In this document: one piece after another, positions 1 through 64,000 of the stretch
Position numbering within the stretch: position 1 is the first letter of the stretch
Layout of the letters: the number at the start of each line of letters is the position of its first letter
Notes under the pieces: generated by a model
Databases searched by the model: none
Told to the model about the DNA's origin: nothing
What the model saw: only the letters and a program-made list of their open reading frames with translations
Program-made: the position numbers and the translations under genes
Assembly: GCF_000026545.1 (NCBI RefSeq)
Contig: NC_011601.1
Reading direction: 5' to 3' (one strand)
Length of the DNA stretch: 64,000 nt
From: Escherichia coli O127:H6 str. E2348/69
GTDB taxonomy: Bacteria; Pseudomonadota; Gammaproteobacteria; Enterobacterales; Enterobacteriaceae

Positions 1-124
1 TATTGACGAGTTCCTGATAAATAATGTCCAGGCGGCTGACGGCCTCTTTTTGAACGTCGTCGGGTTGATGGCTGCCTTCATTGAGCGCCTTCAGGTATTG
101 CGATGTTGGGGTAACGCTTTGCAT
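1..124 (-). CDS. zapE: Cell-division ATPase ZapE (YhcM), N-terminal fragment; gene continues beyond the window start
   Basis: Reverse-strand translation from the ATG at complement 122-124 reads MQSVTPTSQYLKALNEGSHQPDDVQKEAVSRLDIIYQELVN, recognised as the ZapE N-terminus; divergent from yhcB as in E. coli. Confidence 0.8.
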   Translation of the reverse strand, partial: MQSVTPTSQYLKALNEGSHQPDDVQKEAVSRLDIIYQELVN

Positions 125-317
125 GATCTTATTGTTATTCCTTGAATAATCGGTGCGCCGTTGTTCACGGTTGACGAAAAAAAGGCCGTTCCACACTACG
201 CGATATGCTGTCGGGATTCCACTTCTGTGGAATTAACGGTTATAGTGGCATAATCAGCCGCAGGCATGGAGCCTGAAGCCAACACCCTACGGAAACAAAA
301 GACAACGGGAGATGTTC

Positions 318-716
318 ATGACCTGGGAATATGCGCTAATTGGGTTAGTCGTCGGCATCATTATTGGTGCTGTGGCCATGCGTTTTGGTAATCGTAAACT
401 ACGCCAGCAACAGGCGTTGCAGTACGAACTGGAAAAGAATAAAGCTGAACTGGACGAGTATCGCGAAGAGCTGGTTAGCCACTTTGCCCGCAGCGCGGAA
501 TTACTGGATACCATGGCGCACGACTATCGCCAGCTGTATCAGCACATGGCGAAAAGCTCCAGTAGCCTGCTGCCGGAACTGTCTGCGGAAGCAAACCCGT
601 TCCGTAATCGTCTGGCAGAGTCTGAAGCCAGCAACGATCAGGCACCGGTGCAGATGCCTCGCGACTATTCTGAAGGCGCATCCGGCCTGCTGCGTACTGG
701 CGCGAAGCGCGACTAA
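318..716 (+). CDS. yhcB: Inner-membrane protein YhcB (ZapG), 132 aa
   Basis: ORF track 312..716; product MTWEYALIGLVVGIIIGAVAMRFG... matches YhcB from the second in-frame ATG (318). Confidence 0.9.
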   Translation: MTWEYALIGLVVGIIIGAVAMRFGNRKLRQQQALQYELEKNKAELDEYREELVSHFARSAELLDTMAHDYRQLYQHMAKSSSSLLPELSAEANPFRNRLAESEASNDQAPVQMPRDYSEGASGLLRTGAKRD

Positions 717-869
717 TTTATTTTTCGGGCGCAGCCATTGCGCCCTCCTCTTCTCTCCCTCCCCGACTATCATTTAATCTGGTGTCTCATTGTTAGCCGT
801 CTGAAAATTCAATAACATCAAACTGTTTTGAATCTCTTTTCTTATCATTCAGGTACGAGAGCAGGAATA

Positions 870-2237
870 ATGAAAAAACAAACCCAGCTGTTGAGTGCAT
901 TAGCGTTAAGTGTCGGGTTAACTCTCTCGGCGTCATTTCAGGCCGTCGCGTCGATTCCAGGCCAGGTTGCCGCTCAGGCCCCCCTCCCCAGTCTGGCTCC
1001 AATGCTGGAAAAAGTGCTTCCGGCAGTGGTGAGCGTACGGGTGGAAGGAACGGCCAGTCAGGGACAGAAAATCCCGGAAGAATTCAAAAAGTTTTTTGGT
1101 GATGATTTACCGGATCAACCTGCACAACCCTTCGAAGGTTTAGGCTCCGGTGTCATCATCAACGCCAATAAAGGCTATGTGCTGACCAACAACCATGTGA
1201 TTAATCAGGCACAGAAAATCAGTATTCAGCTCAATGATGGGCGCGAGTTTGATGCAAAACTGATTGGTAGCGATGACCAGAGCGATATCGCCCTGTTGCA
1301 AATTCAAAACCCGAGCAAATTAACGCAAATCGCTATTGCCGACTCCGATAAATTGCGCGTCGGTGATTTTGCCGTGGCGGTCGGTAACCCATTTGGCCTT
1401 GGGCAAACCGCCACCTCTGGCATTATATCCGCATTAGGCCGCAGCGGGTTGAATCTTGAAGGTCTGGAAAACTTTATCCAGACAGATGCTTCCATTAACC
1501 GCGGTAACTCCGGCGGTGCACTGTTAAACCTTAACGGTGAGTTAATTGGCATCAACACTGCAATCCTTGCGCCTGGCGGCGGTAGCGTCGGGATTGGATT
1601 TGCCATTCCCAGTAATATGGCGCGAACACTGGCGCAGCAGCTTATCGACTTTGGAGAAATCAAACGCGGCCTGTTAGGCATCAAAGGCACCGAGATGAGT
1701 GCCGATATCGCCAAGGCCTTCAACCTTGACGTGCAGCGTGGCGCGTTTGTCAGCGAAGTGTTGCCAGGTTCTGGCTCGGCGAAAGCGGGCGTCAAAGCGG
1801 GCGATATTATTACCAGCCTCAACGGCAAACCGCTGAATAGCTTTGCTGAGTTGCGCTCTCGTATCGCGACCACCGAGCCGGGCACGAAAGTGAAGCTTGG
1901 CCTGCTGCGTAACGGCAAACCACTGGAAGTAGAAGTGACGCTCGATACCAGCACCTCTTCGTCGGCCAGCGCTGAAATGATCACGCCAGCGCTGGAAGGT
2001 GCAACGTTGAGCGATGGTCAGCTAAAAGATGGTGGCAAAGGTATTAAGATCGATGAGGTTGTCAAAGGAAGCCCAGCTGCTCAGGCTGGCTTGCAAAAAG
2101 ACGATGTGATCATTGGCGTCAACCGCGATCGGGTGAACTCGATTGCTGAAATGCGTAAAGTGCTGGCGGCAAAACCGGCCATAATCGCCTTGCAAATCAT
2201 ACGCGGCAATGAAAGCCTCTACCTACTAATGCGTTAA
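870..2237 (+). CDS. degQ: Periplasmic serine endoprotease DegQ (HtrA family, two PDZ domains), 455 aa
   Basis: ORF track 828..2237; recognised DegQ sequence starts MKKQTQLLSALALSVGL at ATG 870; trypsin-like GNSGGAL motif present. Confidence 0.93.
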   Translation: MKKQTQLLSALALSVGLTLSASFQAVASIPGQVAAQAPLPSLAPMLEKVLPAVVSVRVEGTASQGQKIPEEFKKFFGDDLPDQPAQPFEGLGSGVIINANKGYVLTNNHVINQAQKISIQLNDGREFDAKLIGSDDQSDIALLQIQNPSKLTQIAIADSDKLRVGDFAVAVGNPFGLGQTATSGIISALGRSGLNLEGLENFIQTDASINRGNSGGALLNLNGELIGINTAILAPGGGSVGIGFAIPSNMARTLAQQLIDFGEIKRGLLGIKGTEMSADIAKAFNLDVQRGAFVSEVLPGSGSAKAGVKAGDIITSLNGKPLNSFAELRSRIATTEPGTKVKLGLLRNGKPLEVEVTLDTSTSSSASAEMITPALEGATLSDGQLKDGGKGIKIDEVVKGSPAAQAGLQKDDVIIGVNRDRVNSIAEMRKVLAAKPAIIALQIIRGNESLYLLMR

Positions 2238-2326
2238 TGTCGTAAACCGGGCATCAGGCTGACGTGTGATGTCCGGTTAACTCGTGGTATGCTGCTGCCG
2301 TTCCCTTTTTTAACGATGCCTCCATC

Positions 2327-3394
2327 ATGTTTGTGAAGCTCTTACGTTCCGTTGCGATTGGATTAATTGTCGGCGCTATTCTGCTGGTTGCCATGCCTTC
2401 GCTGCGCAGCCTTAACCCGCTTTCCACTCCGCAATTTGACAGTACCGATGAGACGCCTGCCAGCTATAATCTGGCGGTTCGCCGCGCCGCGCCAGCGGTG
2501 GTTAACGTTTATAACCGCGGTTTGAACACCAACTCTCACAACCAGCTTGAGATCCGCACCCTGGGATCTGGTGTAATCATGGATCAACGCGGGTATATCA
2601 TCACCAATAAACACGTGATCAACGACGCCGATCAGATCATCGTCGCCTTACAGGATGGACGTGTTTTTGAAGCGTTACTGGTTGGCTCTGACTCTCTAAC
2701 CGATCTGGCGGTGCTGAAAATTAACGCCACAGGCGGTTTACCAACGATTCCGATCAATCCACGCCGCGTACCGCACATTGGCGATGTGGTTCTGGCGATC
2801 GGTAACCCGTACAACCTCGGGCAGACCATTACCCAGGGGATTATCAGTGCCACGGGTCGAATCGGTCTGAACCCGACCGGGCGGCAAAACTTCCTGCAAA
2901 CCGATGCTTCCATTAACCACGGTAACTCTGGCGGCGCGCTGGTGAACTCGCTGGGCGAACTGATGGGCATTAACACGCTGTCGTTTGATAAGAGTAACGA
3001 TGGCGAAACGCCGGAAGGTATCGGCTTTGCGATTCCTTTCCAGTTAGCGACCAAAATTATGGATAAACTGATCCGTGATGGCCGTGTGATCCGTGGCTAC
3101 ATTGGCATTGGTGGACGAGAGATCGCCCCATTACATGCGCAGAGTGGCGGCATGGATCAACTGCAAGGGATCGTGGTTAACGAAGTGTCGCCTGATGGCC
3201 CAGCGGCAAATGCAGGCATCCAGGTCAACGATCTGATTATCTCTGTGAATAACAAACCCGCTATTTCCGCCCTGGAGACAATGGATCAGGTCGCGGAAAT
3301 TCGCCCTGGTTCGGTGATCCCGGTTGTCGTGATGCGTGACGATAAACAGTTAACATTGCAGGTCACCATTCAGGAATATCCGGCGACCAACTAA
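2327..3394 (+). CDS. degS: Envelope-stress sensor serine protease DegS, 355 aa
   Basis: ORF track; MFVKLLRSVAIGLIVGAILLVAMPSLRS... with GNSGGAL catalytic motif; follows degQ as in E. coli. Confidence 0.95.
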   Translation: MFVKLLRSVAIGLIVGAILLVAMPSLRSLNPLSTPQFDSTDETPASYNLAVRRAAPAVVNVYNRGLNTNSHNQLEIRTLGSGVIMDQRGYIITNKHVINDADQIIVALQDGRVFEALLVGSDSLTDLAVLKINATGGLPTIPINPRRVPHIGDVVLAIGNPYNLGQTITQGIISATGRIGLNPTGRQNFLQTDASINHGNSGGALVNSLGELMGINTLSFDKSNDGETPEGIGFAIPFQLATKIMDKLIRDGRVIRGYIGIGGREIAPLHAQSGGMDQLQGIVVNEVSPDGPAANAGIQVNDLIISVNNKPAISALETMDQVAEIRPGSVIPVVVMRDDKQLTLQVTIQEYPATN

Positions 3395-3412
3395 GGTCAG
3401 CGTAAAAAAACA

Positions 3413-3441
3413 AAAACCGGAGTCTGTGCTCCGGTTTTTTA
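3413..3441. terminator. Bidirectional rho-independent terminator between convergent degS and mdh
   Basis: aaaaaccggag-tctgtg-ctccggttttttt: GC stem flanked by A-run and T-run. Confidence 0.7.
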
Positions 3442-3456
3442 TTATCCGCTAATCAA

Positions 3457-4470
<1,014 letters not shown>

Positions 4471-4767
4471 TTACAATGACCACATCTCAAGAATGTGTAG
4501 TCACGCAAGTTTAGCGTTTATGCATTTAATTGCCGTAATCAGGAACCTAACTTACGTAATTAACAGTCACTTATGCATTAGCGCAACATTCCAACAGGTG
4601 GTGACAATATACCCTACCGCTCAGCCAAAACAATATCAATTTGATAACAATTAATTTACTTTTAAGCAGAATTTGCAGGCCGTGACGCAGGCATGTTTCT
4701 CAATAACGAAATTTGATAAAATCCCGCTCTTTCATAACATTATTTCAGCCTTCTTCAGGGCTGACTG

Positions 4768-4806
4768 TTTGCATAAAAATTCATCTGTATGCACAATAAT
4801 GTTGTA
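4768..4806 (+). promoter_or_regulatory. argR promoter region with tandem ARG-box-like operators (autoregulation)
   Basis: tttgcataaaaattcatc and the adjacent tgtatgcacaataatgttgt resemble the ARG box consensus TNTGAATWWWWATTCANW, about 25-60 bp upstream of the argR ATG. Confidence 0.5.
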
Positions 4807-4826
4807 TCAACCACCATATCGGGTGA

Positions 4827-5300
<474 letters not shown>

Positions 5301-5663
5301 TCTCTGCCCCGTCGCTTCTGGCGGCGGGGAAAATGTTGCTTTTGCCTATCAACCCCCTGCTTTCCCCTGCGATTCATTTAACGAATAGTGCGTTTTACTG
5401 CGACATATCATTCACACAATGAATACATATAGTAAAAAAGCACATTATGCAAAATTCATTATCTAATTGAAAATACTATAATTAACAATAAATGATCGTG
5501 TTTTTAATTCTTTTTTGTTATTAAAATTCACATTTTTAACACTTGGTATCAACTGAAACAGTTAGCGTGGTATTAATTAGTTCAATAATTAGTGTATACT
5601 TGATTTTGTGATATGGGTCACGAAACAAAGGCCCAGCTAAAAGATTATGTCGAGGTAAAAATC

Positions 5664-5927
5664 ATGAAAATCAAAACCACTGTTGCTGCATTAAGTGTGC
5701 TTTCTGTTCTCTCTTTCGGTGCATTCGCTGCCGACTCCATTGATGCTGCACAAGCACAAAATCGTGAAGCAATCGGGACCGTATCCGTAAGTGGTGTGGC
5801 GTCTTCGCCAATGGATATGCGTGAAATGCTGAACAAAAAAGCGGAAGAGAAAGGCGCAACGGCCTACCAGATTACTGAAGCTCGTAGTGGTGACACCTGG
5901 CACGCTACGGCTGAACTGTACAAATAA
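5664..5927 (+). CDS. yhcN: Periplasmic stress-induced protein YhcN (YdgH/BhsA/McbA-like), 87 aa
   Basis: ORF track 5613..5927; MKIKTTVAALSVLSVLSFGAFA signal peptide from ATG 5664, preceded by GAGGT ribosome-binding site. Confidence 0.9.
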   Translation: MKIKTTVAALSVLSVLSFGAFAADSIDAAQAQNREAIGTVSVSGVASSPMDMREMLNKKAEEKGATAYQITEARSGDTWHATAELYK

Positions 5928-5954
5928 ACCCTCATCGTCTTGTCCGACGATATT

Positions 5955-5978
5955 GCCCCCGGTTCGGGGGCTTTTTTT
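5955..5978. terminator. Rho-independent terminator between yhcN and yhcO
   Basis: gccccc-ggttc-gggggc followed by ttttttt. Confidence 0.7.
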
Positions 5979-5981
5979 GCG

Positions 5982-6254
5982 CTAATGACGAACATTAAAA
6001 CGCAAATGCCCTTCCAGCTCTTCCTCTGCCTCATCAAACAGCAATATTAACGCGCCAAAACGGCGACGCGTTTTCTCTCCCAGATGAACAAATTCAATCT
6101 CAAGTGGTAGCGGCAGGACATCGTTCATTAACACATCCCATAGTGAGTCGAGATCGCGTACCTTATCTTTCGCCAGACCAAAGGTTTGGCTAAAGTCACG
6201 ATAAAAATCCTCCTGACTCTCAATCTCATCAAAATCAAAGGTATAAATATTCAT
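5982..6254 (-). CDS. yhcO: Barstar-like protein YhcO, 90 aa
   Basis: ORF track; [44 protein letters not shown]... recognised. Confidence 0.9.
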
Positions 6255-6313
6255 CTGTTGCCACCGTCACGTTTCGCGGCGAGTTCTGCCGTTCATCGCT
6301 AAGTATAGCCATG

Positions 6314-6342
6314 AAAAAACCGACGCTTCGGGCGTCGGTTTT
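6314..6342 (-). terminator. Rho-independent terminator downstream of aaeXAB
   Basis: aaaaaaccgacgc-ttcg-ggcgtcggtttt hairpin immediately 3' of aaeB on the minus strand. Confidence 0.65.
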
Positions 6343-6345
6343 GAC

Positions 6346-8313
6346 TTAACTATCGGTCAACGCATGTTGATACTTATGGAGCATACCCGTAAGCCGATGT
6401 ACTGGTTCCGTCACCTGCGGTGGCGCTTGCCAGATGCGTAGCTTTTCCTGGTAGATTTCCAGTTCTTCCAGCAACTGGCCAAAGTACCGACGACGTTTAT
6501 CATCGCTACGGGCAGATATCACATGGTCTGCTGTGCGGCGCATTTGTCGGTGAAACGCCGATAAATCCTCGTTAACCGGGATCGGCGCATCACGCAGGCG
6601 CTGGTGCGCGATAATCATCGTCAGCGCCAGGCGAAATTTCGGCAAATCCCCTGGGAACTTATTCATCAGCAAAAACAGCTGCTGATAAAGTGCCGGGAGG
6701 TGGTTCTCTTTACGACGTGCCACATTGGTAGTCATCGCGGAAACAGCAGCAGAAACAAACTGATTAAGCAGTACACGTCCAGTCCTGTCGCGCGATTTAT
6801 CCCGCACCAGCAAAATAACGGTGAACGCGAGCACACAGCCGACGATTTGCCCTAATGCGCTGTCGAGAAACTGACTGAAATGGAAAGTCATCGGATTATC
6901 CAGCACGATAATGTTTATGGTGCTGGCCAACGCCCCCATCGAGCCCAATCTCCGTTTCTGTACTTCTATACCGAGGAAGAATCCCAGCACTGCCAGGCTA
7001 ATACACAGCAGCAACATGCTCTGTTGGGTATTAGGGATAATCACCAAAAAGTAGAGCAGCCCTAACGGTAGCGCTGCCAGCGTCCCGTAGATAAAGTCGA
7101 TCGCCACCATGCGTGGATTCGGCAAACGCATTGCCAGTGACGTCACGACCGCAATCATCACCATTGCACCACTGCCGGAAGTCCAGCCCGTCCACAGCCA
7201 AAAAAGCGTGCCCAGAATGCAAGAAAGTGTGGTTCGCCAGAAGTTAACCATTGCATGATGACGTTCGGCTGACTCTACTTTTACTTCCGGTTCGCCTTGC
7301 AGGATCTCTTCTTCAGTGGCGTTGATTTTTGTGTTACTGATAACGCCGCGCTTGAGAAGCTGATAACGCGTTGCCGCCGCGACCCAGCTATAAATGGTGA
7401 CAGGCGTTTCCCGTTCCCCGGTCCAGGCGATCACTCTCCGCAGGCGTTTGAGCTGCTTGTGGACGTCCTGCGCAGTTTCTACCGGCGTGTCAAAAAATTC
7501 GCGGAAAGTATCAGTGATCAATTCCGGGCGCGTATTCTGAATAAGATAAGTTTCGCAGGATTGGGTAATCAGCGTCAGCGATAGCGTATTGATCGCTTTT
7601 AAACGTCGATTGGCCCGCGCCCAGCGGGAAGATTCCATATTCAGGTTGCTGCGCATACCTTGTAACGCCGTAGTACGTCGCACCAGATCGCCCCAGGCTT
7701 TATCGACAACTTCACCATCGCCATGCTTGATACAGAGTTGCATTAATTGATATTGCGCGACCAGCAAACTTTCCAGCTCTCGATCCACTTCTTGTTTGAT
7801 CGATCGCGGAGAAAAGAGCAAATCCGCCATAATTGCACACACAATACCGATAACGATCTCGCTACAACGTTCGACGGCAAACTGCGGCGTAAGCAATGGT
7901 TCCGGCTGAATGGTGATCACAATGATCAGCGCGGTATAACCGGCCAGCCCCCACGCATACGAGTTTTCTATTCGTACCAGCGAGGATATCCAGGTACAAA
8001 AACCGGCCCAGATACAGCACACCAGAATCATCAATAATGGTGCTCGGATCATCGCAATGATGATTACCAGTCCGGCAATACAGCCAATAAATGTGCCGAT
8101 GATGCGCAAAAAGCCACGATAGCGAATAGCGCCAGAATACGGTTCACCTCCCGCAGCAAAGGCCGGACCGGCGGCAACAATCGCCGCTGTCAGTACCGCC
8201 CAGCGTGGCGTTTCCAGCTGGAAGTGAAAGCCAACAAACAGCGCCAGTACAATGGCGGTCGCCAGTTTTACCGCAAAGCGAATATGTTGATTAGCAATGG
8301 AGAAAATACCCAT
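6346..8313 (-). CDS. aaeB: p-Hydroxybenzoic acid efflux pump subunit AaeB, 655 aa
   Basis: ORF track; length and sequence [32 protein letters not shown]... match AaeB. Confidence 0.95.
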
Positions 8314-8318
8314 CGTGA

Positions 8319-9251
8319 TTAACCAAACTCACGCAGGCGATGAGCCATTTTACGGAAGAACGAATCCTGACTTTCGTCGCGATCTTGTTTGCCAGTGACT
8401 ACCACCGTAGCAGTGGTGCCCGCAGGCCAGATGTTCTCTTGCTGGTTGTCGAGACGAATACGTACCGGAACACGTTGCGCCAAACGTACCCATTCAAGGT
8501 TAGAGTCGATGGTCGCCATCCCTTTGTCGTCACGCGTGCTGCTGGCATTGGTGACCCCTGCGGCAACACTATCAACAGTCCCTTTCAGCACTTTGTTACT
8601 GCCAAGCGGCGTGATCTCCGCACGATACCCAGGGCGCACCCCTTCCAGCTTAGTTTCTTCCATATAGGCCAGTACATAGAAGGAGTTCTGTTTCACCAGC
8701 GCAACCGCCGTTGATCCTCGAGTAATAAACTCACCGGTATAGACGTTGAGGTTGGTCACCCAGCCATCTGCTGGCGCGCGGATGACTGTACGTTCAAGAT
8801 CCAGTTTTGCCAGATCGCGGGTCGCCTGCGCTTTCGCTAACTGATGCAGAACTGTTTGTAGTACGTTGTTGGCCTGGTCGATCTCTTCGCGAGACATCGC
8901 CTGCACACCGAGACGGTTACGACGTCCGGCCTCCTGGCGTTTCTCCTGTGCCAGTACCTGATAATAAGCAACATCGGCTTGCGCTTCCTCAAGCGCCTTT
9001 TGATAACGCGGCTGGTCGATGGTGAACAGTACCTGTCCTTTTTTCACCAGCTGGTTATCATGAACATTCACCTGGGTAATGAGTCCAGAAACGTCCGGCG
9101 CGATCGCAACGACGTCAGCGCTAAAGCGCGCGTCACGCGTCCACGGGGATTCGGTGTAATAGACCCAGGCATTAAAAATTGCGATGAAGGCCAGAATGAC
9201 TAATACGACCGTGATGGCCGTACGGGAGAATTTTCTTATTAGTGTTTTCAC
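8319..9251 (-). CDS. aaeA: Efflux pump membrane-fusion subunit AaeA, 310 aa (GTG start)
   Basis: ORF track; [37 protein letters not shown]...; start codon is GTG (complement of cac 9249-9251). Confidence 0.95.
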
Positions 9252-9258
9252 TTCAACC

Positions 9259-9462
9259 TCAAACGAACAGTCGCGATATCAAATAAAACAAGCAGCAATA
9301 GAGCGCGGTGTTGAACAACGCCGGATGCCAGACAAAGTCGTAGATACCTGTTGGCACAAGTACCCGGCGCACCAGCCAGAAAATCGCCAGTGATAAAAGC
9401 AATTCGAAAAATATCGGTGGGAAGGACAGCCCAAACACCACGATAACGGGAAACAGACTCAT
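9259..9462 (-). CDS. aaeX: Small membrane protein AaeX, 67 aa
   Basis: ORF track 9259..9531; recognised AaeX starts [31 protein letters not shown] at the internal ATG (complement 9460-9462). Confidence 0.9.
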
Positions 9463-9644
9463 GTTGACCTTGGTTGTATAGAGAGAGCAGGCGTTATTAT
9501 TTTCAGCATCTGTCGCCGCAGAGAAGGGCATGGAAAGCCGGGCGAGAGCAACATTGCTGTAGATTGATATTTAATATATTAACGTAACTGTTATGCTGTT
9601 ATCTATATTATGTGATCTAAATCACTTTTAAGTCAGAGTGAATA

Positions 9645-10574
9645 ATGGAACGACTAAAACGCATGTCGGTGTTTGCCAAAGTAGTTGAATTTGGCTCTTT
9701 TACCGCCGCCGCCAGACAGCTACAGATGAGCGTTTCGTCCATCAGTCAGACGGTGTCAAAACTGGAAGATGAGTTACAGGTAAAGCTGTTAAACCGTAGT
9801 ACACGCAGCATTGGCCTGACTGAAGCCGGCAGAATTTACTACCAGGGCTGCCGTCGGATGCTCCATGAAGTGCAGGATGTTCATGAGCAACTGTATGCCT
9901 TCAATAACACCCCCATCGGGACGCTGCGCATTGGCTGTTCTTCAACTATGGCACAAAATGTTCTCGCCGGGCTGACGGCAAAAATGCTGAAAGAATACCC
10001 AGGTTTGAGCGTCAATCTGGTTACCGGAATTCCTGCCCCCGACCTGATTGCCGACGGTCTGGATGTGGTGATCCGCGTCGGCGCGTTGCAAGATTCCAGC
10101 CTGTTTTCCCGCCGTCTGGGCGCGATGCCAATGGTGGTGTGCGCCGCAAAAAGCTATCTCACACAATACGGCATACCAGAAAAACCCGCCGATTTAAGTA
10201 GTCATTCATGGCTTGAATACAGCGTGCGACCCGACAATGAATTTGAACTGATCGCACCGGAAGGGATCTCGACTCGCCTGATCCCGCAAGGGAGATTTGT
10301 GACTAATGATCCGATGACGCTGGTGCGCTGGCTGACGGCGGGTGCCGGGATCGCCTACGTGCCGCTGATGTGGGTGATCAACGAGATCAATCGCGGGGAA
10401 CTGGAGATCCTGCTGCCACGTTACCAGTCAGACCCACGCCCGGTTTATGCGTTATATACCGAAAAAGATAAGCTGCCGCTGAAGGTACAAGTCGTGATCA
10501 ACTCGCTAACGGATTATTTTGTTGAGGTCGGTAAATTGTTTCAGGAGATGCACGGGCGCGGGAAAGAGAAGTAA
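9645..10574 (+). CDS. aaeR: LysR-family transcriptional activator AaeR, 309 aa
   Basis: ORF track; MERLKRMSVFAKVVEFGSFTAAARQLQMSVSSISQTVSKLE... helix-turn-helix N-terminus; divergent from aaeXAB. Confidence 0.95.
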   Translation: MERLKRMSVFAKVVEFGSFTAAARQLQMSVSSISQTVSKLEDELQVKLLNRSTRSIGLTEAGRIYYQGCRRMLHEVQDVHEQLYAFNNTPIGTLRIGCSSTMAQNVLAGLTAKMLKEYPGLSVNLVTGIPAPDLIADGLDVVIRVGALQDSSLFSRRLGAMPMVVCAAKSYLTQYGIPEKPADLSSHSWLEYSVRPDNEFELIAPEGISTRLIPQGRFVTNDPMTLVRWLTAGAGIAYVPLMWVINEINRGELEILLPRYQSDPRPVYALYTEKDKLPLKVQVVINSLTDYFVEVGKLFQEMHGRGKEK

Positions 10575-10637
10575 TTAATATTGTACTGTTACGTTGTACA
10601 AACCTGTGCCAACGGGTTTCCCTCACCCTAACCCCAG

Positions 10638-10656
10638 CTGTCTCTTATACACAAAT
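10638..10656 (+). repeat. Left terminal inverted repeat of the IS (outside-end-like)
   Basis: CTGTCTCTTATACACAAAT; first 9 bp identical to the inverted right end. Confidence 0.8.
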
Positions 10657-10802
10657 CCCCACCCGGGGATTTGTGATGTCTGTCAGTCTGCTTTAGGGGG
10701 ACTCTTTCCATCCGGTAGTTTCCTTCCTCCCCGGCAGCGATTTTTTGAACTTTTTCCTCACCCGTTGATCTTCTCTTATATTTCATTTTCTTCGGGTCTG
10801 TT

Positions 10803-12176
10803 ATGGTACTTTCTGATTGTTATTCATGGGCTAACGAGCAGTTTGGACATGCCCGTCTCGGTGATCCGCGTCGTACACGACGCCTTGTGTCACTGGCCTC
10901 TTCTCTCGCTCAGCATGCAGGTCTTTCTATTGTGAAATCATCCCAGTCCACTGCTCAGGTTGAAGGTGCGTACCGCCTGATACGTAACCCGTCTGTGTCC
11001 CCGCAAGCCATTGCCGAAGCCGGATTTACCGCCACTGTAAGGGCATGTGAGGCTCATCCGCTGCTCCTCGCGCTGGAAGACACCACCACCATTAACTTCA
11101 GTCACAGTACGGCATCTGATGACCTGGGGAATACCACCACTAACCCGAAGACGCGCGGGCTGCTGGCTCACTCTGTCCTGATGTACGCCCCCGACAGCGC
11201 CCTGCCAGTCGGTCTTATCGAACAGCAGCGCTGGAGTCGTGCCACGGACACCTACGGTGTTAAGCACCAGCGAAAAGAACGTCCCTATGAAGAAAAAGAA
11301 AGTTACCGCTGGCAGCAGGCTTCGGAGCGCATGGCCGAACGGCTGGGGGAGATACAGAAACGGGTAATCACTGTCTGTGACCGGGAAGCGGATATCTGGC
11401 ATTACCTGCATTATAAAGTCAGCCACGGGCAGCGCTTCGTGGTGCGTGCAGCACAGAATCGCCGGCTGGAAGAAGCACCCGGCAAGCTCTTCGAACTGCC
11501 GGAAGTCCTGGCAACCGCGGGAAGCCACACGCTGAATGTGATGCAAAAAGGCGGGCGGGCAGCCCGCCAGGCCCGGATGTTCATCAGTTACAGCGAAGTC
11601 AGCATAAAAAATCCCGACAACAGCGGCCAGGCGCTCCCGCTCACGTATGTCTGTTGCCGGGAGCAGGCAGAGGACGGCGCCTGCTGGCATCTGCTGACGT
11701 CAGAAAAAGTGGCGAGTGCCGCCGATGCGCGACGTATCGTCAGCCATTACGAGCGACGCTGGCTGATAGAGGAATACCACAAGGCGTGGAAAAGTGGTGG
11801 TACATGTGTGGAATCGCTGCGAATGCAGACCCGGGATAACCTCGAGCGCATGGTGGTTATCAAGGCGTTTATCGCGGTGCGGGTGCTGGGCCTGCGGCAG
11901 GGCGGTATCAGTGAAGAAACACAAAATGACAGCTGTGAGAAAATACTGACGCCGACAGAGTGGAAACTGCTGTGGGTTAAGCTGGAAGGAAAACCGCTTC
12001 CGTCACAGATGCCGACACTGAAATGGGCCTGTCTGAAACTGGCGAAACTGGGGCGATGGCATGACAGCAAACGCACCGGTCGCCCCGGTTGGGTAGTCAT
12101 GTGGGATGGCTGGTTCAGACTTCAGGATATGGTTGAGGGTTACCTGGTGATGAAGTCTCTTGATCAGGAGATCTGA
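10803..12176 (+). CDS. IS4-family (Tn5/IS50-type) DDE transposase, 457 aa
   Basis: ORF track; conserved Tn5 Tnp blocks GDPRRTRRLV, EGAYRLIRNP, ALEDTTT, VCDREADI, RFVVR, HYERRWLIEEYHKAWK (YREK), DNLERMV, KWACLKLAKLGRWHDSKRTG; stop codon TGA (12174-12176) lies inside the right inverted repeat as in IS50. Confidence 0.9.
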   Translation: MVLSDCYSWANEQFGHARLGDPRRTRRLVSLASSLAQHAGLSIVKSSQSTAQVEGAYRLIRNPSVSPQAIAEAGFTATVRACEAHPLLLALEDTTTINFSHSTASDDLGNTTTNPKTRGLLAHSVLMYAPDSALPVGLIEQQRWSRATDTYGVKHQRKERPYEEKESYRWQQASERMAERLGEIQKRVITVCDREADIWHYLHYKVSHGQRFVVRAAQNRRLEEAPGKLFELPEVLATAGSHTLNVMQKGGRAARQARMFISYSEVSIKNPDNSGQALPLTYVCCREQAEDGACWHLLTSEKVASAADARRIVSHYERRWLIEEYHKAWKSGGTCVESLRMQTRDNLERMVVIKAFIAVRVLGLRQGGISEETQNDSCEKILTPTEWKLLWVKLEGKPLPSQMPTLKWACLKLAKLGRWHDSKRTGRPGWVVMWDGWFRLQDMVEGYLVMKSLDQEI

Positions 12177-12187
12177 TCAAGAGACAG
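12169..12187 (-). repeat. Right terminal inverted repeat of the IS (inside-end type, contains two GATC Dam sites)
   Basis: Plus strand AGATCTGATCAAGAGACAG is the reverse complement of CTGTCTCTTGATCAGATCT. Confidence 0.85.
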
Positions 12188-12259
12188 AACCCCAGAGGGG
12201 CGAGGGGACCGTTCGTACACGGAGAAGGATTAATTATCCTTCTGAAAATACTGAAATTA

Positions 12260-13720
<1,461 letters not shown>

Positions 13721-13751
13721 TTAGTTACTGCAGTAGAGGATTTTTTACGGC

Positions 13752-13786
13752 TGCCGGATGCGGCGTGAACGCCCTGTCCGGCCTAC
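13752..13786. repeat. REP (repetitive extragenic palindromic) element
   Basis: ctgccggatgcggcgtgaacgccctgtccggcctac matches the E. coli REP consensus GCCGGATGCGGCGTGAACGCCTTATCCGGCCTAC; lies between tldD and yhdP. Confidence 0.8.
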
Positions 13787-13860
13787 GGTTATGTTCTGGC
13801 TCGTTGGCCTTTGGCAACGATTATCATATGAGATTGGGGCAATTACGCGCCCTCGTCAAA

Positions 13861-16800
13861 TCATTGCGCTTTTTCTTTGCGCGGTTGTCGCAACACTTCG
13901 TTGATTTGCGGATCGTCCAGCGGACCCGAAATGTGATAGCGCAAAATGGAGACTTTGCTCCACAGCGGTCCCAGCACTTTACTGGCGGCAAACACTGCCG
14001 CGCCAACAATGGGGTTAACCGCAAAGGCCGCAGCCACGCCGACCGTCGCAGAAATCTCTGGTGCGACAACCGCTTCCATATTCAGGTCGCGACGTACCAG
14101 ATTTACCGACCCTTTCATAGCGATGTCCGCTTCCAGGCCATCCACCAGCGTGTCGTCGGTGTGCATAACGCCGTCTTTAATCCACGCGGTGCTGCGAATG
14201 GAGTCAAAATAGAACCCTTCGCCAAAAGTGTCTCTGAAATCAAAACGCAGCTTACGCATCAGGGCATCTACGCTCAATAAGCGCAGCAATTGCCCGGCAT
14301 GTCCGGTATTGATTTCGGTAATTTCGCCTTTACCCAGTTGAGTATGAATGATGCCATTCAACGTCGCCTCATCTGGCTGCCAGGGTGCTTTGCGCCAGTG
14401 TAAATCGTAATCCACATTAAATGACGACTGGCGTATGGGCGTCGTGACACCAAAAAATTCTGCGGCGGCATCAATTTTCTGCCCGCGCAGTTTTCCTTTC
14501 AGCGAGGTACGTTCATTCCCCGGATTGTTAACCCATTCACCATCGGCAGTGAGCCGCGAAAAACCAGTATCAATCAGTCCATTAGTCAGCGTTAACGTAT
14601 CGCCAGAAATGGTGATATCACTGTCAATACGACCGAATTTTTGCCCCCAGAACCAGCACTCTGCGCATCGTATTTGTGCGTCTGGCCAGCCACGGAAGTT
14701 AATGCGTTCCGTTGTCGGGAAAGGTGATGACTGTGTTGAATCACCACGAGTTTTCGCCACGCTTGGGTTGTAATAAAGATATTTGATATTCGCCAGCCAC
14801 GGTGCGTTATTACGCATCGCCAGCGTGGCGTTGATTTCACGCCCTTGCGCCTCAACCAGGGTGCCATTTGCCGTCGGTTGCGAAACAATACTCAGGTTAT
14901 TCCATTGCTGATTTCCCAGCGACAACATAGGCGTACGTAACGTTATGTGTTGTGGGAAACTCGCTGCACCACCGACACTCTCCGCCGCGCCTTTCTGGAA
15001 CAGGGCCAGCCACTCGGCACCATTCATCGGCGGCATATTGAGTTCAACGCCACTTTGTTCCGGCAACGGCGGGAGCGTTTTACTGTCTGCCGCCCAAATA
15101 GCACGATCGAGCGTCAGCTTTTGACCGAGCAACCAGCGGCTATTGAAATGGTTATCCGCACCAGCCTGTCCGGTTAATTCAAAGCTGTTGAGATTGCCAT
15201 CAACCTTAACGTTTACCGGTAGTGGTTCACCCGCAGGTTTGGCTAACGGTGAAGGTAAGTGACTGCTCACATTCTTCAAATCGCCGTTCAGCTCTACGTT
15301 ATACGTCGCGCCAGCATGATAAGGCAGCTCAATGCCCACTTTACCATCCCACGCCACGCTGCCACTTAATGCTTCGTTCACCGCTGCAGGCAGAACGCCG
15401 GTTTTCGCTGGTTGCCAGTTACCGTTGAGATTCACCGCGACCTGGTAGGCTTTTGCCCCTTCTTTGGTGGAAAAATCCACGTTCAACGGCTGATTAAACC
15501 AGCTTGCTGTCAGTGGTTCACTTTGCAGATCGCCATTAATAAAGCTGAATTTCCCGCTCAAATTTTTCAGGGTGCTGTCGAGTGGTTTGATAAACAGACT
15601 GTTATTACGCAGCGTCACTTCACCTTTCGCGGTTACCAGTTCGCCGTTCAGCGGAATATCGAGATGTAAGCGAGCATTCACATCGCCGTCGAGCTGGAGT
15701 TCTTGCAGGGTCGCCCCCAGAGAATCTTTCAGCGGTGTCTCATCAAAGTAAGGGCCAACGGCTTTACCCGGACCTTTAATGTCAGCGTCAATCAGCAGTT
15801 TTTCTTTTGAGTAGTCAGGGATCACTGCGGTGAGATTACTCGCGCGCACGCCGCCCAGATTAACGCCATCGGTTTTCATCCATAAACCGTCGTTAATAAA
15901 GTCCAGTTCAATATCAAGGTTAGTTAATGCAGGCCAGTCCGGCTGGAAGGCAAACTTCGCGTTGCGCAGCGGCACCAGCACTTCAAACTGACCTTCGTTG
16001 TGTTTATAGGGGAAGAGTTGCGGATTGCCACCATAAACCAGCGTCGCGTTATCCGCTTCACCGCCCTGAATCGCGCCACTTAAGTAATCAACCAGGTCTT
16101 TACCCATCAAGTTTTCCGGGAAATAGCGCCAGGCTTGTGAACCATCATCGGTACTGATGCCAGCCAGAATACCCAGCCAGGGTTCATCGTTAGCAGGTTG
16201 CAGGTAACGAAAACCGCCGCGCGCATGGACGGCTTTGGCTTTAACGTCAATATTACGCCCATCCAGCTGGAAACCTTTGTCATTGTTCAGCCAGCTTATC
16301 GTTGCCTGGCCGTCGGCGATTTCCAGTGGCGCACGGAATACCGTTTCGTAAGGCATCTTTGCCTGCTTCATCGACGCAGTAAGCAAACCATTTTCTACGC
16401 TGCCGGAAAGCGTCCCGGAGAAGTGTTCCGCACCCGGTAATAATTTCCATTGCTTCCAGGCCAGATCGCTCCACGATGCCTGAAAACGGGTCTTGTCTGC
16501 CGCCTGAAGCGGGATATCCAGCGCCAGAGTGTTAATCTTGCCGCTCGGTTGTGTGGAGCGCCAAACATCACCCAGTGCAGGTGAAAGTTTCGCGACCAGC
16601 GGGCGTACGCCCTCCAGGCCTGCCAGCTCCAGATTACTGGCGCGAATCCGGAGTTCGTCACTGCGTTTATTGTCTTTGCCGCCAACGTCCTGTTCCGGTA
16701 TCCAGGCCAGCGTCAATGCTCCGCTCGGCCAGGGTTTGCCGTCCATCGTGATCCGTGTATCGGGAATAGAGAACTGCCATCCCGGATTTTCACGCGTAAT

Positions 16801-17661
16801 ATGCGCAGTCAGATTATCCACCGACAGCGTATGTGTTTCCTTCTCGCCCAACCAGCTGGCACCGCCCTGTTTCAGCCAGACGTCACCGCCGGTTACATCG
16901 CCTTTGTCGATCGTCATCCAGCCTTCAAGGGAGAACTGTGCCGTTTCCAGCGCAATATTGTCCTGCATCCATTTACCGAGCCACGGCTTCAGGTCGATGT
17001 CATCCGCCTGGAGCCAGACGCGACCATTGCTTAACAACCCCTCATCATCGCGCAAATCCATACGCACCTGCATCACGCCGTGCTGTCCGGTAAGGCTGGA
17101 GAGGCTTACCAGGCCTTCCGCACGGTGTCGACGTGGATCGTTCAGCCAGGTGAGCTGTGGGATCGCCAGCTCGGCGCGCTGACCGGATGGCGTCAGGAAA
17201 CTGACTTCACTGTCGCGGAGATCGAAATGGTCAAATTGACGAAGAAACAGATCGCTGATGTGACTGGCTTCCAGGCTATCATTACCACCGCCGCTGGTGA
17301 TAGGAGTGTTGGTGCGAAAGCGCAGCTGCCAGAAAGTGAGGTCGCGAAACTGCCAGCGCATATGTAACAGGCTCTGCCAGACATCCAGCGCAAGAGTAAC
17401 GCGTTTAACCGAAAATTCGCCGCCATCTTTTAGTTCTGCACGGATGTCGTGCGCTTCAAGCGTCGGACCAAAATTCTGCCAGCTGGCTGAGAGCTGACTG
17501 GCTTCTACCGGCATGCCAGTCGCGGATTCTATTTTGTTGAGGATTTCCGGACGCCAGGCGTCAAGATGCGGTAAAGCAATACGCAGGCCGCTAACCAGCA
17601 GAGCAGCGATCACAACGAGCGCGGCTCCAGTAAGCAGTAAAATCCCCGGCAATCGCCTCAC
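13861..17661 (-). CDS. yhdP: AsmA-family envelope phospholipid-transport protein YhdP, 1,266 aa
   Basis: ORF track; length and N-terminal membrane anchor MRRLPGILLLTGAALVVIAALLVSGLRIALPHLDAWRPE... match YhdP. Confidence 0.93.
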   Translation of the reverse strand: MRRLPGILLLTGAALVVIAALLVSGLRIALPHLDAWRPEILNKIESATGMPVEASQLSASWQNFGPTLEAHDIRAELKDGGEFSVKRVTLALDVWQSLLHMRWQFRDLTFWQLRFRTNTPITSGGGNDSLEASHISDLFLRQFDHFDLRDSEVSFLTPSGQRAELAIPQLTWLNDPRRHRAEGLVSLSSLTGQHGVMQVRMDLRDDEGLLSNGRVWLQADDIDLKPWLGKWMQDNIALETAQFSLEGWMTIDKGDVTGGDVWLKQGGASWLGEKETHTLSVDNLTAHITRENPGWQFSIPDTRITMDGKPWPSGALTLAWIPEQDVGGKDNKRSDELRIRASNLELAGLEGVRPLVAKLSPALGDVWRSTQPSGKINTLALDIPLQAADKTRFQASWSDLAWKQWKLLPGAEHFSGTLSGSVENGLLTASMKQAKMPYETVFRAPLEIADGQATISWLNNDKGFQLDGRNIDVKAKAVHARGGFRYLQPANDEPWLGILAGISTDDGSQAWRYFPENLMGKDLVDYLSGAIQGGEADNATLVYGGNPQLFPYKHNEGQFEVLVPLRNAKFAFQPDWPALTNLDIELDFINDGLWMKTDGVNLGGVRASNLTAVIPDYSKEKLLIDADIKGPGKAVGPYFDETPLKDSLGATLQELQLDGDVNARLHLDIPLNGELVTAKGEVTLRNNSLFIKPLDSTLKNLSGKFSFINGDLQSEPLTASWFNQPLNVDFSTKEGAKAYQVAVNLNGNWQPAKTGVLPAAVNEALSGSVAWDGKVGIELPYHAGATYNVELNGDLKNVSSHLPSPLAKPAGEPLPVNVKVDGNLNSFELTGQAGADNHFNSRWLLGQKLTLDRAIWAADSKTLPPLPEQSGVELNMPPMNGAEWLALFQKGAAESVGGAASFPQHITLRTPMLSLGNQQWNNLSIVSQPTANGTLVEAQGREINATLAMRNNAPWLANIKYLYYNPSVAKTRGDSTQSSPFPTTERINFRGWPDAQIRCAECWFWGQKFGRIDSDITISGDTLTLTNGLIDTGFSRLTADGEWVNNPGNERTSLKGKLRGQKIDAAAEFFGVTTPIRQSSFNVDYDLHWRKAPWQPDEATLNGIIHTQLGKGEITEINTGHAGQLLRLLSVDALMRKLRFDFRDTFGEGFYFDSIRSTAWIKDGVMHTDDTLVDGLEADIAMKGSVNLVRRDLNMEAVVAPEISATVGVAAAFAVNPIVGAAVFAASKVLGPLWSKVSILRYHISGPLDDPQINEVLRQPRKEKAQ

Positions 17662-17728
17662 CCGTCACTCCTTGTCTGCTAAAAATGTGACTCAAAAACC
17701 CTTTGCCGGATGGCGGCCCAGCATCTGT

Positions 17729-19198
17729 TTACATCATTACGACGTCAAACTGCTCCTGGTTATAGAGCGGTTCAATTTGTACTTTAACCTGTTTGCCAAC
17801 GAAAATTTCCACTTCCGCCAGCGAGTGTGACTCTTCGCCTTTCAAGGCTTCGGCTACTGCCGGAGAAGCATAGACCAGGAAACGGTCGGAGTCGTAAGCA
17901 TGGTGGACACGAACAATCTCGCGCATGATTTCATAGCATACCGTTTCCACGGTTTTCACCGTTCCGCGACCGTGGCAGGTTGGGCATTCGTTACACAGTA
18001 CGTGCTCAATGCTTTCGCGGGTGCGTTTACGCGTCATCTCCACCAGCCCCAGCGCCGAAAAACCATTAACGCTGGTTTTCACCCGATCTTTGCTCAACGC
18101 CTGCTCCAGCGAGTGCAGCACGCGGCGACGGTGATCTTCATTATTCATATCGATGAAATCAATAATGATAATCCCGCCCAGATTGCGCAACCGTAACTGG
18201 CGAGCGATAGCCTGCGTCGCTTCAATATTGGTATTGAAAATGGTGTCGTCCAGATTGCGATGACCGACAAACGCCCCGGTATTGATGTCCACGGTGGTCA
18301 TCGCTTCGGTCTGGTCGATAATCAGATAACCACCGGATTTCAGTTCTACTTTGCGTTCCAGCGCTCGCTGGATTTCGTTTTCGACATCAAAGAGATCGAA
18401 AATCGGCTGACGTCCGGTGTAATGCTCCAGCTTGCTGGTCATCTCGGGAATGTACTCTGAGGTAAACTCCAGCAATGCTTCGTAAGTCAGGCGTGAGTCA
18501 ACGCGAATGCGGTCGAGTTCGGCGTCGGCGAAATCACGCAGAACACGCTGCGCCAGCGCCAGTTCGCCGTACAGCTGATAACGGGTCTGCGGGCGTTTTT
18601 TACGCTCCATAACTTTGGTCCAGACGCGTTTCAGATAAGCGGCATCGGAGGCCAGTTCAGCCTCGCCAACCCCTTCCGCTGCAGTACGGATGATAAACCC
18701 GCCCTGCTCGTCGCAATACTCTGCGACCACTTTTTTCAGGCGTTCACGTTCTGATTCGCTTTCAATACGTTGGGATACCCCAACGTGAGAAGCCCCTGGC
18801 ATAAACACCAGATAGCGAGAAGGCAGCGTGATATCGGTGGTCAGGCGCGCACCTTTAGTGCCAAGCGGATCTTTCACCACCTGCACCATCAGATCTTGCC
18901 CCTGACGGACCAGTTCCGAGATGTCGCGCACCGTGAATTGCTTTTGTTCTTCACCCGCCACACATTCGGTGTGCGGCATGATGTCAGATGCATGAAGAAA
19001 CGCGGCTTTATCCAGCCCAATATCTACAAAAGCCGCCTGCATACCCGGAAGTACACGACTTACACGACCCTTGTAGATATTGCCTACTATTCCGCGTCGC
19101 GCCTCACGTTCAATATGAATTTCCTGCAGAATACCGCCATCAATATACGCCACTCGCGTTTCCGAAGGCGTTACGTTTACCAACAATTCAGCCGTCAT
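17729..19198 (-). CDS. rng: Ribonuclease G, 489 aa
   Basis: ORF track 17729..19216; recognised RNase G starts [22 protein letters not shown] at the internal ATG (complement 19196-19198). Confidence 0.93.
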
Positions 19199-19781
19199 GT
19201 TTATCCCTTTTCTCACGCAGTGCGTTAAAATTACTTAATAATTCATACGTTTCAACCAGCGGTAAGCCGACTACGGCGTGAAAGCTGCCATTTATCTTCC
19301 TGACAAAACAGCCACCCAGCCCCTGAATACCGTATGCACCTGCTTTATCTAACGGTTCGCCGCTGGCGACATAGCCCGCGATGTCTTCGTCTGTTAACGT
19401 TCTGAAAGTCACATCGGTGACCACCAGGCAATCGAGAATGTGCTGGCTGTCGGCCAACGCCACTGCCGTCATCACCTGATGGGTCTGACCCGATAATTTG
19501 CGCAACATCTGCGCCGCATGCTCTGCGTCGCGCGGTTTCTCGAGCACTTCTCCGTTCAGGATAACGATAGTATCCGCACCCAGCACCGGGAGATCCTGCG
19601 CCGTTTGCGCGACACCCGCCTGTGCTTTCTCGCGCGCCAGACGCACAACATACTGCTGCGCGCTCTCCTGCGGCTGACGCTGCTCCTCAATGCCCGTAAC
19701 AATACGTTCAAAGGTCACGCCAAGTTGCGCAAGTAACTCCTGACGACGCGGAGAACCGGAAGCTAAATACAGAGAAGTCAT
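19188..19781 (-). CDS. yhdE: Maf-like nucleoside triphosphate pyrophosphatase YhdE, 197 aa
   Basis: ORF track; [28 protein letters not shown]...; overlaps the rng start by 11 bp. Confidence 0.93.
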
Positions 19782-19789
19782 AGAAACCT

Positions 19790-21381
<1,592 letters not shown>

Positions 21382-21446
21382 AAGTTATGCGTATTCTCGT
21401 ATCAGACCAGGCAGGGTAAACAGACACTTCCCCTGCCTGCATCCGA

Positions 21447-22616
<1,170 letters not shown>

Positions 22617-22794
22617 TTACAAATCTCTGCCTGAGTCCAGAAAGGCTTAATGCATCAGCAGCATTCCTCGCCTGTTTGCAACCGCGTAAGGTCATTCATC
22701 TGCATATGTGCTGCAACAATCTGGCGAGCAGACAAGCACACTCCCATGAGACGCAGCGCGCGTTATTCTACGTGAAAACGGATTAAACGGCAGG

Positions 22795-24735
22795 TTAAAC
22801 CGAGTATCTTTGTGAATATTTTTTCACGTTAGTATCAAGTGGCTGTGAGGACGCGAAAAAATCCCCTTGCCCACCTGTAACACCGCGCTGAATCAGGGTC
22901 TGCCACTCGCTTCGCGAACGCACGCCGGTGGCGTAAACCTGGGTGCTGGTCCCGGAGCAGGCTTCCACCAGGCTTTGAACCAGCAGCTGGTTCTCCGTTC
23001 GCTTCTCAATGTTTCTGACCAGCCCCGGATGGAGCTTGAGTAACTCAACATTAAGTTCTTTGATCCAGCTGGTGCTTACCAGCGTCAAACCAGCCTGGTT
23101 GACGGCTACCCGTACCCCTAAAGCATTCACTAAACGAATAACAGGTTGTAAGCGACTGATATGTTGACCAACATCGGCCTCTGCAAGTTCAATAATTATG
23201 CGTCTTCGTTGCGATTTTTCACATTGCATTAACGTATCGCGCAGCCAACGCTGAAAACGCGGGCGAATCAGCGACTCAACGGTAACCTGAATCGCCAGAT
23301 TTTCCTCTGGCCAGTAACGCAATAGTGGAATAAGACGGCTGATTTGCAGGCGGTCATACTCTTCCGATAAACCAAACTGCAAGACCATCGGCATATACTC
23401 CGCCGAACTAACCTCTTCATTACCATCGAAGATGCGGCACATGAGTTCACGATGATGAACCTGGCCTTCGCGAGTAACCGCCGGTTTTTGATAAAGGCGC
23501 GGGCCGCCGCGACTGAGCATTTGCTCGATAAGCGTACGCCAGCGAACATTACCGCGTCCTTTTTCAGGCAACGAGTCATCGTAAATAGCCCAGCTATTGC
23601 CGCCCTGCAATCCCGCATTACGCGTGGCAGACTCTGCATGTTCCATTACCTGCTCGGTATCCTGACCACTACGCCAGGCACAGATACCAATGTGGATCAT
23701 ATCGTCGCGATCGAGCATTTTATTGTTCGGCAAGGTATCGACGGCTTTGATTAACTGACTGGCGATGCTCTCTGCCTCTTTTAACGTCCGGTGCGGTAAC
23801 AACGCAGCAAAATCACTGCGGTGGTAACGCGCCAGCAGTGCGCCAGGGTAGCGCATCATAAATGTCGATAGCAGATTCGTCAGAGAGAAGAACTGTTCTT
23901 CAACCTGGCTGTGCCCCCAGGTATCACTCAACATATTGAAATCCGGCAGACGAATCATCATCACGATTCCGTGGGTACCTACTTTCTCTTGATCTTCCAG
24001 TAACGTTGCTAACTGATTATCGAAAAAGAGTCGGTTATTGAGGCCGGTTTTCATGTCCTGGGCGGCATAAGAGCGGATCAGAGTATCAAGACGGCTGTGT
24101 TGTTCGCGTGCGTTCTGAATTTCACAAAGCAGCGTATCCAGCGCACTGCTGGTTCTGGGCGGCCATTCATAGATGGTTCCCAACACATTAGAGCCACGCT
24201 CACCGTTTAAGATACGAGTAGCCCGGGTTTCCAGCAATTCTTGCCCGGCAAGTTGCCGTTGTAACCAGCGTACCGCCAGGAAGAGCATAAGAATGATAAA
24301 GCCAATCGCCCCCGTGAGCGGCGCGGTAGTCATTAAAGAATGGAAATAGTTGCCCATCGGATCCTGATAAACCAGACGCAGCGACATCCCCGGATGCTTT
24401 ATCAATGGAACGCTCAGTTCACGAAACAGATCGTTGGTGCCAACCGGACGATAACTACCATTTCTGGTCAGGGTATAAACCTGCTTATCACCATGGAGCA
24501 GGTCTACACGAACGATATCTGCCGACATCATTAATTCGGTAATTTGTGGCCTTAATGTGCTGAAGTCATTCGACAGTAGGTGGGTATCAATCGCCGCCGC
24601 CACCGCCTGAACACGATGACTAAACTTATACTGAATGGCGTTGTAGAAACTTAGCGAACAGCCCAGCAAAGTCACAAAAATTGTTAACCCGGTGAGCAGC
24701 GTGACAAAGGCCGAAAATTTCGTCGTTAATCTCAT
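22795..24735 (-). CDS. csrD: CsrB/CsrC decay factor CsrD (degenerate GGDEF-EAL protein), 646 aa
   Basis: ORF track; MRLTTKFSAFVTLLTGLTIFVTLLGCSLSFYNAIQYKF...; position upstream of mreB. Confidence 0.93.
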   Translation of the reverse strand: MRLTTKFSAFVTLLTGLTIFVTLLGCSLSFYNAIQYKFSHRVQAVAAAIDTHLLSNDFSTLRPQITELMMSADIVRVDLLHGDKQVYTLTRNGSYRPVGTNDLFRELSVPLIKHPGMSLRLVYQDPMGNYFHSLMTTAPLTGAIGFIILMLFLAVRWLQRQLAGQELLETRATRILNGERGSNVLGTIYEWPPRTSSALDTLLCEIQNAREQHSRLDTLIRSYAAQDMKTGLNNRLFFDNQLATLLEDQEKVGTHGIVMMIRLPDFNMLSDTWGHSQVEEQFFSLTNLLSTFMMRYPGALLARYHRSDFAALLPHRTLKEAESIASQLIKAVDTLPNNKMLDRDDMIHIGICAWRSGQDTEQVMEHAESATRNAGLQGGNSWAIYDDSLPEKGRGNVRWRTLIEQMLSRGGPRLYQKPAVTREGQVHHRELMCRIFDGNEEVSSAEYMPMVLQFGLSEEYDRLQISRLIPLLRYWPEENLAIQVTVESLIRPRFQRWLRDTLMQCEKSQRRRIIIELAEADVGQHISRLQPVIRLVNALGVRVAVNQAGLTLVSTSWIKELNVELLKLHPGLVRNIEKRTENQLLVQSLVEACSGTSTQVYATGVRSRSEWQTLIQRGVTGGQGDFFASSQPLDTNVKKYSQRYSV

Positions 24736-24886
24736 CCTTGTGTTAACTCCGATAGTGAGGAAGCGGGCATACTAGCAAATCAGATTTATCTCGCAATTTA
24801 TTGCGCTTCATCGGCTTTGCTTTTCCATTAGCGAGTATAGTCTTCAGAAATTATTTTCCAATCCATCATGCACATGAGGACCACTT

Positions 24887-25861
24887 ATGCAGGCGTTACT
24901 TTTAGAACAGCAGGACGGCAAAACTCTCGCATCAGTACAGACTCTGGACGAAAGTCGCCTGCCGGAAGGCGATGTCACGGTTGATGTTCACTGGTCGAGC
25001 CTGAACTACAAAGATGCGCTGGCGATTACCGGTAAGGGAAAAATCATCCGTAATTTTCCGATGATTCCTGGGATCGATTTTGCCGGAACTGTACGCACCA
25101 GCGAAGATCCGCGTTTTCATGCCGGTCAGGAGGTGTTACTCACTGGCTGGGGCGTTGGTGAAAACCACTGGGGTGGGCTGGCGGAACAGGCGCGAGTGAA
25201 AGGTGACTGGCTGGTTGCCATGCCGCAAGGGCTGGACGCGCGTAAAGCAATGATTATCGGTACTGCCGGTTTTACCGCCATGCTGTGTGTGATGGCGCTG
25301 GAAGATGCCGGTGTTCGCCCGCAGGATGGGGAGATTGTCGTGACGGGTGCCAGTGGTGGCGTCGGCAGTACCGCCGTGGCGCTGCTGCATAAGTTGGGTT
25401 ATCAGGTCGTTGCTGTTTCCGGTCGCGAAAGTACCCATGAATATCTGAAAAGTTTAGGTGCCAGCCGTATTCTTCCTCGCGATGAGTTTGCCGAATCCCG
25501 TCCTCTGGAAAAACAAGTCTGGGCTGGGGCAATTGACACCGTTGGCGACAAAGTGCTGGCAAAAGTGCTGGCGCAAATGAATTACGGCGGCTGCGTGGCG
25601 GCCTGTGGTCTGGCGGGTGGTTTTACTCTGCCAACCACGGTCATGCCATTTATTCTGCGTAATGTCCGTTTGCAAGGGGTGGATTCAGTAATGACGCCAC
25701 CAGCACGCCGCGCACAAGCCTGGCAGCGACTGATCACCGATTTACCGGAATCATTCTATACCCAGGCGGCAAAAGAGATATCTCTGGCAGAGGCACCGAA
25801 GTTTGCCGAGGCCATCATTAATAACCAGATCCAGGGTCGCACGCTGGTGAAGGTTAACTAA
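24887..25861 (+). CDS. acuI: Acrylyl-CoA reductase AcuI (YhdH), 324 aa
   Basis: ORF track; MQALLLEQQDGKTLASVQTLDESRLPEGDVTVDVHWSSLNYKDALAITGKG... zinc-independent MDR-family oxidoreductase. Confidence 0.93.
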   Translation: MQALLLEQQDGKTLASVQTLDESRLPEGDVTVDVHWSSLNYKDALAITGKGKIIRNFPMIPGIDFAGTVRTSEDPRFHAGQEVLLTGWGVGENHWGGLAEQARVKGDWLVAMPQGLDARKAMIIGTAGFTAMLCVMALEDAGVRPQDGEIVVTGASGGVGSTAVALLHKLGYQVVAVSGRESTHEYLKSLGASRILPRDEFAESRPLEKQVWAGAIDTVGDKVLAKVLAQMNYGGCVAACGLAGGFTLPTTVMPFILRNVRLQGVDSVMTPPARRAQAWQRLITDLPESFYTQAAKEISLAEAPKFAEAIINNQIQGRTLVKVN

Positions 25862-26535
25862 CCATTTAGCAGGGAATAATAAGAGAGGGAACTCATTTTG
25901 AAATCATTATTCAATCGGTTAACGGGAAAAGCGGTTAGCCGGACAGCTTTCGTCGAACATCTTGGTTATGAAGTTGTACAACATCATCCAAACTGGAAAG
26001 TCATGATTTCGACTGACCATAAATTGATGCGCATTGATGCTCCACCAAACAGCCATTATTGATACGCCTCCGTCGCCTGTTAGGTTTATGGTGCTTTGCC
26101 TTGGCGACGCTACGCTTAATCTGTTACTGATTTCTGGTACCATGGGGGGAATAATCTGATTTTATTTGATTACAAATTAACCACTTAAACCTATTGAATG
26201 CGGAGCATTGTCAGTCGGTTAATTTTGCGCGCTTTAGCATTCACATCTTTCCAGACGATGCAGTGAAAATTGGGTAATCCCCAGCAACCGCTGCGTAATG
26301 TCGTCTATCTTGTCGCGATCCTGGCATCCCTACATTATTTGTGGTCTGTGAAGATTATCTCATTGCAGCCCCCCATCTTCGCAGGGCTGGCTTTACAGCT
26401 TTTCACCTTACGTTATAAGAAGTTCCGTCGATGATGGCGCTAATTTCGTGAATTGTGCGGCTTGTTGCAAATTACACGGTGTTGAAGGTTATTTACATGT
26501 TAGCTGTTGATTATCTTCCCTGATAAGACCAGTAT

Positions 26536-26570
26536 TTAGCTGCCAATTGCTACGAAATCGTTATAATGTG
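26536..26570 (+). promoter_or_regulatory. Candidate accBC promoter (-10 TATAAT at 26562-26567)
   Basis: Consensus TATAAT hexamer about 270 bp upstream of the accB ATG, consistent with the known long accBC leader; -35 assignment is uncertain. Confidence 0.35.
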
Positions 26571-26838
26571 CGACCTCGTCCTCCCTGACGCAGTTTTTGC
26601 ACTGCGGAAAAGGTGACATTGGCGCAACGAAGGTATATTTTGTTTTTTGCCGGAGGATAGCAGCAGATCGCTGCACAATGTCCGTCAAGTCTAACATTGA
26701 CACTCTGGGGCAAAATAGACCGGCGTCCCGGCCTGCTGGAATTTATCGCTATGCATACAGCTGTCGGGGCATACGCTTTACAGACGGCGGTGAAACGCCT
26801 GTCACAATCACACTAAACAAAGAGTACGGAACCCACTC

Positions 26839-27309
26839 ATGGATATTCGTAAGATTAAAAAACTGATCGAGCTGGTTGAAGAATCAGGCATCTCCGAACT
26901 GGAAATTTCTGAAGGCGAAGAGTCAGTACGCATTAGCCGTGCAGCTCCTGCCGCAAGTTTCCCTGTGATGCAACAAGCTTACGCTGCACCTATGATGCAG
27001 CAGCCAGCTCAATCTAACGCAGCCGCTCCGGCGACCGTTCCTTCCATGGAAGCGCCAGCAGCAGCGGAAATCAGTGGTCACATCGTACGTTCCCCGATGG
27101 TTGGTACTTTCTACCGCACCCCAAGCCCGGACGCAAAAGCGTTCATCGAAGTGGGCCAGAAAGTAAACGTGGGCGATACCCTGTGCATCGTTGAAGCCAT
27201 GAAAATGATGAACCAGATCGAAGCGGACAAATCCGGTACCGTGAAAGCAATTCTGGTCGAAAGTGGACAACCGGTAGAATTTGACGAGCCGCTGGTCGTC
27301 ATCGAGTAA
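26839..27309 (+). CDS. accB: Biotin carboxyl carrier protein AccB, 156 aa
   Basis: ORF track; [37 protein letters not shown]... with biotinylation motif [10 protein letters not shown]. Confidence 0.96.
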
Positions 27310-27319
27310 CGAGGCGAAC

Positions 27320-28669
27320 ATGCTGGATAAAATTGTTATTGCCAACCGCGGCGAGATTGCATTGCGTATTCTTCGTGCCTGTAAAGAACTGGGCATCAAG
27401 ACTGTCGCTGTGCACTCCAGTGCGGATCGCGATCTAAAACACGTATTACTGGCAGATGAAACGGTCTGTATCGGCCCTGCTCCGTCAGTAAAAAGTTATC
27501 TGAACATCCCGGCAATCATCAGCGCCGCTGAAATCACCGGCGCAGTAGCAATCCATCCGGGTTACGGCTTCCTCTCCGAGAACGCCAATTTTGCCGAGCA
27601 GGTTGAACGCTCCGGCTTTATCTTCATCGGCCCGAAAGCAGAAACCATTCGCCTGATGGGCGACAAAGTATCCGCAATCGCGGCGATGAAAAAAGCAGGC
27701 GTTCCTTGCGTACCGGGTTCTGACGGCCCGCTGGGCGACGATATGGATAAAAACCGCGCCATTGCTAAACGCATTGGTTATCCGGTAATTATCAAAGCCT
27801 CCGGCGGCGGCGGTGGTCGCGGTATGCGCGTAGTGCGCGGCGACGCTGAACTGGCACAATCCATCTGCATGACCCGTGCGGAAGCGAAAGCAGCTTTCAG
27901 CAACGATATGGTTTACATGGAGAAATACCTGGAAAATCCTCGCCACGTCGAGATTCAGGTACTGGCTGACGGTCAGGGCAACGCTATCTATCTGGCGGAA
28001 CGTGACTGCTCCATGCAGCGCCGCCACCAGAAAGTGGTCGAAGAAGCACCGGCTCCGGGCATTACCCCGGAACTGCGTCGCTACATCGGCGAACGTTGCG
28101 CTAAAGCGTGTGTTGATATCGGCTATCGCGGTGCAGGTACTTTCGAGTTCCTGTTCGAAAACGGCGAGTTCTATTTCATCGAAATGAACACCCGTATTCA
28201 GGTAGAACACCCGGTTACTGAAATGATCACCGGCGTTGACCTGATCAAAGAACAGCTGCGTATCGCTGCCGGTCAACCGCTGTCGATCAAGCAAGAAGAA
28301 GTTCACGTTCGCGGCCATGCGGTGGAATGCCGTATCAACGCCGAAGATCCGAACACCTTCCTGCCAAGTCCGGGCAAAATCACCCGTTTCCACGCACCTG
28401 GTGGTTTTGGCGTACGTTGGGAGTCTCATATCTACGCGGGCTACACCGTACCGCCGTACTATGACTCAATGATCGGTAAGCTGATTTGCTACGGTGAAAA
28501 CCGTGACGTGGCGATTGCTCGCATGAAGAATGCGCTGCAGGAGCTGATCATCGACGGTATCAAAACCAACGTTGATCTGCAGATCCGCATCATGAATGAC
28601 GAGAACTTCCAGCATGGTGGCACTAACATCCACTATCTGGAGAAAAAACTCGGTCTTCAGGAAAAATAA
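27320..28669 (+). CDS. accC: Biotin carboxylase AccC, 449 aa
   Basis: ORF track 27281..28669; recognised AccC starts [33 protein letters not shown] at ATG 27320. Confidence 0.96.
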
Positions 28670-28685
28670 GACTGCAAAAGCGTCA

Positions 28686-28711
28686 AAAGGCCGGATTTTC
28701 CGGCCTTTTTT
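28686..28711 (+). terminator. Rho-independent terminator after accC
   Basis: aaaaggccgg-attttc-ccggcctttttt. Confidence 0.7.
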
Positions 28712-28777
28712 ATTACTGGGGTTCGACAACCCCTATAAGGTACAATCCCCGCTTTCTTCACCCATCAGGGACAAAAA

Positions 28778-29020
28778 ATGGACACTCATTTTGTTCAGGC
28801 CCATAAAGAGGCGCGCTGGGCGCTGGGGCTGACCCTTTTGTATCTGGCGGTATGGTTAGTAGCCGCTTACTTACCTGGCGTTGCTCCCGGTTTTACCGGC
28901 TTTCCGCGCTGGTTTGAGATGGCCTGCATCCTGACGCCGCTGCTGTTTATTGGACTGTGCTGGGCGATGGTGAAATTTATCTATCGCGATATCCCACTGG
29001 AGGATGACGATGCAGCTTGA
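28778..29020 (+). CDS. yhdT: Small inner-membrane protein YhdT (DUF997), 80 aa
   Basis: ORF track; MDTHFVQAHKEARWALGLTLLYLAVWLVAAYLPG...; overlaps the panF start. Confidence 0.9.
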   Translation: MDTHFVQAHKEARWALGLTLLYLAVWLVAAYLPGVAPGFTGFPRWFEMACILTPLLFIGLCWAMVKFIYRDIPLEDDDAA

Positions 29021-30461
29021 AGTAATTCTACCGCTGGTCGCCTATCTGGTGGTGGTGTTCGGTATCTCTGTTTATGCGATGCGTAAACGGAGCACTGGCA
29101 CCTTCCTTAATGAGTATTTCCTCGGCAGCCGCTCTATGGGCGGTATTGTGCTGGCGATGACGCTCACCGCGACCTATATCAGTGCCAGTTCGTTTATCGG
29201 CGGGCCTGGAGCTGCTTATAAATACGGCCTGGGCTGGGTATTGCTGGCGATGATTCAGCTTCCTGCAGTCTGGCTTTCGCTCGGTATTCTCGGCAAGAAG
29301 TTCGCAATTCTTGCGCGCCGCTACAATGCGGTGACGCTGAACGATATGCTGTTTGCCCGCTACCAGAGTCGTCTTCTGGTGTGGCTGGCGAGTTTGAGTT
29401 TGCTGGTTGCGTTCGTTGGTGCGATGACCGTGCAGTTTATCGGCGGTGCGCGCCTGCTGGAAACCGCGGCGGGTATTCCTTATGAAACCGGGCTGCTGAT
29501 TTTCGGTATCAGCATTGCGTTGTATACCGCCTTTGGCGGCTTTCGCGCCAGCGTGCTGAACGACACCATGCAAGGGCTGGTGATGCTGATTGGCACCGTT
29601 GTGCTGCTTATTGGCGTGGTACATGCCGCAGGTGGTTTAAGTAATGCGGTAGACACGCTGCAAACCATCGATCCGCAACTGGTTACGCCACAAGGCGCTG
29701 ACGATATTCTGTCGCCTGCCTTTATGACGTCGTTCTGGGTACTGGTGTGCTTTGGCGTTATAGGCCTGCCACATACTGCGGTGCGCTGTATCTCTTATAA
29801 AGACAGCAAAGCCGTACATCGGGGGATCATTATCGGTACGATTGTAGTCGCAATCCTGATGTTCGGTATGCATCTGGCCGGAGCGTTAGGTCGGGCGGTG
29901 ATCCCCGATCTCACCGTACCGGATCTGGTGATCCCGACGTTAATGGTAAAAGTGCTGCCACCGTTTGCCGCCGGGATCTTTCTGGCTGCACCGATGGCTG
30001 CGATCATGTCGACAATTAACGCCCAACTGCTGCAAAGTTCCGCTACGATCATTAAAGATCTCTATCTGAATATCCGTCCGGATCAAATGCAAAACGAGAC
30101 GCGTCTGAAGCGGATGTCGGCGGTGATCACGTTGGTTCTCGGTGCGTTGCTGCTGCTTGCCGCCTGGAAGCCGCCAGAAATGATCATCTGGCTGAATTTG
30201 CTGGCCTTCGGTGGGCTGGAAGCCGTTTTCCTGTGGCCGCTGGTGCTGGGTCTTTACTGGGAACGTGCCAACGCCAAAGGCGCGCTAAGTGCGATGATCG
30301 TTGGCGGCGTGCTGTATGCCGTACTCGCGACGCTGAATATTCAGTACCTGGGCTTCCACCCTATCGTGCCCTCGTTACTACTAAGTTTGCTGGCTTTCCT
30401 GGTCGGAAACCGTTTCGGTACATCCGTCCCGCAAGCTACCGTTTTGACTACTGATAAATAA
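29010..30461 (+). CDS. panF: Sodium/pantothenate symporter PanF, 483 aa
   Basis: ORF track 29004..30461; [32 protein letters not shown]... from the second ATG. Confidence 0.93.
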
Positions 30462-30472
30462 AGAGTTTTGCC

Positions 30473-31354
30473 ATGCCTTGGATCCAACTGAAACTGAACA
30501 CTACCGGCGCGAACGCGGAAGATCTTAGCGATGCGCTGATGGAAGCGGGTGCCGTTTCTATCACTTTTCAGGATACCCACGATACGCCAGTATTTGAGCC
30601 GCTGCCGGGCGAAACGCGCCTGTGGGGCGACACCGATGTGATTGGTCTGTTCGACGCTGAAACCGATATGAACGACGTGGTGGCGATTCTGGAAAACCAT
30701 CCGCTGCTCGGCGCGGGCTTCGCGCATAAAATCGAACAACTGGAAGATAAAGACTGGGAGCGCGAATGGATGGATAATTTCCACCCGATGCGCTTTGGTG
30801 AACGACTGTGGATCTGCCCAAGCTGGCGTGATGTGCCGGACGAAAACGCCGTCAACGTGATGTTAGACCCAGGGCTGGCGTTTGGTACGGGTACCCATCC
30901 AACTACCTCTCTGTGCCTGCAATGGCTCGACAGCCTCGATTTAACCGGTAAAACAGTCATCGACTTTGGCTGCGGTTCCGGCATTCTGGCTATCGCGGCG
31001 CTGAAACTGGGTGCAGCAAAAGCCATTGGTATTGATATCGATCCGCAGGCGATCCAGGCCAGCCGCGATAACGCCGAACGTAATGGCGTTTCTGATCGTC
31101 TGGAACTCTACTTACCGAAAGATCAGCCAGAAGAAATGAAAGCCGACGTGGTGGTCGCTAACATCCTTGCAGGCCCATTACGTGAACTGGCACCGTTAAT
31201 CAGCGTCCTGCCAGTTTCAGGCGGTTTGCTGGGCCTTTCCGGTATTCTGGCAAGCCAGGCAGAGAGCGTTTGCGAAGCTTATGCCGACAGCTTCGCTCTG
31301 GACCCGGTCGTGGAAAAAGAAGAGTGGTGCCGCATTACCGGTCGTAAGAATTAA
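30473..31354 (+). CDS. prmA: Ribosomal protein L11 methyltransferase PrmA, 293 aa
   Basis: ORF track; [34 protein letters not shown]... with SAM-binding motif [10 protein letters not shown]. Confidence 0.95.
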
Positions 31355-31609
31355 CCTTCGCATCGCCGTATGGCGACTCAGAGCGAAGTGCGAGCGATGT
31401 CACAAAAGGCACGTTAATTTGCCGATTATTTACGCAAATTTGCGTGCCAAAATTTTCATTCATAAAGAAAAATTGAGAACTTACTCAAATTTCTTTGAGT
31501 GTAAATTTTAGTCACTATTTTCTAATATGATGATTTTTATGAGTAATTATCGCGCTACGCTCATTTTAAATGCAATTCTTTGATCCATCTCAGAGGATTG
31601 GTCAAAGTT

Positions 31610-31650
31610 TGGCCTTTCATCTCGTGCAAAAAATGCGTAATATACGCCGC
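31610..31650 (+). promoter_or_regulatory. dusB-fis operon promoter (fis P): -35 TTCATC, -10 TAATAT, GC-rich discriminator
   Basis: TTCATC (31616-31621), 16-bp spacer, TAATAT (31638-31643), then ACGCCGCC discriminator typical of stringently controlled, growth-rate-regulated promoters; the AT-rich upstream region carries Fis/IHF sites in E. coli. Confidence 0.55.
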
Positions 31651-31682
31651 CTTGCAGTCACAGTATGGTCATTTCTTAACTC

Positions 31683-32648
31683 ATGCGCATCGGACAATAT
31701 CAGCTCAGAAATCGCCTGATCGCAGCGCCCATGGCTGGCATTACAGACAGACCTTTTCGGACGTTGTGCTACGAGATGGGAGCCGGATTGACAGTATCCG
31801 AGATGATGTCTTCTAACCCACAGGTTTGGGAAAGCGACAAATCTCGTTTACGGATGGTGCACATTGATGAACCCGGTATTCGCACCGTGCAAATTGCTGG
31901 TAGCGATCCGAAAGAAATGGCAGATGCAGCACGTATTAACGTGGAAAGCGGTGCCCAGATTATTGATATCAATATGGGTTGCCCGGCTAAAAAAGTGAAT
32001 CGCAAGCTCGCAGGTTCAGCCCTTTTGCAGTACCCGGATGTCGTTAAATCGATCCTAACCGAGGTCGTCAATGCAGTGGACGTTCCTGTTACCCTGAAGA
32101 TTCGCACCGGCTGGGCGCCGGAACACCGTAACTGCGAAGAGATTGCCCAACTGGCTGAAGACTGTGGCATTCAGGCTCTGACCATTCATGGCCGTACACG
32201 CGCCTGTTTGTTCAATGGAGAAGCTGAGTACGACAGTATTCGGGCAGTTAAGCAGAAAGTTTCCATTCCGGTTATCGCGAATGGCGACATTACTGACCCG
32301 CTTAAAGCCAGAGCTGTGCTCGACTATACAGGGGCGGATGCCCTGATGATAGGCCGCGCAGCTCAGGGAAGACCCTGGATCTTTCGGGAAATCCAGCATT
32401 ATCTGGACACTGGGGAGTTGCTGCCCCCGCTGCCTTTGGCAGAGGTTAAGCGCTTGCTTTGCGCGCACGTTCGGGAACTGCATGACTTTTATGGTCCGGC
32501 AAAAGGGTACCGAATTGCACGTAAACACGTTTCCTGGTATCTCCAGGAACACGCTCCAAATGACCAGTTTCGGCGCACATTCAACGCCATTGAGGATGCC
32601 AGCGAACAGCTGGAGGCGTTGGAGGCATACTTCGAAAATTTTGCGTAA
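31683..32648 (+). CDS. dusB: tRNA-dihydrouridine synthase B, 321 aa
   Basis: ORF track; [41 protein letters not shown]... Confidence 0.95.
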
Positions 32649-32673
32649 ACAGAAATAAAGAGCTGACAGAACT

Positions 32674-32970
32674 ATGTTCGAACAACGCGTAAATTCTGAC
32701 GTACTGACCGTTTCTACCGTTAACTCTCAGGATCAGGTAACCCAAAAACCCCTGCGTGACTCGGTTAAACAGGCACTGAAGAACTATTTTGCTCAACTGA
32801 ATGGTCAGGATGTGAATGACCTCTATGAGCTGGTACTGGCTGAAGTAGAACAGCCCCTGTTGGACATGGTGATGCAATACACCCGTGGTAACCAGACCCG
32901 TGCTGCGCTGATGATGGGCATCAACCGTGGTACGCTGCGTAAAAAATTGAAAAAATACGGCATGAACTAA
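32674..32970 (+). CDS. fis: Nucleoid-associated protein Fis, 98 aa
   Basis: ORF track; [98 protein letters not shown]. Confidence 0.97.
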
Positions 32971-32995
32971 TTCAGGTTAGCTAAATGCTTGATTA

Positions 32996-33031
32996 AAAAG
33001 GCGCTACTCGGCATGGGGAAGCGCCTTTTTT
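32996..33031 (+). terminator. Rho-independent terminator after fis
   Basis: aaaaggcgc-tactcggcatggggaa-gcgcctttttt. Confidence 0.7.
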
Positions 33032-33055
33032 ATAGGTGTCACAAAGGGAGTGACC

Positions 33056-33940
33056 ATGAGAACAGGATGTGAACCGACCCGATTTGGTAATGAAGCAAAG
33101 ACCATCATCCAGGGTGATGCATTAACCGAACTTAAAAAGATCCCCGCCGAAAGTGTAGATCTGATCTTTGCCGACCCACCGTATAACATCGGTAAAAATT
33201 TTGATGGTCTGATCGAAGCCTGGAAAGAAGATCTGTTTATCGACTGGCTGTTTGAAGTGATTGCAGAGTGCCACCGCGTTCTGAAAAAGCAGGGCAGCAT
33301 GTACATCATGAACAGCACGGAAAACATGCCCTTTATCGATCTCCAGTGCCGCAAGCTTTTTACCATCAAAAGTCGCATCGTCTGGTCATATGACAGTTCT
33401 GGAGTGCAGGCGAAAAAACACTACGGCTCCATGTACGAACCCATCCTGATGATGGTGAAAGACGCAAAGAACTACACATTCAACGGTGATGCTATTCTGG
33501 TAGAAGCCAAAACCGGATCGCAGCGCGCGTTGATCGATTATCGCAAAAATCCTCCACAGCCTTACAATCATCAAAAAGTACCGGGTAACGTCTGGGATTT
33601 TCCTCGCGTGCGTTATTTGATGGATGAATATGAAAACCACCCGACGCAAAAACCGGAAGCCTTACTGAAACGCATTATTCTCGCCTCTTCCAACCCAGGC
33701 GATATCGTTCTCGACCCGTTTGCCGGTAGCTTTACTACCGGTGCCGTAGCCGTCGCCAGCGGGCGAAAATTCATTGGTATTGAGATCAACAGCGAGTACA
33801 TCAAAATGGGGCTTCGACGGCTGGATGTCGCGTCGCATTACTCTGCGGAAGAACTGGCGAAAGTGAAAAAAAGAAAGACCGGCAACCTGTCAAAACGAAG
33901 CCGGTTAAGCGAAGTTGACCCCGATCTCATTACAAAGTAA
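33056..33940 (+). CDS. yhdJ: DNA adenine (N6) methyltransferase YhdJ, 294 aa
   Basis: ORF track 33050..33940; MRTGCEPTRFGNEAKTIIQGDALTELKKIPAESVDLIFADPPYNIG (DPPY catalytic motif); ATG 33056 preceded by AAGGGAG ribosome-binding site. Confidence 0.92.
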   Translation: MRTGCEPTRFGNEAKTIIQGDALTELKKIPAESVDLIFADPPYNIGKNFDGLIEAWKEDLFIDWLFEVIAECHRVLKKQGSMYIMNSTENMPFIDLQCRKLFTIKSRIVWSYDSSGVQAKKHYGSMYEPILMMVKDAKNYTFNGDAILVEAKTGSQRALIDYRKNPPQPYNHQKVPGNVWDFPRVRYLMDEYENHPTQKPEALLKRIILASSNPGDIVLDPFAGSFTTGAVAVASGRKFIGIEINSEYIKMGLRRLDVASHYSAEELAKVKKRKTGNLSKRSRLSEVDPDLITK

Positions 33941-34023
33941 AGGAAGTGTAAGCCTGGTTTTCAGATTATTCATTTCGTGTATATTTCCTGCCAGACTTGG
34001 TTAAACATGCACAGGCTCAGGTA

Positions 34024-34203
34024 ATGATTCGCAAGTATTGGTGGCTCGTCGTTTTCGCTGTCTTCGTTTTTCTGTTTGATACTTTACTGATGCAGTGGAT
34101 TGAACTGCTGGCAACAGAAACAGACAAATGCCGCAATATGAACTCAGTTAATCCACTAAAACTGGTTAACTGTGACGAACTGAATTTTCAGGACAGAATG
34201 TGA
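34024..34203 (+). CDS. yhdU: Small membrane protein YhdU, 59 aa
   Basis: ORF track 33997..34203; MIRKYWWLVVFAVFVFLFDTLLMQWIELLATE... from the internal ATG 34024. Confidence 0.8.
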   Translation: MIRKYWWLVVFAVFVFLFDTLLMQWIELLATETDKCRNMNSVNPLKLVNCDELNFQDRM

Positions 34204-34205
34204 AT

Positions 34206-34868
34206 TTATATGACACTTAATTCATTCGTTTTATGAATTAATTTCGTTATGTTTTCATCTGGCATGAACATTCTTAATACGTTATCGACCAGAGCGGGGG
34301 CTTGTTTATAAAGATCATAACCCGCCATATTCATTAACCAGTTTTGAACAATTCCGCTGAAGGCACCATCAATAATAATCATCACAACATCTAAATCGAG
34401 ATTATTTGCTACACAACCTTGTTGCTGACACGCCTGCAATACTTCGCGGAGAGTCTGCGGATTAAAGCCCATCTTTTCGCGTATCACTCCCTCGGCCAGC
34501 ATCTCATCATTAAATTCACATTTGTGATATAAGATTTTCAGCAACGCCTGCTGGCGGGGAATTTTGGCAATATATTGCAAACCGACAATCAATTTTTCAC
34601 GCAATTGCTGAAACGGGTCATGCTCTAACCCAGCGGTCAAGTGATCCTGGATTAACTCCCGCAATGAAGGCTGTTGCAACCACATCTCATTAAACAGTTG
34701 AGTCTTGTTTTCGAAGTGCCAGTAGATAGCGCCACGCGTAACGTTAGCAGCGTCGGCAATGTCGTTGAGCGTCGTCTTGCTTACGCCATGCTGCGCAAAC
34801 TGGGCGATGGCAGTTTCAATCAGTTCTTGCCGGGTCTTCAGGGCTTCAGCTTTGGTTCTTTTTGCCAT
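34206..34868 (-). CDS. acrS: TetR-family repressor AcrS (EnvR), 220 aa
   Basis: ORF track; MAKRTKAEALKTRQELIETAIAQFAQHGVSKTTLNDIADAANVTRGAIYWHF...; divergent from acrEF. Confidence 0.95.
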   Translation of the reverse strand: MAKRTKAEALKTRQELIETAIAQFAQHGVSKTTLNDIADAANVTRGAIYWHFENKTQLFNEMWLQQPSLRELIQDHLTAGLEHDPFQQLREKLIVGLQYIAKIPRQQALLKILYHKCEFNDEMLAEGVIREKMGFNPQTLREVLQACQQQGCVANNLDLDVVMIIIDGAFSGIVQNWLMNMAGYDLYKQAPALVDNVLRMFMPDENITKLIHKTNELSVI

Positions 34869-35266
34869 GATTAATTATTCAGGAAATAAATATATTCGAC
34901 ACAGGATGAGAAAATAGCGAAGGTTAATCTATCACCTAATGTGTATTTATACGAGAGGCTAATATTGCGTTGCTATAAATCGTCAAATAAATGATATGTA
35001 TTATTTACATAAAATACATTCACTTGACCTATACATATTTCAATTTACGAGATTTTAATTCTACCTCTTTCATTCCGCGTCAAAACAAAACAGTAGAATA
35101 TTAATCTTTTTTTGTGTTTATGTGCCTTGAGTTGCCAGTATTCATAACTATTCCTTACATCGACGAATGATAATTTGTAGGATAGCGAACTGTATTTTTC
35201 TTTCTGCGAGTTAACGCGTTGCCTTTTTGGGTAAATAACGCGCTTTTGGTTTTTTGAGGAATAGTA

Positions 35267-36424
35267 ATGACGAAACATGCCAGGTTTTTCCTCCTGCCCT
35301 CCTTTATTCTGATCTCCGCGGCTTTAATCGCCGGTTGTAACGATAAGGGAGAAGAGAAAGCTCACGTCGGTGAACCGCAGGTTACCGTTCATATTGTAAA
35401 AACGGCCCCGTTAGAAGTTAAGACTGAATTACCAGGCCGCACCAATGCTTACCGTATAGCCGAAGTTCGCCCACAGGTTAGCGGGATCGTACTGAGTCGC
35501 AATTTCACTGAAGGCAGCGATGTGCAAGCAGGCCAGTCTCTGTACCAGATCGATCCCGCGACCTATCAGGCAAGTTATGACAGCGCGAAAGGCGAACTGA
35601 CGAAAAGTGAAGCCGCCGCCGCCATCGCGCATTTGACGGTAAAACGTTACGTTCCGCTCGTGGGTACGAAATACATCAGTCAGCAGGAGTACGACCAGGC
35701 CATTGCTGATGCTCGCCAGGCCGATGCCACCGTGATTGCCGCAAAAGCCACAGTTGAAAGCGCTCGCATCAATCTCGCTTATACCAAAGTGACTGCGCCT
35801 ATTAGCGGACGTATCGGCAAATCGACTGTGACCGAAGGCGCTCTTGTCACTAATGGGCAAACGACTGAACTGGCGACTGTCCAGCAGCTCGATCCTATCT
35901 ACGTTGATGTGACCCAATCCAGCAACGATTTTATGAGGCTGAAGCAATCCGTAGAGCAAGGAAATTTGCATAAGGAAAACGCCACCAGCAACGTAGAGTT
36001 GGTCATGGAGAACGGTCAAACCTATCCCCTGAAAGGTACGCTGCAATTCTCCGATGTGACCGTTGATGAAAGCACCGGCTCCATAACCCTACGTGCTGTC
36101 TTCCCTAACCCGCAACATACGCTTTTACCGGGTATGTTTGTGCGCGCACGGATTGATGAAGGCGTCCAACCTGACGCCATTCTTATCCCGCAACAAGGCG
36201 TTAGCCGCACACCACGTGGTGATGCAACCGTGCTGATTGTTAACAATAAAAGTCAGGTTGAAGCGCGCCCTGTCGTTGCCAGTCAGGCGATTGGCGATAA
36301 ATGGTTGATTAGCGAAGGTCTGAAATCTGGCGATCAAGTCATTGTCAGCGGCCTGCAAAAAGCGCGTCCGGGAGAGCAGGTTAAAGCCACTACCGATACC
36401 CCCGCAGATACTGCATCGAAGTAA
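35267..36424 (+). CDS. acrE: Multidrug efflux membrane-fusion lipoprotein AcrE, 385 aa
   Basis: ORF track; [34 protein letters not shown]... lipoprotein signal peptide. Confidence 0.95.
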
Positions 36425-36435
36425 GGCAATCTGAC

Positions 36436-39400
36436 ATGGCAAACTTTTTTATTCGACGACCGATATTTGCATGGGTGCTGGCCATTATTCTGATGATGGC
36501 GGGCGCACTGGCGATCCTACAATTGCCCGTCGCCCAGTATCCAACCATTGCGCCGCCTGCGGTTTCTGTTTCGGCAAACTATCCGGGTGCTGATGCGCAG
36601 ACCGTGCAGGATACAGTGACGCAGGTTATCGAACAGAATATGAACGGTATCGATAACCTGATGTATATGTCCTCCACCAGCGATTCCGCCGGTAGCGTGA
36701 CAATTACCCTTACCTTCCAGTCCGGGACCGATCCTGATATCGCGCAAGTACAGGTGCAGAACAAACTCCAGCTCGCCACGCCGTTGCTGCCGCAGGAGGT
36801 TCAGCAGCAGGGGATCAGTGTTGAAAAGTCCAGTAGCAGCTATTTGATGGTGGCGGGCTTTGTCTCTGATAACCCTGGCACCACACAGGACGATATCTCG
36901 GACTATGTGGCCTCTAACGTTAAAGATACGCTTAGCCGTCTGAATGGCGTCGGTGACGTACAGCTTTTCGGCGCACAGTATGCGATGCGTATCTGGCTGG
37001 ACGCCGATCTGCTAAACAAATATAAACTGACACCGGTTGATGTGATTAACCAGTTGAAGGTACAGAACGATCAGATCGCTGCCGGACAGTTGGGCGGAAC
37101 GCCAGCGTTACCAGGGCAACAGTTGAACGCCTCGATTATTGCTCAGACGCGGTTAAAAAATCCGGAAGAATTCGGCAAAGTGACCCTGCGCGTAAACAGT
37201 GACGGCTCGGTGGTGCGTCTGAAAGATGTCGCACGGGTTGAACTTGGCGGTGAAAACTATAACGTTATCGCTCGCATCAACGGAAAACCGGCGGCGGGCC
37301 TGGGGATTAAGCTGGCAACCGGCGCGAATGCTCTCGATACCGCGAAAGCCATTAAGGCAAAACTGGCGGAATTACAGCCATTCTTCCCGCAGGGAATGAA
37401 GGTTCTTTACCCTTATGACACCACGCCTTTCGTCCAGCTTTCTATCCAGGAAGTGGTGAAAACGCTGTTCGAAGCTATTATCCTGGTATTCCTGGTGATG
37501 TATCTGTTCTTGCAGAACATGCGGGCAACATTGATACCCACCATTGCTGTACCTGTCGTGTTGTTAGGGACATTTGCCATACTCGCCGCTTTTGGTTACT
37601 CCATCAATACGCTAACGATGTTTGGGATGGTGCTTGCCATCGGGCTGCTCGTCGATGATGCGATAGTGGTGGTGGAGAACGTCGAGCGCGTGATGATAGA
37701 GGATAAGCTCCCGCCAAAAGAAGCGACGGAAAAATCAATGTCGCAAATCCAGGGCGCGCTGGTAGGTATCGCGATGGTACTGTCGGCGGTATTTATTCCG
37801 ATGGCATTCTTCGGTGGCTCAACAGGGGCAATTTATCGACAGTTCTCTATCACTATTGTTTCAGCAATGGCGCTTTCAGTACTGGTTGCGCTGATTCTCA
37901 CCCCCGCGTTATGTGCAACATTGCTGAAACCAGTCTCTGCCGAGCATCACGAAAATAAGGGGGCGTTCTTCGGCTGGTTTAACACCACTTTCGATCATAG
38001 CGTTAACCACTACACCAACAGCGTCGGCAAAATCCTCGGTTCCACAGGACGATATTTACTGATCTATGCGCTGATTGTTGCAGGAATGGTGGTGTTGTTT
38101 TTACGTCTTCCGTCTTCCTTCTTACCTGAAGAGGATCAGGGTGTCTTTCTGACCATGATTCAGTTACCCGCTGGCGCGACGCAAGAGCGGACGCAAAAAG
38201 TGTTGGATCAAGTGACGGATTACTATCTGAAGAACGAGAAAGCGAACGTTGAAAGTGTCTTTACAGTTAACGGATTTAGCTTCAGCGGCCAGGCACAAAA
38301 CGCCGGTATGGCCTTCGTCAGTCTGAAACCGTGGGAAGAGCGTAGTGGTGACGAAAACAGTGCGGAAGCAGTAATCCATCGTGCCAAAATGGAATTGGGC
38401 AAGATCCGCGACGGTTTTGTCATTCCATTCAATATGCCAGCCATTGTTGAACTGGGTACGGCAACGGGTTTCGACTTTGAGTTAATTGATCAGGCTGGGC
38501 TGGGTCACGATGCCCTGACCCAGGCCCGTAACCAGTTGCTTGGCATGGCGGCGCAACATCCTGCCAGCTTAGTCAGCGTGCGTCCTAATGGCCTGGAAGA
38601 CACCGCGCAGTTTAAACTGGAAGTTGACCAGGAAAAGGCGCAGGCATTAGGTGTTTCACTTTCTGACATCAATCAGACCATTTCAACGGCGTTGGGTGGG
38701 ACTTACGTTAACGACTTCATCGACCGTGGTCGCGTGAAAAAGGTGTATGTTCAGGCGGATGCAAAATTCCGTATGCTGCCAGAAGATGTCGATAAACTTT
38801 ATGTCCGCAGCGCCAACGGCGAAATGGTGCCATTCTCTGCCTTTACCACTTCACATTGGGTGTATGGCTCTCCGCGACTGGAACGCTACAACGGTCTGCC
38901 GTCAATGGAGATTCAGGGGGAAGCCGCGCCAGGAACCAGTTCCGGCGATGCTATGGCGTTGATGGAAAACCTTGCGTCAAAATTACCGGCGGGCATTGGT
39001 TATGACTGGACGGGTATGTCATATCAGGAACGTTTATCGGGAAACCAGGCTCCCGCTCTGGTAGCAATTTCCTTTGTGGTTGTTTTCCTGTGCCTTGCTG
39101 CACTCTATGAAAGCTGGTCAATTCCTGTCTCGGTTATGTTGGTCGTGCCGTTAGGGATTGTCGGCGTGCTACTGGCGGCGACACTCTTTAATCAAAAAAA
39201 TGACGTCTACTTTATGGTGGGCTTGCTAACGACAATTGGCTTGTCGGCTAAAAACGCTATTTTGATTGTTGAGTTCGCTAAAGATCTCATGGAGAAAGAG
39301 GGTAAAGGTGTTGTTGAAGCGACACTAATGGCAGTACGTATGCGTCTGCGTCCTATCCTGATGACCTCTCTCGCCTTTATTCTCGGCGTATTACCGCTGG

Positions 39401-39540
39401 CTATCAGTAACGGGGCCGGCAGTGGCGCGCAAAACGCAGTCGGTATCGGGGTAATGGGCGGAATGGTCTCTGCAACGTTGCTGGCAATCTTCTTCGTGCC
39501 AGTGTTCTTTGTGGTGATCCGTCGATGCTTTAAAGGATAA
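36436..39540 (+). CDS. acrF: RND multidrug efflux transporter AcrF, 1,034 aa
   Basis: ORF track; [80 protein letters not shown]... Confidence 0.96.
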
Positions 39541-39551
39541 ATCAGAAACAT

Positions 39552-39577
39552 AAAGGCGCTTTCAGGCGCCTTTTTTA
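39552..39577 (+). terminator. Rho-independent terminator after acrF
   Basis: aaaggcgc-tttcag-gcgcctttttt. Confidence 0.7.
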
Positions 39578-39792
39578 TTTTCAGTGAACCCCATAAAAAT
39601 TAATAAGATATTCTTCTTCTCACTCTTTAAAAACTTTCTATAGTTCCCGCTCCCTTCACTATTTTTACAATTCACATAAATTGTCATTATTCATTCCGCA
39701 AGATTTATAACCTCCAGTGATAAAATGGCATTCAGCTCGTTAATAAGAGAGTTAACTTATTAAGCGTTAGCGTTTATTACTGAGGTAACACC

Positions 39793-40014
39793 ATGAAAAG
39801 ATTAATTCCTGTGACATTGCTCACCGCATTGCTGGCGGGCTGTGCTCACGATTCGCCCTGCGTTCCGGTTTATGACGATCAGGGTCGTCTGGTTCACACC
39901 AATACCTGTATGAAAGGCACGACTCAGGATAACTGGGAAACGGCTGGGGCTATTGCCGGCGGGGCAGCAGCTGTTGCTGGCCTGACGATGGGGATCATCG
40001 CTCTGTCGAAATAA
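39793..40014 (+). CDS. yhdV: Lipoprotein YhdV, 73 aa
   Basis: ORF track; MKRLIPVTLLTALLAGCAHDSPCVPVYDDQG... lipobox LAGC. Confidence 0.9.
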   Translation: MKRLIPVTLLTALLAGCAHDSPCVPVYDDQGRLVHTNTCMKGTTQDNWETAGAIAGGAAAVAGLTMGIIALSK

Positions 40015-40021
40015 CTAAACA

Positions 40022-40046
40022 GGGCGCGGAGCTCCGCGCTCTTTTT
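40022..40046 (+). terminator. Rho-independent terminator after yhdV
   Basis: agggcgcggagctccgcgct followed by ctttttaa. Confidence 0.6.
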
Positions 40047-40348
40047 AACGATACAGTATCTTTCCATAAGATAAAATATTGCTATATTCTGCTGGGTAAT
40101 TCCCTGCTGATTTAGCATGTTATATCACGTTATTTCGCTGCTTTCGAAATAACGCATCAATTTAACTTTCACACATCTCACCAGAAATATACTCACGCTA
40201 ACAATCATTATTCTGCTTAGTAAAAAACGCGTAAATATTTTGCGCCAAAATGTGGCGCATGTTTCATTTTCGCACCATTGCGGGGCGCTGTTTTTATTAT
40301 TTCCTGTCTACACTCAGCTTATTGCGACGCGAAATCGTGCGCAAAAGC

Positions 40349-40364
40349 TGGCACTACTTTTGCT
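40349..40364 (+). promoter_or_regulatory. Sigma-54 (RpoN) -24/-12 promoter for yhdWXYZ
   Basis: TGGCAC-tactt-TTGC is a perfect match to the sigma-54 consensus TGGCAC-N5-TTGC, about 80 bp upstream of yhdW; a GCACCA half-site resembling an NtrC site lies about 70 bp further upstream. Confidence 0.65.
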
Positions 40365-40444
40365 TATAAGAGGATGGCCACAGACAGGTAAAAGACGTTT
40401 CCCAAACGTCCTATAACGATAATTTTCGCCTCACAGGAAGCATT

Positions 40445-41470
40445 ATGAAAAAGATGATGATAGCCACACTGGCTGCCGCCAGCGTGCTGCTTGCCGTTGC
40501 AAATCAGGCGCATGCTGGCGCGACGCTTGATGCCGTTCAGAAAAAAGGTTTTGTGCAATGCGGGATCAGTGATGGATTACCTGGGTTCTCTTATGCCGAT
40601 GCTGACGGTAAGTTTTCAGGTATTGATGTAGATGTTTGTCGTGGTGTTGCCGCTGCTGTATTCGGTGACGATACGAAAGTGAAATATACCCCGCTCACTG
40701 CAAAAGAACGCTTCACCGCTTTACAGTCAGGGGAGGTGGATTTGCTCTCCCGTAATACGACCTGGACTTCATCTCGCGATGCCGGGATGGGAATGGCATT
40801 TACTGGCGTCACTTATTACGACGGCATTGGCTTCCTGACGCACGATAAAGCGGGGCTAAAAAGCGCGAAAGAACTGGATGGCGCTACCGTCTGTATTCAG
40901 GCGGGGACTGATACCGAACTCAACGTCGCCGATTACTTCAAGGCAAATAATATGAAGTACACGCCAGTAACCTTCGATCGCTCAGACGAATCAGCGAAGG
41001 CTCTGGAATCTGGCCGCTGCGATACTCTGGCCTCGGATCAATCACAACTGTATGCCCTGCGCATCAAATTAAGCAACCCAGCTGAATGGATTGTCTTACC
41101 GGAAGTTATCTCTAAAGAACCACTTGGGCCGGTAGTTCGTCGTGGCGATGATGAATGGTTCTCGATTGTACGCTGGACGCTTTTCGCCATGCTGAATGCT
41201 GAAGAGATGGGCATCAATTCCCAGAACGTCGATGAAAAAGCGGCTAATCCAGCAACACCTGATATGGCACATCTGCTGGGTAAAGAAGGCGATTACGGCA
41301 AGGATCTGAAGCTGGATAATAAATGGGCCTTTAACATCATCAAACAGGTGGGTAACTACTCGGAAATTTTCGAGCGTAACGTAGGTTCAGAAAGCCCGCT
41401 GAAAATTAAACGTGGGCAAAATAATCTCTGGAATAACGGCGGTATTCAGTACGCGCCGCCCGTGCGTTAA
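40445..41470 (+). CDS. yhdW: Amino-acid ABC transporter periplasmic binding protein YhdW, 341 aa (intact)
   Basis: ORF track; MKKMMIATLAAASVLLAVANQAHA signal peptide; first gene of yhdWXYZ. Confidence 0.9.
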   Translation: MKKMMIATLAAASVLLAVANQAHAGATLDAVQKKGFVQCGISDGLPGFSYADADGKFSGIDVDVCRGVAAAVFGDDTKVKYTPLTAKERFTALQSGEVDLLSRNTTWTSSRDAGMGMAFTGVTYYDGIGFLTHDKAGLKSAKELDGATVCIQAGTDTELNVADYFKANNMKYTPVTFDRSDESAKALESGRCDTLASDQSQLYALRIKLSNPAEWIVLPEVISKEPLGPVVRRGDDEWFSIVRWTLFAMLNAEEMGINSQNVDEKAANPATPDMAHLLGKEGDYGKDLKLDNKWAFNIIKQVGNYSEIFERNVGSESPLKIKRGQNNLWNNGGIQYAPPVR

Positions 41471-41537
41471 GTCGGTGTGAGGTAACGAGCGTCGCTACGG
41501 CGGCGCTCTCTTCAGCGTTATGCTTTCCGAGGTTTCT

Positions 41538-42719
41538 ATGTCTCATCGCCGCTCAACCGTTAAAGGCTCACTCTCTTTTGCCAACCCTACGGTTCGCGCC
41601 TGGTTATTCCAGATCCTTGCCGTTGTTGCTGTTGTCGGCATTATTGGTTGGTTATTTCACAACACTGTAACGAATCTCAGTAATCGTGGCATAACATCAG
41701 GATTTGCTTTTCTTGACCGCGGGGCCGGTTTTGGCATCGTTCAGCATTTGATTGATTATCAGCAAGGCGACACTTACGGACGCGTTTTTATTGTCGGCCT
41801 ACTCAATACGCTACTGGTTTCTGCATTGTGTATTGTGTTCGCTTCTGTTTTGGGCTTCTTTATCGGTCTGGCGAGACTTTCGGATAACTGGCTGCTACGA
41901 AAGCTTTCCACAATTTATATTGAGATCTTCCGTAATATTCCCCCGCTGCTGCAAATCTTCTTCTGGTACTTTGCCGTGTTGCGCAATTTGCCCGGACCAC
42001 GACAGGCAGTGAGCGCGTTTGATCTCGCCTTTTTGAGCAATCGTGGGCTTTATATTCCGTCGCCGCAGCTGGGAGACGGATTTATTGCGTTTATCCTCGC
42101 TGTTGTTATGGCTATAGTCCTTTCAGTTGGGCTATTCCGCTTTAATAAAACATACCAGATAAAGACCGGACAGCTGCGCCGCACCTGGCCATTCGCCGCT
42201 GTGTTGATCATTGGTTTGCCTTTACTGGCGCAATGGCTTTTTGGCGCAGCACTACACTGGGATGTCCCAGCCCTTCGAGGCTTTAATTTCCGCGGCGGGA
42301 TGGTTTTAATTCCTGAACTGGCAGCCTTAACGCTGGCACTTTCGGTTTATACCTCTGCATTTATCGCCGAGATTATCCGCGCGGGGATCCAGGCAGTGCC
42401 TTATGGTCAACATGAAGCTGCTCGGTCACTGGGATTACCCAACCCGGTTACGCTACGCCAGGTCATTATTCCCCAGGCACTGCGGGTGATTATTCCACCG
42501 TTAACCAGCCAGTATCTCAACATCGTCAAAAACTCCTCTCTTGCCGCCGCGATTGGCTATCCCGATATGGTTTCGCTGTTTGCTGGCACCGTGCTGAACC
42601 AGACGGGGCAAGCCATCGAGACGATAGCCATGACCATGTCGGTCTATCTGATTATCAGCCTGACTATCTCGCTGCTGATGAATATCTATAACCGCCGCAT
42701 CGCGATCGTTGAACGCTAA
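41538..42719 (+). CDS. yhdX: Amino-acid ABC transporter permease YhdX, 393 aa
   Basis: ORF track 41520..42719; MSHRRSTVKGSLSFANPTVRAWLFQILAVVAVVG from ATG 41538. Confidence 0.9.
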   Translation: MSHRRSTVKGSLSFANPTVRAWLFQILAVVAVVGIIGWLFHNTVTNLSNRGITSGFAFLDRGAGFGIVQHLIDYQQGDTYGRVFIVGLLNTLLVSALCIVFASVLGFFIGLARLSDNWLLRKLSTIYIEIFRNIPPLLQIFFWYFAVLRNLPGPRQAVSAFDLAFLSNRGLYIPSPQLGDGFIAFILAVVMAIVLSVGLFRFNKTYQIKTGQLRRTWPFAAVLIIGLPLLAQWLFGAALHWDVPALRGFNFRGGMVLIPELAALTLALSVYTSAFIAEIIRAGIQAVPYGQHEAARSLGLPNPVTLRQVIIPQALRVIIPPLTSQYLNIVKNSSLAAAIGYPDMVSLFAGTVLNQTGQAIETIAMTMSVYLIISLTISLLMNIYNRRIAIVER

Positions 42720-42725
42720 GGAGTC

Positions 42726-43832
42726 ATGATGACAAAAGTATTGCTGTCTCATCCCCCGCGCCCGGCGAGCCATAACTCAAGCCGCGCGATGGTGTGGGTG
42801 CGAAAAAATCTGTTCTCCAGCTTGAGCAATAGCCTACTGACTATTGGCTGCATATGGTTGATGTGGGAACTGCTCCCACCGTTGCTGAACTGGGCATTTT
42901 TGCAGGCTAACTGGGTTGGCTCAACGCGTGCCGACTGCACAAAAGCCGGTGCCTGTTGGGTCTTCATCCACGAACGATTTGGTCAGTTTATGTATGGGCT
43001 TTACCCACACGACCAACGCTGGCGAATTAACCTCGCATTACTGATTGGGCTTGTGTCGATCGCACCAATGTTCTGGAAAATACTCCCGTATCGCGGTCGC
43101 TATATTGCGGTATGGGCGGTGATTTACCCACTGATTGTCTGGTGGCTGATGTATGGCGGGTTTCTTGGTCTTGAGCGGGTTGAAACCCGGCAATGGGGCG
43201 GGCTGACGCTAACTTTAATTATTGCATCAGTTGGGATTGCGGGGGCGCTGCCGTGGGGGATCTTACTGGCGTTAGGTCGCCGCTCCCATATGCCGATTGT
43301 GCGTATCTTATCGGTCATTTTTATCGAGTTCTGGCGCGGCGTACCGCTGATTACCGTTCTGTTTATGTCTTCGGTCATGCTGCCGTTGTTTATGGCAGAA
43401 GGCACCAGTATCGACAAATTGATCCGCGCGCTGGTTGGCGTGATCCTGTTTCAGTCAGCATATGTTGCGGAAGTCGTGCGAGGCGGATTACAGGCGCTGC
43501 CTAAAGGGCAATATGAAGCGGCAGAGTCGCTGGCGTTGGGTTACTGGAAAACCCAGGGGCTGGTTATTCTGCCACAGGCGTTGAAGCTGGTGATTCCTGG
43601 GCTGGTAAATACCATCATCGCACTTTTCAAAGATACCAGCCTGGTGATCATCATCGGGTTGTTCGATCTTTTCAGTAGCGTTCAGCAGGCAACCGTTGAT
43701 CCCGCCTGGTTGGGTATGTCGACGGAAGGGTATGTTTTCGCCGCACTGATCTACTGGATCTTCTGTTTCAGCATGTCACGTTATAGCCAACATCTGGAAA
43801 AACGTTTTAACACTGGGCGTACACCGCATTGA
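42726..43832 (+). CDS. yhdY: Amino-acid ABC transporter permease YhdY, about 367 aa
   Basis: ORF track; [32 protein letters not shown]...; start could be either of the two adjacent ATGs. Confidence 0.88.
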
Positions 43833-43839
43833 GGACACT

Positions 43840-44598
43840 ATGAGCCAAATTTTACTGCAACCTGCTAACGCGATGATTACGCTGGAAAACGTCAATAAAT
43901 GGTATGGGCAATTCCATGTTTTGAAAAATATAAATTTAACCGTACAACCGGGAGAACGGATCGTTCTGTGTGGCCCTTCTGGTTCCGGTAAATCGACAAC
44001 CATTCGTTGTATTAATCATCTGGAAGAACATCAACAGGGACGGATCGTAGTAGATGGCATCGAACTTAATGAAGATATCCGCAATATTGAGCGCGTCAGG
44101 CAGGAAGTGGGAATGGTCTTTCAGCATTTCAATCTCTTCCCTCATCTGACCGTTCTACAGAACTGTACCCTGGCACCGATTTGGGTACGCAAGATGCCTA
44201 AGAAAGAGGCTGAAGCTCTGGCGATGCATTACCTTGAGCGGGTGAGAATTGCCGAACATGCCCAGAAGTTTCCCGGACAGATTTCAGGTGGTCAGCAGCA
44301 ACGCGTTGCCATAGCACGTTCACTTTGTATGAAACCAAAGATCATGCTATTTGATGAACCTACGTCGGCGCTCGATCCGGAGATGGTGAAAGAAGTGCTG
44401 GATACGATGATTGGGCTGGCGCAGTCGGGTATGACAATGTTGTGTGTAACACATGAGATGGGGTTTGCACGAACCGTCGCTGACCGGGTGATTTTTATGG
44501 ATCGTGGGGAAATAGTGGAGCAAGCTGCACCTAATGAATTTTTTGCGCATCCTAAATCAGAGCGTACGAGGGCATTTTTATCGCAGGTAATCCATTAA
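43840..44598 (+). CDS. yhdZ: Amino-acid ABC transporter ATP-binding protein YhdZ, 252 aa
   Basis: ORF track; Walker [13 protein letters not shown] signature [13 protein letters not shown], Walker [12 protein letters not shown]. Confidence 0.95.
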
Positions 44599-44620
44599 TT
44601 GAATGTTAGTTCGAAAAGCA

Positions 44621-44647
44621 AAAAGGCCATCCTTTCGGATGGCCTTT
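44621..44647 (-). terminator. rrn operon terminator (also 3' of yhdZ on the opposite strand)
   Basis: aaaaggccatcc-tttc-ggatggccttt hairpin with T-run on the minus strand immediately downstream of the distal 5S gene. Confidence 0.7.
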
Positions 44648-44658
44648 CGCTTGATTTG

Positions 44659-44778
44659 ATGTCTGGCAGTTCCCTACTCTCGCATGGGGAGACCCCACAC
44701 TACCATCGGCGCTACGGCGTTTCACTTCTGAGTTCGGCATGGGGTCAGGTGGGACCACCGCGCTACTGCCGCCAGACA
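44659..44778 (-). rRNA. rrfF: 5S ribosomal RNA (distal copy, rrfF position)
   Basis: 120-nt reverse-complement match to E. coli 5S rRNA with a few substitutions. Confidence 0.93.
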
Positions 44779-44815
44779 AATTCTTTTCTAATCTGCCGAA
44801 CTTTAACCTAAAAAG

Positions 44816-44891
44816 TGGTGCTGATACCCAGAGTCGAACTGGGGACCTCACCCTTACCAAGGGTGCGCTCTACCAACTGAGCCATATCAGC
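44816..44891 (-). tRNA. thrV: tRNA-Thr (anticodon GGU)
   Basis: Reverse complement reads GCTGATATGGCTCAGTTGGTAGAGCGCACCCTTGGTAAGGGTGAGGTCCCCAGTTCGACTCTGGGTATCAGCACCA, recognised as E. coli tRNA-Thr; located between the two 5S genes as in rrnD. Confidence 0.93.
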
Positions 44892-44903
44892 ACGCTAAAT
44901 TTG

Positions 44904-45023
44904 ATGCCTGGCAGTTCCCTACTCTCGCATGGGGAGACCCCACACTACCATCGGCGCTACGGCGTTTCACTTCTGAGTTCGGCATGGGGTCAGGTGGGAC
45001 CACCGCGCTAAGGCCGCCAGGCA
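44904..45023 (-). rRNA. rrfD: 5S ribosomal RNA (proximal copy, rrfD position)
   Basis: 120-nt reverse-complement match to E. coli 5S rRNA. Confidence 0.93.
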
Positions 45024-45116
45024 AATTCTGTTTCATTAACCCGCTTGTCGCCGGTTAATCTAATCTGTATCAGGCTGAAAATCTTCTCTCATCCGCCAAA
45101 ACATCTTCGGCGTTGT

Positions 45117-48020
<2,904 letters not shown>

Positions 48021-48213
48021 TCACAACCCGAAGATGTTTCTTGCGATTCATCATCGTGCTGCGAAAATTTGAGAGACTCACGAACAACTCTCGTTGTTCA
48101 GTGTTTCAATTTTCAGCTTGATCCAGATTTTTAAAGAGCAAATATCTCAAACATCACCCGAAGATGAGTTTTGAGATATTAAGGCAGGTGACTTTCACTC
48201 ACAAACCAGCAAG

Positions 48214-48289
48214 TGGCGTCCCCTAGGGGATTCGAACCCCTGTTACCGCCGTGAAAGGGCGGTGTCCTGGGCCTCTAGACGAAGGGGAC
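48214..48289 (-). tRNA. tRNA-Glu (anticodon UUC) in the 16S-23S spacer
   Basis: Reverse complement reads GTCCCCTTCGTCTAGAGGCCCAGGACACCGCCCTTTCACGGCGGTAACAGGGGTTCGAATCCCCTAGGGGACGCCA, recognised as E. coli tRNA-Glu; it is the only tRNA in the 354-bp spacer. Confidence 0.93.
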
Positions 48290-48374
48290 GTATCAGTCTG
48301 CTTCGCAAGACGCCTTGCTTTTCACTTTCTATCAGACAATCTGTGTGAGCACTGCAAAGTACGCTTCTTTAAGG

Positions 48375-49916
<1,542 letters not shown>

Positions 49917-50040
49917 AAAAGTTTGATGCTCAAAGAATTAAACTTCGTAATGAATTACGTGTTCACTCCTGAGACTTGGTATTCATTTTTCGTCTTGCGA
50001 CGTTAAGAATCCGTATCTTCGAGCGCCCACACAGATTGTC

Positions 50041-50060
50041 TGATAAATTGTTAAAGAGCA
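50041..50060 (-). promoter_or_regulatory. rrn leader boxA antitermination element
   Basis: Minus strand reads TGCTCTTTAACAATTTATCA, matching the boxA consensus TGCTCTTTAACAA. Confidence 0.75.
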
Positions 50061-50100
50061 GTTGCGACGCGGCTTTCAGCTCACTGTCGCGAGGTGGCGT

Positions 50101-50128
50101 ATATTACGCTTTCCTCTTTCAGAGTCAA
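50101..50128 (-). promoter_or_regulatory. rrn P2 promoter
   Basis: Minus strand: -35 TTGACT, 16-bp spacer, -10 TAATAT, then discriminator ACGCCACC. Confidence 0.7.
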
Positions 50129-50208
50129 CCCTGAATTTCAGGATTTTTTCTCTTCGTTGTTACGACCATCTTGTGAAGTGTTTCACGTTGTCGTCTCAAC
50201 GGAGGCGC

Positions 50209-50236
50209 ATTATAGGGATCCCAATTTTTTGCACAA
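50209..50236 (-). promoter_or_regulatory. rrn P1 promoter (AT-rich UP/Fis region extends to about 50340)
   Basis: Minus strand: -35 TTGTGC, 16-bp spacer, -10 TATAAT, then GC-rich discriminator GCGCCTCC; upstream A/T tracts typical of UP element and Fis sites. Confidence 0.7.
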
Positions 50237-50388
50237 GTACTTTTTTGATCTTTTTTTCTGCTTGTTGTTTTTTCACCCTTTTTGCTGCATTCGCACACAA
50301 AACGGTGCTTTTTTGCATACTAAAAGACTTGCACAAGGCCAATAATGCACCCAAAGTCATTAGGAAATCATTTATTGTTGAGGTGAGT

Positions 50389-50943
50389 ATGTCTGATGTT
50401 TTACGCCCATACCGCGATCTTTTTCCACAAATCGGTCAGCGCGTAATGATCGACGATAGCAGCGTCGTGATTGGTGACGTTCGTCTGGCTGATGATGTGG
50501 GGATCTGGCCGCTCGTTGTGATTCGTGGAGATGTACATTATGTACAGATCGGAGCACGCACCAATATCCAGGATGGCAGTATGTTGCATGTCACTCATAA
50601 ATCCTCGTACAACCCAGATGGCAACCCATTAACCATTGGCGAAGATGTCACTGTTGGTCACAAGGTGATGCTCCACGGCTGCACCATTGGCAATCGAGTT
50701 TTGGTTGGGATGGGCTCAATTTTACTTGATGGCGCAATAGTAGAAGATGATGTGATGATTGGTGCGGGTAGTCTGGTCCCACAAAATAAACGGCTGGAGA
50801 GCGGATATCTGTATCTCGGTAGCCCCGTCAAACAGATCCGCCCGTTAAGTGATGAAGAGAAGGCTGGGTTACGCTATTCCGCAAATAACTACGTGAAATG
50901 GAAGGACGAATATCTGGATCAAGGTAACCAGACCCACCCTTGA
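50389..50943 (+). CDS. yrdA: Gamma-class carbonic-anhydrase-like hexapeptide-repeat protein YrdA, 184 aa
   Basis: ORF track 50062..50943; recognised protein starts MSDVLRPYRDLFPQIGQRVMIDDSSVVIGDV at ATG 50389 with GAGGTGA ribosome-binding site; the longer upstream extension overlaps the rrn promoters. Confidence 0.9.
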   Translation: MSDVLRPYRDLFPQIGQRVMIDDSSVVIGDVRLADDVGIWPLVVIRGDVHYVQIGARTNIQDGSMLHVTHKSSYNPDGNPLTIGEDVTVGHKVMLHGCTIGNRVLVGMGSILLDGAIVEDDVMIGAGSLVPQNKRLESGYLYLGSPVKQIRPLSDEEKAGLRYSANNYVKWKDEYLDQGNQTHP

Positions 50944-51176
50944 TCATCTTCACTTTGTTCCTGAATTAAGTTTTCCGCTTCTTCTTCCAGGTCCCAGCGA
51001 TGCTGACGAAAACTCGCTAACCACTGTTCTGGCGTATCTCCAGTAAAGCGATACGCCAGACTCTCGCCAGAGATCGCACATGTCAGTTTCATACCATTCA
51101 CGAGAGCGGGAAAACATACACATTTTTTATTCTCGTCCCACTCTTCCCTATCCGGAAACTGGATGGCCTGATTCAC
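50919..51176 (-). CDS. yrdB: Small protein YrdB (DUF1488), 85 aa
   Basis: ORF track; [38 protein letters not shown]... Confidence 0.88.
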
Positions 51177-51991
51177 GCTGACAACTCCTGTTGCAATAGT
51201 TTGATGACCGGTTCTACATCAGGCAGAACGCCATGCCAAAGAAGGAAGGCATGAGCCGCCTGTGCCACCAGCATTCCTAAACCATCAGCATTACGCTTTG
51301 AGCCTCGCTGCTCACACCATGCCAGAAAAGGAGTTTTTCCTTTCTGATAGAACATGTCATAGCAATAAATGCCTGGATGAATGAGCGATGACGGGATCGC
51401 CGGAATATCACCACTGATGCCACTGGATGTTGCATTAATAATGAGATCAAACTCATGACCTTCCAGTTTGTCCATACCCAACGCCTGAATACTGCCAGTG
51501 TGCGCAAACAATTTAGCCAACTCTTCCGCGCGGAATACCGTCCGATTAGTGATTGTCACCGCACAGTCCAGGGAAAGAAGTGGCAGTAGTACGCCGCGAG
51601 ATGCTCCACCAGCGCCGATGAGCAGAATACGTAAACCAGGACGGATAAAAGACAGACGTTCCAGATCGCTTAACAAGCCTACACCATCGGTATTGTCACC
51701 CAGCAGGCGTCCATCTTCTAACCGCTTGAGGGTATTAACAGCACCAGCCAACGCTGCCCGTTCAGTAAGCTCATCCGCTCTGGCAAAAGCCTCTTCTTTA
51801 AAAGGTACCGTCACATTCGCACCTTTACCACCAGCACTAAAGAAAGCGTTCAGTGTGTTGATGAAATCATTGATGGGTGCCAACACGCGCCCATAGGGAT
51901 GTTCAATATTCAGTTGCTGAGCAAATTGCTGATGAATGAATGGCGATTTGCTGTGGGCTATCGGATTACCAAAAACAGCATAGGTTTCCAT
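51173..51991 (-). CDS. aroE: Shikimate dehydrogenase AroE, 272 aa
   Basis: ORF track 51173..52018; recognised AroE starts [27 protein letters not shown] at the internal ATG (complement 51989-51991). Confidence 0.93.
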
Positions 51992-51995
51992 TATG

Positions 51996-52568
51996 TTACC
52001 CCTGTCGAAACAGTTCACCCGTCAGGGCATCGCGGATTTCTGAAGGATTTAAACGCCCCCCCGTTTCACCAGGCACAACCGGGAACGCCGCGCCAAATTG
52101 TGCGCGAACTTCGTCTACTGTTCGACAAGGTGGCAATCCACTCAAGTTGGCACTGGTAGAAACCAGCGGTTTACCATAAGCCTTGCACAAAGCAACCACC
52201 AACGGATGGTCGGTGACTCGTACAGCAAGCGAATCAAAGCGGCCCGTCAACCAGCGCGGTGTTGTCGCAGGCGCGGGAAAAACAAAGGTGACAGGACCTG
52301 GCCAGCGAGAAAATATAGTTTCACGCTGCGCGTCAGTCAGCATGGTGTCATCAATATAGGGTTTAAGCTGCTCGTAATTTGCGGCGATTAGAATCAGCCC
52401 CTTATCAACCGGACGCTGTTTTAACTCCAACAGTCGCATCACTGCTGTTTCGCTATCAGGATCGCACCCGACACCGAAAACGGCTTCCGTTGGATAGGCG
52501 ATGACACGTTCTTCATTGAGGACATCTATCGCAGCTGCGATAGCGTCTCCTTGCAGGTTATTATTCAC
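51996..52568 (-). CDS. tsaC: Threonylcarbamoyl-AMP synthase TsaC (YrdC), 190 aa, GTG start
   Basis: ORF track 51996..52613; recognised sequence (M)[35 protein letters not shown] begins at GTG (complement of cac 52566-52568). Confidence 0.88.
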
Positions 52569-52572
52569 GTTA

Positions 52573-53115
52573 TTATTCCGCCGAAACCGGCTTTCCACAT
52601 TGTTTACTGGCACAAAAGTGTTTTACACCCTGCGCGGTTTTCTTTTCGATGAGTAGCGGATAATGACACTCAGGGCATTCTCCAGCTATGGGTTTGAAGT
52701 TAATGGCAAATTGACACTCCGGGTAGCGATCACAGGAGTGAAACGTTTTGCCATAACGGGAGCGGCGCTGGACCAGATGGCTCGTCCGGCATTGGGGGCA
52801 TGTAATTGCTGTTTCGTCCGGTTTATCGATAAGTTCGGTATGTTCGCATTCAGGGTAGTTACTGCAACCAATAAACATACCAAAGCGTCCCTGGCGTAAT
52901 ACCAGATTTGCGCCACATGCAGGGCAAACCTGCCCCTCCAGAACTTTGACAATATGTCCATCCGCTGAAGATTTCAGAGGACGGACGTAGTCACACGCCG
53001 GATACTGTGAGCATCCAAGAAACGGACCGTGTTTCCCGGATCGAATAACCAGTTCAGCCCCGCACTTTGGGCAGGACTCATTATTACGCACCATGAACAG
53101 TGCTGATTTCGCCAT
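52573..53115 (-). CDS. yrdD: Zinc-ribbon (topoisomerase-type) DNA-binding protein YrdD, 180 aa
   Basis: ORF track; repeated CPxCG...CxxYPxC zinc-ribbon motifs; [23 protein letters not shown]... Confidence 0.9.
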
Positions 53116-53143
53116 AACAACTTATGCTGAATTAAAGAAATGA

Positions 53144-53617
53144 TTAATGCAGCATACCTTCATTCACTTCAAAGAGTAATTCTTCCATTTGCTGGTACGC
53201 ATTTTCGCAGCCCGGAATATTGAACAACACCATCAGGATTACCCATTTCAGGTCTTCCAGGTCGAACTCTGCGGTATCCAGCGCGAGCACTCGCTCTATC
53301 ACCATTTCACGGGTTTCAAGGTTAAGCACCTGAATTTGCTCAAGGAAAAGCAGAAAACCACGACAGCTGGCATCCAGCCTTTCACACTCTTCAGGGGTAT
53401 AAATACGCATGGAGAGTGGATCAGAGGCCAGTTGCATCGGTTCTGCCAGTCCTTCCTGATAATCCGCAAGCTTTTCCAGCCAAAGCAGGGCATTGTAGAT
53501 ATCTTCTCGATCAAATCCTGCGTCGGTAAGATCCTGTTCAAGTTTGTCTTGATCCACACGCAACTCAGCTTCTGTGTGAATATAGGTTTCAAACAAATAC
53601 ATTAGTACGTCGAACAT
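53144..53617 (-). CDS. smg: Protein Smg, 157 aa
   Basis: ORF track; [35 protein letters not shown]... Confidence 0.93.
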
Positions 53618-54713
53618 GGCATGCCCTCCTCAATCGGACATAGCCGCCGGGTACAGCTGCGATCCATCCTGCTAACTCCAGTTCGAGTAGTTGAGTTACT
53701 ACCTCTGGCACAGGTTGGCCGGCACGTTCAGCGACGACGTCAACAGGTGTTACCTCATCTCCTACGTTAGCCAGGAGCTCAGGAAATGGCAATGCCACGT
53801 CTTCCTGATCTGGTGAATAAAATGAATTTTCAGGGGCGTCTGGCAACCAGTGCAATCCAAATTGCAAGTTTTCCAGAATTTCTTCCGGTTCCGTCACAAG
53901 AATCGCACCTTGTTTTATTAACCAGTGAGGCCCTTCGCTTCCCGGATTCCCTAATGGACCCGGCAAGGCAAAAACTTCACGCCCCTGCTCAAGCGCACAA
54001 CGTGCTGTCACCAGCGAACCACTGCGCAAAGCCGCTTCCACCACCAGTACACCTTTACTTAGACCACTGATAATGCGATTTCTTCGTGGGAAATTGTAAG
54101 CAAGGGGTGGAACATCGAGGGGAAATTCCGAGACAAGAGCCCCACCATGTTCAAGCAAACTGGTAGCCAGTCGGGCATGGCGACGCGGATGAATGGTATT
54201 AAGTCCATTCCCTAATACAGCAATGCTGACGCCATTTACCTGTAAGGCCGCTTTATGCGCCACACCATCGATTCCACGCGCCAGTCCACTCGTAATTGTC
54301 ACTCCACGCGTCGCCAGAGTTTCGCAAAATAATCGTCCCCATCGCTCGCCATACCATGAATGCGCCCGACTCCCCACTACGGCAAGCTGAAATGAATGCA
54401 GCGCGTGCAGTTCTCCTTCAACAAACAGTGCGCCGGGGTAATCTGTCGTCGCCAGAAGTTGAGGAGGATAAAATTCGCTGTCCGCAGGAATTAAATGATG
54501 GTTGGGTTGCTCCAACCAAGAAAGTGAGCTTTCGATACTCTTTCGCGGAAATGAAAGAAAGCGTTGTGCCTGCCGCAATGTAAGCCCAGTTTGCTGCAAT
54601 ACAACCGCATCAATATGCGACTGTTTTGCCAGCCAGTGAGCTATACGGACCATATCATCGCCATACAAGCTGCTGATGCTCATTAAACGCAGCCAAATTT
54701 CTGTATCGACCAT
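53589..54713 (-). CDS. dprA: DNA-processing protein DprA (Smf), 374 aa
   Basis: ORF track; [35 protein letters not shown]...; 29-bp overlap with the smg start. Confidence 0.93.
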
Positions 54714-54842
54714 CCCTATCTCCCTGCCATAAGCAGCCTTAGCAATCTTTGCGATTGGTCAGTGATGCTGTCAATCAGAGGGGGATTTGTCTAGAATAGA
54801 AGAAATAATCTTTCTAACTCCTGAACACATCTCTGGAGATTT

Positions 54843-55352
54843 ATGTCAGTTTTGCAAGTGTTACATATTCCGGACGAGCGGCTTCGCAAAGTTGCTAAAC
54901 CGGTAGAAGAAGTGAATGCAGAAATTCAGCGTATCGTCGATGATATGTTCGAGACGATGTACGCAGAAGAAGGTATTGGCCTGGCGGCAACCCAGGTTGA
55001 TATCCATCAACGTATCATTGTAATTGATGTTTCGGAAAACCGTGACGAACGGCTGGTGTTAATCAATCCGGAGCTTTTAGAAAAAAGTGGCGAAACAGGC
55101 ATTGAAGAAGGTTGCCTGTCGATCCCTGAACAACGTGCTTTAGTGCCACGCGCAGAGAAAGTTAAAATTCGCGCCCTGGACCGCGACGGTAAACCATTTG
55201 AACTGGAAGCAGACGGTCTGTTAGCCATCTGTATTCAGCATGAGATGGATCACCTGGTCGGCAAACTGTTTATGGATTATCTGTCACCGCTGAAACAACA
55301 ACGTATTCGTCAGAAAGTTGAAAAACTGGATCGTCTGAAAGCCCGGGCTTAA
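54843..55352 (+). CDS. def: Peptide deformylase, 169 aa
   Basis: ORF track; [53 protein letters not shown]..., with EGCLS and HEMDH metal-binding motifs. Confidence 0.97.
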
Positions 55353-55366
55353 GGATAAGAACTAAC

Positions 55367-56314
55367 GTGTCAGAATCACTACGTATTATTTTTGCGGGTA
55401 CACCTGACTTTGCAGCGCGTCATCTCGACGCGCTGTTGTCTTCTGGTCATAACGTCGTTGGCGTGTTCACCCAGCCAGACCGACCGGCAGGACGCGGTAA
55501 AAAACTGATGCCCAGCCCGGTTAAAGTTCTGGCTGAGGAAAAAGGTCTGCCCGTTTTTCAACCGGTTTCCCTGCGTCCACAAGAAAACCAGCAACTGGTC
55601 GCCGATCTACAGGCTGATGTTATGGTTGTCGTCGCCTATGGCTTAATTCTGCCTAAAGCAGTGCTGGAGATGCCGCGTCTTGGCTGTATCAACGTTCATG
55701 GTTCACTGCTGCCACGCTGGCGCGGTGCTGCACCAATCCAACGCTCACTATGGGCGGGTGATGCAGAAACTGGTGTGACCATAATGCAAATGGATGTTGG
55801 TTTAGACACCGGTGACATGCTCTATAAGCTCTCCTGCCCGATTACTGCAGAAGATACCAGTGGTACGCTGTACGACAAGCTGGCAGAGCTTGGCCCACAA
55901 GGGCTTATCACCACGTTGAAACAATTGGCAGACGGCACGGCGAAACCAGAAGTTCAGGACGAAACTCTTGTCACTTACGCCGAGAAGTTGAGTAAAGAAG
56001 AAGCGCGTATTGACTGGTCACTTTCGGCAGCACAGCTTGAACGCTGCATTCGCGCTTTCAATCCATGGCCAATGAGCTGGCTGGAAATTGAAGGACAGCC
56101 GGTTAAAGTCTGGAAAGCATCGGTCATTGATACGGCAACCAACGCTGCACCAGGAACGATCCTTGAAGCCAACAAACAAGGCATTCAGGTTGCGACTGGT
56201 GATGGCATCCTGAACCTGCTCTCGTTACAACCTGCGGGTAAGAAAGCGATGAGCGCACAAGACCTCCTGAACTCTCGTCGGGAATGGTTTGTTCCGGGCA
56301 ACCGTCTGGTCTGA
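55367..56314 (+). CDS. fmt: Methionyl-tRNA formyltransferase, 315 aa (GTG start)
   Basis: ORF track; [46 protein letters not shown]...; follows def. Confidence 0.96.
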
Positions 56315-56359
56315 TAGTCCACTCTTCTAAGCCCGGTCTTGCCGGGCATTTTTATACTT

Positions 56360-57649
56360 ATGAAAAAACAACGTAATTTACGTAGCATGGCGGCCCAGGC
56401 CGTTGAACAAGTCGTCGAGCAAGGGCAATCATTAAGCAACATTCTGCCACCGCTCCAGCAAAAAGTTTCCGATAAAGACAAAGCACTTCTTCAAGAGTTA
56501 TGCTTTGGCGTACTGCGTACGCTTTCGCAGTTAGACTGGCTGATTAATAAGTTAATGGCCCGTCCGATGACCGGCAAACAGCGCACTGTGCATTACCTGA
56601 TTATGGTTGGTTTGTATCAACTGCTTTATACCCGCATTCCACCTCATGCTGCGCTGGCTGAAACGGTTGAAGGTGCTGTCGCAATTAAGCGTCCGCAACT
56701 TAAAGGGTTGATTAACGGCGTATTACGCCAGTTCCAACGTCAGCAAGAAGAGTTATTAGCTGAGTTTAATGCCAGTGATGCACGTTATCTGCATCCTTCC
56801 TGGTTGCTGAAACGTCTGCAAAAAGCGTATCCAGAGCAGTGGCAATCCATCGTAGAAGCCAATAACCAGCGTCCGCCAATGTGGCTGCGCGTTAATCGTA
56901 CGCATCATTCCCGCGACAGCTGGCTTGCATTGCTGGATGAAGCAGGAATGAAAGGTTTCCCGCATGCGGATTACCCTGATGCTGTACGTCTGGAAACACC
57001 TGCACCTGTTCATGCGCTACCTGGTTTTGAAGACGGATGGGTTACCGTTCAGGATGCATCAGCACAAGGTTGCATGACCTGGCTTGCGCCACAAAACGGT
57101 GAACACATTCTGGATCTTTGTGCTGCCCCCGGCGGTAAAACAACGCATATCCTTGAGGTGGCACCAGAAGCGCAGGTTGTTGCGGTTGATATTGACGAAC
57201 AGCGCCTCTCTCGCGTTTACGACAATTTAAAACGCCTTGGTATGAAGGCGACCGTGAAACAAGGTGATGGCCGCTACCCTTCCCAATGGTGTGGCAAGCA
57301 ACAGTTTGATCGCATTTTATTAGATGCGCCTTGTTCAGCAACGGGGGTGATTCGTCGCCATCCGGATATTAAATGGTTACGTCGCGATCGCGATATCCCA
57401 GAACTCGCGCAATTGCAGTCTGAAATTCTCGACGCCATTTGGCCGCATTTAAAATCCGGTGGAACCCTGGTCTATGCCACCTGTTCGGTGTTACCGGAAG
57501 AGAATAGCCTGCAGATTAAAGCCTTTTTGCAACGTACCGCTGATGCCGAACTTTGCGAAACAGGAACACCAGAGCAACCGGGTAAACAAAATCTGCCTGG
57601 TGCCGAAGAGGGCGACGGCTTCTTTTACGCTAAGCTAATCAAAAAGTGA
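56360..57649 (+). CDS. rsmB: 16S rRNA m5C967 methyltransferase RsmB (Sun), 429 aa
   Basis: ORF track 56339..57649; recognised sequence starts [25 protein letters not shown] at ATG 56360. Confidence 0.93.
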
Positions 57650-57670
57650 TGAGATAACGGGTCGCGACTG

Positions 57671-59047
57671 ATGAAAATTATCATTCTGGGTGCCGGCCAG
57701 GTTGGCGGCACACTGGCGGAAAACCTGGTTGGCGAGAACAACGATATTACTGTTGTCGATACCAACGGTGAGCGTCTGCGGACCTTACAGGATAAATTTG
57801 ACCTGCGGGTCGTGCAGGGGCATGGCTCTCATCCACGCGTATTGCGGGAGGCAGGTGCCGACGACGCCGATATGCTGGTTGCTGTAACCAGTTCAGATGA
57901 AACCAATATGGTTGCCTGCCAGGTAGCTTACTCACTTTTCAACACCCCTAATCGCATCGCTCGTATCCGCTCACCAGACTACGTGCGCGATGCCGATAAG
58001 CTATTTCATTCAGATGCTGTACCGATTGATCATCTGATCGCACCAGAGCAGTTGGTTATCGATAATATTTACCGACTGATTGAGTATCCCGGCGCATTGC
58101 AGGTGGTGAACTTCGCTGAGGGTAAAGTCAGCCTGGCTGTGGTTAAAGCCTATTATGGCGGCCCGCTGATTGGTAATGCACTTTCAACCATGCGCGAACA
58201 TATGCCACATATCGATACTCGTGTGGCAGCAATTTTCCGCCACGATCGCCCCATTCGTCCGCAAGGTTCGACCATTGTTGAAGCTGGTGATGAAGTGTTC
58301 TTTATTGCCGCTTCACAGCATATCCGTGCGGTGATGAGTGAATTACAGCGACTGGAAAAACCGTATAAGCGGATCATGCTGGTTGGTGGCGGTAATATCG
58401 GTGCAGGGCTGGCGCGTCGTCTGGAAAAAGATTACAGCGTTAAACTCATCGAACGTAATCAGCAGCGCGCTGCCGAACTGGCGGAAAAGTTGCAGAATAC
58501 GATCGTCTTTTTTGGTGATGCGTCGGATCAAGAACTGCTGGCCGAAGAACATATCGATCAAGTTGATCTGTTTATTGCCGTCACCAACGATGACGAGGCC
58601 AATATCATGTCCGCCATGCTTGCCAAACGTATGGGTGCGAAAAAGGTGATGGTATTGATCCAACGTCGCGCTTATGTGGATCTGGTTCAGGGGAGCGTGA
58701 TCGATATTGCGATTTCACCACAACAAGCAACTATTTCTGCGTTGCTTAGCCATGTGCGAAAAGCAGATATTGTTGGTGTTTCCTCATTACGCCGCGGCGT
58801 AGCAGAAGCTATTGAAGCCGTTGCTCACGGTGATGAAAGCACCTCACGCGTTGTCGGCAGAGTCATTGACGAAATCAAGCTACCGCCAGGAACGATTATT
58901 GGAGCGGTGGTACGTGGAAACGATGTGATGATTGCCAATGACAATCTGCGCATTGAGCAAGGCGATCACGTAATTATGTTCCTCACAGATAAAAAGTTTA
59001 TTACCGACGTCGAAAAACTCTTCCAGCCAAGTCCTTTCTTCTTGTAA
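57671..59047 (+). CDS. trkA: Potassium uptake protein TrkA (tandem NAD-binding domains), 458 aa
   Basis: ORF track; [36 protein letters not shown]... Confidence 0.96.
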
Positions 59048-59050
59048 TTA

Positions 59051-59080
59051 ATAAGGCGTCTAATGACGCCTTATTATTTC
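59051..59080 (+). terminator. Rho-independent terminator after trkA
   Basis: ataaggcgtc-taatg-acgccttat followed by tatttcc. Confidence 0.6.
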
Positions 59081-59176
59081 CCTTTGATTATTAAGGATTA
59101 ATTAAATCCATTCCTGGCAGGAAAATGGCTTAACATTTGTTAGACTTATGGTTGTCGGCTTCATAGGGAGAATAAC

Positions 59177-59587
59177 ATGAGCATTATTAAAGAATTTCGC
59201 GAATTTGCGATGCGCGGGAACGTGGTGGATTTGGCAGTGGGTGTCATTATCGGAGCGGCATTCGGGAAGATTGTATCTTCACTGGTTGCCGATATCATCA
59301 TGCCACCTCTGGGCTTATTAATTGGCGGGATCGACTTTAAACAGTTTGCTGTCACGCTACGCGAGGCCCAAGGGGATATCCCTGCTGTTGTGATGCATTA
59401 CGGTGTCTTCATTCAAAACGTCTTTGATTTTCTGATAGTGGCCTTTGCCATCTTTATGGCGATTAAGCTAATCAACAAACTGAATCGGAAAAAAGAAGAA
59501 CCAGCAGCCGCACCTGCACCAACTAAAGAAGAAGTATTACTGACAGAAATTCGTGATTTGCTGAAAGAGCAGAATAACCGCTCTTAA
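59177..59587 (+). CDS. mscL: Large-conductance mechanosensitive channel MscL, 136 aa
   Basis: ORF track; [62 protein letters not shown]... Confidence 0.97.
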
Positions 59588-59802
59588 CAAACGCCTGAAA
59601 GCAGAAGGACAGTGGTAAAAAAGTGATTTACTTTCTTGCCACTGGCCTCCCAGTTCCCCCGATTGCCATGTTTTCCTTTTCGCATGTAACTGCCTTTCCC
59701 TTTCTTATTTTTCTCTACTCGCTGTCGGAATAAGGGATCATGTAGTAATGCTTCTATCGCATTATCCTTTATCTGCCCTTTAGTATGCTGATATCGGCTC
59801 AT
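59584..59802 (-). CDS. arfA: Alternative ribosome-rescue factor ArfA (YhdL), full 72-codon reading frame
   Basis: ORF track; [72 protein letters not shown] recognised as ArfA; convergent 4-bp overlap with the mscL stop. Confidence 0.88.
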
Positions 59803-59857
59803 AAAAACTCCAGTTGGTTATTTAACGGCGCGAGTGTAATCCTGCCAGTGCAAAAAA

Positions 59858-60283
59858 TCAACAGCCACTCTTAACACCACTCGCCCCTTGTTCAAGAGCT
59901 TCAAGAATCGAGCAATAAACACTGCTATGGGCGGTCCCACAACAGGCATCGTTAAGGCGTTGCAAGGAACGCTGCATACTCTGCAACTCGGCTATACGAG
60001 CTTCGACTTCCTGCAATCTTTCCTGCACAATGCCTTTTGACTCCTGACAGGTATGGTGTTCCGGATCGATACGGATCGACAGCAACTCGCGGATCGACTC
60101 CAGAGTGAAACCTAGTTGTCTGGCATGGCGGATAAATTTCAATCGCTGGAGATCGCTTTCGGTATACAGGCGAAACCCACCTTCGGTGCGTACTTCATGC
60201 CCCATCATCTGCTGCTTTTCGTAATAACGAATCGTGTCGGGTGTTACTTCCGCCATTTTTGCCAGCTCACCAATGCGATACAT
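59858..60283 (-). CDS. zntR: MerR-family Zn(II)-responsive regulator ZntR, 141 aa
   Basis: ORF track; MYRIGELAKMAEVTPDTIRYYEKQQMM... with metal-binding cysteines near the C-terminus. Confidence 0.95.
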   Translation of the reverse strand: MYRIGELAKMAEVTPDTIRYYEKQQMMGHEVRTEGGFRLYTESDLQRLKFIRHARQLGFTLESIRELLSIRIDPEHHTCQESKGIVQERLQEVEARIAELQSMQRSLQRLNDACCGTAHSSVYCSILEALEQGASGVKSGC

Positions 60284-60293
60284 ACATACTCCA

Positions 60294-60662
60294 CTAGTTA
60301 TCGTTGATTTTGTTCAACAACTTGTCAGCATAATCGCCGCGTAAAAAATCGGTATTCAATCCAGCTTGTCGCAGCTTCAATTCCAGTAATGACAATCGAC
60401 GACTAACCTCTTGATATTGCGGATCATCATGACGGATACCTTTGAGAATATCCAGAAGCTGTATTGCTTCCCTCCTATGCTCAAGTTCTGGCGGTAAGCA
60501 ACCAGCATTCTTCAGCAAGCGATACCCCGCACGTAATTCCGGTGGCACATGAGAATCATCATCCAGTATCAATGGTTCGCCGCTACCTACCAGGTTATCA
60601 AACTCACCTTTCGCTTGCGCTTCTGCTATATGACGCTCTGCCCACTGGTCAAGTAACCACAT
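60294..60662 (-). CDS. yhdN: DnaJ-domain-like protein YhdN (DUF1992), 122 aa
   Basis: ORF track; MWLLDQWAERHIAEAQAKGEFDNL... Confidence 0.9.
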   Translation of the reverse strand: MWLLDQWAERHIAEAQAKGEFDNLVGSGEPLILDDDSHVPPELRAGYRLLKNAGCLPPELEHRREAIQLLDILKGIRHDDPQYQEVSRRLSLLELKLRQAGLNTDFLRGDYADKLLNKINDN

Positions 60663-60727
60663 AAATACTCCATGGGATGAACAAAAAGAGTACAGCTATT
60701 GTAGATAAGTGGGGATGCTACGGGTAT

Positions 60728-60756
60728 AAAAAAACCCGCCGGGGCGGGTTTTTTTA
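60728..60756 (-). terminator. Alpha-operon rho-independent terminator downstream of rplQ
   Basis: aaaaaaacccgcc-gg-ggcgggttttttt, a perfect GC stem with flanking A- and T-runs. Confidence 0.85.
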
Positions 60757-60768
60757 CGTTGCTTCAGA

Positions 60769-61176
<408 letters not shown>

Positions 61177-61192
61177 TTAACCTGTGATCCGG

Positions 61193-62182
61193 TTACTCGT
61201 CAGCGATGCTTGCCGGTGGCCAGTTTTCCAGGCGCATGCCCAGAGACAGTCCACGGGAAGCCAGCACGTCTTTAATCTCAGTAAGAGATTTTTTACCAAG
61301 GTTAGGCGTTTTAAGGAGCTCAACCTCGGTACGCTGTACCAGATCACCGATATAGTGGATAGCTTCTGCTTTAAGGCAGTTAGCAGAGCGGACAGTCAAT
61401 TCCAGATCGTCAACAGGGCGCAGCAGGATCGGATCGAACTCTGGTTTCTCTTCTTTCACTTCAGGCTGACGTACATCACGTAAGTCAACGAAAGCTTCCA
61501 GTTGTTCAGCCAGAATGGTTGCCGCACGACGAATCGCCTCTTCAGGATCGATTGTGCCGTTGGTTTCCATTTCGATGACCAGCTTGTCCAGGTCGGTACG
61601 CTGTTCTACACGCGCTGCTTCAACATTGTAGGCAATACGCTCCACAGGGCTGTAGCATGCGTCGACCAGCAGACGGCCGATTGGGCGCTCATCTTCTTCC
61701 GAATGAATTCGGGTAGAAGCCGGCACATAACCACGACCGCGCTGAACTTTGATACGCATGCTAATAGACGCGTTCTCATCGGTCAGGTGGCAGATCACGT
61801 GCTGCGGCTTGACGATTTCGACATCACCGTCGTGGGTGATATCGGCTGCAGTCACAGGGCCAATGCCAGATTTATTCAAGGTAAGAATAACTTCATCTTT
61901 GCCCTGAACTCTCACCGCCAGCCCTTTCAGGTTGAGCAGGATTTCCAGGATATCTTCCTGAACGCCTTCTTTGGTGCTGTACTCATGTAGTACACCATCA
62001 ATCTCAACCTCGGTCACCGCGCAACCCGGCATCGATGAGAGCAGAATACGGCGCAGTGCGTTACCCAGAGTATGGCCAAAGCCACGCTCTAAAGGCTCAA
62101 GGGTCACCTTGGCGTGCGTCGAACTCACTTGCTCGATATCAACCAGGCGCGGTTTTAGAAACTCTGTCACAGAACCCTGCAT
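61193..62182 (-). CDS. rpoA: DNA-directed RNA polymerase alpha subunit, 329 aa
   Basis: ORF track; [77 protein letters not shown]... Confidence 0.98.
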
Positions 62183-62207
62183 TGTGTCCTCTCTTTGGTA
62201 CTAAGCT

Positions 62208-63254
<1,047 letters not shown>

Positions 63255-63267
63255 TCAATCACCCCGA

Positions 63268-63720
<453 letters not shown>

Positions 63721-63770
63721 GCTAATCTAGCCAGCTCAACCCAACTTTGCAAGAAAAATATGCGAAAAAA

Positions 63771-64000
<230 letters not shown>

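What the first reader, a model, noticed from the sequence alone, without database searches (positions are those of the whole stretch)
10630..12195. Flanking direct repeat is 8 bp (AACCCCAG), not the 9 bp expected for IS50-type elements
AACCCCAG occurs immediately outside both inverted repeats (10630-10637 and 12188-12195). The ninth position does not match on either boundary choice (T before the left copy versus A after the right copy). IS50 and Tn5 characteristically generate 9-bp target duplications. This could be a true 8-bp duplication, a 9-bp duplication with one later substitution, or a slightly different terminal base for this element. The repeat does confirm a transposition event rather than a recombinational remnant.
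Basis: seen in the sequence. Interest (0 to 1): 0.35.

Follow-up and report, generated by a model that had tools for sequence, protein, structure and literature searches.

The report
ISEc13 makes an ordinary 8-bp duplication
The 8-bp repeat is a genuine target-site duplication made by the known Tn5-related insertion sequence ISEc13, for which 8 bp is the usual length; the more interesting result is that this element almost always inserts between a CCC-type and a GGG-type arm of small G+C-rich palindromes.

Summary
AACCCCAG lies directly against both ends of a 1550-bp element (window 10638-12187). The element is 100% identical to ISEc13 copies in EPEC strain E2348/69.

The uninterrupted aaeR-tldD site, present in about 5416 of 5426 E. 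coli genomes, carries one copy, T-AACCCCAG-A. So this is a true 8-bp duplication. It is not a decayed 9-bp one and not a coincidence.

The premise that 9 bp is expected holds only for IS50 itself. The IS50 subgroup is published as giving 8-9 bp. Among 27 independent ISEc13 sites I found 18 with 8 bp, 8 with 9 bp and 1 with 7 bp. The finding as written is therefore ordinary.

Beyond the finding, every site obeys a symmetric rule, 5'-CYCN | duplicated bases | NGRG-3'. C at -4 and -2 is invariant in 54 of 54 half-sites, against a chance rate of about 1e-3 per position. The duplication is 9 bp where the arms are spaced 9 apart.

Targets are hairpin-prone: terminators, and in four cases including the window's the BoxC/PIT "triplex" repeat. 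Relatives at 77%, 71% and 52% protein identity (the last from Vibrio, with 9-11 bp duplications in bidirectional terminators) behave alike; ISPlu9 (57%) also gives 8-9 bp but with looser arms.

I found no description of this rule in the held literature.

The parts
10630..10637 (+). Left copy of the 8-bp target-site duplication, AACCCCAG
   Evidence: Single copy in the empty site.
12188..12195 (+). Right copy of the 8-bp target-site duplication, AACCCCAG
10638..12187 (+). ISEc13, an intact 1550-bp insertion sequence (IS4 family, IS50 subgroup)
   Evidence: 100% identical over 1550 bp to copies annotated 'IS4-like element ISEc13 family transposase' in E2348/69. Same termini in more than 30 other copies.
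10638..10656 (+). Left terminal repeat CTGTCTCTTATACACAAAT. It matches the Tn5 outside end at 17 of 19 positions (differs at 4 and 18) and contains TTATACACA.
   Evidence: OE and ME sequences verified in PMC3347997, Table 1.
12169..12187 (-). Right terminal repeat. Its reverse complement is CTGTCTCTTGATCAGATCT, which I know as the IS50 inside end (19/19), with two GATC sites. The transposase stop codon (12174-12176) lies inside it.
   Evidence: single exact match in the window. IE identity is from my own knowledge.
10803..12176 (+). Transposase gene, 457 aa plus stop. Catalytic D93, D193, E323; YREK signature Y316, R319, E323, K330.
   Evidence: Pfam Tnp_DNA_bind and DDE_Tnp_1 above cutoff, Dimer_Tnp_Tn5 just below. 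Full-length match to Tn5 transposase, E 6e-84, 42.2% identity. Annotated CDS WP_000244358.1.
10626..10629 (+). Left target arm CCCT (positions -4 to -1 outside the duplication)
   Evidence: C at -4 and -2 in 54/54 half-sites of 27 ISEc13 sites.
12196..12199 (+). Right target arm AGGG (positions +1 to +4 outside the duplication)
   Evidence: G at +2 and +4 invariant.
10617..10629 (+). C-rich half (TTTCCCTCACCCT) of the split G+C-rich palindrome, a degenerate BoxC/PIT/TMECO repeat
   Evidence: Empty-site sequences. TMECO consensus and Table 1 in PMC4666352. Predicted hairpin -17.3 kcal/mol for the reconstructed site.
12196..12209 (+). G-rich half (AGGGGCGAGGGGAC) of the same split palindrome
10650..10675 (+). 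Perfect 11-bp inverted repeat with a 4-nt loop (CACAAATCCCC ACCC GGGGATTTGTG), just inside the left end of the IS. Function not tested.
   Evidence: inverted repeat I12.
9645..10574 (+). aaeR, whose stop codon lies 63 bp before the IS (context)
   Evidence: Annotation transferred from NZ_OW967795.1 and NZ_CP033092.2. Stop codon read. Start coordinate inferred from the 930-bp gene length.
12260..13705 (-). tldD, convergent with aaeR, whose stop codon lies 73 bp after the IS (context)
   Evidence: Annotation transferred. TTA at 12260-12262 read. Far end inferred from the 1446-bp gene length.

Best explanation
Window 10638-12187 is an intact copy of ISEc13. This is a catalogued insertion sequence of the IS50 subgroup of the IS4 family, and the window comes from the E. 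coli E2348/69 lineage. The element inserted by DDE transposase cut-and-paste between the convergent genes aaeR and tldD. Its two 3'-OH ends attacked the two target strands 8 bp apart, and repair of the gaps duplicated AACCCCAG. Eight bp is this element's usual stagger. It uses 9 bp at about a third of sites. The position and stagger are set by a symmetric target rule: on each strand the attack falls just 3' of 5'-C-Y-C-N. The duplex target therefore reads CYCN | duplicated bases | NGRG, and the duplication length equals the spacing between the two arms. Eight bp is preferred, 9 bp appears when the spacing demands it, and a Vibrio relative uses 9-11 bp. Such sites occur mainly in small G+C-rich palindromes. 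Here the palindrome is a degenerate BoxC/PIT repeat between two gene ends. Shown: the element's identity, the empty site, the 8-bp duplication, and the arm rule. Inferred: that each transposase subunit reads one arm, and the chemistry, by homology to Tn5.
For: Identity: 100% over 1550 bp to ISEc13 copies. Transposase aligns full-length to Tn5 transposase, E 6e-84 and 42% identity, with DDE and YREK residues in place. Empty site: 5416 of 5426 genomes have the two flanks contiguous. The closest, ATCC 11775, reads ...CCCTCACCCT AACCCCAG AGGGGCGAGGGG with one copy. Only 4 genomes carry the insertion. Other copies: 27 full sites with duplications of 8 bp (18), 9 bp (8) and 7 bp (1). Published range for the IS50 subgroup is 8-9 bp. 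Arm rule: C at -4 and -2 in 54/54 half-sites; -3 is a pyrimidine in 53/54; -1 is never A. Per-position chance is about 1e-3, and the motif occurs at 0.42 per kb in the window. Twelve of 14 orphan half-sites also fit at 8 or 9 nt. Spacing sets length: only 1 of 9 non-8-bp sites could satisfy both arms at 8 bp. Sister BoxC targets CCCT[CTCCCCAA]AGGG and CCCT[CTCCCCAAA]AGGG give 8 and 9 bp. Hotspot reuse: the same nucleotide and orientation in the unrelated isolate 538. Two other sites were hit in different lineages with 8 versus 9 bp. Relatives at 77%, 71% and 52% identity follow the same pattern; ISPlu9 (57%) gives 8-9 bp with looser arms.
Against: All sites are survivors in natural genomes, not fresh insertions, so selection shapes the sample. 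Selection may account for the strong excess of hairpin-forming sites over unoccupied motif matches. There are exceptions. L015 has C at +3. L028 shows only 7 bp. Two orphan half-sites need a 10-nt offset. ISPlu9 obeys the rule on both arms at only 2 of 7 sites. In the two same-site 8-versus-9 pairs the difference is a single base at the left junction, which a 1-bp indel or an assembly error could also produce. Runs of C and G let many sites satisfy the rule in more than one register, which weakens the spacing argument (19 of 27 fit at a fixed 8, 19 of 27 at a fixed 9). The ISfinder entry for ISEc13 could not be consulted.
Confidence: 0.9

Rival explanations
1. The element made the canonical 9-bp duplication and one copy later changed, so only 8 bp still match.
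For: IS50/Tn5 itself makes 9-bp duplications (own knowledge; also stated). ISEc13 does make 9 bp at about 30% of sites.
Against: The empty site is T-AACCCCAG-A. A 9-bp event would leave TAACCCCAG on both sides, or AACCCCAGA on both sides, adding one base. The window has no extra base, so a substitution cannot explain it; a precise 1-bp deletion at a junction would be needed. An independent insertion in isolate 538 has the same 8-bp duplication. Eighteen of 27 sites are 8 bp.
Confidence: 0.02
2. The 8-bp match is a coincidence or a pre-existing repeat, or the true end of the element is one base off from where it was drawn.
For: The flanks are repetitive C/G-rich sequence, and AACCCCAG occurs a third time in the window.
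Against: There is a single copy in the uninterrupted site of thousands of genomes. Chance at both junctions is about 1.5e-5. The same termini, C...G, bound more than 30 copies whose adjoining bases vary freely.
Confidence: 0.01
3. The CYCN...NGRG pattern around ISEc13 copies reflects survival rather than transposase preference. On this view insertion is near-random as for Tn5, and only insertions in harmless intergenic hairpins (terminators, REP/BoxC) persist.
For: Occupied sites fold far better than unoccupied sites with the same arm motif: -14.6 versus -7.3 kcal/mol, P 2e-8. Most sites are intergenic, just past stop codons. All the data are from natural genomes.
Against: Selection for 'somewhere in a terminator' cannot fix C at exactly -2 and -4 from both junctions in 54/54 half-sites while -6 to -8 carry no information. 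Insertions inside genes (dgoD, tssH) keep the arms. The rule holds for short-armed sites that are not stable hairpins, such as L021 at -5.8 kcal/mol. The same nucleotide is reused in unrelated lineages.
Confidence: 0.08
4. The transposase recognises a DNA structure, not a duplex sequence: an extruded cruciform, a hairpin on single-stranded DNA at the fork, or the BoxC triplex. The arms would simply be the base of the stem.
For: There is a strong hairpin excess at occupied sites. Duplication length varies from 7 to 11 bp, which is hard to reconcile with a rigid complex on B-DNA. The Vibrio relative sits only in long terminator palindromes. BoxC/TMECO forms stable non-B structures in vitro (PMC4666352).
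Against: Several used sites have only 4-5 bp of symmetry and weak predicted folding (L021, L006, L015). The stem sequence is constrained (C, Y, C), not merely complementary. Complementarity beyond arm position 5 is modest: 0.35 against 0.25 expected.
Confidence: 0.2

Closest known systems
IS50 / Tn5 (IS4 family, IS50 subgroup)
   Same: One ORF for a DDE/YREK transposase with an N-terminal DNA-binding region and a Tn5-type C-terminus: 42% identity over the full length, E 6e-84. The right end is identical to the 19-bp inside end (own knowledge). The left end matches the outside end at 17 of 19 positions. The stop codon lies inside the right end. Size is about 1.5 kb.
   Different: The usual duplication is 8 bp, not 9. 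There are strict symmetric arms outside the duplicated bases, unlike the weak Tn5 preference within its 9 bp (own knowledge of Goryshin 1998; one search says only that IS50 prefers a 9-bp sequence). There is no methionine at the position of the Tn5 inhibitor start; Q52 aligns with residue 56. ISEc13 occurs as a multicopy solo IS, with about 30 copies in E2348/69.
Other IS50-subgroup elements, e.g. ISPlu9 (Photorhabdus) and unnamed relatives in Enterobacterales, Serratia and Vibrio
   Same: Ends of the CTGTCT... type. Duplications are variable: 8-9 bp in ISPlu9, 9 bp in the 77% and 71% relatives, 9-11 bp in the Vibrio element. C-rich and G-rich arms flank the duplication. The published subgroup range is 8-9 bp.
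   Different: ISPlu9 follows the arm rule loosely, with both arms at 2 of 7 sites. The Vibrio element's half-site is AAAA-G-C-C-Y, shifted relative to C-Y-C-N, and its duplications exceed the published 8-9 bp range.
IS4-subgroup elements and ISRm22 (IS4Sa subgroup)
   Same: De Palmenaer et al. 2008 report strongly conserved left and right 'target arms' outside the duplication, and duplications of variable length within one element. ISRm22 sits in REP palindromes (Tobes and Pareja 2006).
   Different: These are different subgroups with 10-13 or 8-10 bp duplications and different ends. That review reports no such specificity for the IS50 subgroup.
IS231A (IS4 family)
   Same: A symmetric G/C-triplet target, which I recall as GGG(N)5CCC. 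Hallet et al. [quoted passage not shown]
   Different: The polarity is opposite (GGG...CCC rather than CCC...GGG). Duplications are 10-12 bp. It belongs to a distant subgroup found in Bacillus.
Palindrome-targeting IS of other families: IS1397/ISKpn1 (IS3 family, own knowledge); ISPpu9/ISPpu10 (IS110 family)
   Same: They insert into intergenic repeated palindromes, a 'safe haven' that spares genes.
   Different: They use unrelated enzymes and mechanisms. IS110 elements use a guide RNA and make no comparable duplication. Their targets are REP units rather than a 4-nt arm pair.

Membership tests
IS4 family, IS50 subgroup (as defined by De Palmenaer et al. 2008) | DDE catalytic triad plus the Y-(2)-R-(3)-E-(6)-K signature | tested here: met
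   D93, D193 and E323 align with Tn5 D97, D188 and E326. Y316, R319, E323 and K330 align with Y319, R322, E326 and K333.
IS4 family, IS50 subgroup (as defined by De Palmenaer et al. 2008) | Single transposase ORF without a frameshift | tested here: met
   One 457-codon ORF at 10803-12176.
IS4 family, IS50 subgroup (as defined by De Palmenaer et al. 2008) | Terminal signature CW------Y---CA-A--W- and size 1350-1550 bp | tested here: met
   Both ends fit the signature at every specified position (left CTGTCTCTTATACACAAATC; right reverse complement CTGTCTCTTGATCAGATCTC). Length is 1550 bp.
IS4 family, IS50 subgroup (as defined by De Palmenaer et al. 2008) | Direct repeats of 8-9 bp | tested here: met
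   8 bp here. Across 27 sites: 18 of 8 bp, 8 of 9 bp, 1 of 7 bp. Table 1 of PMC2266710 gives 8-9 bp.
IS4 family, IS50 subgroup (as defined by De Palmenaer et al. 2008) | Tn5-type domain set: N-terminal DNA binding, DDE core, C-terminal dimerisation | tested here: met
   PF14706 scores 70 bits and PF01609 30.9 bits, both above cutoff. PF02281 scores 24.1 bits, below its 26.7 cutoff, but the alignment to Tn5 transposase runs to residue 469 of 477.
ISEc13 (named IS) | Near-identity to the reference ISEc13 sequence | tested here: inconclusive
   100% identical to copies that NCBI's PGAP labels 'IS4-like element ISEc13 family transposase', and the protein cluster is named 'transposase of ISEc13'. 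The ISfinder reference record itself could not be consulted.
IS50 itself (the IS of Tn5) | Same IS: near-identical DNA and transposase | tested here: not met
   The transposase is only 42.2% identical to Tn5 transposase.
IS50 itself (the IS of Tn5) | 9-bp target duplication | tested here: not met
   8 bp here and at 18 of 27 sites.
Palindrome/REP-targeting insertion sequences (functional class, not a phylogenetic family) | Insertions concentrated at a fixed position of intergenic palindromic repeats or hairpins | tested here: met
   Arm rule in 27 of 27 sites. Mean predicted hairpin energy is -14.6 against -5.6 kcal/mol for random windows. Four of 27 sites are in BoxC/TMECO repeats. The same nucleotide is reused in unrelated strains.
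Palindrome/REP-targeting insertion sequences (functional class, not a phylogenetic family) | The preference is a property of the transposase, not of post-insertion selection | not testable with these tools
   This needs unselected de novo insertions. Only natural survivors were available.

The most novel reading that the evidence does not exclude
ISEc13 and its relatives form a sequence-specific branch of the otherwise near-random Tn5 group. Each strand is attacked just 3' of a 4-nt half-site, 5'-CYCN, and the two half-sites may lie 8 or 9 bp apart (9-11 bp in a Vibrio relative). The target, not the enzyme alone, would then set the length of the duplication. This aims the elements at terminators and at BoxC/PIT 'triplex' repeats, and would make ISEc13 one concrete source of the unexplained instability reported at those repeats. 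The rule itself is well supported here. The uncertain part is whether it is an enzyme property and whether it is really undescribed.
Probability: 0.45. Interest if true: 0.5.

Novelty: already known. Interest (0 to 1): 0.3.

Why it matters
As written, the finding does not matter much. An 8-bp duplication is normal for this catalogued IS and lies within the published range for its subgroup. It does date the insertion as a clean, unrearranged transposition event.

The follow-up may matter more. Tn5 is the standard 'random' transposase for mutagenesis and tagmentation. A 42%-identical natural relative with a strict, simple target rule offers a comparative route to the residues that bind target DNA. 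A duplication length that follows the target also bears on how rigid the strand-transfer complex is. The rule predicts where ISEc13 will land, which is useful for typing EPEC and other lineages. It also links a mobile element to BoxC/PIT repeats, whose instability has had no mechanism.

Tried and rejected
1. An exact 38-nt left-end scan of the species-representative genomes found nothing, so it gave no cross-species copies.
2. The 90% protein cluster held mostly partial sequences and was not useful for finding new sites.
3. The E2348/69 genome paper, Reznikoff 2004 and Goryshin 1998 are not in the held library. The Tn5 target consensus and the IS50 inside-end sequence therefore rest on my own knowledge.
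4. The supplements of the IS4-family review do not mention ISEc13 or ISPlu9.
5. An Rfam scan of the empty site gave only a chance-level hit, so the target is not a known RNA element.
6. Literature searches for terminator-targeting or 8-bp IS50-type elements found no prior description. The library lacks most subscription journals and ISfinder.
7. I considered that the conserved flanks mean the copies all sit in one repeat family. I rejected this because positions -6 to -8 and the duplicated bases carry almost no information, and only 4 of 27 sites are BoxC.
8. I considered a fixed 8-bp or fixed 9-bp stagger. Either keeps both arms in register at only 19 of 27 sites, against 26 of 27 for the observed lengths, and 27 of 27 for the four invariant bases.
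9. No structure prediction was run. It would confirm the fold but would not explain the stagger.
Full report
**1. The observation**

The window reads ...CCCTCACCCT AACCCCAG | CTGTCTCTTATACACAAATCC ... GATCTGATCAAGAGACAG | AACCCCAG AGGGGCGAGGGG... The two 8-mers are at 10630-10637 and 12188-12195. They directly abut a 1550-bp element at 10638-12187. The neighbouring bases are T on the left and A on the right, as reported. A junction-anchored search finds no longer repeat.

**2. What the element is**

- The 1550 bp are 100% identical to copies annotated 'IS4-like element ISEc13 family transposase' in EPEC strain E2348/69, which has about 30 places per chromosome. Full-length copies occur in 873 of 5426 complete E. 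coli genomes.
- A junction-spanning query matches three E2348/69 assemblies at 100%, so the window comes from that lineage.
- The single ORF (10803-12176, 457 aa) hits Pfam Tnp_DNA_bind and DDE_Tnp_1 above cutoff, and Dimer_Tnp_Tn5 just below cutoff.
- The ORF aligns end to end with Tn5 transposase structures (E 6e-84; 42.2% identity). D93, D193 and E323 sit at the catalytic positions, and Y316, R319, E323 and K330 form the YREK signature.
- The right end is, by my own knowledge, the 19-bp IS50 inside end.
- The left end differs from the Tn5 outside end at positions 4 and 18. The OE and ME sequences were checked in PMC3347997.
- Size, end signature and motifs meet the published definition of the IS50 subgroup.

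**3. The empty site**

I joined the two flanks with one copy of the 8-mer. This gave a contiguous match in 5416 of 5426 genomes, in the aaeR-tldD intergenic region.

The ancestral sequence contains both TAACCCCAG and AACCCCAGA, and exactly 8 bp were duplicated. A 9-bp event would have added a base, so a 'later substitution' cannot explain the window. The pre-existing-repeat alternative is excluded.

**4. Other copies**

I collected copies from four sources:
- one genome with ten copies;
- 22 records of diverse E. coli strains and plasmids;
- one further occupied aaeR-tldD copy;
- 17 prophage contigs.

This gave 27 distinct full sites. Duplications are 8 bp at 18 sites, 9 bp at 8 and 7 bp at 1. 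Several copies have unmatched flanks. In one pair, L011 and L012, the flanks are swapped, which is the signature of an inversion between two copies.

The IS4-family review tabulates 8-9 bp for the IS50 subgroup (Table 1, PMC2266710). So the 8-bp repeat is typical of ISEc13 and within the known range. Only IS50 itself is a strict 9-bp element.

**5. What turned up beyond the finding: a target rule**

Counting outward from the junctions, all 27 sites read C-Y-C-N | duplication | N-G-R-G. Treating the two strands equivalently gives 54 half-sites:

| Position | Bases seen |
|---|---|
| -5 | C 36/54 |
| -4 | C 54/54 |
| -3 | C 43, T 10, G 1 |
| -2 | C 54/54 |
| -1 | T 34, C 16, G 4, A 0 |
| -6 to -8, and inside the duplication | almost no information |

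- The chance of the six constrained bases is about 1e-3 per position. The motif occurs 26 times (8-bp spacing) and 32 times (9-bp spacing) in the 62-kb background of the window.
- The stricter CCCB-N8-VGGG occurs only five times in that background, and one of those is the occupied site.
- Twelve of 14 orphan half-sites from recombined or truncated copies also carry the arm at 8 or 9 nt. Two need 10 nt.
- In strand terms, each transposon 3' end joins just 3' of 5'-CYCN on its own strand. That geometry is inferred from standard DDE chemistry.

**6. Duplication length follows arm spacing**

- Only 1 of the 9 sites with a non-8-bp duplication could place both arms in register at 8 bp. By contrast, 11 of the 18 8-bp sites could also have used 9 bp but did not. 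Eight is the default, and nine appears when the spacing requires it.
- Two members of one repeat family make a natural experiment. CCCT[CTCCCCAA]AGGGGCGAGGGG gives 8 bp, and CCCT[CTCCCCAAA]AGGGGCGAGGGG gives 9 bp.
- At two loci (agp-yccJ and near a tRNA-Pro), different lineages carry the IS with 8 versus 9 bp. Both registers obey the rule, and the flanks differ by SNPs on both sides. These are probably independent hits, although a 1-bp junction indel is not excluded.

**7. Hotspots and the nature of the targets**

- The aaeR-tldD insertion occurs in only four genomes: three E2348/69 assemblies and the unrelated isolate 538. In isolate 538 the flank is 96.7% identical, with a 6-bp indel 20 bp from the junction and a different right flank. 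The IS nevertheless sits at the same nucleotide, in the same orientation, with the same 8-bp duplication. That points to recurrent use of one site.
- Near-identical ibs-locus hairpins carry the IS in both orientations, as expected for a symmetric target.
- Reconstructed targets fold much better than controls. Mean energies are -14.6 kcal/mol for occupied sites, -7.3 for unoccupied windows with the same arm motif (P 2e-8), and -5.6 for random windows. Many sites are terminator-like and lie just past stop codons.
- The window's target, and three others, are BoxC/PIT/'TMECO' repeats. On the reverse strand the K-12 allele reads CCCTCGCCC-CTTT-GGGGTGAGGG-TTA-GGGTGAGGG, matching the published type-A consensus. 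The E2348/69-type allele is a 6-bp shorter, degenerate form.
- The paper on those repeats reported unexplained instability at the loci and no transposase remnants nearby.
- The data cannot tell whether the hairpin excess reflects recognition of structure or of extended symmetry, or only the survival of harmless insertions.

**8. Relatives**

| Relative (protein identity) | Element | Sites seen |
|---|---|---|
| 77%, Enterobacterales | 1488 bp | CTCT[9]AGAG and CTCC[9]AGAG |
| 71%, Serratia | 1495 bp | CTCC[9]AGGG |
| 52%, Vibrio | 1505 bp, same first 24 nt as ISEc13 | Nine full sites, all of the form AAAAAGCCY[9-11 bp]RGGCTTTTTT, which are bidirectional-terminator palindromes |
| 57%, ISPlu9 (Photorhabdus) | 1492 bp | 8- or 9-bp duplications; at least one arm at every site, both arms at 2 of 7 |

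The behaviour is therefore a property of a clade. The arms loosen in ISPlu9, and by my own knowledge they are absent in IS50 itself.

**9. Comparison with what is known**

- The element works like IS50/Tn5 and belongs to its subgroup, but it is not IS50: identity is 42%, the duplication is 8 bp, and the target is different.
- Conserved 'target arms' outside a duplication of variable length have been described for IS4- and IS4Sa-subgroup elements, and REP targeting for ISRm22. So the kind of behaviour is known in the family. The review does not report it for the IS50 subgroup.
- 'ISEc13' appears only in passing in eight held papers, and further searches found no description.
- ISfinder and most subscription papers were out of reach, so prior knowledge cannot be excluded.

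**10. Verdict**

- The finding as written is a correct observation of an ordinary feature. It is a true 8-bp duplication by a known IS whose subgroup is documented as giving 8-9 bp. On its own it is of low interest and already known.
- The symmetric CYCN...NGRG rule, the spacing-dependent duplication length, and the BoxC and terminator homing are strongly supported as patterns and may be unreported. They raise the overall interest modestly.
- Whether they are enzyme properties needs unselected insertions.

Noticed in passing
L004 (NZ_OW967795.1, isolate 538) versus window 10600-12230: An unrelated E. coli lineage carries ISEc13 at exactly the same nucleotide, in the same orientation and with the same 8-bp duplication. 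Its flank haplotype differs, with a 6-bp indel 20 bp from the junction. This suggests a recurrent hotspot rather than shared descent.
   Followed up: partly
L011 and L012 (CP148541.1, about 60 kb apart, inverted); also L017, L018, L051: The left flank of L011 matches the right flank of L012 and vice versa, which indicates an inversion by recombination between two ISEc13 copies. Three other copies have unmatched flanks, each still carrying the arm motif.
   Followed up: partly
window 10617-10629 plus 12196-12209; L002, L035, L036, L011/L012: The target is a degenerate BoxC/PIT/'TMECO' intrastrand-triplex repeat. Four of 27 ISEc13 sites lie in such repeats, between the C-stem and the first G-stem. 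The 2015 paper on these repeats reported unexplained local instability and no nearby transposases.
   Followed up: partly
L070-L079 (Vibrio genomes): A 1505-bp relative shares the first 24 nt of the ISEc13 left end and has a 52%-identical transposase. It sits only in bidirectional-terminator palindromes and makes 9-, 10- and 11-bp duplications, which is outside the 8-9 bp published for the subgroup.
   Followed up: partly
L007 vs L023 (agp-yccJ); L016 vs L025 (next to a tRNA-Pro); L063 vs L064-66 (ISPlu9): The same site carries the IS with an 8-bp duplication in one genome and a 9-bp one in another, differing by a single base at one junction. These could be independent hits with different stagger, a 1-bp indel, or an assembly error. 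This is unresolved.
   Followed up: partly
window 10650-10675: A perfect 11-bp inverted repeat with a 4-nt loop lies just inside the left terminal repeat, upstream of the transposase gene. It could block read-through from the genes whose terminators the IS splits. This was not tested.
   Followed up: no
window 11144-11159: A strong match to the target rule, CCCG[AAGACGCG]CGGG, lies inside the ISEc13 transposase gene itself. It is a potential self-target. No nested copy was looked for.
   Followed up: no
window 10638-10656 and 12169-12187: The two ends are different, as in IS50. The left is OE-like with TTATACACA, which I recall as a DnaA-box-like motif. The right is IE-identical with two GATC sites. 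The first 16 nt of the left end equal the engineered 'mosaic end' used in tagmentation.
   Followed up: partly
window 10953-10958 (transposase residues 51-52): The methionine that starts the Tn5 inhibitor protein (residue 56) aligns with Q52 in ISEc13, so the Tn5-type inhibitor start is not conserved at that position.
   Followed up: no
L028 (NZ_CM142663.1): One copy shows only a 7-bp duplication, CAAAAAA, next to an A-run. It may be a real 7-bp event or a homopolymer length error.
   Followed up: no
L033/L034 and L029: There are diverged ISEc13 variants: one 97.5% identical, 1558 bp, with an internal stop and left end ...CACAAGTCCC, which is closer to the Tn5 OE; and one 99.1% identical with altered ends. 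Both keep the arm rule with 9-bp duplications. One duplication has a single mismatch (ATTCTGGTG / ATTCTAGTG).
   Followed up: no

What the first reader, a model, noticed from the sequence alone, without database searches (positions are those of the whole stretch)
10638..12187. Intact IS50-like (IS4-family) insertion sequence between the convergent 3' ends of aaeR and tldD
A 1,550-bp element interrupts the short aaeR-tldD intergenic region. Removing the element and one copy of the flanking repeat leaves about 127 bp, which is roughly the size I recall for the K-12 empty site. It has Tn5/IS50 architecture: the left end CTGTCTCTTATACACAAAT resembles the Tn5 outside/mosaic end, and the right end is identical to the 19-bp Tn5/IS50 inside end CTGTCTCTTGATCAGATCT. 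A single 457-aa transposase ORF runs left to right and its TGA stop lies inside the right inverted repeat, as in IS50. The transposase keeps the Tn5 catalytic blocks (ALEDTTT, VCDREADI, YREK motif HYERRWLIEEYHKAWK) but is clearly diverged from Tn5 Tnp, so it is a distinct natural relative rather than laboratory Tn5. It is the only accessory DNA in the window and appears complete, so it is potentially active.
Basis: partly seen in the sequence, partly recalled or inferred. Interest (0 to 1): 0.7.

Follow-up and report, generated by a model that had tools for sequence, protein, structure and literature searches.

The report
Known insertion sequence ISEc13 in EPEC
The 1,550-bp block between aaeR and tldD is an intact copy of ISEc13, a named jumping gene related to Tn5 that is already annotated at this spot in E. 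coli E2348/69; the only unexpected point is that it inserts almost only at one short palindromic DNA motif.

Summary
Window 10638-12187 is a 1,550-bp insertion sequence. It has Tn5-type ends, one 457-aa transposase gene whose TGA stop lies in the right end, and an 8-bp target duplication (AACCCCAG).

It is not new. The window is 100% identical to E. coli O127:H6 E2348/69, and RefSeq annotates this gene there as "IS4-like element ISEc13 family transposase". The transposase is 39% identical to the Tn5/IS50 transposase. It keeps the DDE and YREK residues and the three Tn5 Pfam domains. The right end is 19/19 identical to the IS50 inside end, and the left end is 17/19 to the outside end.

The empty site is present in 5,416 of 5,426 complete E. 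coli genomes. Nissle 1917 has exactly the predicted 127-bp spacer; K-12 has 133 bp. Copies that are identical or differ by 1-2 bases lie at many other loci, so the element is probably active.

The added result is a strong target preference for CCCC(T/C)-N8(9)-(A/G)GGGG. The reconstructed empty window has only one exact CCCT-N8-AGGG site, and that is the occupied one. It lies in a BoxC/TMECO repeat. An unrelated strain has a different ISEc13 allele at the same position. I found no description of this preference in the searchable literature.

The parts
10620..10637 (.). Left half of the split BoxC/TMECO-type intergenic repeat (CCCTCACCCTAACCCCAG). It includes the CCCT half-site (10626-10629) and the left copy of the 8-bp target duplication AACCCCAG (10630-10637).
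   Evidence: The TMECO consensus is taken from PMC4666352.
10638..10656 (+). Left terminal repeat CTGTCTCTTATACACAAAT. It matches the Tn5 outside end and the mosaic end at 17/19 each. It contains a DnaA-box-like TTATACACA at 10645-10653.
10650..10675 (+). Subterminal perfect hairpin (11-bp stem, 4-nt loop) that overlaps the inner part of the left end. Folded as RNA it gives -22.1 kcal/mol with z = -4.9. It may act as a barrier or structure for transcripts reading in from aaeR; this is inferred.
10803..12176 (+). ISEc13 transposase gene, 457 aa, identical to RefSeq WP_000244358.1. The catalytic codons are D93 (11079-11081), D193 (11379-11381) and E323 (11769-11771). The YREK residues are Y316, R319, E323 and K330.
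12155..12185 (+). Subterminal perfect hairpin (13-bp stem, 5-nt loop) formed by the right end and an inverted copy of its positions 3-15. It carries three GATC (Dam) sites, at 12162, 12170 and 12175.
12169..12187 (-). Right terminal repeat CTGTCTCTTGATCAGATCT, 19/19 identical to the IS50 inside end. It contains the transposase stop codon TGA (12174-12176).
12188..12207 (.). Right copy of the target duplication AACCCCAG (12188-12195), followed by the AGGG half-site (12196-12199) and the G-rich arm AGGGGCGAGGGG of the split BoxC/TMECO repeat.

Best explanation
Window 10638-12187 is an intact, probably transposition-competent copy of ISEc13, a catalogued insertion sequence of the IS4 family, IS50 (Tn5) subgroup. 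It sits in the chromosome of enteropathogenic E. coli O127:H6 E2348/69.

By homology with Tn5 (inferred, not shown here), the 457-aa DDE transposase binds the two 19-bp ends and pairs them in a dimeric complex. It then excises the element through hairpin intermediates (cut-and-paste) and joins the 3' ends to target DNA with an 8-bp, sometimes 9-bp, stagger, which produces the flanking duplication.

ISEc13 differs from Tn5 in target choice. Tn5 inserts almost at random, whereas ISEc13 selects a symmetric motif, CCCC(T/C)-N8/9-(A/G)GGGG, and duplicates the N8/9. Such motifs occur mainly in G+C-rich intergenic hairpins, namely terminator stems and BoxC/TMECO repeats. That explains why this copy lies in the BoxC-type repeat between the convergent 3' ends of aaeR and tldD, where it interrupts no gene.

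The inside-end-type right terminus carries Dam sites and the left terminus has a DnaA-box-like sequence. Both suggest Tn5-like host control, again by inference.
For: Identity and naming:
- There is a 100% match, flanks included, to three E2348/69 assemblies, where the gene is annotated as an ISEc13 family transposase between aaeR and tldD.
- NCBIfam NF033590 (IS4 family) scores 514 bits against a cut-off of 160.
- Pfam finds Tnp_DNA_bind, DDE_Tnp_1 and Dimer_Tnp_Tn5.
- The Tn5 transposase structures 1MUH and 1MUS match at E = 7e-84 over the full length, and identity to IS50 is 39%.
- D93, D193 and E323, and Y(2)R(3)E(6)K, are present.
- Size, end signature and 8-9-bp duplication match the IS50 subgroup in Table 1 of PMC2266710.
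- The right end equals the IS50 inside end and the left end is 17/19 to the outside end.

Clean insertion:
- The empty site is present in 5,416 of 5,426 genomes.
- The Nissle spacer equals the window minus the IS minus 8 bp, apart from one base.

Activity:
- 873 genomes carry copies covering at least 80% of the element, and there are up to 32 matching places per genome.
- The 17 full-length copies fetched from other loci and plasmids differ from this one by 0-2 bases.
- The three E2348/69 assemblies have 30, 29 and 27 matching places.

Target preference:
- Of the 14 distinct sites with a duplication, 13 have 8 bp and one has 9 bp; a further 9-bp case is an older variant.
- In 42 unique half-sites, C occupies positions -13 to -10 in 79-90%. 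Exact CCCT at -12 to -9 occurs in 13 of 42 (binomial P about 5e-21). The relaxed motif, in either the 8-bp or 9-bp register, occurs in 39 of 42.
- The only exact CCCT-N8-AGGG site in the reconstructed 62.4-kb empty window is the occupied one.
- Isolate 538 carries a different ISEc13 allele at the same position, in flanks 0.6-1.2% diverged.
Against: No transposition was observed; activity is inferred from intactness and near-identical copies. No sigma-70-like promoter was predicted on the + strand upstream of the transposase gene, and the ribosome-binding site looks weak, so expression may be very low. The ISfinder reference sequence could not be consulted, so the name rests on RefSeq/PGAP annotation. 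The target motif comes from insertions that survived in natural genomes, so selection against harmful insertions contributes to the intergenic bias, although it cannot explain the fixed register of the motif. Three of the E. coli sites (L004-L006) were found because their flanks resemble the window's, which makes them a biased sample. A few sites fit poorly, such as the right half of the dgoD insertion (L014) and the caccacaCCTGTAAC flank.
Confidence: 0.95

Rival explanations
1. The block is laboratory Tn5/IS50, or a Tn5 mosaic-end (Nextera) adapter artefact introduced during sequencing or assembly.
For: The right end is identical to the IS50 inside end, and the left end differs from the mosaic end at only two positions.
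Against: The transposase is only 39% identical to that of IS50. The element is flanked by a target duplication in a precisely reconstructable site. It is present at the same place in three independent E2348/69 assemblies, and at many loci in 873 genomes.
Confidence: 0.01
2. The copy is an immobile fossil that looks intact but no longer transposes. This could be through loss of promoter function or because the subterminal hairpins block end use.
For: No promoter-like site was found on the + strand. Most E. coli genomes with a match carry only degraded relics at 90-99% identity, with a median of one place per genome. Deleted derivatives are common in metagenome contigs.
Against: This copy is base-for-base identical to copies at dgoD and other loci. 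Across strains, copies differ by at most 2 bases. E2348/69 has about 30 matching places, and the count differs between stocks of the same strain. The ORF, the catalytic residues, both ends and the duplication are all intact.
Confidence: 0.05
3. The position between convergent genes is chance plus purifying selection, with only harmless insertions surviving, and there is no real target specificity.
For: Intergenic 3' regions tolerate insertions. At least one copy sits inside a gene, dgoD, with only a half-motif (L014).
Against: Selection cannot fix the register of a C-run at -13 to -10 from both ends in 39 of 42 half-sites. It also cannot explain why the single exact CCCT-N8-AGGG site in 62 kb is the one used. 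Two different alleles sit at identical positions in the aaeR-tldD spacer and in the ybaY-MGMT spacer (L013 versus L065).
Confidence: 0.04

Closest known systems
ISEc13 (ISfinder name, used by RefSeq/PGAP; IS4 family, IS50 subgroup)
   Same: The transposase is identical to WP_000244358.1, named 'IS4-like element ISEc13 family transposase'. The whole 1,550-bp element and its flanks are 100% identical to E2348/69 at this locus.
   Different: Nothing differs; this is that element. The ISfinder reference entry itself could not be read here.
IS50 / Tn5
   Same: Both have a single transposase gene running from the outside-end side to the inside-end side, with the stop codon inside the inside end. The 19-bp inside end is identical and the outside-type end matches at 17/19, including a DnaA-box-like TTATACACA. 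The DDE and YREK residues, W295 (aligned with Tn5 W298) and the three Pfam domains are shared, and the full-length match to the solved Tn5 structures has E = 7e-84.
   Different: Protein identity is only 39%. The codon aligned with Met56, the start of the Tn5 inhibitor protein, is Val (GTT), so no inhibitor protein is expected. The untranslated leader is 165 bp, longer than my recollection of about 90 bp for IS50 (not measured here). Perfect subterminal hairpins lie at both ends. The duplication is usually 8 bp rather than 9 bp. There is a strong symmetric target motif outside the duplication, whereas Tn5 has a weak consensus inside it (Goryshin 1998, as cited in PMC1525189).
Insertion sequences that target intergenic palindromic repeats: IS1397 and ISKpn1 (IS3 family), IS621 (IS110 family), ISRm22 (IS4 family) (PMC1525189); also IS231A, whose GGG-N5-CCC target I give from memory
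   Same: Insertions fall at a fixed position in short G+C-rich palindromes in intergenic DNA. This allows many copies with little gene disruption.
   Different: The target here is not REP/BIME but a CCCCY-N8-RGGGG core, found in BoxC/TMECO repeats, terminator stems and Ibs/Sib loci. The transposase is Tn5-like. No published description of this preference was found in the searchable library.

Membership tests
IS4 family (as defined in PMC2266710) | DDE triad with D(60-110)D(100-150)E spacing | tested here: met
   D93, D193 and E323 give spacings of 100 and 130. They align with Tn5 D97, D188 and E326.
IS4 family (as defined in PMC2266710) | Y(2)R(3)E(6)K motif | tested here: met
   Y316, R319, E323 and K330 lie in HYERRWLIEEYHKAWK.
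IS4 family (as defined in PMC2266710) | Transposase encoded by a single ORF; curated family model | tested here: met
   There is one 457-aa ORF. NCBIfam NF033590 scores 514 bits against a cut-off of 160.
IS50 subgroup | Size 1350-1550 bp; end signature CW------Y---CA-A--W-; direct repeats of 8-9 bp (Table 1 of PMC2266710) | tested here: met
   The element is 1,550 bp. Both ends fit the signature at positions 1, 2, 9, 13, 14, 16 and 19. The duplication is 8 bp here and 8 or 9 bp in other copies.
IS50 subgroup | Tn5-type N-terminal DNA-binding domain and C-terminal dimerisation domain | tested here: met
   Pfam PF14706 (E = 2.8e-19) and PF02281 (E = 9.7e-5). The alignment to the Tn5 transposase structures is full-length.
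ISEc13 | Near-identity to the ISfinder reference sequence of ISEc13 | not testable with these tools
   ISfinder is not available here. As a proxy, the protein is identical to RefSeq WP_000244358.1, which PGAP names 'IS4-like element ISEc13 family transposase'.
IS50 itself (Tn5 arm) | Near-identical sequence to IS50 | tested here: not met
   Amino-acid identity is 39%. Only the 19-bp ends are shared at the DNA level.
IS50 itself (Tn5 arm) | Internal start (Met56) giving the inhibitor protein; 9-bp duplication | tested here: not met
   The aligned codon is GTT (Val), and no in-frame ATG occurs before codon 127. The duplication is 8 bp in most copies.
Palindrome-targeting insertion sequences (a functional class, not a sequence family) | Recurrent insertion at a fixed position of an intergenic palindromic motif | tested here: met
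   39 of 42 half-sites carry the C-run motif. The only exact site in the window is the one used. There are independent hits at the same site.

The most novel reading that the evidence does not exclude
ISEc13 is a natural Tn5-family transposase with strong, symmetric, sequence-specific target selection: CCCC(T/C)-N8/9-(A/G)GGGG, with the determinants outside the duplicated bases. This steers it into BoxC/TMECO repeats and terminator stems. The property appears undescribed in the searchable literature. It could serve as a model for how Tn5-type transpososomes read target DNA, and it may account for part of the reported excess variability around TMECO repeats.
Probability: 0.5. Interest if true: 0.45.

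Novelty: already known. Interest (0 to 1): 0.2.

Why it matters
As found, this is routine: a catalogued IS in a fully sequenced and annotated reference pathogen. It matters locally because ISEc13 is a high-copy element in E2348/69 (about 30 matching places). It splits the repeat between aaeR and tldD, and its transposase gene is co-oriented with aaeR.

The by-product is of moderate interest. A Tn5 relative with an identical inside end but a tight palindromic target preference could help explain target capture in the IS4 family. It could also explain how an IS multiplies while sparing genes. It links a transposase to BoxC/TMECO repeats, for which PMC4666352 reported no association with mobile elements.

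Tried and rejected
- A scan of 100,044 species-representative genomes for the exact 31-base left end found nothing, so it gave no host-range information.
- An Rfam search of 10300-12500 at E <= 1 found no RNA family.
- The promoter scan found no sigma-70-like site for the transposase on the + strand, so its promoter remains unidentified.
- Mechanical ORFs on the opposite strand (10938-11690, 11747-12100), and the ORF crossing the left junction (10594-10935), match no NCBIfam family. I treat them as non-coding.
- A 20-nt, 80% complementarity between the start-codon region (10789-10808) and 11132-11151 was considered as a translational fold-back. By my estimate about 0.5 such pairs are expected by chance in 1.7 kb, so I dropped it.
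- The E2348/69 genome paper (PMC2612414) is not held. The IS4 review and its supplements do not mention ISEc13.
- The metagenome scan returned mostly old deleted relics rather than fresh junctions, so it added fewer independent sites than hoped.
- I considered a 9-bp duplication with shifted IS boundaries and rejected it. The IS boundaries are fixed by comparing copies, and the Nissle empty site fits only an 8-bp duplication.

Full report
**1. The observation**

- The left 19-mer CTGTCTCTTATACACAAAT and the right 19-mer CTGTCTCTTGATCAGATCT (on the minus strand) each occur exactly once in the 64-kb window, at the stated ends. Shuffled controls give essentially no chance matches.
- The element is 1,550 bp. 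Its terminal 9 bp are perfect inverted repeats, and the two 19-mers agree at 13 of 19 positions.
- A single long ORF, 10803-12176 on the + strand, encodes 457 aa. Its TGA stop (12174-12176) lies inside the right repeat.
- The element is flanked by the 8-bp direct repeat AACCCCAG.

**2. What it is**

- A megablast of the element against 5,426 complete E. coli genomes gave 100% identity to E. coli O127:H6 E2348/69, where the gene is annotated "IS4-like element ISEc13 family transposase".
- With 500 bp of flank on each side, the match is still 100% in three independent E2348/69 assemblies. Only four genomes in the collection carry the element at aaeR-tldD.
- The RefSeq feature table for E2348/69 shows aaeB-aaeA-aaeX, then aaeR, the ISEc13 transposase (WP_000244358.1) and tldD, as in the window. 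So the window comes from E2348/69 or a near-identical strain, and the element is already catalogued and annotated at this locus.
- The protein scores 514 bits on NCBIfam NF033590 (IS4 family; cut-off 160).
- It has the Pfam domains Tnp_DNA_bind, DDE_Tnp_1 and Dimer_Tnp_Tn5.
- It matches the solved Tn5 transposase structures over its full length at E = 7e-84.
- Against an IS50 copy taken from a Tn5-bearing plasmid, it is 39% identical.
- The catalytic residues are D93, D193 and E323, and the YREK residues are Y316, R319, E323 and K330. This fits the family definition D(60-110)D(100-150)E and Y(2)R(3)E(6)K in the IS4 review PMC2266710.
- Size (1,550 bp), end signature (CW------Y---CA-A--W-) and duplication length (8-9 bp) fit that review's IS50 subgroup.

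**3. The recalled Tn5 ends**

- The outside end (CTGACTCTTATACACAAGT) and the mosaic end (CTGTCTCTTATACACATCT) are confirmed by the oligonucleotides in PMC3347997.
- The inside end is confirmed from the Tn5 copy on plasmid NZ_CP058717.1. There ...AGATCTGATCAAGAGACAG abuts aph(3')-IIa, and the IS50 stop codon also lies inside the end.
- The ISEc13 right end is 19/19 identical to the inside end. The left end is 17/19 to both the outside and mosaic ends, and it keeps the DnaA-box-like TTATACACA.
- An older ISEc13 variant has CTGTCTCTTATACACAAGT, which is 18/19 to the outside end.
- The 19-bp inside end is fully conserved even though the proteins share only 39% identity. This is notable but consistent with that end overlapping the coding sequence and the Dam sites.

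**4. Clean insertion**

- A 295-bp reconstruction of the empty site is present in 5,416 of 5,426 genomes.
- The Nissle 1917 aaeR-tldD spacer is 127 bp. It aligns without gaps to the window minus the IS and minus one 8-bp repeat copy, with one base different. K-12 has 133 bp because of an extra TCACCC.
- Against K-12 the whole window is collinear at about 98% identity, and the IS is the only block specific to the window.

**5. Activity (inferred)**

- 2,991 genomes have some match to the element. Most of these are old relics at 90-99% identity, with a median of one place per genome.
- 873 genomes carry a copy covering at least 80% of the element, and one genome has 32 matching places.
- The 17 full-length copies I fetched from other loci and plasmids differ from the window copy by 0-2 bases.
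- The three assemblies of E2348/69 have 30, 29 and 27 matching places.
- Two copies lack a duplication, which points to IS-mediated rearrangement (L015, L016).
- One copy interrupts dgoD in E2348/69.
- No transposition event was observed directly.

**6. Why it sits where it does**

While checking the duplication length in other copies, a target motif emerged.
- Of the 14 distinct sites with a duplication, 13 have 8 bp and one has 9 bp; the older variant at the pgtA locus adds another 9-bp case.
- In nearly all sites the duplicated bases are bracketed by an inverted repeat, CCCT...AGGG or a close variant.
- I pooled left flanks with reverse-complemented right flanks from E. coli genomes and from metagenome contigs that hold the exact 38-base left end. 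This gave 42 unique half-sites.
- In those half-sites, C occupies positions -13 to -10 in 79-90% of cases, and T or C occupies -9.
- Exact CCCT at -12 to -9 occurs 13 times (binomial P about 5e-21). A relaxed CYCY motif in the 8-bp or 9-bp register occurs in 39 of 42.
- The reconstructed 62.4-kb empty window contains exactly one CCCT-N8-AGGG site, and it is the occupied one.
- Isolate 538 (NZ_OW967795.1) carries a different ISEc13 allele (873A, 1440A) at the same position, in the same orientation and with the same duplication. Its flanks differ from the window's by 0.6-1.2% and a 6-bp indel. This is most simply an independent hit on the same site.
- The ybaY-MGMT spacer likewise holds two alleles, 99.9% and 98.2% identical to the window copy, at one position.
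- Purifying selection alone cannot produce this fixed register.

**7. What the target is**

- The aaeR-tldD target and three others (frlR-yhfS, ytfR-ytfQ, alx-sstT) are copies of the BoxC/PIT/TMECO repeat. Its published consensus is CCCTCNCCC-N3-6-GGGNGAGGG-N3-GGGNGAGGG, and it has 23 copies in MG1655, all of them intergenic (PMC4666352). That paper reported no association with mobile elements.
- Other targets are terminator-like stems (lysP-cirA, agp-yccJ, and a plasmid site) and Ibs toxin loci.
- IS elements that target intergenic palindromes are known: IS1397, ISKpn1, IS621 and ISRm22 (PMC1525189).
- I found no description of this behaviour for ISEc13. Only eight held papers mention the element, each only once, and the titles are genome and resistance surveys; I did not open them.

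**8. Other anatomy**

- Both ends carry perfect subterminal hairpins that overlap the terminal repeats: 10650-10675 (11-bp stem) and 12155-12185 (13-bp stem). Both fold far better than shuffled controls.
- Three GATC sites cluster in the right end. By analogy with the IS50 inside end, they suggest Dam-sensitive end use.
- The codon aligned with Tn5 Met56, the inhibitor-protein start, is Val (GTT), so no inhibitor protein is expected.
- No + strand promoter and no Rfam family were found.
- ORFs on the opposite strand have no family support.

**9. Verdict**

The object is already known: ISEc13, annotated at this locus in a reference genome. Interest in the finding itself is low. The target preference is the one item worth passing on. 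It is well supported statistically, but no experiment backs it, and I could not check it against ISfinder.

Noticed in passing
window 10626-10637 and 12188-12199; loci L004-L019, L064-L068, L020-L060: ISEc13 insertions are bracketed by a symmetric motif, CCCC(T/C)-N8/9-(A/G)GGGG, with the N8/9 duplicated. The motif is seen in 39 of 42 unique half-sites. The only exact CCCT-N8-AGGG site in the reconstructed empty window is the occupied one.
   Followed up: yes
L064 3495-5044 (NZ_OW967795.1, isolate 538): A different ISEc13 allele (873A, 1440A) sits at exactly the same aaeR-tldD position, in the same orientation and with the same duplication. Its flanks are 0.6-1.2% diverged and have a 6-bp indel. 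This is probably an independent insertion into the same hotspot.
   Followed up: yes
window 10620-10637 and 12188-12207; K-12 L003 2451-2583: The target is a BoxC/PIT/TMECO repeat, a potential intrastrand-triplex motif with 23 copies in MG1655. The copy in E2348/69 and Nissle lacks one TCACCC unit that K-12 has. PMC4666352 reported no link between these repeats and transposases, yet at least four ISEc13 sites lie in them.
   Followed up: partly
window 10650-10675 and 12155-12185: Perfect subterminal hairpins (11-bp and 13-bp stems) overlap both terminal repeats. I do not recall comparable long hairpins in IS50. Their function is unknown; they may block incoming transcription or modulate end use.
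   Followed up: partly
L020-L060 (metagenome contigs); statistics: More than half of complete E. coli genomes (2,991 of 5,426) carry ISEc13-related DNA. Most of it is old relics at 90-99% identity, including recurrent deleted forms: positions 1-531 joined to 1121-1550 (about 954 bp), 1-452 only, and 1-50 only. These sit at a few fixed sites.
   Followed up: partly
L015 (E2348/69 'variety 2', mngR region) and L016 (pMAR2, hok-finO region): Two full-length ISEc13 copies have no target duplication, although each flank still carries a half-motif. This suggests deletion or recombination between IS copies. The three E2348/69 assemblies also differ in the number of matching places (30, 29, 27).
   Followed up: partly
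L014 601-2150 (E2348/69 chromosome 11512-13060): An ISEc13 copy identical to the window copy interrupts dgoD (galactonate dehydratase) in E2348/69. Only the left half of the target motif is present there (CTCT).
   Followed up: partly
L066 and L067 (pgtA-adjacent locus): An older ISEc13 variant (about 97% identical, 1,558-1,561 bp, transposase gene with an internal stop) has the left end CTGTCTCTTATACACAAGT, 18/19 to the Tn5 outside end. Its 9-bp duplication is flanked by CCCC...AGGGG.
   Followed up: partly
window 48142-48322 (tRNA-Glu at 48214-48289): The 16S-23S spacer of this rRNA operon (rrnD position) carries tRNA-Glu(UUC). K-12 rrnD has tRNA-Ile plus tRNA-Ala there. This is a spacer-type difference between the strains.
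   Followed up: partly
window about 13706-13860 (tldD-yhdP spacer) and about 44610-44900: Relative to K-12, the window lacks about 270 bp in the tldD-yhdP spacer (155 bp versus 429 bp). It also lacks about 110 bp near the distal 5S/tRNA-Thr end of the rRNA operon. I did not examine what the K-12-specific DNA is.
   Followed up: no

What the first reader, a model, noticed from the sequence alone, without database searches (positions are those of the whole stretch)
10650..10802. Perfect hairpin abutting the IS left end, and GATC sites at both ends, suggest IS50-style control of transposase expression
Directly inside the left inverted repeat is an 11-bp perfect inverted repeat with a 4-nt loop (cacaaatcccc-accc-ggggatttgtg, 10650-10675). 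The element is oriented so that read-through from aaeR would enter the transposase gene, and a stable stem-loop here could attenuate such transcripts, analogous to the mechanisms IS10 and IS50 use to stay silent under external transcription. A GATC lies in a candidate -10 region (TTGAAC at 10744-10749, then tGATCt at about 10766-10771) ahead of the ATG at 10803. The right inverted repeat contains two GATC sites, as in the Dam-regulated IS50 inside end. Together these fit a Dam-methylation- and structure-regulated transposase, but all of it is inferred from sequence.
Basis: inference. Interest (0 to 1): 0.4.

Follow-up and report, generated by a model that had tools for sequence, protein, structure and literature searches.

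The report
ISEc13 left-end hairpin: relic terminator
The hairpin is real: it is the local copy of a conserved transcription-terminator-like stem-loop that many Tn5-related insertion sequences carry just inside their left end, ahead of a Dam-site-bearing transposase promoter like that of IS50. In this element the hairpin has lost its run of U's, so whether it still stops incoming transcripts is unproven.

Summary
The element is ISEc13 (window 10638-12187), a known IS4-family, IS50-subgroup insertion sequence sitting in the loop of a palindrome between aaeR and tldD.

**Observations.** The 11-bp hairpin, the GATC sites and the gene orientation are as described. The only correction is that TTGAAC lies at 10745-10750.

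**The hairpin in relatives.** At least 45 relatives (about 50-77% transposase identity) carry a covarying 12-13-bp stem-loop at the same place. There it is followed by 6-9 T's that run into TTGAAC, which makes an intrinsic-terminator-like unit upstream of the transposase promoter. IS50 lacks this hairpin. The nearest precedent is the left-end terminator of IS200, not the RBS fold-back of IS10/IS50.

**The hairpin in ISEc13.** An extra 68-77 nt separates the hairpin from the T-run, and the hairpin's own tail is U-poor. Present-day termination is therefore uncertain.

**Dam sites.**
- The hexamer-16 nt-GATC arrangement occurs in 43 of 51 distinct left ends, including IS50's Dam-regulated T1 promoter.
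- ISEc13 keeps one of the two GATCs there.
- Its right terminal 19 bp are identical to the IS50 inside end.

**Target sites.** These elements insert into hairpin or terminator loops, which explains why they would need a terminator of their own.

**Verdict.** Ordinary biology, well supported by comparison and untested experimentally. Interest is modest.

The parts
10638..12187 (+). ISEc13, a 1550-bp insertion sequence (IS4 family, IS50 subgroup)
   Evidence: 100% identical copies annotated 'IS4-like element ISEc13 family transposase', about 30 per genome in E. coli E2348/69. The ends are CTGTCTCTT...AAGAGACAG (repeat I25).
10630..10637 (.). Left copy of the 8-bp target duplication AACCCCAG. The right copy is at 12188-12195.
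   Evidence: Read directly from the sequence. The empty site with a single copy is present in 5416 of 5426 E. coli genomes. The duplicated bases are the loop of a long intergenic hairpin. The IS50 subgroup makes 8-9 bp duplications (PMC2266710).
10638..10656 (+). Left terminal 19 bp, CTGTCTCTTATACACAAAT. It is outside-end-like, with 2 differences from the IS50 OE, and contains TTATACACA (10645-10653), the DnaA-box sequence of the IS50 OE.
   Evidence: Alignment with IS50R. The DnaA site in the Tn5 OE is mentioned in PMC3347997. The consensus match is my own reading.
10650..10675 (+). The hairpin of the finding: an 11-bp perfect stem with a 4-nt loop. It is the homologue of the covarying terminator-like hairpin of the clade.
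   Evidence: z = -3.9. The covariance model built from relatives hits it at 39 bits, E = 4e-8. Covariation in relatives is shown.
10673..10740 (+). Extra segment of about 68 nt specific to the ISEc13 lineage. It separates the hairpin from the T-run and promoter.
   Evidence: The closest relatives (66-77% aa identity) have 103-111 nt from the end to the ATG, against 165 nt here. The segment has no similarity elsewhere. It has no significant structure (z = 0.15).
10741..10750 (+). T-run (10741-10746) overlapping the -35-like hexamer TTGAAC (10745-10750)
   Evidence: The consensus TTTtTTGAACT is conserved across the subgroup. It aligns with IS50 CGGAAC.
10767..10770 (.). GATC 16 nt after the hexamer, positionally homologous to the first of the two Dam sites in the IS50 T1 promoter
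   Evidence: 42 of 51 distinct left ends have GATC at +16, and 27 also have one at +21. IS50 Dam control is documented in PMC4265352.
10777..10782 (+). TATATT, an alternative -10-like hexamer conserved at the same offset in the enterobacterial subclade (as TATATT, CATATT, GATATC or GATACT)
   Evidence: No consensus promoter was called on the + strand here.
10803..12176 (+). Transposase gene, 457 aa
   Evidence: Pfam Tnp_DNA_bind, DDE_Tnp_1 and Dimer_Tnp_Tn5. Tn5 transposase structures match at E = 6e-84. The YREK residues Y316, R319, E323 and K330 are invariant in alignment A3.
12155..12185 (.). Right-end 13-bp perfect inverted repeat with a 5-nt loop. The codons for K-S-L-D-Q form an inward-facing near-copy of the terminus.
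   Evidence: repeat I5; z = -4.3 on + and -3.7 on -. It is conserved in 28 of 51 distinct elements, in the same clade that has the left hairpin.
12169..12187 (-). Right terminal 19 bp, identical to the IS50 inside end. GATCs are at 12170-12173 and 12175-12178, and a third is at 12162-12165.
   Evidence: last 19 bases of the IS50R and ISEc13 ends are the same.

Best explanation
The hairpin is the ISEc13 version of an RNA stem-loop that a large clade of IS50-subgroup insertion sequences carries directly inside the outside-end-type terminus.

In the relatives the unit reads: 19-bp end, then a 12-13-bp GC-cored stem-loop, then 6-9 U's, then TTGAAC (-35), then 16 nt, then GATC(n)GATC, then about 30 nt, then ATG. 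The stem-loop plus U-run is an intrinsic terminator. It stops sense-direction transcripts coming from the flanking gene before they reach the transposase promoter and gene.

Such a terminator makes sense because these elements insert into the loops of hairpins, often the terminators of host genes. Each insertion therefore destroys the upstream gene's terminator and exposes the element to read-through. Here the upstream gene is aaeR.

In ISEc13 itself the stem is intact, and it is even lengthened by CAC/GTG. Its tail, however, has mutated to AUGUCUGU, and 68-77 extra nt now separate it from the old T-run. Termination is therefore probably weakened, and how much remains is unknown.

Downstream, the promoter region and the right end are homologous to the Dam-controlled T1 promoter and inside end of IS50. 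The likely consequence is that expression and right-end use are favoured just after replication, when GATCs are hemimethylated.

Shown here: the structure, its covariation, its strand, its position, the homologies and the target preference. Inferred: termination, promoter use and the Dam effect.
For: Identity of the element.

Hairpin above chance.

Same position in relatives: 29 distinct left ends with hairpins of median -17.2 kcal/mol and a median U-tail score of 3.3. In the wider covariance-model search, 45 loci were hit at E < 1e-9.

Covariation:
- 95.4% of cells are paired, 8 of 12 pairs have changes on both sides, and 0 of 500 shuffles reach this. Slid controls score at most 0.13 against 0.54.
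- On the model-fitted alignment, 97.4% are paired and 9 of 12 pairs are compensatory.

Strand: 27 G.U cells against 6 A.C cells, and the + strand is the more stable in 24 of 29.

T-run in closer relatives: the closest relatives (66-77% aa identity) have the compact hairpin-T-run-TTGAAC form. A diverged ISEc13-type left end next to rluA keeps hairpin plus T-run: tail score 4.5 in strain R32, and a T6-G-T3 tail in K-12 (2.2-2.8 as the script scored it).

Promoter and Dam homology: and PMC4265352.

Right end equals the IS50 inside end.

Target loops: 18 of 24 sites have at least 5 bp stems abutting the duplication, against 3.5% of control positions, P = 6e-14. This window's site is shown.

Precedent for a left-end terminator against impinging transcription: IS200 (PMC4513863).
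Against: In the window copy the tail after the stem scores 1.1, against a median of 3.3 in relatives.

The terminator scan did not call the hairpin.

The old T-run at 10741-10746 is not preceded by a significant structure (z = 0.15).

The U-poor form is the one that reached about 30 identical copies, so a strong terminator is evidently not required.

Only one GATC remains at the promoter. The -10 may have moved to TATATT, which would put the GATC in the spacer.

No consensus sigma-70 promoter is detected on the + strand.

There are no transcript, methylation or transposition data for ISEc13 in the held literature.
Confidence: 0.6

Rival explanations
1. Relic without present function. The hairpin was a terminator in the ancestor, but in ISEc13 it is only inherited sequence. 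It is kept because the element is young and because its 5' arm overlaps the transposase-binding end.
For: The U-tract is lost in the window type. The active high-copy form is the U-poor one. Stem positions 13-19 are constrained anyway as part of the 19-bp end. Most ISEc13 variants differ little in this region.
Against: The stem is perfect and longer than in relatives. Between ISEc13 variants the changes keep pairing: A to G gives G.U, and the E. fergusonii and K-12 types gain a G-C pair with a new loop. Only clearly decayed remnants break it (PK-F).
Confidence: 0.25
2. DNA-level element. The palindrome is a binding site for the transposase or a host protein, or a cruciform that assists end recognition or synapsis.
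For: It abuts and overlaps the 19-bp end. It is equally stable on both strands in ISEc13. Host factors (DnaA, Fis, H-NS) are known to act at Tn5 ends (PMC3347997, and my own knowledge).
Against: In relatives the upper stem has arbitrary, covarying sequence, and wobble pairs are tolerated on one strand only: 27 G.U against 6 A.C. That is the signature of an RNA structure, not of a protein operator or a duplex-DNA cruciform. The one-sided T-run fits transcription in the + direction.
Confidence: 0.08
3. IS10/IS50-type fold-back. In read-through transcripts the hairpin region helps to occlude the ribosome-binding site, so that only transcripts from the element's own promoter are translated.
For: The mechanism is established for IS10 and IS50 (Krebs and Reznikoff 1986; Schulz and Reznikoff 1991; my own knowledge). 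A 5-bp pairing ACCCG (10760-10764) with CGGGU (10793-10797) appears in the minimum-free-energy fold.
Against: The hairpin pairs with itself, 128 nt from the ATG. Predicted accessibility of the initiation region is the same in native and read-through RNAs, 0.46 against 0.47. That test barely separated the IS50 positive control either (0.45 against 0.40), so it is weak.
Confidence: 0.04
4. Terminator or 3'-end structure for a minus-strand transcript, either an antisense regulator or outward transcription leaving the IS.
For: The stem is symmetrical in ISEc13 (z = -3.5 on the minus strand). IS10 and IS200 use antisense RNAs (PMC8450116, PMC4513863).
Against: In relatives the + strand is the more stable in 24 of 29 and carries the wobble pairs. 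The long T-run is on the + strand only. No promoter-like site on the minus strand points at it inside the IS.
Confidence: 0.03

Closest known systems
IS50 / Tn5 (IS4 family, IS50 subgroup)
   Same: The transposase has the same fold and domain set (E = 6e-84 to Tn5 structures). The ends are of OE and IE type, and the right 19 bp are identical to the IS50 IE with both GATCs. The promoter module, hexamer-16 nt-GATC, is at the homologous place. A DnaA-box sequence is present in the left end.
   Different: Transposase identity is only 41%. IS50 has no hairpin between the end and the promoter. ISEc13 has one promoter GATC rather than two, 165 nt rather than 92 nt from end to ATG, and no Met at the inhibitor start. 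A read-through defence of the IS50 type, by RBS sequestration, was not found.
IS200 left-end bidirectional rho-independent terminator
   Same: It is a stem-loop within the first 40 nt or so of the element, upstream of the transposase start. It is described as protecting against impinging transcription (PMC4513863).
   Different: IS200 belongs to an unrelated family with an HUH/Y1 transposase and single-strand transposition. The IS200 terminator is described as bidirectional, whereas here the U-run and the wobble pairs favour one direction. In ISEc13 itself the U-run is lost.
IS10 / Tn10 Dam and fold-back control
   Same: GATC lies in the transposase promoter and in the inner end, which couples activity to replication. 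IS10 also has protection against outside transcription (Roberts et al. 1985, as cited in PMC4265352; my own knowledge).
   Different: IS10 protection is translational (fold-back inhibition) and uses the antisense RNA-OUT. Neither was seen here.
REP/BIME-targeting insertion sequences (IS1397, ISKpn1, ISPpu9/10, ISRm22)
   Same: They insert into extragenic palindromes (PMC1525189). The ISEc13 clade inserts into hairpin loops.
   Different: Those elements belong to other families or subgroups and recognise specific repeat families. Here the targets are diverse hairpins, many of them ordinary terminators, and the duplication is the 8-10-nt loop.

Membership tests
IS4 family, IS50 subgroup (ISEc13) | DDE transposase with the Tn5-type N-terminal DNA-binding domain and the Y-2-R-3-E-6-K motif | tested here: met
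   Pfam PF14706, PF01609 and PF02281. Tn5 structures match at E = 6e-84. Y316, R319, E323 and K330 are invariant.
IS4 family, IS50 subgroup (ISEc13) | 5'-CT termini, a length of 1350-1550 bp and 8-9 bp direct repeats (PMC2266710, Table 1) | tested here: met
   CTGTCTCTT ends, 1550 bp and an 8-bp AACCCCAG duplication.
Intrinsic (rho-independent) terminator | Stable GC-rich stem with a short loop | tested here: met
   An 11-bp stem with a 4-nt loop at -17.5 to -18.6 kcal/mol. Relatives have a median of -17.2 kcal/mol.
Intrinsic (rho-independent) terminator | U-rich tract immediately 3' of the stem | tested here: not met
   The window copy has the tail AUGUCUGUCAG with score 1.1, and it was not called by the scan. 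The feature is met in relatives (6-9 T, median score 3.3). It is also met in the rluA-adjacent ISEc13-type remnant of strain R32 (score 4.5); the K-12 copy has a T6-G-T3 tail that the script scored 2.2-2.8.
Intrinsic (rho-independent) terminator | Transcripts actually end there | not testable with these tools
   This needs Term-seq, 3' RACE or in vitro transcription.
IS50-type Dam control | GATC sites overlapping the -10 of the transposase promoter | tested here: inconclusive
   One GATC lies at the position homologous to the first IS50 site. The second is absent, the working -10 is unknown (TCTTCT or TATATT), and no promoter was called.
IS50-type Dam control | GATC sites within the inside-end transposase-binding site | tested here: met
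   12169-12187 is identical to the 19-bp IS50 IE, with GATCs at 12170 and 12175.
IS50-type Dam control | Higher transposase expression and IS transposition in dam- or hemimethylated DNA | not testable with these tools
   There are no experimental data on ISEc13 in the held literature.
IS50-type Dam control | N-terminally truncated inhibitor protein made from an internal start (Tn5 Met56) | tested here: not met
   The residue aligned to Tn5 Met56 is Thr, and the first internal Met is at residue 127. Alternative start codons were not excluded.
IS10/IS50 fold-back inhibition of read-through transcripts | A segment upstream of the native start pairs with the RBS and AUG | tested here: inconclusive
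   No difference in predicted accessibility (0.46 against 0.47). The same measure hardly separates the IS50 control.
IS200-type left-end terminator | A terminator inside the left end, upstream of the transposase start, that blocks impinging transcription | tested here: inconclusive
   Position and structure match in relatives. Function is untested, and in ISEc13 the U-tract is lost.

The most novel reading that the evidence does not exclude
A whole clade of Tn5-like insertion sequences (ISEc13 and relatives in Enterobacterales, Vibrionales and Alteromonadales) are specialised 'terminator-loop' inserters. They land in the 8-10-nt loops of host hairpins or terminators and bring their own covarying replacement terminator at the left end. 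That terminator both restores termination for the upstream host gene and insulates a Dam-gated transposase promoter. On this reading, the erosion of the U-tract in the E2348/69 type of ISEc13 would be a de-insulating change linked to its expansion to about 30 copies.
Probability: 0.4. Interest if true: 0.55.

Novelty: new member of a known kind. Interest (0 to 1): 0.35.

Why it matters
ISEc13 is abundant in pathogenic E. coli, with about 30 copies in EPEC E2348/69 and remnants in more than half of complete genomes, yet it has never been studied functionally.

The comparison gives a concrete, testable regulatory map for it and for dozens of relatives:
- an end-proximal terminator;
- a Dam-site promoter homologous to IS50's;
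- a Dam-site inside end.

It also shows that Tn5's close relatives solve the 'outside transcription' problem differently from Tn5 itself.

The target preference for hairpin loops could matter in two ways. It helps predict where these elements land and how they disturb termination of neighbouring genes. It may also interest users of Tn5-derived tools. None of this overturns current understanding.

Tried and rejected
1. A second, longer stem-loop (10682-10741) abutting the old T-run looked like a possible replacement terminator. Its folding energy is no better than that of shuffles (z = 0.15), so I rejected it.

2. Fold-back test. I compared the unpaired probability of the initiation region in native and read-through RNAs across 35 elements and for ISEc13 and IS50. 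ISEc13 shows no difference. The IS50 positive control is barely separated, and longer RNAs pair more in general, so the test is uninformative.

3. A consensus promoter scan found nothing on the + strand in 10638-10802.

4. Rfam found no family anywhere in 10400-12400 at E <= 1.

5. Origin of the extra 68-nt segment: a local BLAST against all fetched loci and the rest of the window hit only other ISEc13 copies.

6. Literature. Eight papers mention ISEc13, all as an annotation label. The IS4-family review does not use the word 'terminator' and says nothing about GATC in the IS50 subgroup. Searches for IS elements that target terminators found nothing on this subgroup. The Kuan and Tessman LexA paper is not held.

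7. I considered whether the sequence after the hairpin (ATGTCTGTCAG) is a degenerate inverted copy of the terminus. The similarity is too weak to claim.

8. I considered linking the presence of GATC in the ends to Dam-positive hosts. The few relatives from probably Dam-less hosts are inconsistent, so I make no claim.

Full report
**What is in the window**

Bases 10638-12187 are a 1550-bp insertion sequence with CTGTCTCTT termini and one ORF of 457 aa at 10803-12176.
- Identical copies are annotated 'IS4-like element ISEc13 family transposase'. They occur about 30 times per genome in E. coli E2348/69, and fragments occur in 2991 of 5426 complete E. coli genomes.
- The protein has the Tn5-type DNA-binding, DDE and dimerisation domains. 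It matches the Tn5 transposase structures at E = 6e-84, with 41% identity.
- The element lies between the convergent genes aaeR (+) and tldD (-). The reconstructed empty site is present in 5416 of 5426 genomes.
- The duplicated AACCCCAG is the loop of a long intergenic hairpin, z = -3.5.

**Check of the observation**

- The 11-bp/4-nt hairpin is at 10650-10675 (repeat I12). As RNA it folds at -18.6 kcal/mol, z = -3.9.
- Perfect inverted repeats of this size are rare. The window has eight such loci against 0.17 expected. Six are textbook terminators and two are the ends of this IS.
- GATC is at 10767 and the ATG at 10803.
- Two GATCs lie in the terminal 19 bp of the right end, with a third 5 bp further in.
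- Only five GATCs occur in the IS, and none lies between 10867 and 12161.

**What the hairpin is**

I fetched 80 loci encoding relatives with 41-57% protein identity and seven closer ones with 56-77% identity, then delimited the elements by their termini.

In 29 distinct left ends the first 50 nt read CTGTCTCTTATACACAAATCCC-variable stem-loop-GGGATTTTTTTTGAAC. A covariance-model search found 45 such loci. The hosts are Vibrio, Photobacterium, Xenorhabdus, Shewanella, Alishewanella, Rheinheimera, Serratia, Salmonella and others.

The stem is 12-13 bp, with a median of -17.2 kcal/mol. It is followed by 6-9 T's, giving a median U-tail score of 3.3 by a d'Aubenton-Carafa-type measure that I coded from memory, so that number is rough.

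The upper stem differs between elements while pairing is kept.
- 95.4% of cells are paired and 8 of 12 pairs have changes on both sides. No shuffle out of 500 reaches this, and slid controls score at most 0.13 against 0.54.
- On the larger, model-fitted alignment 97.4% are paired and 9 of 12 pairs are compensatory. That alignment leans towards the structure because it was fitted to it.
- Wobble pairs are on the + strand: 27 G.U against 6 A.C. The + strand is the more stable in 24 of 29.

This is therefore an RNA structure in the sense direction: a stem plus U-run, meaning an intrinsic-terminator-like unit, placed between the transposase-binding end and the promoter. IS50 has nothing there.

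**ISEc13 differs from its relatives**

The closest relatives have 103-111 nt from the end to the ATG. ISEc13 has 165 nt.
- A segment of 68-77 nt (about 10673-10740) lies between the hairpin and ATTTTTTGAAC. It has no similarity elsewhere and no significant structure.
- The covariance model matches the window either through the local hairpin or by treating the 77 nt as an insert.
- A diverged ISEc13-type left end next to rluA has the same extra segment and still has hairpin plus T-run. The tail score is 4.5 in strain R32. The K-12 copy has a T6-G-T3 tail that the script scored at 2.2-2.8.
- The E. fergusonii plasmid copy is intermediate, at 2.2-2.9. The window type has GGGGATTTGTGATGTCTG, which scores 1.1.
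- The U-tract was thus eroded by substitutions that at the same time lengthened the stem (CAC/GTG).
- Between ISEc13 variants the pairing is preserved by G.U and by an added G-C pair. It is broken only in decayed remnants.

I conclude that homology to a terminator is well supported. Present terminator activity in this copy is doubtful.

**Why such elements would need a terminator**

In 24 independent insertions with a recognisable duplication, 18 have at least 5 perfectly paired bases abutting the duplicated 8-10 nt. Only 3.5% of 1671 control positions do (P = 6e-14).

Many targets are textbook bidirectional terminators, for example aaaaggcc-ACCTTCGGGT-ggccttttttt. An element that lands in terminator loops removes the upstream gene's terminator and is exposed to its transcripts. 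An internal terminator at the upstream end repairs this.

The precedent for an end-proximal terminator that protects against impinging transcription is IS200 (PMC4513863). I found no description of one in the IS50 subgroup.

**The Dam part**

My recalled IS50 sequence was verified at 100% over 208 nt (locus L013).
- The right 19 bp of ISEc13 are identical to the IS50 inside end.
- Anchoring 51 distinct left ends on the -35-like hexamer shows GATC exactly 16 nt downstream in 42, and a second GATC 5 nt further on in 27. IS50 is among these, as CGGAAC-16-GATCTGATC.
- In IS50 these two sites regulate the T1 promoter. A Dam-insensitive promoter gives about 8-fold more T1 transcript (PMC4265352).
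- Methylation of the inside end lowers its use by the transposase (Yin, Krebs and Reznikoff 1988; my own knowledge).
- ISEc13 and its enterobacterial relatives keep only the first site. They have a conserved TATATT-like hexamer 6 nt downstream, so the working -10 is uncertain. No consensus promoter is called.
- There is no Met at the position of the IS50 inhibitor start.

**Rivals**

- A DNA-level protein site or cruciform is disfavoured by the covariation pattern and the strand asymmetry.
- An IS10/IS50-type RBS fold-back is not indicated, but my test was insensitive.
- A minus-strand role is disfavoured by the one-sided T-run.
- A relic without function in ISEc13 remains a serious possibility.

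**Verdict**

The element and the kinds of control involved are known. What is new is the recognition of a conserved end-proximal terminator-like hairpin, and of loop targeting, in this branch of the IS50 subgroup. All functional steps remain inferred.

Noticed in passing
window 10617-10637 and 12188-12209; loci L021, L026, L045-L051, L057, L059, L065, L075, L076, L090, L098, L099, L102: Relatives of ISEc13 insert into the loops of hairpins, many of them textbook bidirectional terminators. 18 of 24 sites have stems of at least 5 bp abutting the 8-10-bp duplication, against 3.5% of control positions. The window copy sits in the 9-nt loop of a long palindrome between aaeR and tldD. Left flanks of other ISEc13 copies show a C-run 8-10 nt before the end.
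   Followed up: partly
window 12155-12185: The right end has a 13-bp perfect inverted repeat. The codons for K-S-L-D-Q (AAGTCTCTTGATCAG) form an inward-facing near-copy of the terminus, 5 nt from the true end (z about -4 on both strands). GTCTCTTGA...TCAAGAGAC is kept in 28 of 51 distinct elements, the same clade that has the left hairpin, and is absent from IS50. No good U-tail follows on either strand. Its function is unknown.
   Followed up: partly
L012:287-364 (E. coli strain 600029, between ugd and gnd) and five other genomes: A 78-bp perfect palindrome is centred on the loop of the ISEc13 hairpin. Each arm consists of 14 nt of flank plus ISEc13 nt 1-23. The same 14-nt flank borders a full ISEc13 inserted beside IS200C in E2348/69. 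This looks like a snap-back or template-switch product seeded by the hairpin, not a normal insertion, because there is no direct repeat.
   Followed up: partly
L008:1501-1722 (E. coli K-12 MG1655, downstream of rluA) and about 1700 other genomes: K-12 carries a 79%-identical remnant of an ISEc13-type left end with a frameshifted N-terminal transposase fragment. It has the extra segment and still has a hairpin followed by a T-run. It has lost the promoter GATC, which is now GACC.
   Followed up: partly
window 10673-10740: A segment of about 68 nt specific to the ISEc13 lineage lies between the hairpin and the promoter. The E. fergusonii and K-12 variants have 11 nt more. It has no similarity to anything else fetched and no significant fold. 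Its origin and role are unknown.
   Followed up: partly
window 10645-10653: TTATACACA, the DnaA-box sequence of the IS50 outside end, is intact in the ISEc13 left end and in most relatives.
   Followed up: no
window 10867-12161: No GATC occurs in 1295 bp of the transposase gene, although the window averages one per 223 bp (287 in 64 kb, itself above the shuffle expectation of 235). IS50 has several internal GATCs, so this depletion is not a family trait.
   Followed up: no
window 10803-12176, residues 50-60 of the ORF: The residue aligned with Tn5 Met56, the start of the IS50 inhibitor protein, is Thr, and the next in-frame ATG is at residue 127. An IS50-type inhibitor is therefore not obviously encoded.
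   Followed up: no

Follow-up and report, generated by a model that had tools for sequence, protein, structure and literature searches.

This study asked why nearly 1 kb without a gene separates acuI from accB in Escherichia coli O127:H6 str. E2348/69. Positions refer to the window, that is, the whole 64,000-nucleotide stretch of contig NC_011601.1 that was analyzed. A preliminary description of this DNA had assigned the last roughly 300 bp of the interval to the accBC promoter and leader and had reported no recognisable gene in the remaining approximately 680 bp, proposing that these might hold an unannotated small protein, a small RNA, regulatory DNA for accBC, or nothing. The limits of the acuI and accB reading frames confirm that the gap is real; 977 bp without an intact gene lie between them. 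Judged from sequence comparison, homology appears to explain the whole interval, which very probably consists of the debris of two genes followed by the normal accBC regulatory region (Table 1). The yrdF' and yrdE' relics and the accBC promoter and leader are already known, and the locus is an ordinary one. What is added here is the route by which the relics may have arisen and the two-haplotype structure of the locus.

Table 1. Features of the acuI-accB interval and its flanks (positions in the window).
Feature	Position	Strand	Description
csrD	22795-24735	-	ORF list, RefSeq name
acuI	24887-25861	+	ORF list, RefSeq name
Spacer 3' of acuI	25862-25897	+	Holds the Shine-Dalgarno-like AGAGGGA (25884-25890) of the DUF1444-like gene and of the stub
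yrdF' pseudogene	25898-26040	+	First 47 codons (TTG start) of a 276-aa DUF1444-like gene; K-12 b4697 maps here
54-codon TTG frame	25898-26062 (including stop)	+	47 DUF1444-derived codons and 7 out-of-frame msrQ-relic codons, TGA
74-aa minus-strand frame	25919-26143	-	Chance ORF antisense to the relics
msrQ segment found only in the stub haplotype	26039-26141	+	103 bp, codons ~66-100; absent from DUF1444-intact genomes; blastn junctions against L002, L006 and E. albertii L008
yrdE' pseudogene	26041-26434	+	Relic of the ancestral accB-linked msrQ (yedZ), codons ~66-199; K-12 b4646
Conserved DNA upstream of core promoter	26435-26539	+	1 segregating site in 105 bp; conserved across genera from 26506 onward
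accBC sigma-70 promoter	26540-26567	+	-35 CTGCCA, 16-bp spacer, -10 TATAAT; 10/12 consensus matches
accBC 5' untranslated leader	26576-26838	+	~263 nt
accB	26839-27309	+	ORF list; accC next

The first relic is the 5' end of a DUF1444-like gene. In some E. coli strains this gene is intact, encodes 276 aa and begins at the same TTG; its product is named 'DUF1444 domain-containing protein' or 'hypothetical protein'. A tblastn search of the window with the intact protein revealed that residues 1-47 align with 45/47 identities (E = 6e-30), the homology ending at 26038-26040, and the DNA from 25800 to 26038 was 98.7% identical by blastn to that of a DUF1444-intact E. coli genome (L002). The yrdF stub thus shares with the full protein (WP_000838294.1) its first 47 codons, its Shine-Dalgarno sequence and its TTG start, but only 17% of the gene is left. 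The upstream context was identical in 10 of 13 stub-type and intact-gene genomes and one base off in the other 3. A 54-codon TTG frame preceded by AGAGGGA had previously been placed at 25896-26060 and said to resemble no recognised protein. The frame is real, has 54 codons and lies 7 nt downstream of AGAGGGA, but its coordinates are 25898-26062. Because the DUF1444 homology stops at 26038 and msrQ sequence runs from 26039, the frame is composed of 47 and 7 codons of different descent; far from resembling nothing, it is the 5' stump of a real gene with an msrQ remnant after it, and both are annotated in K-12 as yrdF and yrdE.

The parent protein scored 16 bits against the Pfam DUF1444 model (PF07285), below the 23.8-bit gathering score (E = 0.009; residues 29-270 of 276 aligned), and 20.7 versus 221 bits against NCBIfam PRK13668. 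Its family is tiny, comprising 12 clusters among 5.8 billion proteins, and no homologue of solved structure was found at E<=1. Distant homologues (61-63%) adjoin KfrA_N and Aca2 genes, and these neighbors suggest a mobile origin; the DUF1444-like gene thus probably came from a mobile element. On one contig (L094; Logan ERR11172932, 1-5501), a 63%-identical homologue adjoins KfrA_N, Aca2_YdiL and DUF7352 genes in a plasmid- or phage-like context.

The second relic derives from msrQ (yedZ), which encodes the haem-binding membrane subunit of the MsrPQ methionine-sulfoxide reductase. When the window was searched with K-12 MsrQ by tblastn, residues 69-97 and 101-195 aligned, the latter at 62% (E = 1e-32), and the relic DNA was 76% identical to K-12 msrQ over 390 bp. 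The repaired translation of yrdE' matched the NCBIfam MsrQ model PRK05419 at positions 69-193 of 212 (E = 1.4e-26); since it lacks the N-terminus, it scored 93 bits, short of the 130-bit full-length cut-off. A frame change occurs between 26128 and 26144, in-frame stops lie at 26128, 26186, 26195, 26264 and 26432, and the original msrQ stop is the TAA at 26441-26443. The absence of codons 1-65, the frame change and the five stops together identify yrdE' as a pseudogene. It is homologous to MsrQ over codons ~66-199 and sits upstream of accB just where other Enterobacterales have an intact msrQ; in contrast to MsrQ, it lacks the first ~65 codons and the partner msrP and is not a functional member of the family. 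A tblastn search of the interval yielded no MsrP match (best E = 3.1), and an msrP remnant is absent from the window. The ~680 bp in which no gene had been recognized therefore hold two gene remnants.

Both remnants have been annotated before. In K-12 MG1655, yrdF (b4697, 3404495-3404637) and yrdE (b4646, 3404638-3405031) are listed as pseudogenes, and a K-12 genetics paper describes them in the same way (PMC7648144). The region 25802-26900 aligned with K-12 without gaps at 97.4% identity, and this gap-free alignment places the two K-12 pseudogenes at the positions given in Table 1. In E2348/69, to which the interval matched at 100%, the PGAP/RefSeq annotation describes 26047-26434 as 'cytochrome b family protein; frameshifted; internal stop; missing N-terminus', and PGAP has annotated 'YedZ' pseudogenes in many other strains. 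The E2348/69 pair resembles the K-12 pair in its position between acuI (yhdH) and accB, its junctions and its collinear sequence, whereas it differs in being the phylogroup B2 allele, with 5, 10 and 13 substitutions in the three relic segments and an unchanged structure.

We examined 80 accB loci from species-representative genomes for the order of their genes. The arrangement (acuI-)msrP-msrQ-accB-accC was found in approximately 45 of the 80 loci, and loci with (acuI-)msrP-msrQ-accB occurred in Citrobacter, Enterobacter, Kluyvera, Serratia, Yersinia, Erwinia, Pantoea, Pectobacterium, Hafnia, Edwardsiella and Budvicia. These results show that the ancestral order in Enterobacterales was csrD (in the reverse orientation), acuI, msrP, msrQ, accB and accC, and the ancestral home of msrPQ is thus beside accB. 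In E. albertii the order is acuI-DUF1444-msrQ'(codons 121-196)-accB, with a nearly full-length DUF1444-like gene of 271 codons. One Logan contig from a relative (SRR33454298_114260) carries acuI (AcuI 92% identical), a DUF1444-like gene (78%) and msrP, and this is the undeleted arrangement. The functional msrPQ of K-12 is located at the hprRS-hiuH locus, and the working E. coli MsrQ encoded there differs in its C-terminal tail. The yrdE' relic was 76% identical to the hiuH-linked msrQ, compared with 66-71% for Citrobacter and 64-66% for Enterobacter msrQ. That the relic is closest to the hiuH copy fits a duplication within the Escherichia lineage that would have been followed by loss of the original. 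The contrast between E. coli, with HprRS and the hiuH locus, and Citrobacter, Enterobacter and Yersinia, in which msrPQ adjoins accB, provides useful background for studies of MsrPQ regulation.

The locus exists in two forms within E. coli. The full DUF1444-like gene was present in 667 of 5,426 complete E. coli genomes, and the rest carried its first 141-143 bp only. Approximately 88% of complete E. coli genomes have the stub form (haplotype A), K-12 and E2348/69 among them, and the form with the full gene (haplotype B) is found in approximately 12% of E. coli and in E. albertii. A junction probe applied to 5,425 E. coli genomes returned the same two classes and no intermediate with an intact DUF1444-like gene and a longer msrQ relic. 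The msrQ segment that only haplotype A retains (103 bp, Table 1) was contiguous with Citrobacter werkmanii msrQ by blastn, and haplotype B keeps 858 bp that haplotype A lacks. Since each form holds DNA that is missing from the other, neither derives from the other, and both would be independent deletions of a longer ancestor. In haplotype B, the 168 bp that follow the DUF1444-like gene align with the msrP 5' end of the Logan contig and are therefore a decayed msrP stump. Haplotype B also has a terminator-like hairpin downstream of the DUF1444-like gene (L002 2430-2458), which is missing in the E2348/69 window.

From these few comparators, we infer the following order of insertion, duplication and deletion. 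On the branch that gave rise to Escherichia, a DUF1444-like gene would have entered the space between acuI and msrP; Escherichia would then have come to depend on another copy of msrPQ, located at hiuH. Its accB-linked msrPQ may have decayed and been trimmed by two alternative deletions. The deletion that produced haplotype A would have extended from DUF1444 codon 48 to msrQ codon ~66, fusing yrdF' to yrdE', and that of haplotype B would have spared the DUF1444-like gene, the decayed 5' end of msrP and the part of msrQ from codon ~100 on. In the literature searched, we found no account of this haplotype history or of a move of msrPQ to the hiuH locus, which HprRS controls.

The distribution of variation among strains divides the interval at the end of yrdE'. 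Among eight stub-type E. coli genomes, segregating sites amounted to 11.3% in yrdF' and to 9.7% and 11.6% in the two yrdE' segments, compared with 2.0% in the 3' end of acuI; for the relics, 10-12% is rather more than even neutral sites would lead one to expect, and the values come from eight genomes only. In the same eight genomes, 1/105 sites segregated in 26435-26539 (1.0%) and 2/299 in 26540-26838 (0.7%), or 3 over the total of 404 bp, and only one base differed between E2348/69 and K-12 in these 404 bp adjoining accB. The yrdF' and yrdE' relics are accordingly very probably functionless and drifting neutrally, and the 404 bp between the former msrQ stop and accB (26435-26838) form the native, selectively constrained accBC control region. 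Among the four options proposed initially, 'nothing functional' comes closest for 25898-26434, where two fast-evolving pseudogene relics lie; 'regulatory DNA for accBC' was also right, and it applies to a longer stretch than had been noted, the full 404 bp being near-invariant in E. coli. The locus thus offers a small worked example in which the control region of an essential operon is frozen and the adjacent dead genes decay approximately 10 times faster.

The accBC promoter and its long leader were reportedly described by Li and Cronan in the early 1990s. CTGCCA-16-TATAAT was the only strong promoter-like site, and the promoter and leader fill the last 299 bp of the interval, in good agreement with the ~300 bp originally allotted to them. 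The accB start site has been mapped to -263 by 7 reads, with identical -35 and -10 boxes (Mendoza-Vargas 2009, supplement 3; PMC2760140), which places the transcription start at ~26573-26576 and gives a leader of ~263 nt. The element in the window therefore matches the known accBC promoter and leader in its boxes and start, with no difference in E. coli. The segment 26506-26576 was 85-92% identical in Yersinia, Serratia, Erwinia, Pantoea and Pectobacterium, amid unalignable DNA. Blocks conserved across genera extend over 26506-26698 and 26770-26838, and the last 69 nt before the accB ATG were 94-99% identical within Enterobacteriaceae. A difference lies in spacing; the promoter block stands ~650 nt upstream of accB in most other genera, compared with 263 nt in Escherichia.

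Several smaller observations concern the same region. The promoter block is similarly close to accB in Citrobacter and Superficieibacter, and a leader stretch of ~386 nt elsewhere (loci L012, L015, L017, L024, L026, L029, L040, L042, L064 and L083) corresponds to 72 nt here (26698-26770). A FadR-operator-like site, CTGATAAGACCAG, lies at 26520-26532 just upstream of the -35 box, with 1 mismatch to CTGGTNNGACCAG, the core consensus of the FadR operator; the 64-kb window contains 3 such 1-mismatch matches versus 0.75 expected. This is a probable FadR site, predicted from its sequence, in the accBC control region. An RNA 3' end has been reported at K-12 position 3405373, equivalent to 26776 on the plus strand and 63 nt upstream of accB (bioRxiv 10.1101/2020.07.18.207399), and it lies at the border of the leader block that is best conserved. 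These data hint at attenuation or processing in the accBC leader.

We then weighed three ways in which the interval might carry an additional function. One is that the yrdF stub has been kept because it encodes a functional small protein of 54 aa, whose translation would use the Shine-Dalgarno sequence and TTG inherited from the DUF1444-like gene. The AGAGGGA motif and its distance to the TTG favor this idea, as does the frame, which was open and exactly 54 codons long in 9/9 sampled stub-type genomes. With so few substitutions, however, the frame would stay open by chance approximately half the time, according to a rough estimate. The pN/pS ratio of the stub was 0.59 (11 nonsynonymous and 5 synonymous polymorphisms in 47 codons of eight genomes), a value not distinguishable from neutral, versus 0.18 in intact DUF1444-like genes, and the polymorphisms include W33C, G23S, K42T and three states at codon 24. 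The 7-codon tail is also variable (APPNSHY, TPLNSYY, TPLNSHY, TPPNSHY), the 54-aa stub had no Pfam match, K-12 curators class yrdF as a pseudogene, and one small-ORF ribosome-profiling supplement has no yrdF entry (nor does it list accB or yhdH). The published supplements searched contained no translation or transcription entries for yrdF or yrdE, the only entries being the accB start site and the 3' end. A maintained small protein is therefore very unlikely, and residual translation of the stub frame is possible, the Shine-Dalgarno sequence and TTG having been kept. A broader reading would combine such a product with an old two-haplotype polymorphism, descended from an acuI-DUF1444-msrP-msrQ-accB ancestor, in which a minority of strains keeps a gene related to mobile contexts under purifying selection and the majority expresses the stub as a micro-protein; we consider this reading unlikely.

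A second possibility is that the relic region serves accBC regulation, for example by letting transcription read through from acuI or because an upstream promoter or operator lies within it. In its favor, the scan of 25700-26950 found no terminator-like site after acuI or anywhere up to accB, as had been described, and the hairpin of haplotype B is missing in this haplotype. The relics, however, are the most variable part of the locus, and the exchange of 103 bp in haplotype A for 858 bp in haplotype B has left the accBC control region unchanged. The start site mapped at -263 (PMC2760140) likewise argues against this role. In K-12, a kan cassette at ~26475/26476, which splits the relics from the promoter, left growth rate and cell dimensions as in the wild type (bioRxiv 10.1101/359208), indicating that the relics need not adjoin the promoter. 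A regulatory role of the relics is thus highly improbable. The third possibility, that the interval encodes a small regulatory RNA, was addressed with the covariance-model scan that had been proposed as a check, and no Rfam family reached its gathering score. The best match, Ysr190 (RF02764) at 26542-26641, scored 25.1 bits against a gathering score of 66 (E = 0.65), and no match at E<=10 was found in 25862-26540. In Yersinia and Serratia, the syntenic DNA upstream of accB does give full-score Ysr190 matches, and the RNA 3' end 63 nt upstream of accB could also be cited in support. The match in the window, however, takes in the accBC -10 box and the first part of the leader, and it therefore represents the accBC 5' UTR and not a separate gene; a small RNA here is extremely improbable. 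The interpretation of the interval as gene debris and accBC control DNA thus requires no new gene, small RNA or regulator to account for the long acuI-accB gap, and a false lead is removed.

The 74-aa minus-strand frame lies exactly where it had been reported (Table 1). As a gene it was rejected; an in-frame stop interrupts it in 4/8 E. coli genomes, in one of these four the ATG is missing as well, and the frame has no Pfam match.

Other observations concern the exchange and rearrangement of DNA around this locus. The yrdF stub region was 97.9% identical between E. coli and E. albertii (L008 4308-5120 compared with window 25898-26038), whereas the flanking acuI was 90.1% identical, which suggests that this segment may have been recently exchanged between the two species. 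In the DUF1444-intact strain 23AR0998 (L006), an IS1A element lies between the DUF1444-like gene and the msrQ relic (2198-2895). The C-terminal tail of E. coli MsrQ (LRSLFNRLRKQVHNKLSV; L007 5063-5119) is absent from the accB-linked orthologues, and its SLFNRL segment equals residues 3-8 of the DUF1444-like protein and of the yrdF stub (window 25898-25921; tblastn 7/8). No DNA alignment of this tail with the yrdF start (KSLFNRL) rose above shuffled controls, and the shared SLFNRL may be either chance or a trace of rearrangement. Finally, Logan contigs of <=1.4 kb (P0012) encode a predicted protein of 205 aa, in which AccB residues 1-153 are fused in frame to a K-12-type yrdF stub from residue 4. 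The fusion resembles a new junction of the kind created when the yrdF-accB segment is duplicated in tandem or amplified, or else a circular clone.

What the first reader, a model, noticed from the sequence alone, without database searches (positions are those of the whole stretch)
40260..40444. Canonical sigma-54 promoter upstream of an intact yhdWXYZ amino-acid ABC transporter operon
TGGCAC-N5-TTGC at 40349-40363 is a perfect -24/-12 sigma-54 element about 80 bp upstream of yhdW, with a GCACCA half-site further upstream that could belong to an NtrC-type enhancer. This fits the reported nitrogen (Ntr) regulation of yhdWXYZ. yhdW is a complete 341-codon ORF with a signal peptide here. I recall yhdW being annotated as a pseudogene in K-12 but am not certain; if so, this strain retains a functional binding protein.
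Basis: partly seen in the sequence, partly recalled or inferred. Interest (0 to 1): 0.3.

Follow-up and report, generated by a model that had tools for sequence, protein, structure and literature searches.

The report
Known sigma-54 promoter of yhdWXYZ operon
This is the already-mapped nitrogen-starvation (sigma-54/NtrC) promoter of an E. coli amino-acid uptake operon, and the intact first gene is the normal state of the species, because only the K-12 laboratory lineage carries the 1-base deletion that breaks it.

Summary
TGGCAC-N5-TTGC sits at 40349-40363, 81 nt upstream of an intact 341-codon yhdW, and GCACCA lies at 40272-40277. The window is E. coli, 100% identical here to EPEC E2348/69.

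- The identical 17-mer is sigma-54 ChIP-seq site OS34 in K-12.
- NtrC ChIP-seq has a peak at yhdWXYZ.
- RegulonDB listed the promoter by 2011.
- A 2026 preprint describes the K-12 frameshift (loss of A at nt 68, codon 23).

New here:
- The deletion allele is in 355 of 5,426 complete genomes, and all those sampled are K-12 lab derivatives. 5,038 genomes have the intact sequence, and the promoter is identical in K-12.
- The -24/-12 element is present in 79 of 79 assessable orthologous loci from about 25 genera.
- Two NtrC-like sites (about -126 and -96) and a block at -72 to -50 are conserved.
- No ZraR box is present.

Side observation: the 70-nt leader has a covarying hairpin. It follows an invariant ACAGACAGG, a perfect complement of the GcvB R3 seed. 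That is a weakly supported, untested hypothesis.

Verdict: already known, low interest.

The parts
40241..40259 (+). Distal NtrC-like enhancer site (site 1), TGCGCCAAAATGTGGCGCA, centre about -126 from the predicted start
   Evidence: 10 of 14 matches to TGCACCA-N3-TGGTGCA. TGC.C and TG.GGC are invariant in 80 upstream sequences from about 25 genera. In E. coli it is a perfect palindrome, TGCGCCA-N5-TGGCGCA.
40271..40287 (+). Proximal NtrC-like enhancer site (site 2), CGCACCATTGCGGGGCG, centre about -96.
   Evidence: 10 of 14 matches in E. coli. The family consensus is TGCACCA-TTT-CRGGGCG, whose left half is a perfect NtrC half-site, and GCAC-N7-GnGC is invariant. The NtrC ChIP-seq peak at yhdWXYZ is displaced from these sites by the same amount as at glnAp2.
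40303..40325 (+). Conserved block CCTGTCTACACTCAGCTTATTGC at -72 to -50, preceded by a T-rich tract. Possibly an IHF or DNA-bending site. Function unassigned.
   Evidence: Near-invariant across genera. The IHF-like core ACTCAGCTTATTG matches only 7 of 9 positions, with 0.72 such matches expected by chance per 90 bp.
40348..40364 (+). Sigma-54 -24/-12 promoter element CTGGCACTACTTTTGCT (yhdWp)
   Evidence: Identical to sigma-54 ChIP-seq site OS34 of MG1655. TGGCA(C/T)-N5-TTGC is present 83-115 nt upstream of the ATG in 79 of 79 loci, with a variable spacer.
40375..40444 (+). Predicted 70-nt 5' UTR. The start is inferred (19 bp after the motif centre), not mapped.
   Evidence: Convention and distance of 70 from Bonocora et al. 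Table 1.
40378..40388 (+). Near-invariant leader motif CCACAGACAGG. Positions 40380-40388 (ACAGACAGG) are a perfect complement of GcvB nt 153-161, in the R3 seed.
   Evidence: At least 90% conserved in 71 UTR variants. The complementarity was computed on MG1655 gcvB. The R3 seed is defined experimentally in PMC9299463. The statistics are weak.
40394..40410 (+). Conserved leader hairpin GACGTTT-CCC-AAACGTC
   Evidence: 91% of 69 UTR variants fold here better than shuffles, mean z -3.2. In the structure-aware alignment 96.1% of cells pair, 7 of 8 pairs change on both sides, 0 of 500 shuffles reach the observed values, and slid controls pair at 33-62%. No Rfam family matches.
40413..40422 (+). 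Invariant leader motif ATAACGATAA, function unknown
   Evidence: Invariant or nearly so in 71 UTR variants.
40445..41470 (+). yhdW, intact periplasmic amino-acid-binding protein (341 aa). The signal peptide is about 40445-40516. K-12 lacks the A at 40512.
   Evidence: ORF. SBP_bac_3 domain. E = 4.9e-122 to PDB 4z9n, a periplasmic amino-acid-binding protein. Annotated intact in E2348/69. The K-12 deletion is shown.
41538..42719 (+). yhdX, ABC permease (393 aa)
   Evidence: E2348/69 annotation mapped to the window. BPD_transp_1 domain.
42729..43832 (+). yhdY, ABC permease (367 aa)
43840..44598 (+). yhdZ, ABC ATPase (252 aa)

Best explanation
This is yhdWp, the sigma-54-dependent promoter of the yhdWXYZ operon. 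The operon encodes an AapJQMP-type polar or general L-amino-acid ABC importer.

RNA polymerase with sigma-54 binds the -24/-12 element (40348-40364) as a closed complex. Under nitrogen limitation, phosphorylated NtrC binds two adjacent sites centred about 96 and 126 bp upstream of the start. NtrC oligomerises, contacts the polymerase by DNA looping, and drives open-complex formation by ATP hydrolysis. A conserved block at -72 to -50 may help the looping. Transcription starts near 40375 and yields a 70-nt leader followed by yhdW, yhdX, yhdY and yhdZ.

In this strain, as in about 93% of complete E. coli genomes, yhdW is intact, so the transporter has its periplasmic binding protein. The K-12 lineage lost it through a 1-bp deletion in codon 23.

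Shown here or in the literature on the identical sequence: the motif, its conservation, sigma-54 and NtrC occupancy in K-12, and the allele distribution. Inferred: the exact start site, which bases NtrC contacts, and the looping aid.
For: Motif at 40349-40363.

Sequence 40227-40511 is identical to MG1655, where the same 17-mer is sigma-54 ChIP-seq peak OS34 with FAT 29.

NtrC ChIP-seq has a peak at yhdWXYZ.

The promoter was listed in RegulonDB's sigma-54 set by 2011 and used as yhdWp in reporter work.

The -24/-12 bases are fixed and the spacer varies in 79 of 79 loci from about 25 genera.

Two 10-of-14 NtrC-like sites lie 30 bp apart, against 0.39 such matches expected per 430 bp on both strands. 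Their key bases are invariant across genera.

The same scoring recovers the classical glnAp2 sites (12/14 and 13/14, 32 bp apart). The ChIP-peak displacement is similar at both promoters: 136-168 bp at glnAp2 and 123-152 bp at yhdW.

Operon proteins are a family-3 SBP, two permeases and an ATPase.

K-12 deletion allele in 355 genomes, intact allele in 5,038 of 5,426.
Against: The pattern alone is not statistically significant in 64 kb.

The start site is predicted, not mapped.

Both NtrC-like sites are imperfect (10 of 14). Site 1 in E. coli has half-sites spaced by 5 nt rather than 3 nt.

The reported NtrC ChIP peak does not sit on the predicted sites but 120-150 bp downstream. glnAp2 shows the same offset.

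A reporter study found yhdWp weak despite its perfect consensus.

Another sigma-54 activator, ZraR, is reported to regulate the operon.

The original Ntr-regulon papers (Zimmer 2000; Reitzer and Schneider 2001) could not be read.
Confidence: 0.9

Rival explanations
1. The enhancer-binding protein that acts directly at this sigma-54 promoter is ZraR (the envelope-stress and zinc system) rather than, or in addition to, NtrC.
For: The 2026 preprint states that the operon is regulated by ZraSR, citing Rome et al. 2018. ZraR is a sigma-54 activator, so it would need a promoter of this kind.
Against: The well-defined ZraR boxes of zraP-zraS (CGAGTAAAAATGACTCG, twice) have no counterpart upstream of yhdW. 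No match to the GAGT-N7-ACTC core reaches 6 of 8, and the full-box matches are at background level and driven by the A/T spacer. A ZraR ChIP-exo study of K-12 does not mention yhd genes in its text. The conserved sites look like NtrC sites, and NtrC is found there by ChIP.
Confidence: 0.12
2. The operon is mainly transcribed from other, sigma-70-type promoters (upstream of yhdW or in the yhdW-yhdX gap), and the sigma-54 site contributes little.
For: The yhdWp reporter was among the weakest sigma-54 promoters tested. The preprint measured lux activity from yhdW and yhdX upstream fragments in LB and saw induction by lomefloxacin, conditions not obviously nitrogen-limited. A 9-of-12 sigma-70-like match exists at 40061-40088.
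Against: The count of sigma-70-like matches is no higher than in shuffles: 2 found against 1.5 expected. The region around 40061-40088 lies outside the footprinted stretch (40115-40444), so its conservation across genera was not measured. The sigma-54 element and enhancer are invariant. Sigma-54 occupancy is strong, with FAT 29.
Confidence: 0.1
3. The TGGCAC-N5-TTGC match is a chance occurrence with no promoter function.
For: 0.32 matches are expected per window, and 26% of shuffles contain at least one.
Against: It is conserved at the same position in 79 of 79 loci from about 25 genera, with only the non-contacting spacer bases varying. The identical K-12 sequence shows in vivo sigma-54 binding.
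Confidence: 0.01

Closest known systems
yhdWp of E. coli K-12 (RegulonDB/EcoCyc sigma-54 promoter; sigma-54 ChIP-seq site OS34 of Bonocora et al. 2015; NtrC ChIP-seq peak 17 of Brown et al. 2014)
   Same: Base-for-base identical from 218 nt upstream of the ATG to 66 nt into the gene. This covers the -24/-12 element, both NtrC-like sites and the leader.
   Different: Downstream of the promoter, K-12 lacks the A at nt 68 of yhdW, so its binding protein is truncated. Here the gene is intact.
glnAp2, the archetypal NtrC-activated sigma-54 promoter
   Same: A -24/-12 element plus two adjacent NtrC sites about three helical turns apart and roughly 100-140 bp upstream (for glnAp2; for yhdW).
   Different: The glnAp2 sites are near-consensus (12/14 and 13/14), and the yhdW sites are weaker (10/14 each). 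The spacing is 30 bp here against 32 bp. The core promoter here matches the consensus better (TTGC against TCGC at -12).
AapJQMP general L-amino-acid ABC transporter of Rhizobium leguminosarum, and YhdWXYZ of Citrobacter rodentium
   Same: The same four-gene architecture: a family-3 binding protein, two unusually long permeases and an ATPase. The literature equates aapJQMP with yhdWXYZ. Both are regulated by nitrogen status.
   Different: Substrate range was not tested here. The C. rodentium binding protein binds asparagine tightly, but the system is not the main asparagine importer.
GcvB R3-seed targets (phoP, lrp, cfa, panD, map, ydeE, gdhA)
   Same: A perfect 9-nt complement to GcvB nt 153-161, inside the validated R3 seed. 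The gene class, an amino-acid transporter binding protein, is typical of the GcvB regulon.
   Different: The site lies 56-64 nt upstream of the start codon rather than at the ribosome-binding site. yhdW is absent from the published regulon and from two CLASH data sets. The predicted energy is not exceptional.

Membership tests
Sigma-54 (-24/-12) promoter | GG and GC dinucleotides exactly 10 bp apart within TGGCAC-N5-TTGC | tested here: met
   Exact match at 40349-40363.
Sigma-54 (-24/-12) promoter | Intergenic, oriented towards a downstream gene at a plausible distance | tested here: met
   The element ends 81 nt before the yhdW ATG, and the predicted leader is 70 nt.
Sigma-54 (-24/-12) promoter | Conservation of the contacting bases but not the spacer in orthologous loci | tested here: met
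   79 of 79 loci. TGGCA and TTGC are fixed, and the spacer has many variants.
Sigma-54 (-24/-12) promoter | In vivo sigma-54 occupancy and rpoN-dependent transcription | not testable with these tools
   Occupancy is shown by ChIP-seq in MG1655 on the identical sequence. Dependence on rpoN in this strain has not been measured.
NtrC (GlnG)-activated enhancer | Two or more TGCACCA-N3-TGGTGCA-like sites about 100-140 bp upstream of the start | tested here: met
   Sites at 40241-40257 and 40271-40287 match 10 of 14 each, at about -126 and -96, and are conserved. The method was calibrated on glnAp2. The sites are weaker than at glnAp2.
NtrC (GlnG)-activated enhancer | NtrC binding and induction by nitrogen limitation | not testable with these tools
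   NtrC ChIP-seq peak at yhdWXYZ in K-12. NtrC regulation is stated in the literature.
ZraR-activated promoter | ZraR box (GAGT-N7-ACTC core, as in zraP-zraS) | tested here: not met
   No core match of 6 of 8 or better in 40015-40444.
AapJQMP / polar amino-acid ABC importer (PAAT type) | Family-3 periplasmic binding protein with a signal peptide, two BPD_transp_1 permeases and an ABC ATPase in one operon | tested here: met
   Pfam and NCBIfam hits. PDB 4z9n at E = 4.9e-122. All four ORFs are intact.
AapJQMP / polar amino-acid ABC importer (PAAT type) | Transport of L-amino acids | not testable with these tools
   Only indirect evidence: C. rodentium YhdW binds asparagine.
GcvB regulon (R3 seed) | Complementarity of 7 nt or more to the R3 seed in the mRNA leader | tested here: met
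   A perfect 9-nt complement, window 40380-40388 with GcvB 153-161.
GcvB regulon (R3 seed) | Interaction stronger than background, and recovery in interactome data | tested here: inconclusive
   The duplex energy of -18.4 kcal/mol is matched by 4.5% of shuffles and by 7 of 48 other leaders. yhdW is absent from two CLASH supplements, but the promoter is silent in those conditions.

The most novel reading that the evidence does not exclude
The yhdW leader may be a post-transcriptional control element that has been overlooked. It carries a hairpin that covaries across about 25 genera. The hairpin is preceded by an invariant ACAGACAGG, a perfect complement of the GcvB R3 seed. GcvB, the amino-acid-sufficiency sRNA, would then repress an NtrC-activated amino-acid importer. 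The link could have been missed because K-12's yhdW is a pseudogene and the promoter is silent in the media used for sRNA interactome studies.
Probability: 0.2. Interest if true: 0.35.

Novelty: already known. Interest (0 to 1): 0.12.

Why it matters
For the finding as given, the value is mostly in closing it. The promoter, its NtrC control and the K-12 frameshift are all documented, so no follow-up is needed on those points.

Two practical points follow:
- Conclusions about YhdWXYZ drawn from K-12 apply to a transporter without its binding protein. About 93% of E. coli genomes, including this EPEC-like strain, encode the complete system.
- The regulatory region is conserved in great detail across Enterobacteriaceae. 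The conserved parts are the enhancer, a block at -72 to -50, and a structured leader. This suggests more control is layered on this operon than the literature describes.

If the GcvB link were real, it would join nitrogen-starvation activation and amino-acid-sufficiency repression on one mRNA.

Tried and rejected
1. ZraR as the direct activator: I fetched the zraP-zraS enhancer and found no comparable box upstream of yhdW.
2. IHF site between the enhancer and the promoter: the best core matches only 7 of 9 positions, which is near the chance rate. The block is conserved, but I cannot assign it.
3. RNAalifold on a MAFFT alignment of the leaders found no structure. This was an alignment artefact, because the stems were out of register. 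I replaced it with per-sequence folding and a covariance-model alignment.
4. Rfam: no family matches in 39700-40700 at E <= 1.
5. GcvB R1 seed: its best duplex is worse than shuffles.
6. Unconstrained full-length duplexfold of the UTR against GcvB is uninformative.
7. yhdW does not appear in the CLASH supplements of two interactome papers. No supplements are held for the GcvB regulon paper.
8. Zimmer et al. 2000 and Reitzer and Schneider 2001 are not in the library, so the original Ntr evidence is cited only through later papers.
9. I considered the leader hairpin as an attenuator or terminator and rejected it, because no U-run follows the stem.

Full report
**What is in the sequence**

The stretch 40015-40444 is the intergenic region between yhdV (39793-40014) and a 341-codon ORF at 40445-41470. 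TGGCACTACTTTTGC occupies 40349-40363 on the + strand and is the only match to TGGCAC-N5-TTGC in the window.

That count alone is not beyond chance. The expectation is 0.32 matches per window, and 26 of 100 shuffles contain at least one. GCACCA is at 40272-40277.

The ORF is followed by three more ORFs. The four products are a family-3 periplasmic solute-binding protein, two BPD_transp_1 permeases and an ABC ATPase. The binding protein matches PDB 4z9n, a periplasmic amino-acid-binding protein, at E = 4.9e-122 from residue 22 onward. That fits a cleaved signal peptide ending in AHA.

**Identity of the locus**

The region is E. coli and is 100% identical over 1.9 kb to EPEC E2348/69 and related strains. 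The gene order is acrEF, yhdV, yhdWXYZ, rrnD. In E2348/69 all four transporter genes are annotated as intact.

**The K-12 comparison**

MG1655 annotates yhdW (b3268) as a pseudogene. Aligning the two alleles shows a single missing A in K-12 at window position 40512. This is nt 68 of the gene, in codon 23, the His of the AHA signal-peptidase motif. The frame shifts there and soon reaches stop codons.

From 40227 to 40511 the two strains are identical, so the promoter does not differ.

I used 44- and 45-nt allele-specific queries that cannot seed on the wrong allele:
- The deletion allele is in 355 of 5,426 complete E. coli genomes. All 60 of the 355 that were listed are K-12 laboratory derivatives, apart from one oddly named record.
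- The intact sequence is in 5,038 genomes.

Intact yhdW is therefore the species norm and K-12 is the exception.

**What is already published**

- The 17-mer CTGGCACTACTTTTGCT is sigma-54 ChIP-seq site OS34 upstream of b3268 in MG1655, with FAT 29 and PSSM 12.5. It is flagged as already predicted in EcoCyc. Its predicted start is 19 bp after the motif centre and 70 nt before the gene. In window coordinates that start is 40375.
- NtrC ChIP-seq lists a peak at yhdWXYZ.
- RegulonDB's sigma-54 promoter set included yhdW by 2011.
- A 2020 study used yhdWp as a reporter and noted its perfect consensus but weak activity.
- A 2020 preprint states that the operon is NtrC-regulated and non-functional in K-12 because of the yhdW frameshift.
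- yhdW' was used as a neutral pseudogene insertion site in 2012.
- A 2026 preprint describes exactly the deletion of A at nt 68. It also shows that Citrobacter rodentium YhdW binds asparagine, and it reports a role in gut colonisation.

**Conservation beyond E. coli**

One scan of species-representative genomes returned 80 loci from about 25 genera of Enterobacteriaceae, with YhdW at 90-99% identity.

In all 79 loci with enough upstream DNA, TGGCA(C/T)-N5-TTGC lies 83-115 nt upstream of the ATG. The contacting bases are fixed, and the five spacer bases take many forms. This is the pattern expected under selection for sigma-54 binding.

**The enhancer**

Scoring against TGCACCA-N3-TGGTGCA gives two 10-of-14 sites, at 40241-40257 and 40271-40287. 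About 0.39 such matches are expected per 430 bp on both strands.

They are centred about 126 and 96 bp upstream of the predicted start and lie 30 bp apart. Phylogenetic footprinting shows both are conserved:
- Site 2 has the family consensus TGCACCA-TTT-CRGGGCG, with GCAC-N7-GnGC invariant.
- Site 1 keeps TGC.C and TG.GGC invariant.

The same scoring on the MG1655 glnA upstream region recovers the two classical glnAp2 sites (12/14 and 13/14, 32 bp apart).

The reported NtrC ChIP peak lies 136-168 bp downstream of those known sites. At yhdW it lies 123-152 bp downstream of the predicted sites. The apparent mismatch between the ChIP peak and the predicted sites therefore also occurs at glnAp2, the calibration promoter, and does not argue against them.

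A third block, 40303-40325 (-72 to -50), is almost invariant. Its IHF-like core is only a 7-of-9 match, which is near the chance rate. I leave it unassigned.

**ZraR as a rival**

The 2026 preprint cites ZraSR control of the operon. The ZraR boxes of zraP-zraS (CGAGTAAAAATGACTCG, twice) have no counterpart upstream of yhdW. Direct ZraR action is therefore not supported by the sequence. Indirect control is not excluded.

**Most likely mechanism**

RNA polymerase with sigma-54 sits on the -24/-12 element as a closed complex. Under nitrogen limitation, NtrC-P occupies the two upstream sites, oligomerises, loops to the polymerase and drives open-complex formation. The resulting transcript encodes a complete AapJQMP-type amino-acid importer.

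Occupancy by sigma-54 and NtrC is shown in K-12 on the identical DNA. The start site, the exact NtrC contacts and any bending factor are inferred.

**Side observation: the leader**

The predicted 70-nt leader is far more conserved than a simple spacer would be:
- CCACAGACAGG (40378-40388) and ATAACGATAA (40413-40422) are invariant or nearly so.
- Between them, the sequence varies but always forms a hairpin.

RNAalifold on a MAFFT alignment missed the hairpin because the stems were out of register.

Folding each of 69 distinct variants separately gives a hairpin better than shuffles at p <= 0.05 in 91% of cases, with mean z -3.2.

A covariance-model alignment gives the following:
- 96.1% of cells form standard pairs, against 33-62% when the 3' partners are slid.
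- 7 of 8 pairs change on both sides.
- 0 of 500 shuffles reach the observed values.

The caveat is that this alignment was fitted to the structure. Frequent G-U pairs point to an RNA structure rather than a DNA palindrome. Rfam has no match.

**The GcvB idea**

ACAGACAGG (40380-40388) is a perfect complement of GcvB nt 153-161. Those nucleotides lie inside the experimentally defined R3 seed. GcvB is the master repressor of amino-acid transporter binding proteins, so the idea is biologically sensible.

The statistics are weak:
- A 9-mer complement somewhere between the two RNAs has an expectation of about 0.07 by my arithmetic.
- The local duplex energy of -18.4 kcal/mol is matched by 4.5% of shuffles and by 7 of 48 other leaders in the window.
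- The site is 56-64 nt upstream of the start codon.
- yhdW is absent from the published GcvB regulon text and from two CLASH supplements. The promoter would, however, be silent in those growth conditions.

I rate this hypothesis at about 0.2.

**Verdict**

The finding is already known and of low interest. The only possibly new material is the conserved structured leader and its untested complementarity to GcvB R3.

Noticed in passing
window 40394-40410 (leader hairpin), with flanking motifs at 40378-40388 and 40413-40422: The predicted yhdW 5' UTR contains a hairpin whose sequence varies but whose pairing is kept across about 25 genera. It is flanked by two invariant motifs. No Rfam family matches it, and I found no description in the papers searched.
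   Followed up: yes
window 40380-40388, against MG1655 gcvB nt 153-161 (L085 549-557): The invariant leader motif ACAGACAGG is a perfect 9-nt complement of the validated R3 seed of the sRNA GcvB. The support is statistically weak and the idea is untested. yhdW is not in the published GcvB regulon.
   Followed up: partly
window 40303-40325: The block CCTGTCTACACTCAGCTTATTGC at -72 to -50 lies between the enhancer and the promoter, is nearly invariant across genera, and follows a T-rich tract. Its IHF-like core matches only 7 of 9 positions, so the binding factor is unassigned.
   Followed up: partly
window 40241-40259: In E. coli the distal NtrC-like site is a perfect palindrome, TGCGCCA-N5-TGGCGCA. 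Each half matches an NtrC half-site at 6 of 7 positions, but the spacer is 5 nt instead of 3. In other genera the palindrome is less perfect.
   Followed up: partly
window 40375-40380, compared with L006-L081 leaders: Most other genera have TGGCCAnnGCCACAGACAGG at the start of the leader. E. coli has TGGCCACAGACAGG, which is 6 nt shorter, so it loses a small TGGC/GCCA inverted repeat at the 5' end.
   Followed up: no
MG1655 glnA upstream (L084 408-456) and window 40241-40287: The NtrC ChIP-seq peaks reported by Brown et al. 2014 lie about 120-170 bp downstream, in the direction of transcription, of the NtrC sites at both glnAp2 and yhdWp. Their coordinates should not be read as site positions.
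   Followed up: partly
hit H69, NZ_CP172017.1 (strain EcN_Sk, 5.06 Mb): A genome with a Nissle-like name and size carries the K-12-specific yhdW deletion allele. This suggests a K-12-derived segment or a hybrid or engineered strain.
   Followed up: no
L074 (CACSKA010000008.1, labelled Chryseobacterium sp. 18061) and L073 (Citrobacter sp. 18056): A record labelled Chryseobacterium carries an enterobacterial yhdW locus whose leader differs from that of the Citrobacter sp. 18056 record from the same study by a single base. This is probably a mislabelled or contaminated assembly.
   Followed up: no
window 40024-40047: A GC-rich hairpin, GCGCGGAGCTCCGCGC, followed by a T-run lies directly after yhdV. 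It is a likely intrinsic terminator that insulates yhdWp from yhdV transcription.
   Followed up: no
(E. coli genome collection): One copy of the yhdW region lies on a plasmid record, and a few genomes have two copies. The preprint mentions a partial duplication of the locus in Shigella flexneri.
   Followed up: no

What the first reader, a model, noticed from the sequence alone, without database searches (positions are those of the whole stretch)
44659..45023. The two tandem 5S genes differ from each other and from the canonical 5S sequence
The distal copy begins (as RNA) TGTCTGGCGGCAGTAGCGCGG and the proximal copy TGCCTGGCGGCCTTAGCGCGG, so they differ from each other near the 5' end. This is consistent with the known divergence of the extra 5S gene in rrnD and is probably neutral heterogeneity; I have not verified which positions match K-12.
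Basis: seen in the sequence. Interest (0 to 1): 0.12.

Follow-up and report, generated by a model that had tools for sequence, protein, structure and literature searches.

The report
Two ordinary 5S genes in rrnD
The two neighbouring 5S ribosomal RNA genes really do differ at four bases, but both are standard, widespread E. coli versions (one is this strain's normal 5S, the other the long-known extra 5S gene of the rrnD operon), so the finding is ordinary.

Summary
The window is E. coli E2348/69 (EPEC O127:H6). The region is the end of the rrnD operon, on the minus strand: 23S, 5S, tRNA-Thr(GGU), 5S, terminator, yhdZ.

The two 120-nt 5S genes differ at four positions: 3, 12, 13 and 117.

- **Distal copy (44659-44778):** 120/120 identical to K-12 rrfF. 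Its U3-A117 replaces C3-G117, a compensated pair in helix I. Its 5' part with the upstream spacer is exact in about 89% of complete E. coli genome records. The whole gene is identical in Salmonella diarizonae, Citrobacter sedlakii and five other hits from other genera.
- **Proximal copy (44904-45023):** differs from K-12 rrfD only by G13U, in loop A. It matches the 5S of rrnA, rrnB, rrnC and rrnE in E2348/69, so it is this strain's own standard 5S. About half of E. coli genomes carry the same allele at this site.

Both score well above the Rfam 5S threshold (93 and 90 bits; threshold 38).

More unusual features lie just outside the finding: rrnD carries a tRNA-Glu spacer while rrnE carries Ile+Ala, the reverse of K-12, and the rrF small-RNA module after the distal 5S is missing.

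The parts
44904..45023 (-). Proximal 5S rRNA gene (rrfD position). C3, C12, U13, G117. Differs from K-12 rrfD only by G13U (window 45011).
   Evidence: Rfam RF00001 93.2 bits, model 1-120. Alignment A1. Identical to the 5S of E2348/69 rrnA, B, C, E.
44659..44778 (-). Distal 5S rRNA gene (rrfF). U3 (44776), A12 (44767), G13 (44766), A117 (44662). 120/120 identical to K-12 rrfF.
   Evidence: Rfam 90.2 bits. Alignment A1. Pair 3-117 is CG in 4 distinct sequences and UA in 1. Identical in other genera.
44816..44891 (-). tRNA-Thr(GGU), thrV, between the two 5S genes.
   Evidence: ARAGORN. Rfam tRNA 70.7 bits. Identical to K-12 thrV in the alignment.
44892..44903 (-). 12-nt spacer between the proximal 5S and thrV, beginning CAAAT as after every 5S here.
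44779..44815 (-). 37-nt spacer between thrV and the distal 5S, ending AGAATT as before every 5S here. Unique to rrnD.
   Evidence: A 97-nt query across it is exact in 4878 of 5463 records.
44621..44648 (-). Terminator hairpin (12 pairs plus T run) directly after the distal 5S. It equals the second (T2) terminator of K-12 rrnD. The K-12 T1 + rrF segment is absent.
   Evidence: terminator scan. (comparison with K-12).
45024..45116 (-). 23S-5S spacer with hairpin TTAACCGGCGACAAGCGGGTTAA. Same type as Nissle rrnD. Differs from K-12 rrnD and from the other E2348/69 operons.
45117..48020 (-). 23S rRNA gene of the same operon.
   Evidence: Rfam RF02541 2870.9 bits.
48214..48289 (-). Spacer tRNA-Glu(UUC). 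K-12, Nissle, EC958 and O169 rrnD have tRNA-Ile + tRNA-Ala here.
48375..49916 (-). 16S rRNA gene of the same operon.
   Evidence: Rfam RF00177 1578.3 bits.

Best explanation
These are the two 5S rRNA genes at the end of the rrnD operon of E. coli E2348/69, the counterparts of rrfD and rrfF. Both are transcribed as part of the one long rrnD precursor (16S, tRNA-Glu, 23S, 5S, tRNA-Thr, 5S, terminator) and cut out by the usual processing enzymes, so rrnD yields two 5S molecules per 23S.

The proximal gene sits in sequence shared with the six other operons and is kept identical to them by recombination between operons (concerted evolution). In this strain the shared type has U at position 13, whereas K-12 has G. 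The distal gene has unique flanks (tRNA-Thr upstream, terminator downstream). It keeps an old paralogue-specific signature: U3-A117 instead of C3-G117 in helix I, plus A12.

All four differences lie within 13 nt of the 5' end or 4 nt of the 3' end of the gene. I infer that they persist because conversion tracts, which need flanking homology, seldom reach that far. Neither copy is damaged. G13U and C12A lie in the unpaired loop A, and the helix I change is compensated.

Shown: gene identity, positions, the alleles, their frequencies and cross-genus conservation, and the intact pairing. Inferred: co-transcription, processing, use in ribosomes, and the edge-of-homology reason for persistence.
For: - **Identity and locus.** Two full-length 5S matches, tRNA-Thr between them, 23S/16S upstream. 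Flanks are yhdZ and yrdA-aroE, as in K-12 rrnD.
- **K-12 comparison.** Distal = rrfF 120/120. Proximal = rrfD except G13U. The stretch from proximal position 14 to the end of the distal 5S is identical to K-12.
- **Structure.** All 30 tested pairs of the accepted 5S structure are standard pairs in every sequence. Pair 3-117 is the only one changed on both sides. Helix I is predicted for both copies.
- **Within-genome homogeneity.** The rrnA, B, C, E and rrnD-proximal 5S genes of E2348/69 are identical, of the C12 U13 type.
- **Population, proximal.** The 45-nt 5' end with U13 is exact somewhere in 4114 of 5463 records. The proximal 5S + spacer + thrV start is 100% identical in 29 of 60 evenly spaced records.
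- **Population, distal.** The thrV end + spacer + distal 5S 1-45 is exact in 4878 of 5463 records. Three sampled non-exact cases carry private SNPs, not conversions.
- **Other genera.** A 5S with the distal signature follows tRNA-Thr and is 120/120 identical in Salmonella diarizonae, Citrobacter sedlakii, Pluralibacter, Superficieibacter, two Pseudocitrobacter species and an Enterobacter. The proximal copy in Salmonella and Citrobacter is the K-12 rrfD type.
- **Processing flanks and terminator.** AGAATT before and CAAAT after are the same for all copies. A terminator hairpin follows the distal copy.
Against: - No expression or ribosome-incorporation data were available here.
- The cross-genus search required an exact match to the first 43 nt of the distal allele. 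It therefore cannot show how many genera lack the signature. Only positions 44-120, including A117, were free to vary.
- The edge-of-homology explanation is not distinguished from selection for the U3-A117 pair.
- rrnG and rrnH of E2348/69 were not retrieved, so 'all other operons' means four of six.
- The 48% figure is a sample of 60 rows, not a full count.
Confidence: 0.9

Rival explanations
1. The distal 5S is a functionally specialised paralogue. Its U3-A117/A12 signature is kept by selection, for example for maturation in the context after a tRNA, or for a distinct ribosome subpopulation.
For: The same 120-nt sequence occurs after tRNA-Thr in at least seven genera and is nearly fixed in E. 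coli. The helix I change is compensated rather than degraded.
Against: The differences are a terminal-helix pair swap and one loop A base that other K-12 5S genes also carry (A12 in rrfA, B, E). Strains with the whole rrfF-rrsD region deleted, or with rrnC as the only operon, are viable laboratory strains (strain table in PMC9825170). The cross-genus sample was ascertained on the 5' signature itself.
Confidence: 0.07
2. The differences are recent strain-specific mutations or sequencing/assembly errors in E2348/69.
For: rRNA repeats are prone to assembly error. Two ATCC 25922 assemblies disagree about the rrnD spacer tRNA.
Against: Three independent E2348/69/O127:H6 records are 100% identical over 44400-45300. 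Both alleles are found unchanged in thousands of other genomes, and the distal one also in K-12.
Confidence: 0.01
3. The distal copy is a decaying duplicate (pseudogene) carried along behind thrV.
For: It is redundant (eight 5S genes for seven operons) and dispensable in the laboratory.
Against: It matches the full Rfam model at 90.2 bits and every helix pair is intact. It has no lineage-specific decay across genera. It has the same processing flanks as the other copies.
Confidence: 0.02

Closest known systems
E. coli K-12 rrfF (b3272), the second 5S gene of rrnD
   Same: 120/120 identical to the distal copy. Same position: 37 nt after thrV, last gene of rrnD, next to yhdZ.
   Different: In K-12 it is followed by terminator T1, the rrF small-RNA segment, a remnant of a 5S 3' end, and T2. 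Here it is joined directly to the T2-type terminator.
E. coli K-12 rrfD (b3274), the first 5S gene of rrnD
   Same: Same position, between 23S and thrV with a 12-nt spacer. 119/120 identical.
   Different: G13 in K-12, U13 here. The 23S-5S spacer hairpin upstream is of a different type.
5S rRNA family, Rfam RF00001
   Same: Both copies match the whole model far above threshold and keep all helices.
   Different: Nothing of note. Position 13 is not conserved in the family: the model consensus there is A (alignment).
rrnD-rrnE recombination in E. coli (the W3110 inversion)
   Same: The spacer tRNA types of rrnD and rrnE are exchanged relative to MG1655. Maeda et al. list the same arrangement for W3110 (PMC4696680).
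   Different: Here both flanks of both operons are in the MG1655 arrangement. This is therefore not a simple inversion but a double exchange or two conversions. It concerns the operon, not the 5S genes themselves.

Membership tests
5S rRNA (Rfam RF00001) | Covariance-model score at or above the gathering score over the full model | tested here: met
   93.2 and 90.2 bits against 38. Model positions 1-120 of 120 for both copies.
5S rRNA (Rfam RF00001) | Helices I-V of the accepted E. coli secondary structure can form | tested here: met
   30 of 30 tested pairs are standard pairs in all 5 distinct sequences. The 3-117 pair is compensated.
5S rRNA (Rfam RF00001) | Located downstream of a 23S gene in an rRNA operon | tested here: met
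   16S, tRNA, 23S, 5S, tRNA, 5S on one strand.
5S rRNA (Rfam RF00001) | Mature RNA incorporated into 50S subunits | not testable with these tools
   No expression or ribosome data. Inferred from intact sequence and conservation.
rrnD operon end (rrfD-thrV-rrfF) of E. coli | Chromosomal position between yhdZ and yrdA/aroE | tested here: met
   Window 48322-52153 matches the K-12 rrsD-yrdA-aroE side at 98.6%. yhdZ lies downstream.
rrnD operon end (rrfD-thrV-rrfF) of E. coli | tRNA-Thr(GGU) between two 5S genes, with 12-nt and 37-nt spacers | tested here: met
rrnD operon end (rrfD-thrV-rrfF) of E. coli | Distal 5S carries the rrfF signature U3, A12, A117 | tested here: met
   Identical to K-12 rrfF.
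K-12-type rrnD operon as a whole | 16S-23S spacer with tRNA-Ile and tRNA-Ala | tested here: not met
   tRNA-Glu(UUC) at 48214-48289. K-12, EC958, Nissle and O169 have Ile+Ala. 58 of 60 evenly spaced records have Ile+Ala.
K-12-type rrnD operon as a whole | Dual terminator enclosing the rrF small-RNA segment after rrfF | tested here: not met
   The roughly 170-nt T1-rrF segment of K-12 is absent. The distal 5S abuts the T2-type hairpin.

The most novel reading that the evidence does not exclude
The tRNA-Thr-linked distal 5S gene is a distinct 5S paralogue maintained by selection across Enterobacteriaceae, not merely sheltered from gene conversion. It would give a defined minority class of ribosomes, or a 5S species with its own maturation route.
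Probability: 0.07. Interest if true: 0.35.

Novelty: already known. Interest (0 to 1): 0.08.

Why it matters
It matters little. The result documents ordinary intragenomic 5S heterogeneity and shows that K-12 is not a good 'canonical' reference for position 13. About three quarters of complete E. coli genome records carry the U13 type somewhere, and about half carry it at this site. It gives a small textbook illustration of concerted evolution: the proximal gene is homogenised with the other operons, while the distal gene keeps a compensated end signature shared with other genera. The neighbouring structural variants are more useful to people who study rRNA operon recombination or the RrA/B/F small RNAs. 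These variants are the Glu versus Ile/Ala spacer exchange between rrnD and rrnE, and the loss of the rrF module.

Tried and rejected
- **Chimeric query.** I joined 5S 1-45 to thrV 1-45 to count U13 specifically at rrnD. It reported only 10 records at 99% or above. This was an artefact of how pieces are joined and averaged. Rows with both pieces exact (168 bits) were listed at 98.9%, and in some records the distal 5S was used. Direct alignment showed that the proximal copies of Nissle and EC958 are identical to the window. I discarded the count and replaced it with a contiguous 162-nt query.
- **Junction query.** A query across the distal 5S/terminator junction was confounded by similar 5S + terminator ends of other operons (93-95% matches with full coverage). 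Only a rough estimate survives: about 40% of genomes have the direct junction.
- **MFE folding.** It reproduces helix I but not the accepted inner 5S structure. I used it only for helix I and took the accepted pairing.
- **Exchange boundaries.** I tried to locate the rrnD/rrnE exchange boundaries from 16S and 23S variable sites. E2348/69 operons are too homogenised. The result shows only that the rrnD-specific 23S motif at 2203-2215 and the 23S-5S spacer are native.
- **Literature searches.** Searches for the original 5S heterogeneity and rrnD-end papers found nothing in the held library. My attribution of these facts to the older literature (Brownlee, Sanger and Barrell; Duester and Holmes 1980) rests on memory. 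The K-12 reference annotation is the tool-based evidence that the difference is known.
- **rrnG and rrnH of E2348/69.** Not retrieved, because their positions could not be guessed cheaply.

Full report
**What is in the sequence.** Rfam and ARAGORN show one rRNA operon on the minus strand:

| Feature | Window coordinates |
|---|---|
| 16S | 48375-49916 |
| tRNA-Glu(UUC) | 48214-48289 |
| 23S | 45117-48020 |
| 5S, proximal (93.2 bits) | 44906-45021 |
| tRNA-Thr(GGU) | 44816-44891 |
| 5S, distal (90.2 bits) | 44661-44776 |

The Rfam gathering score for 5S is 38. A terminator hairpin at 44648-44621 follows the distal 5S, and the convergent gene yhdZ follows that.

The stretch 44400-45300 is 100% identical to three independent records of E. 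coli E2348/69 / O127:H6. The flanks are yhdZ on one side and yrdA-yrdB-aroE on the other. These are the flanks of rrnD in K-12 MG1655.

**The observation.** I aligned both copies with all eight K-12 5S genes. The quoted 5' strings are correct. The two copies differ at four positions.

| Position | Proximal | Distal |
|---|---|---|
| 3 | C | U |
| 12 | C | A |
| 13 | U | G |
| 117 | G | A |

- The distal copy is identical to K-12 rrfF at all 120 positions.
- The proximal copy is identical to K-12 rrfD except G13U. No K-12 5S gene has U13.
- Position 12 is already polymorphic within K-12: A in rrfA, B, E, F and C in rrfC, D, G, H.
- From proximal position 14 through thrV and both spacers to the last base of the distal 5S, the window and K-12 are identical.

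**Structure.** I counted pairs on the accepted E. coli 5S secondary structure. All 30 tested pairs are standard pairs in all five distinct sequences. The only pair changed on both sides is 3-117, which is C-G in four sequences and U-A in the rrfF type. Helix I is predicted for both copies by free-energy folding. Positions 12 and 13 lie in the unpaired junction (loop A). The Rfam consensus at position 13 is A, so that position is not conserved in the family (alignment). Neither copy looks damaged.

**The proximal copy is this strain's normal 5S.** I retrieved rrnA, rrnB, rrnC and rrnE of E2348/69. Their 5S genes are all identical to the rrnD-proximal copy, of the C12 U13 type. Measured against its own genome, only the distal gene is the odd one.

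Population figures for the U13 allele:
- The first 45 nt with U13 are present exactly in 4114 of 5463 E. coli records.
- A contiguous 162-nt query (proximal 5S, 12-nt spacer, first 30 nt of thrV) is 100% identical in 29 of 60 records taken at even steps down the ranking. These include O157:H7, O111:H8, LF82 and a BL21 derivative.
- That same query is 99.4% identical in 26 of the 60 records, including the K-12 strain RP437.

U13 at this site is thus an allele at roughly one half in the species. In Salmonella diarizonae and Citrobacter sedlakii the proximal copy is the K-12 rrfD type with G13, so G13 is probably the older state.

**The distal copy is an old, nearly fixed paralogue.**
- A 97-nt query (thrV end, 37-nt spacer, distal 5S 1-45) is exact in 4878 of 5463 records.
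- Three sampled non-exact cases carry private single changes (spacer; C35U; G18A) and keep the signature.
- An exact search for the first 43 nt of the distal allele in one genome per species found ten loci.
- In Salmonella enterica diarizonae, Citrobacter sedlakii, Pluralibacter, Superficieibacter, two Pseudocitrobacter species and an Enterobacter, the 5S lies about 110-115 nt after the start of a tRNA-Thr gene. It is 120/120 identical to the window's distal copy, including A117, which the search did not require.
- Pseudocitrobacter faecalis also has a 5S in the proximal context with U3 and A12 but G117. That is a U-G wobble, and it looks like a partial conversion between the two copies.

One caveat applies. 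The search was anchored on the signature itself, so it cannot say how many genera lack it.

**How it most likely works.**

*Shown:*
- Both genes lie in one operon.
- Both have the same immediate flanks as the other 5S genes, AGAATT before and CAAAT after.
- A terminator follows the distal copy.

*Inferred from established knowledge of rRNA operons:* both are transcribed in the rrnD precursor and released by the usual 9S/RNase E pathway, so rrnD supplies two 5S molecules per 23S.

The proximal gene is embedded in sequence shared with the other operons and is homogenised with them. The identical 5S in five E2348/69 operons, against K-12's own mixture, is what concerted evolution predicts. The distal gene has unique flanks, and all its distinguishing bases lie within 13 nt of one end or 4 nt of the other. 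My inference is that conversion tracts, which need homology on both sides, rarely include them. Selection for the U3-A117 pair is the alternative, and I could not separate the two.

A specialised function seems unlikely. The changes are conservative. Laboratory strains lacking rrfF-rrsD, or keeping only rrnC, are viable (strain table of PMC9825170).

**Comparison with what is known.** This is the known rrfD-thrV-rrfF arrangement. The rrfD/rrfF difference is already in the K-12 reference annotation. From memory, the two-5S end of rrnD was described by Duester and Holmes in 1980, and G/U heterogeneity at position 13 was seen in the original 5S sequencing. I could not retrieve those papers in the held library.

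Membership as 5S rRNA genes and as the rrnD operon end is met on every testable feature. Two features of the K-12 rrnD operon as a whole are not met, and both lie outside the finding:
- the spacer tRNA is Glu, not Ile+Ala;
- the dual terminator with the rrF segment is absent.

**Things seen alongside.**

1. *Spacer exchange.* E2348/69 rrnD has tRNA-Glu while its rrnE has tRNA-Ile + tRNA-Ala, the reverse of MG1655. The flanks of both operons are unchanged. Fifty-eight of 60 evenly spaced E. coli records have Ile+Ala next to yrdA. At least 40 and fewer than about 90 of 5432 records have Glu there, among them CFT073, 536 and APEC O18. Two ATCC 25922 assemblies disagree, so some cases may be assembly errors or real inversion variants. 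An apparently reciprocal exchange suggests a double crossover, or an inversion followed by re-inversion, between the inverted rrnD and rrnE. This is related to the W3110 rrnD-rrnE inversion (PMC4696680).

2. *Missing rrF module.* In K-12, rrfF is followed by terminator T1, the segment reported as the rrF small RNA (PMC8144298), a remnant of a 5S 3' end (AACTGCCAGACATCAAAT), and T2. In the window the distal 5S runs straight into the T2-type terminator. This is what a deletion between the 18-nt direct repeats would leave. The rrnA and rrnB ends of E2348/69 also have a single terminator. The module is found in 3945 of 5426 E. coli genomes.

3. *Spacer hairpin types.* The 23S-5S spacer hairpin exists in at least three types with paired changes.

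**Verdict.** Both alleles are common and already represented in reference genomes. Interest is low.

Noticed in passing
window 48100-48375 (tRNA-Glu at 48214-48289); compare L026:12607-12801 (E2348/69 rrnE): The 16S-23S spacer of rrnD carries tRNA-Glu, and rrnE of the same genome carries tRNA-Ile + tRNA-Ala. This is the reverse of K-12 MG1655, although the flanks of both operons are unchanged. The yrdA-16S-tRNA-Glu arrangement occurs in at least 40 and fewer than about 90 of 5432 E. coli records (CFT073, 536 and APEC O18 among them). Two ATCC 25922 assemblies disagree. It looks like a reciprocal exchange between the inverted rrnD and rrnE operons.
   Followed up: partly
window 44615-44672; compare L001:2196-2440 (K-12): K-12 has terminator T1, the rrF small-RNA segment (PMC8144298), a remnant of a 5S 3' end, and T2 after rrfF. 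The window lacks the roughly 170-nt T1-rrF part, and the distal 5S abuts T2. This is as expected from deletion between the 18-nt direct repeats AACTGCCAGACATCAAAT. E2348/69 rrnA and rrnB also end in a single terminator. The module is present in 3945 of 5426 E. coli genomes.
   Followed up: partly
window 45035-45065 (23S-5S spacer): The spacer hairpin TTAACCGGCGACAAGCGGGTTAA differs from K-12 rrnD (TCAGAACGCAGAAGCGGTCTGA) and from the other E2348/69 operons (TCGACAGGTCATAACGTGACGTGTTGA). Changes occur on both arms. Nissle rrnD shares the window's type.
   Followed up: partly
L012:179-298 (Pseudocitrobacter faecalis): A 5S gene in the proximal (post-23S) context has U3 and A12 like the distal type but G117. 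This gives a U-G wobble at pair 3-117, apparently a partial conversion between the two copies and a possible intermediate of the compensated change.
   Followed up: no
L017:490-640 (Escherichia whittamii): Between the proximal 5S and thrV lies an inserted segment resembling the inter-terminator module, ending in a second copy of the 5S 3' end (AAACTGCCAGGCATCAAAT). Such modules seem to move among rrn operon ends by recombination at 5S 3' ends.
   Followed up: no
window 48028-48136: There is an Rfam match to StyR-44 (120.8 bits) in the spacer just upstream of the 23S gene. This is a known family that lies inside enterobacterial rrn spacers.
   Followed up: no
window 45806-45818 (23S positions 2203-2215): A five-base motif in the 23S gene is specific to rrnD. 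It is shared by E2348/69, Nissle and K-12 rrnD and absent from E2348/69 rrnA, B, C, E and from EC958 rrnD. Part of the 23S therefore escapes homogenisation too.
   Followed up: no
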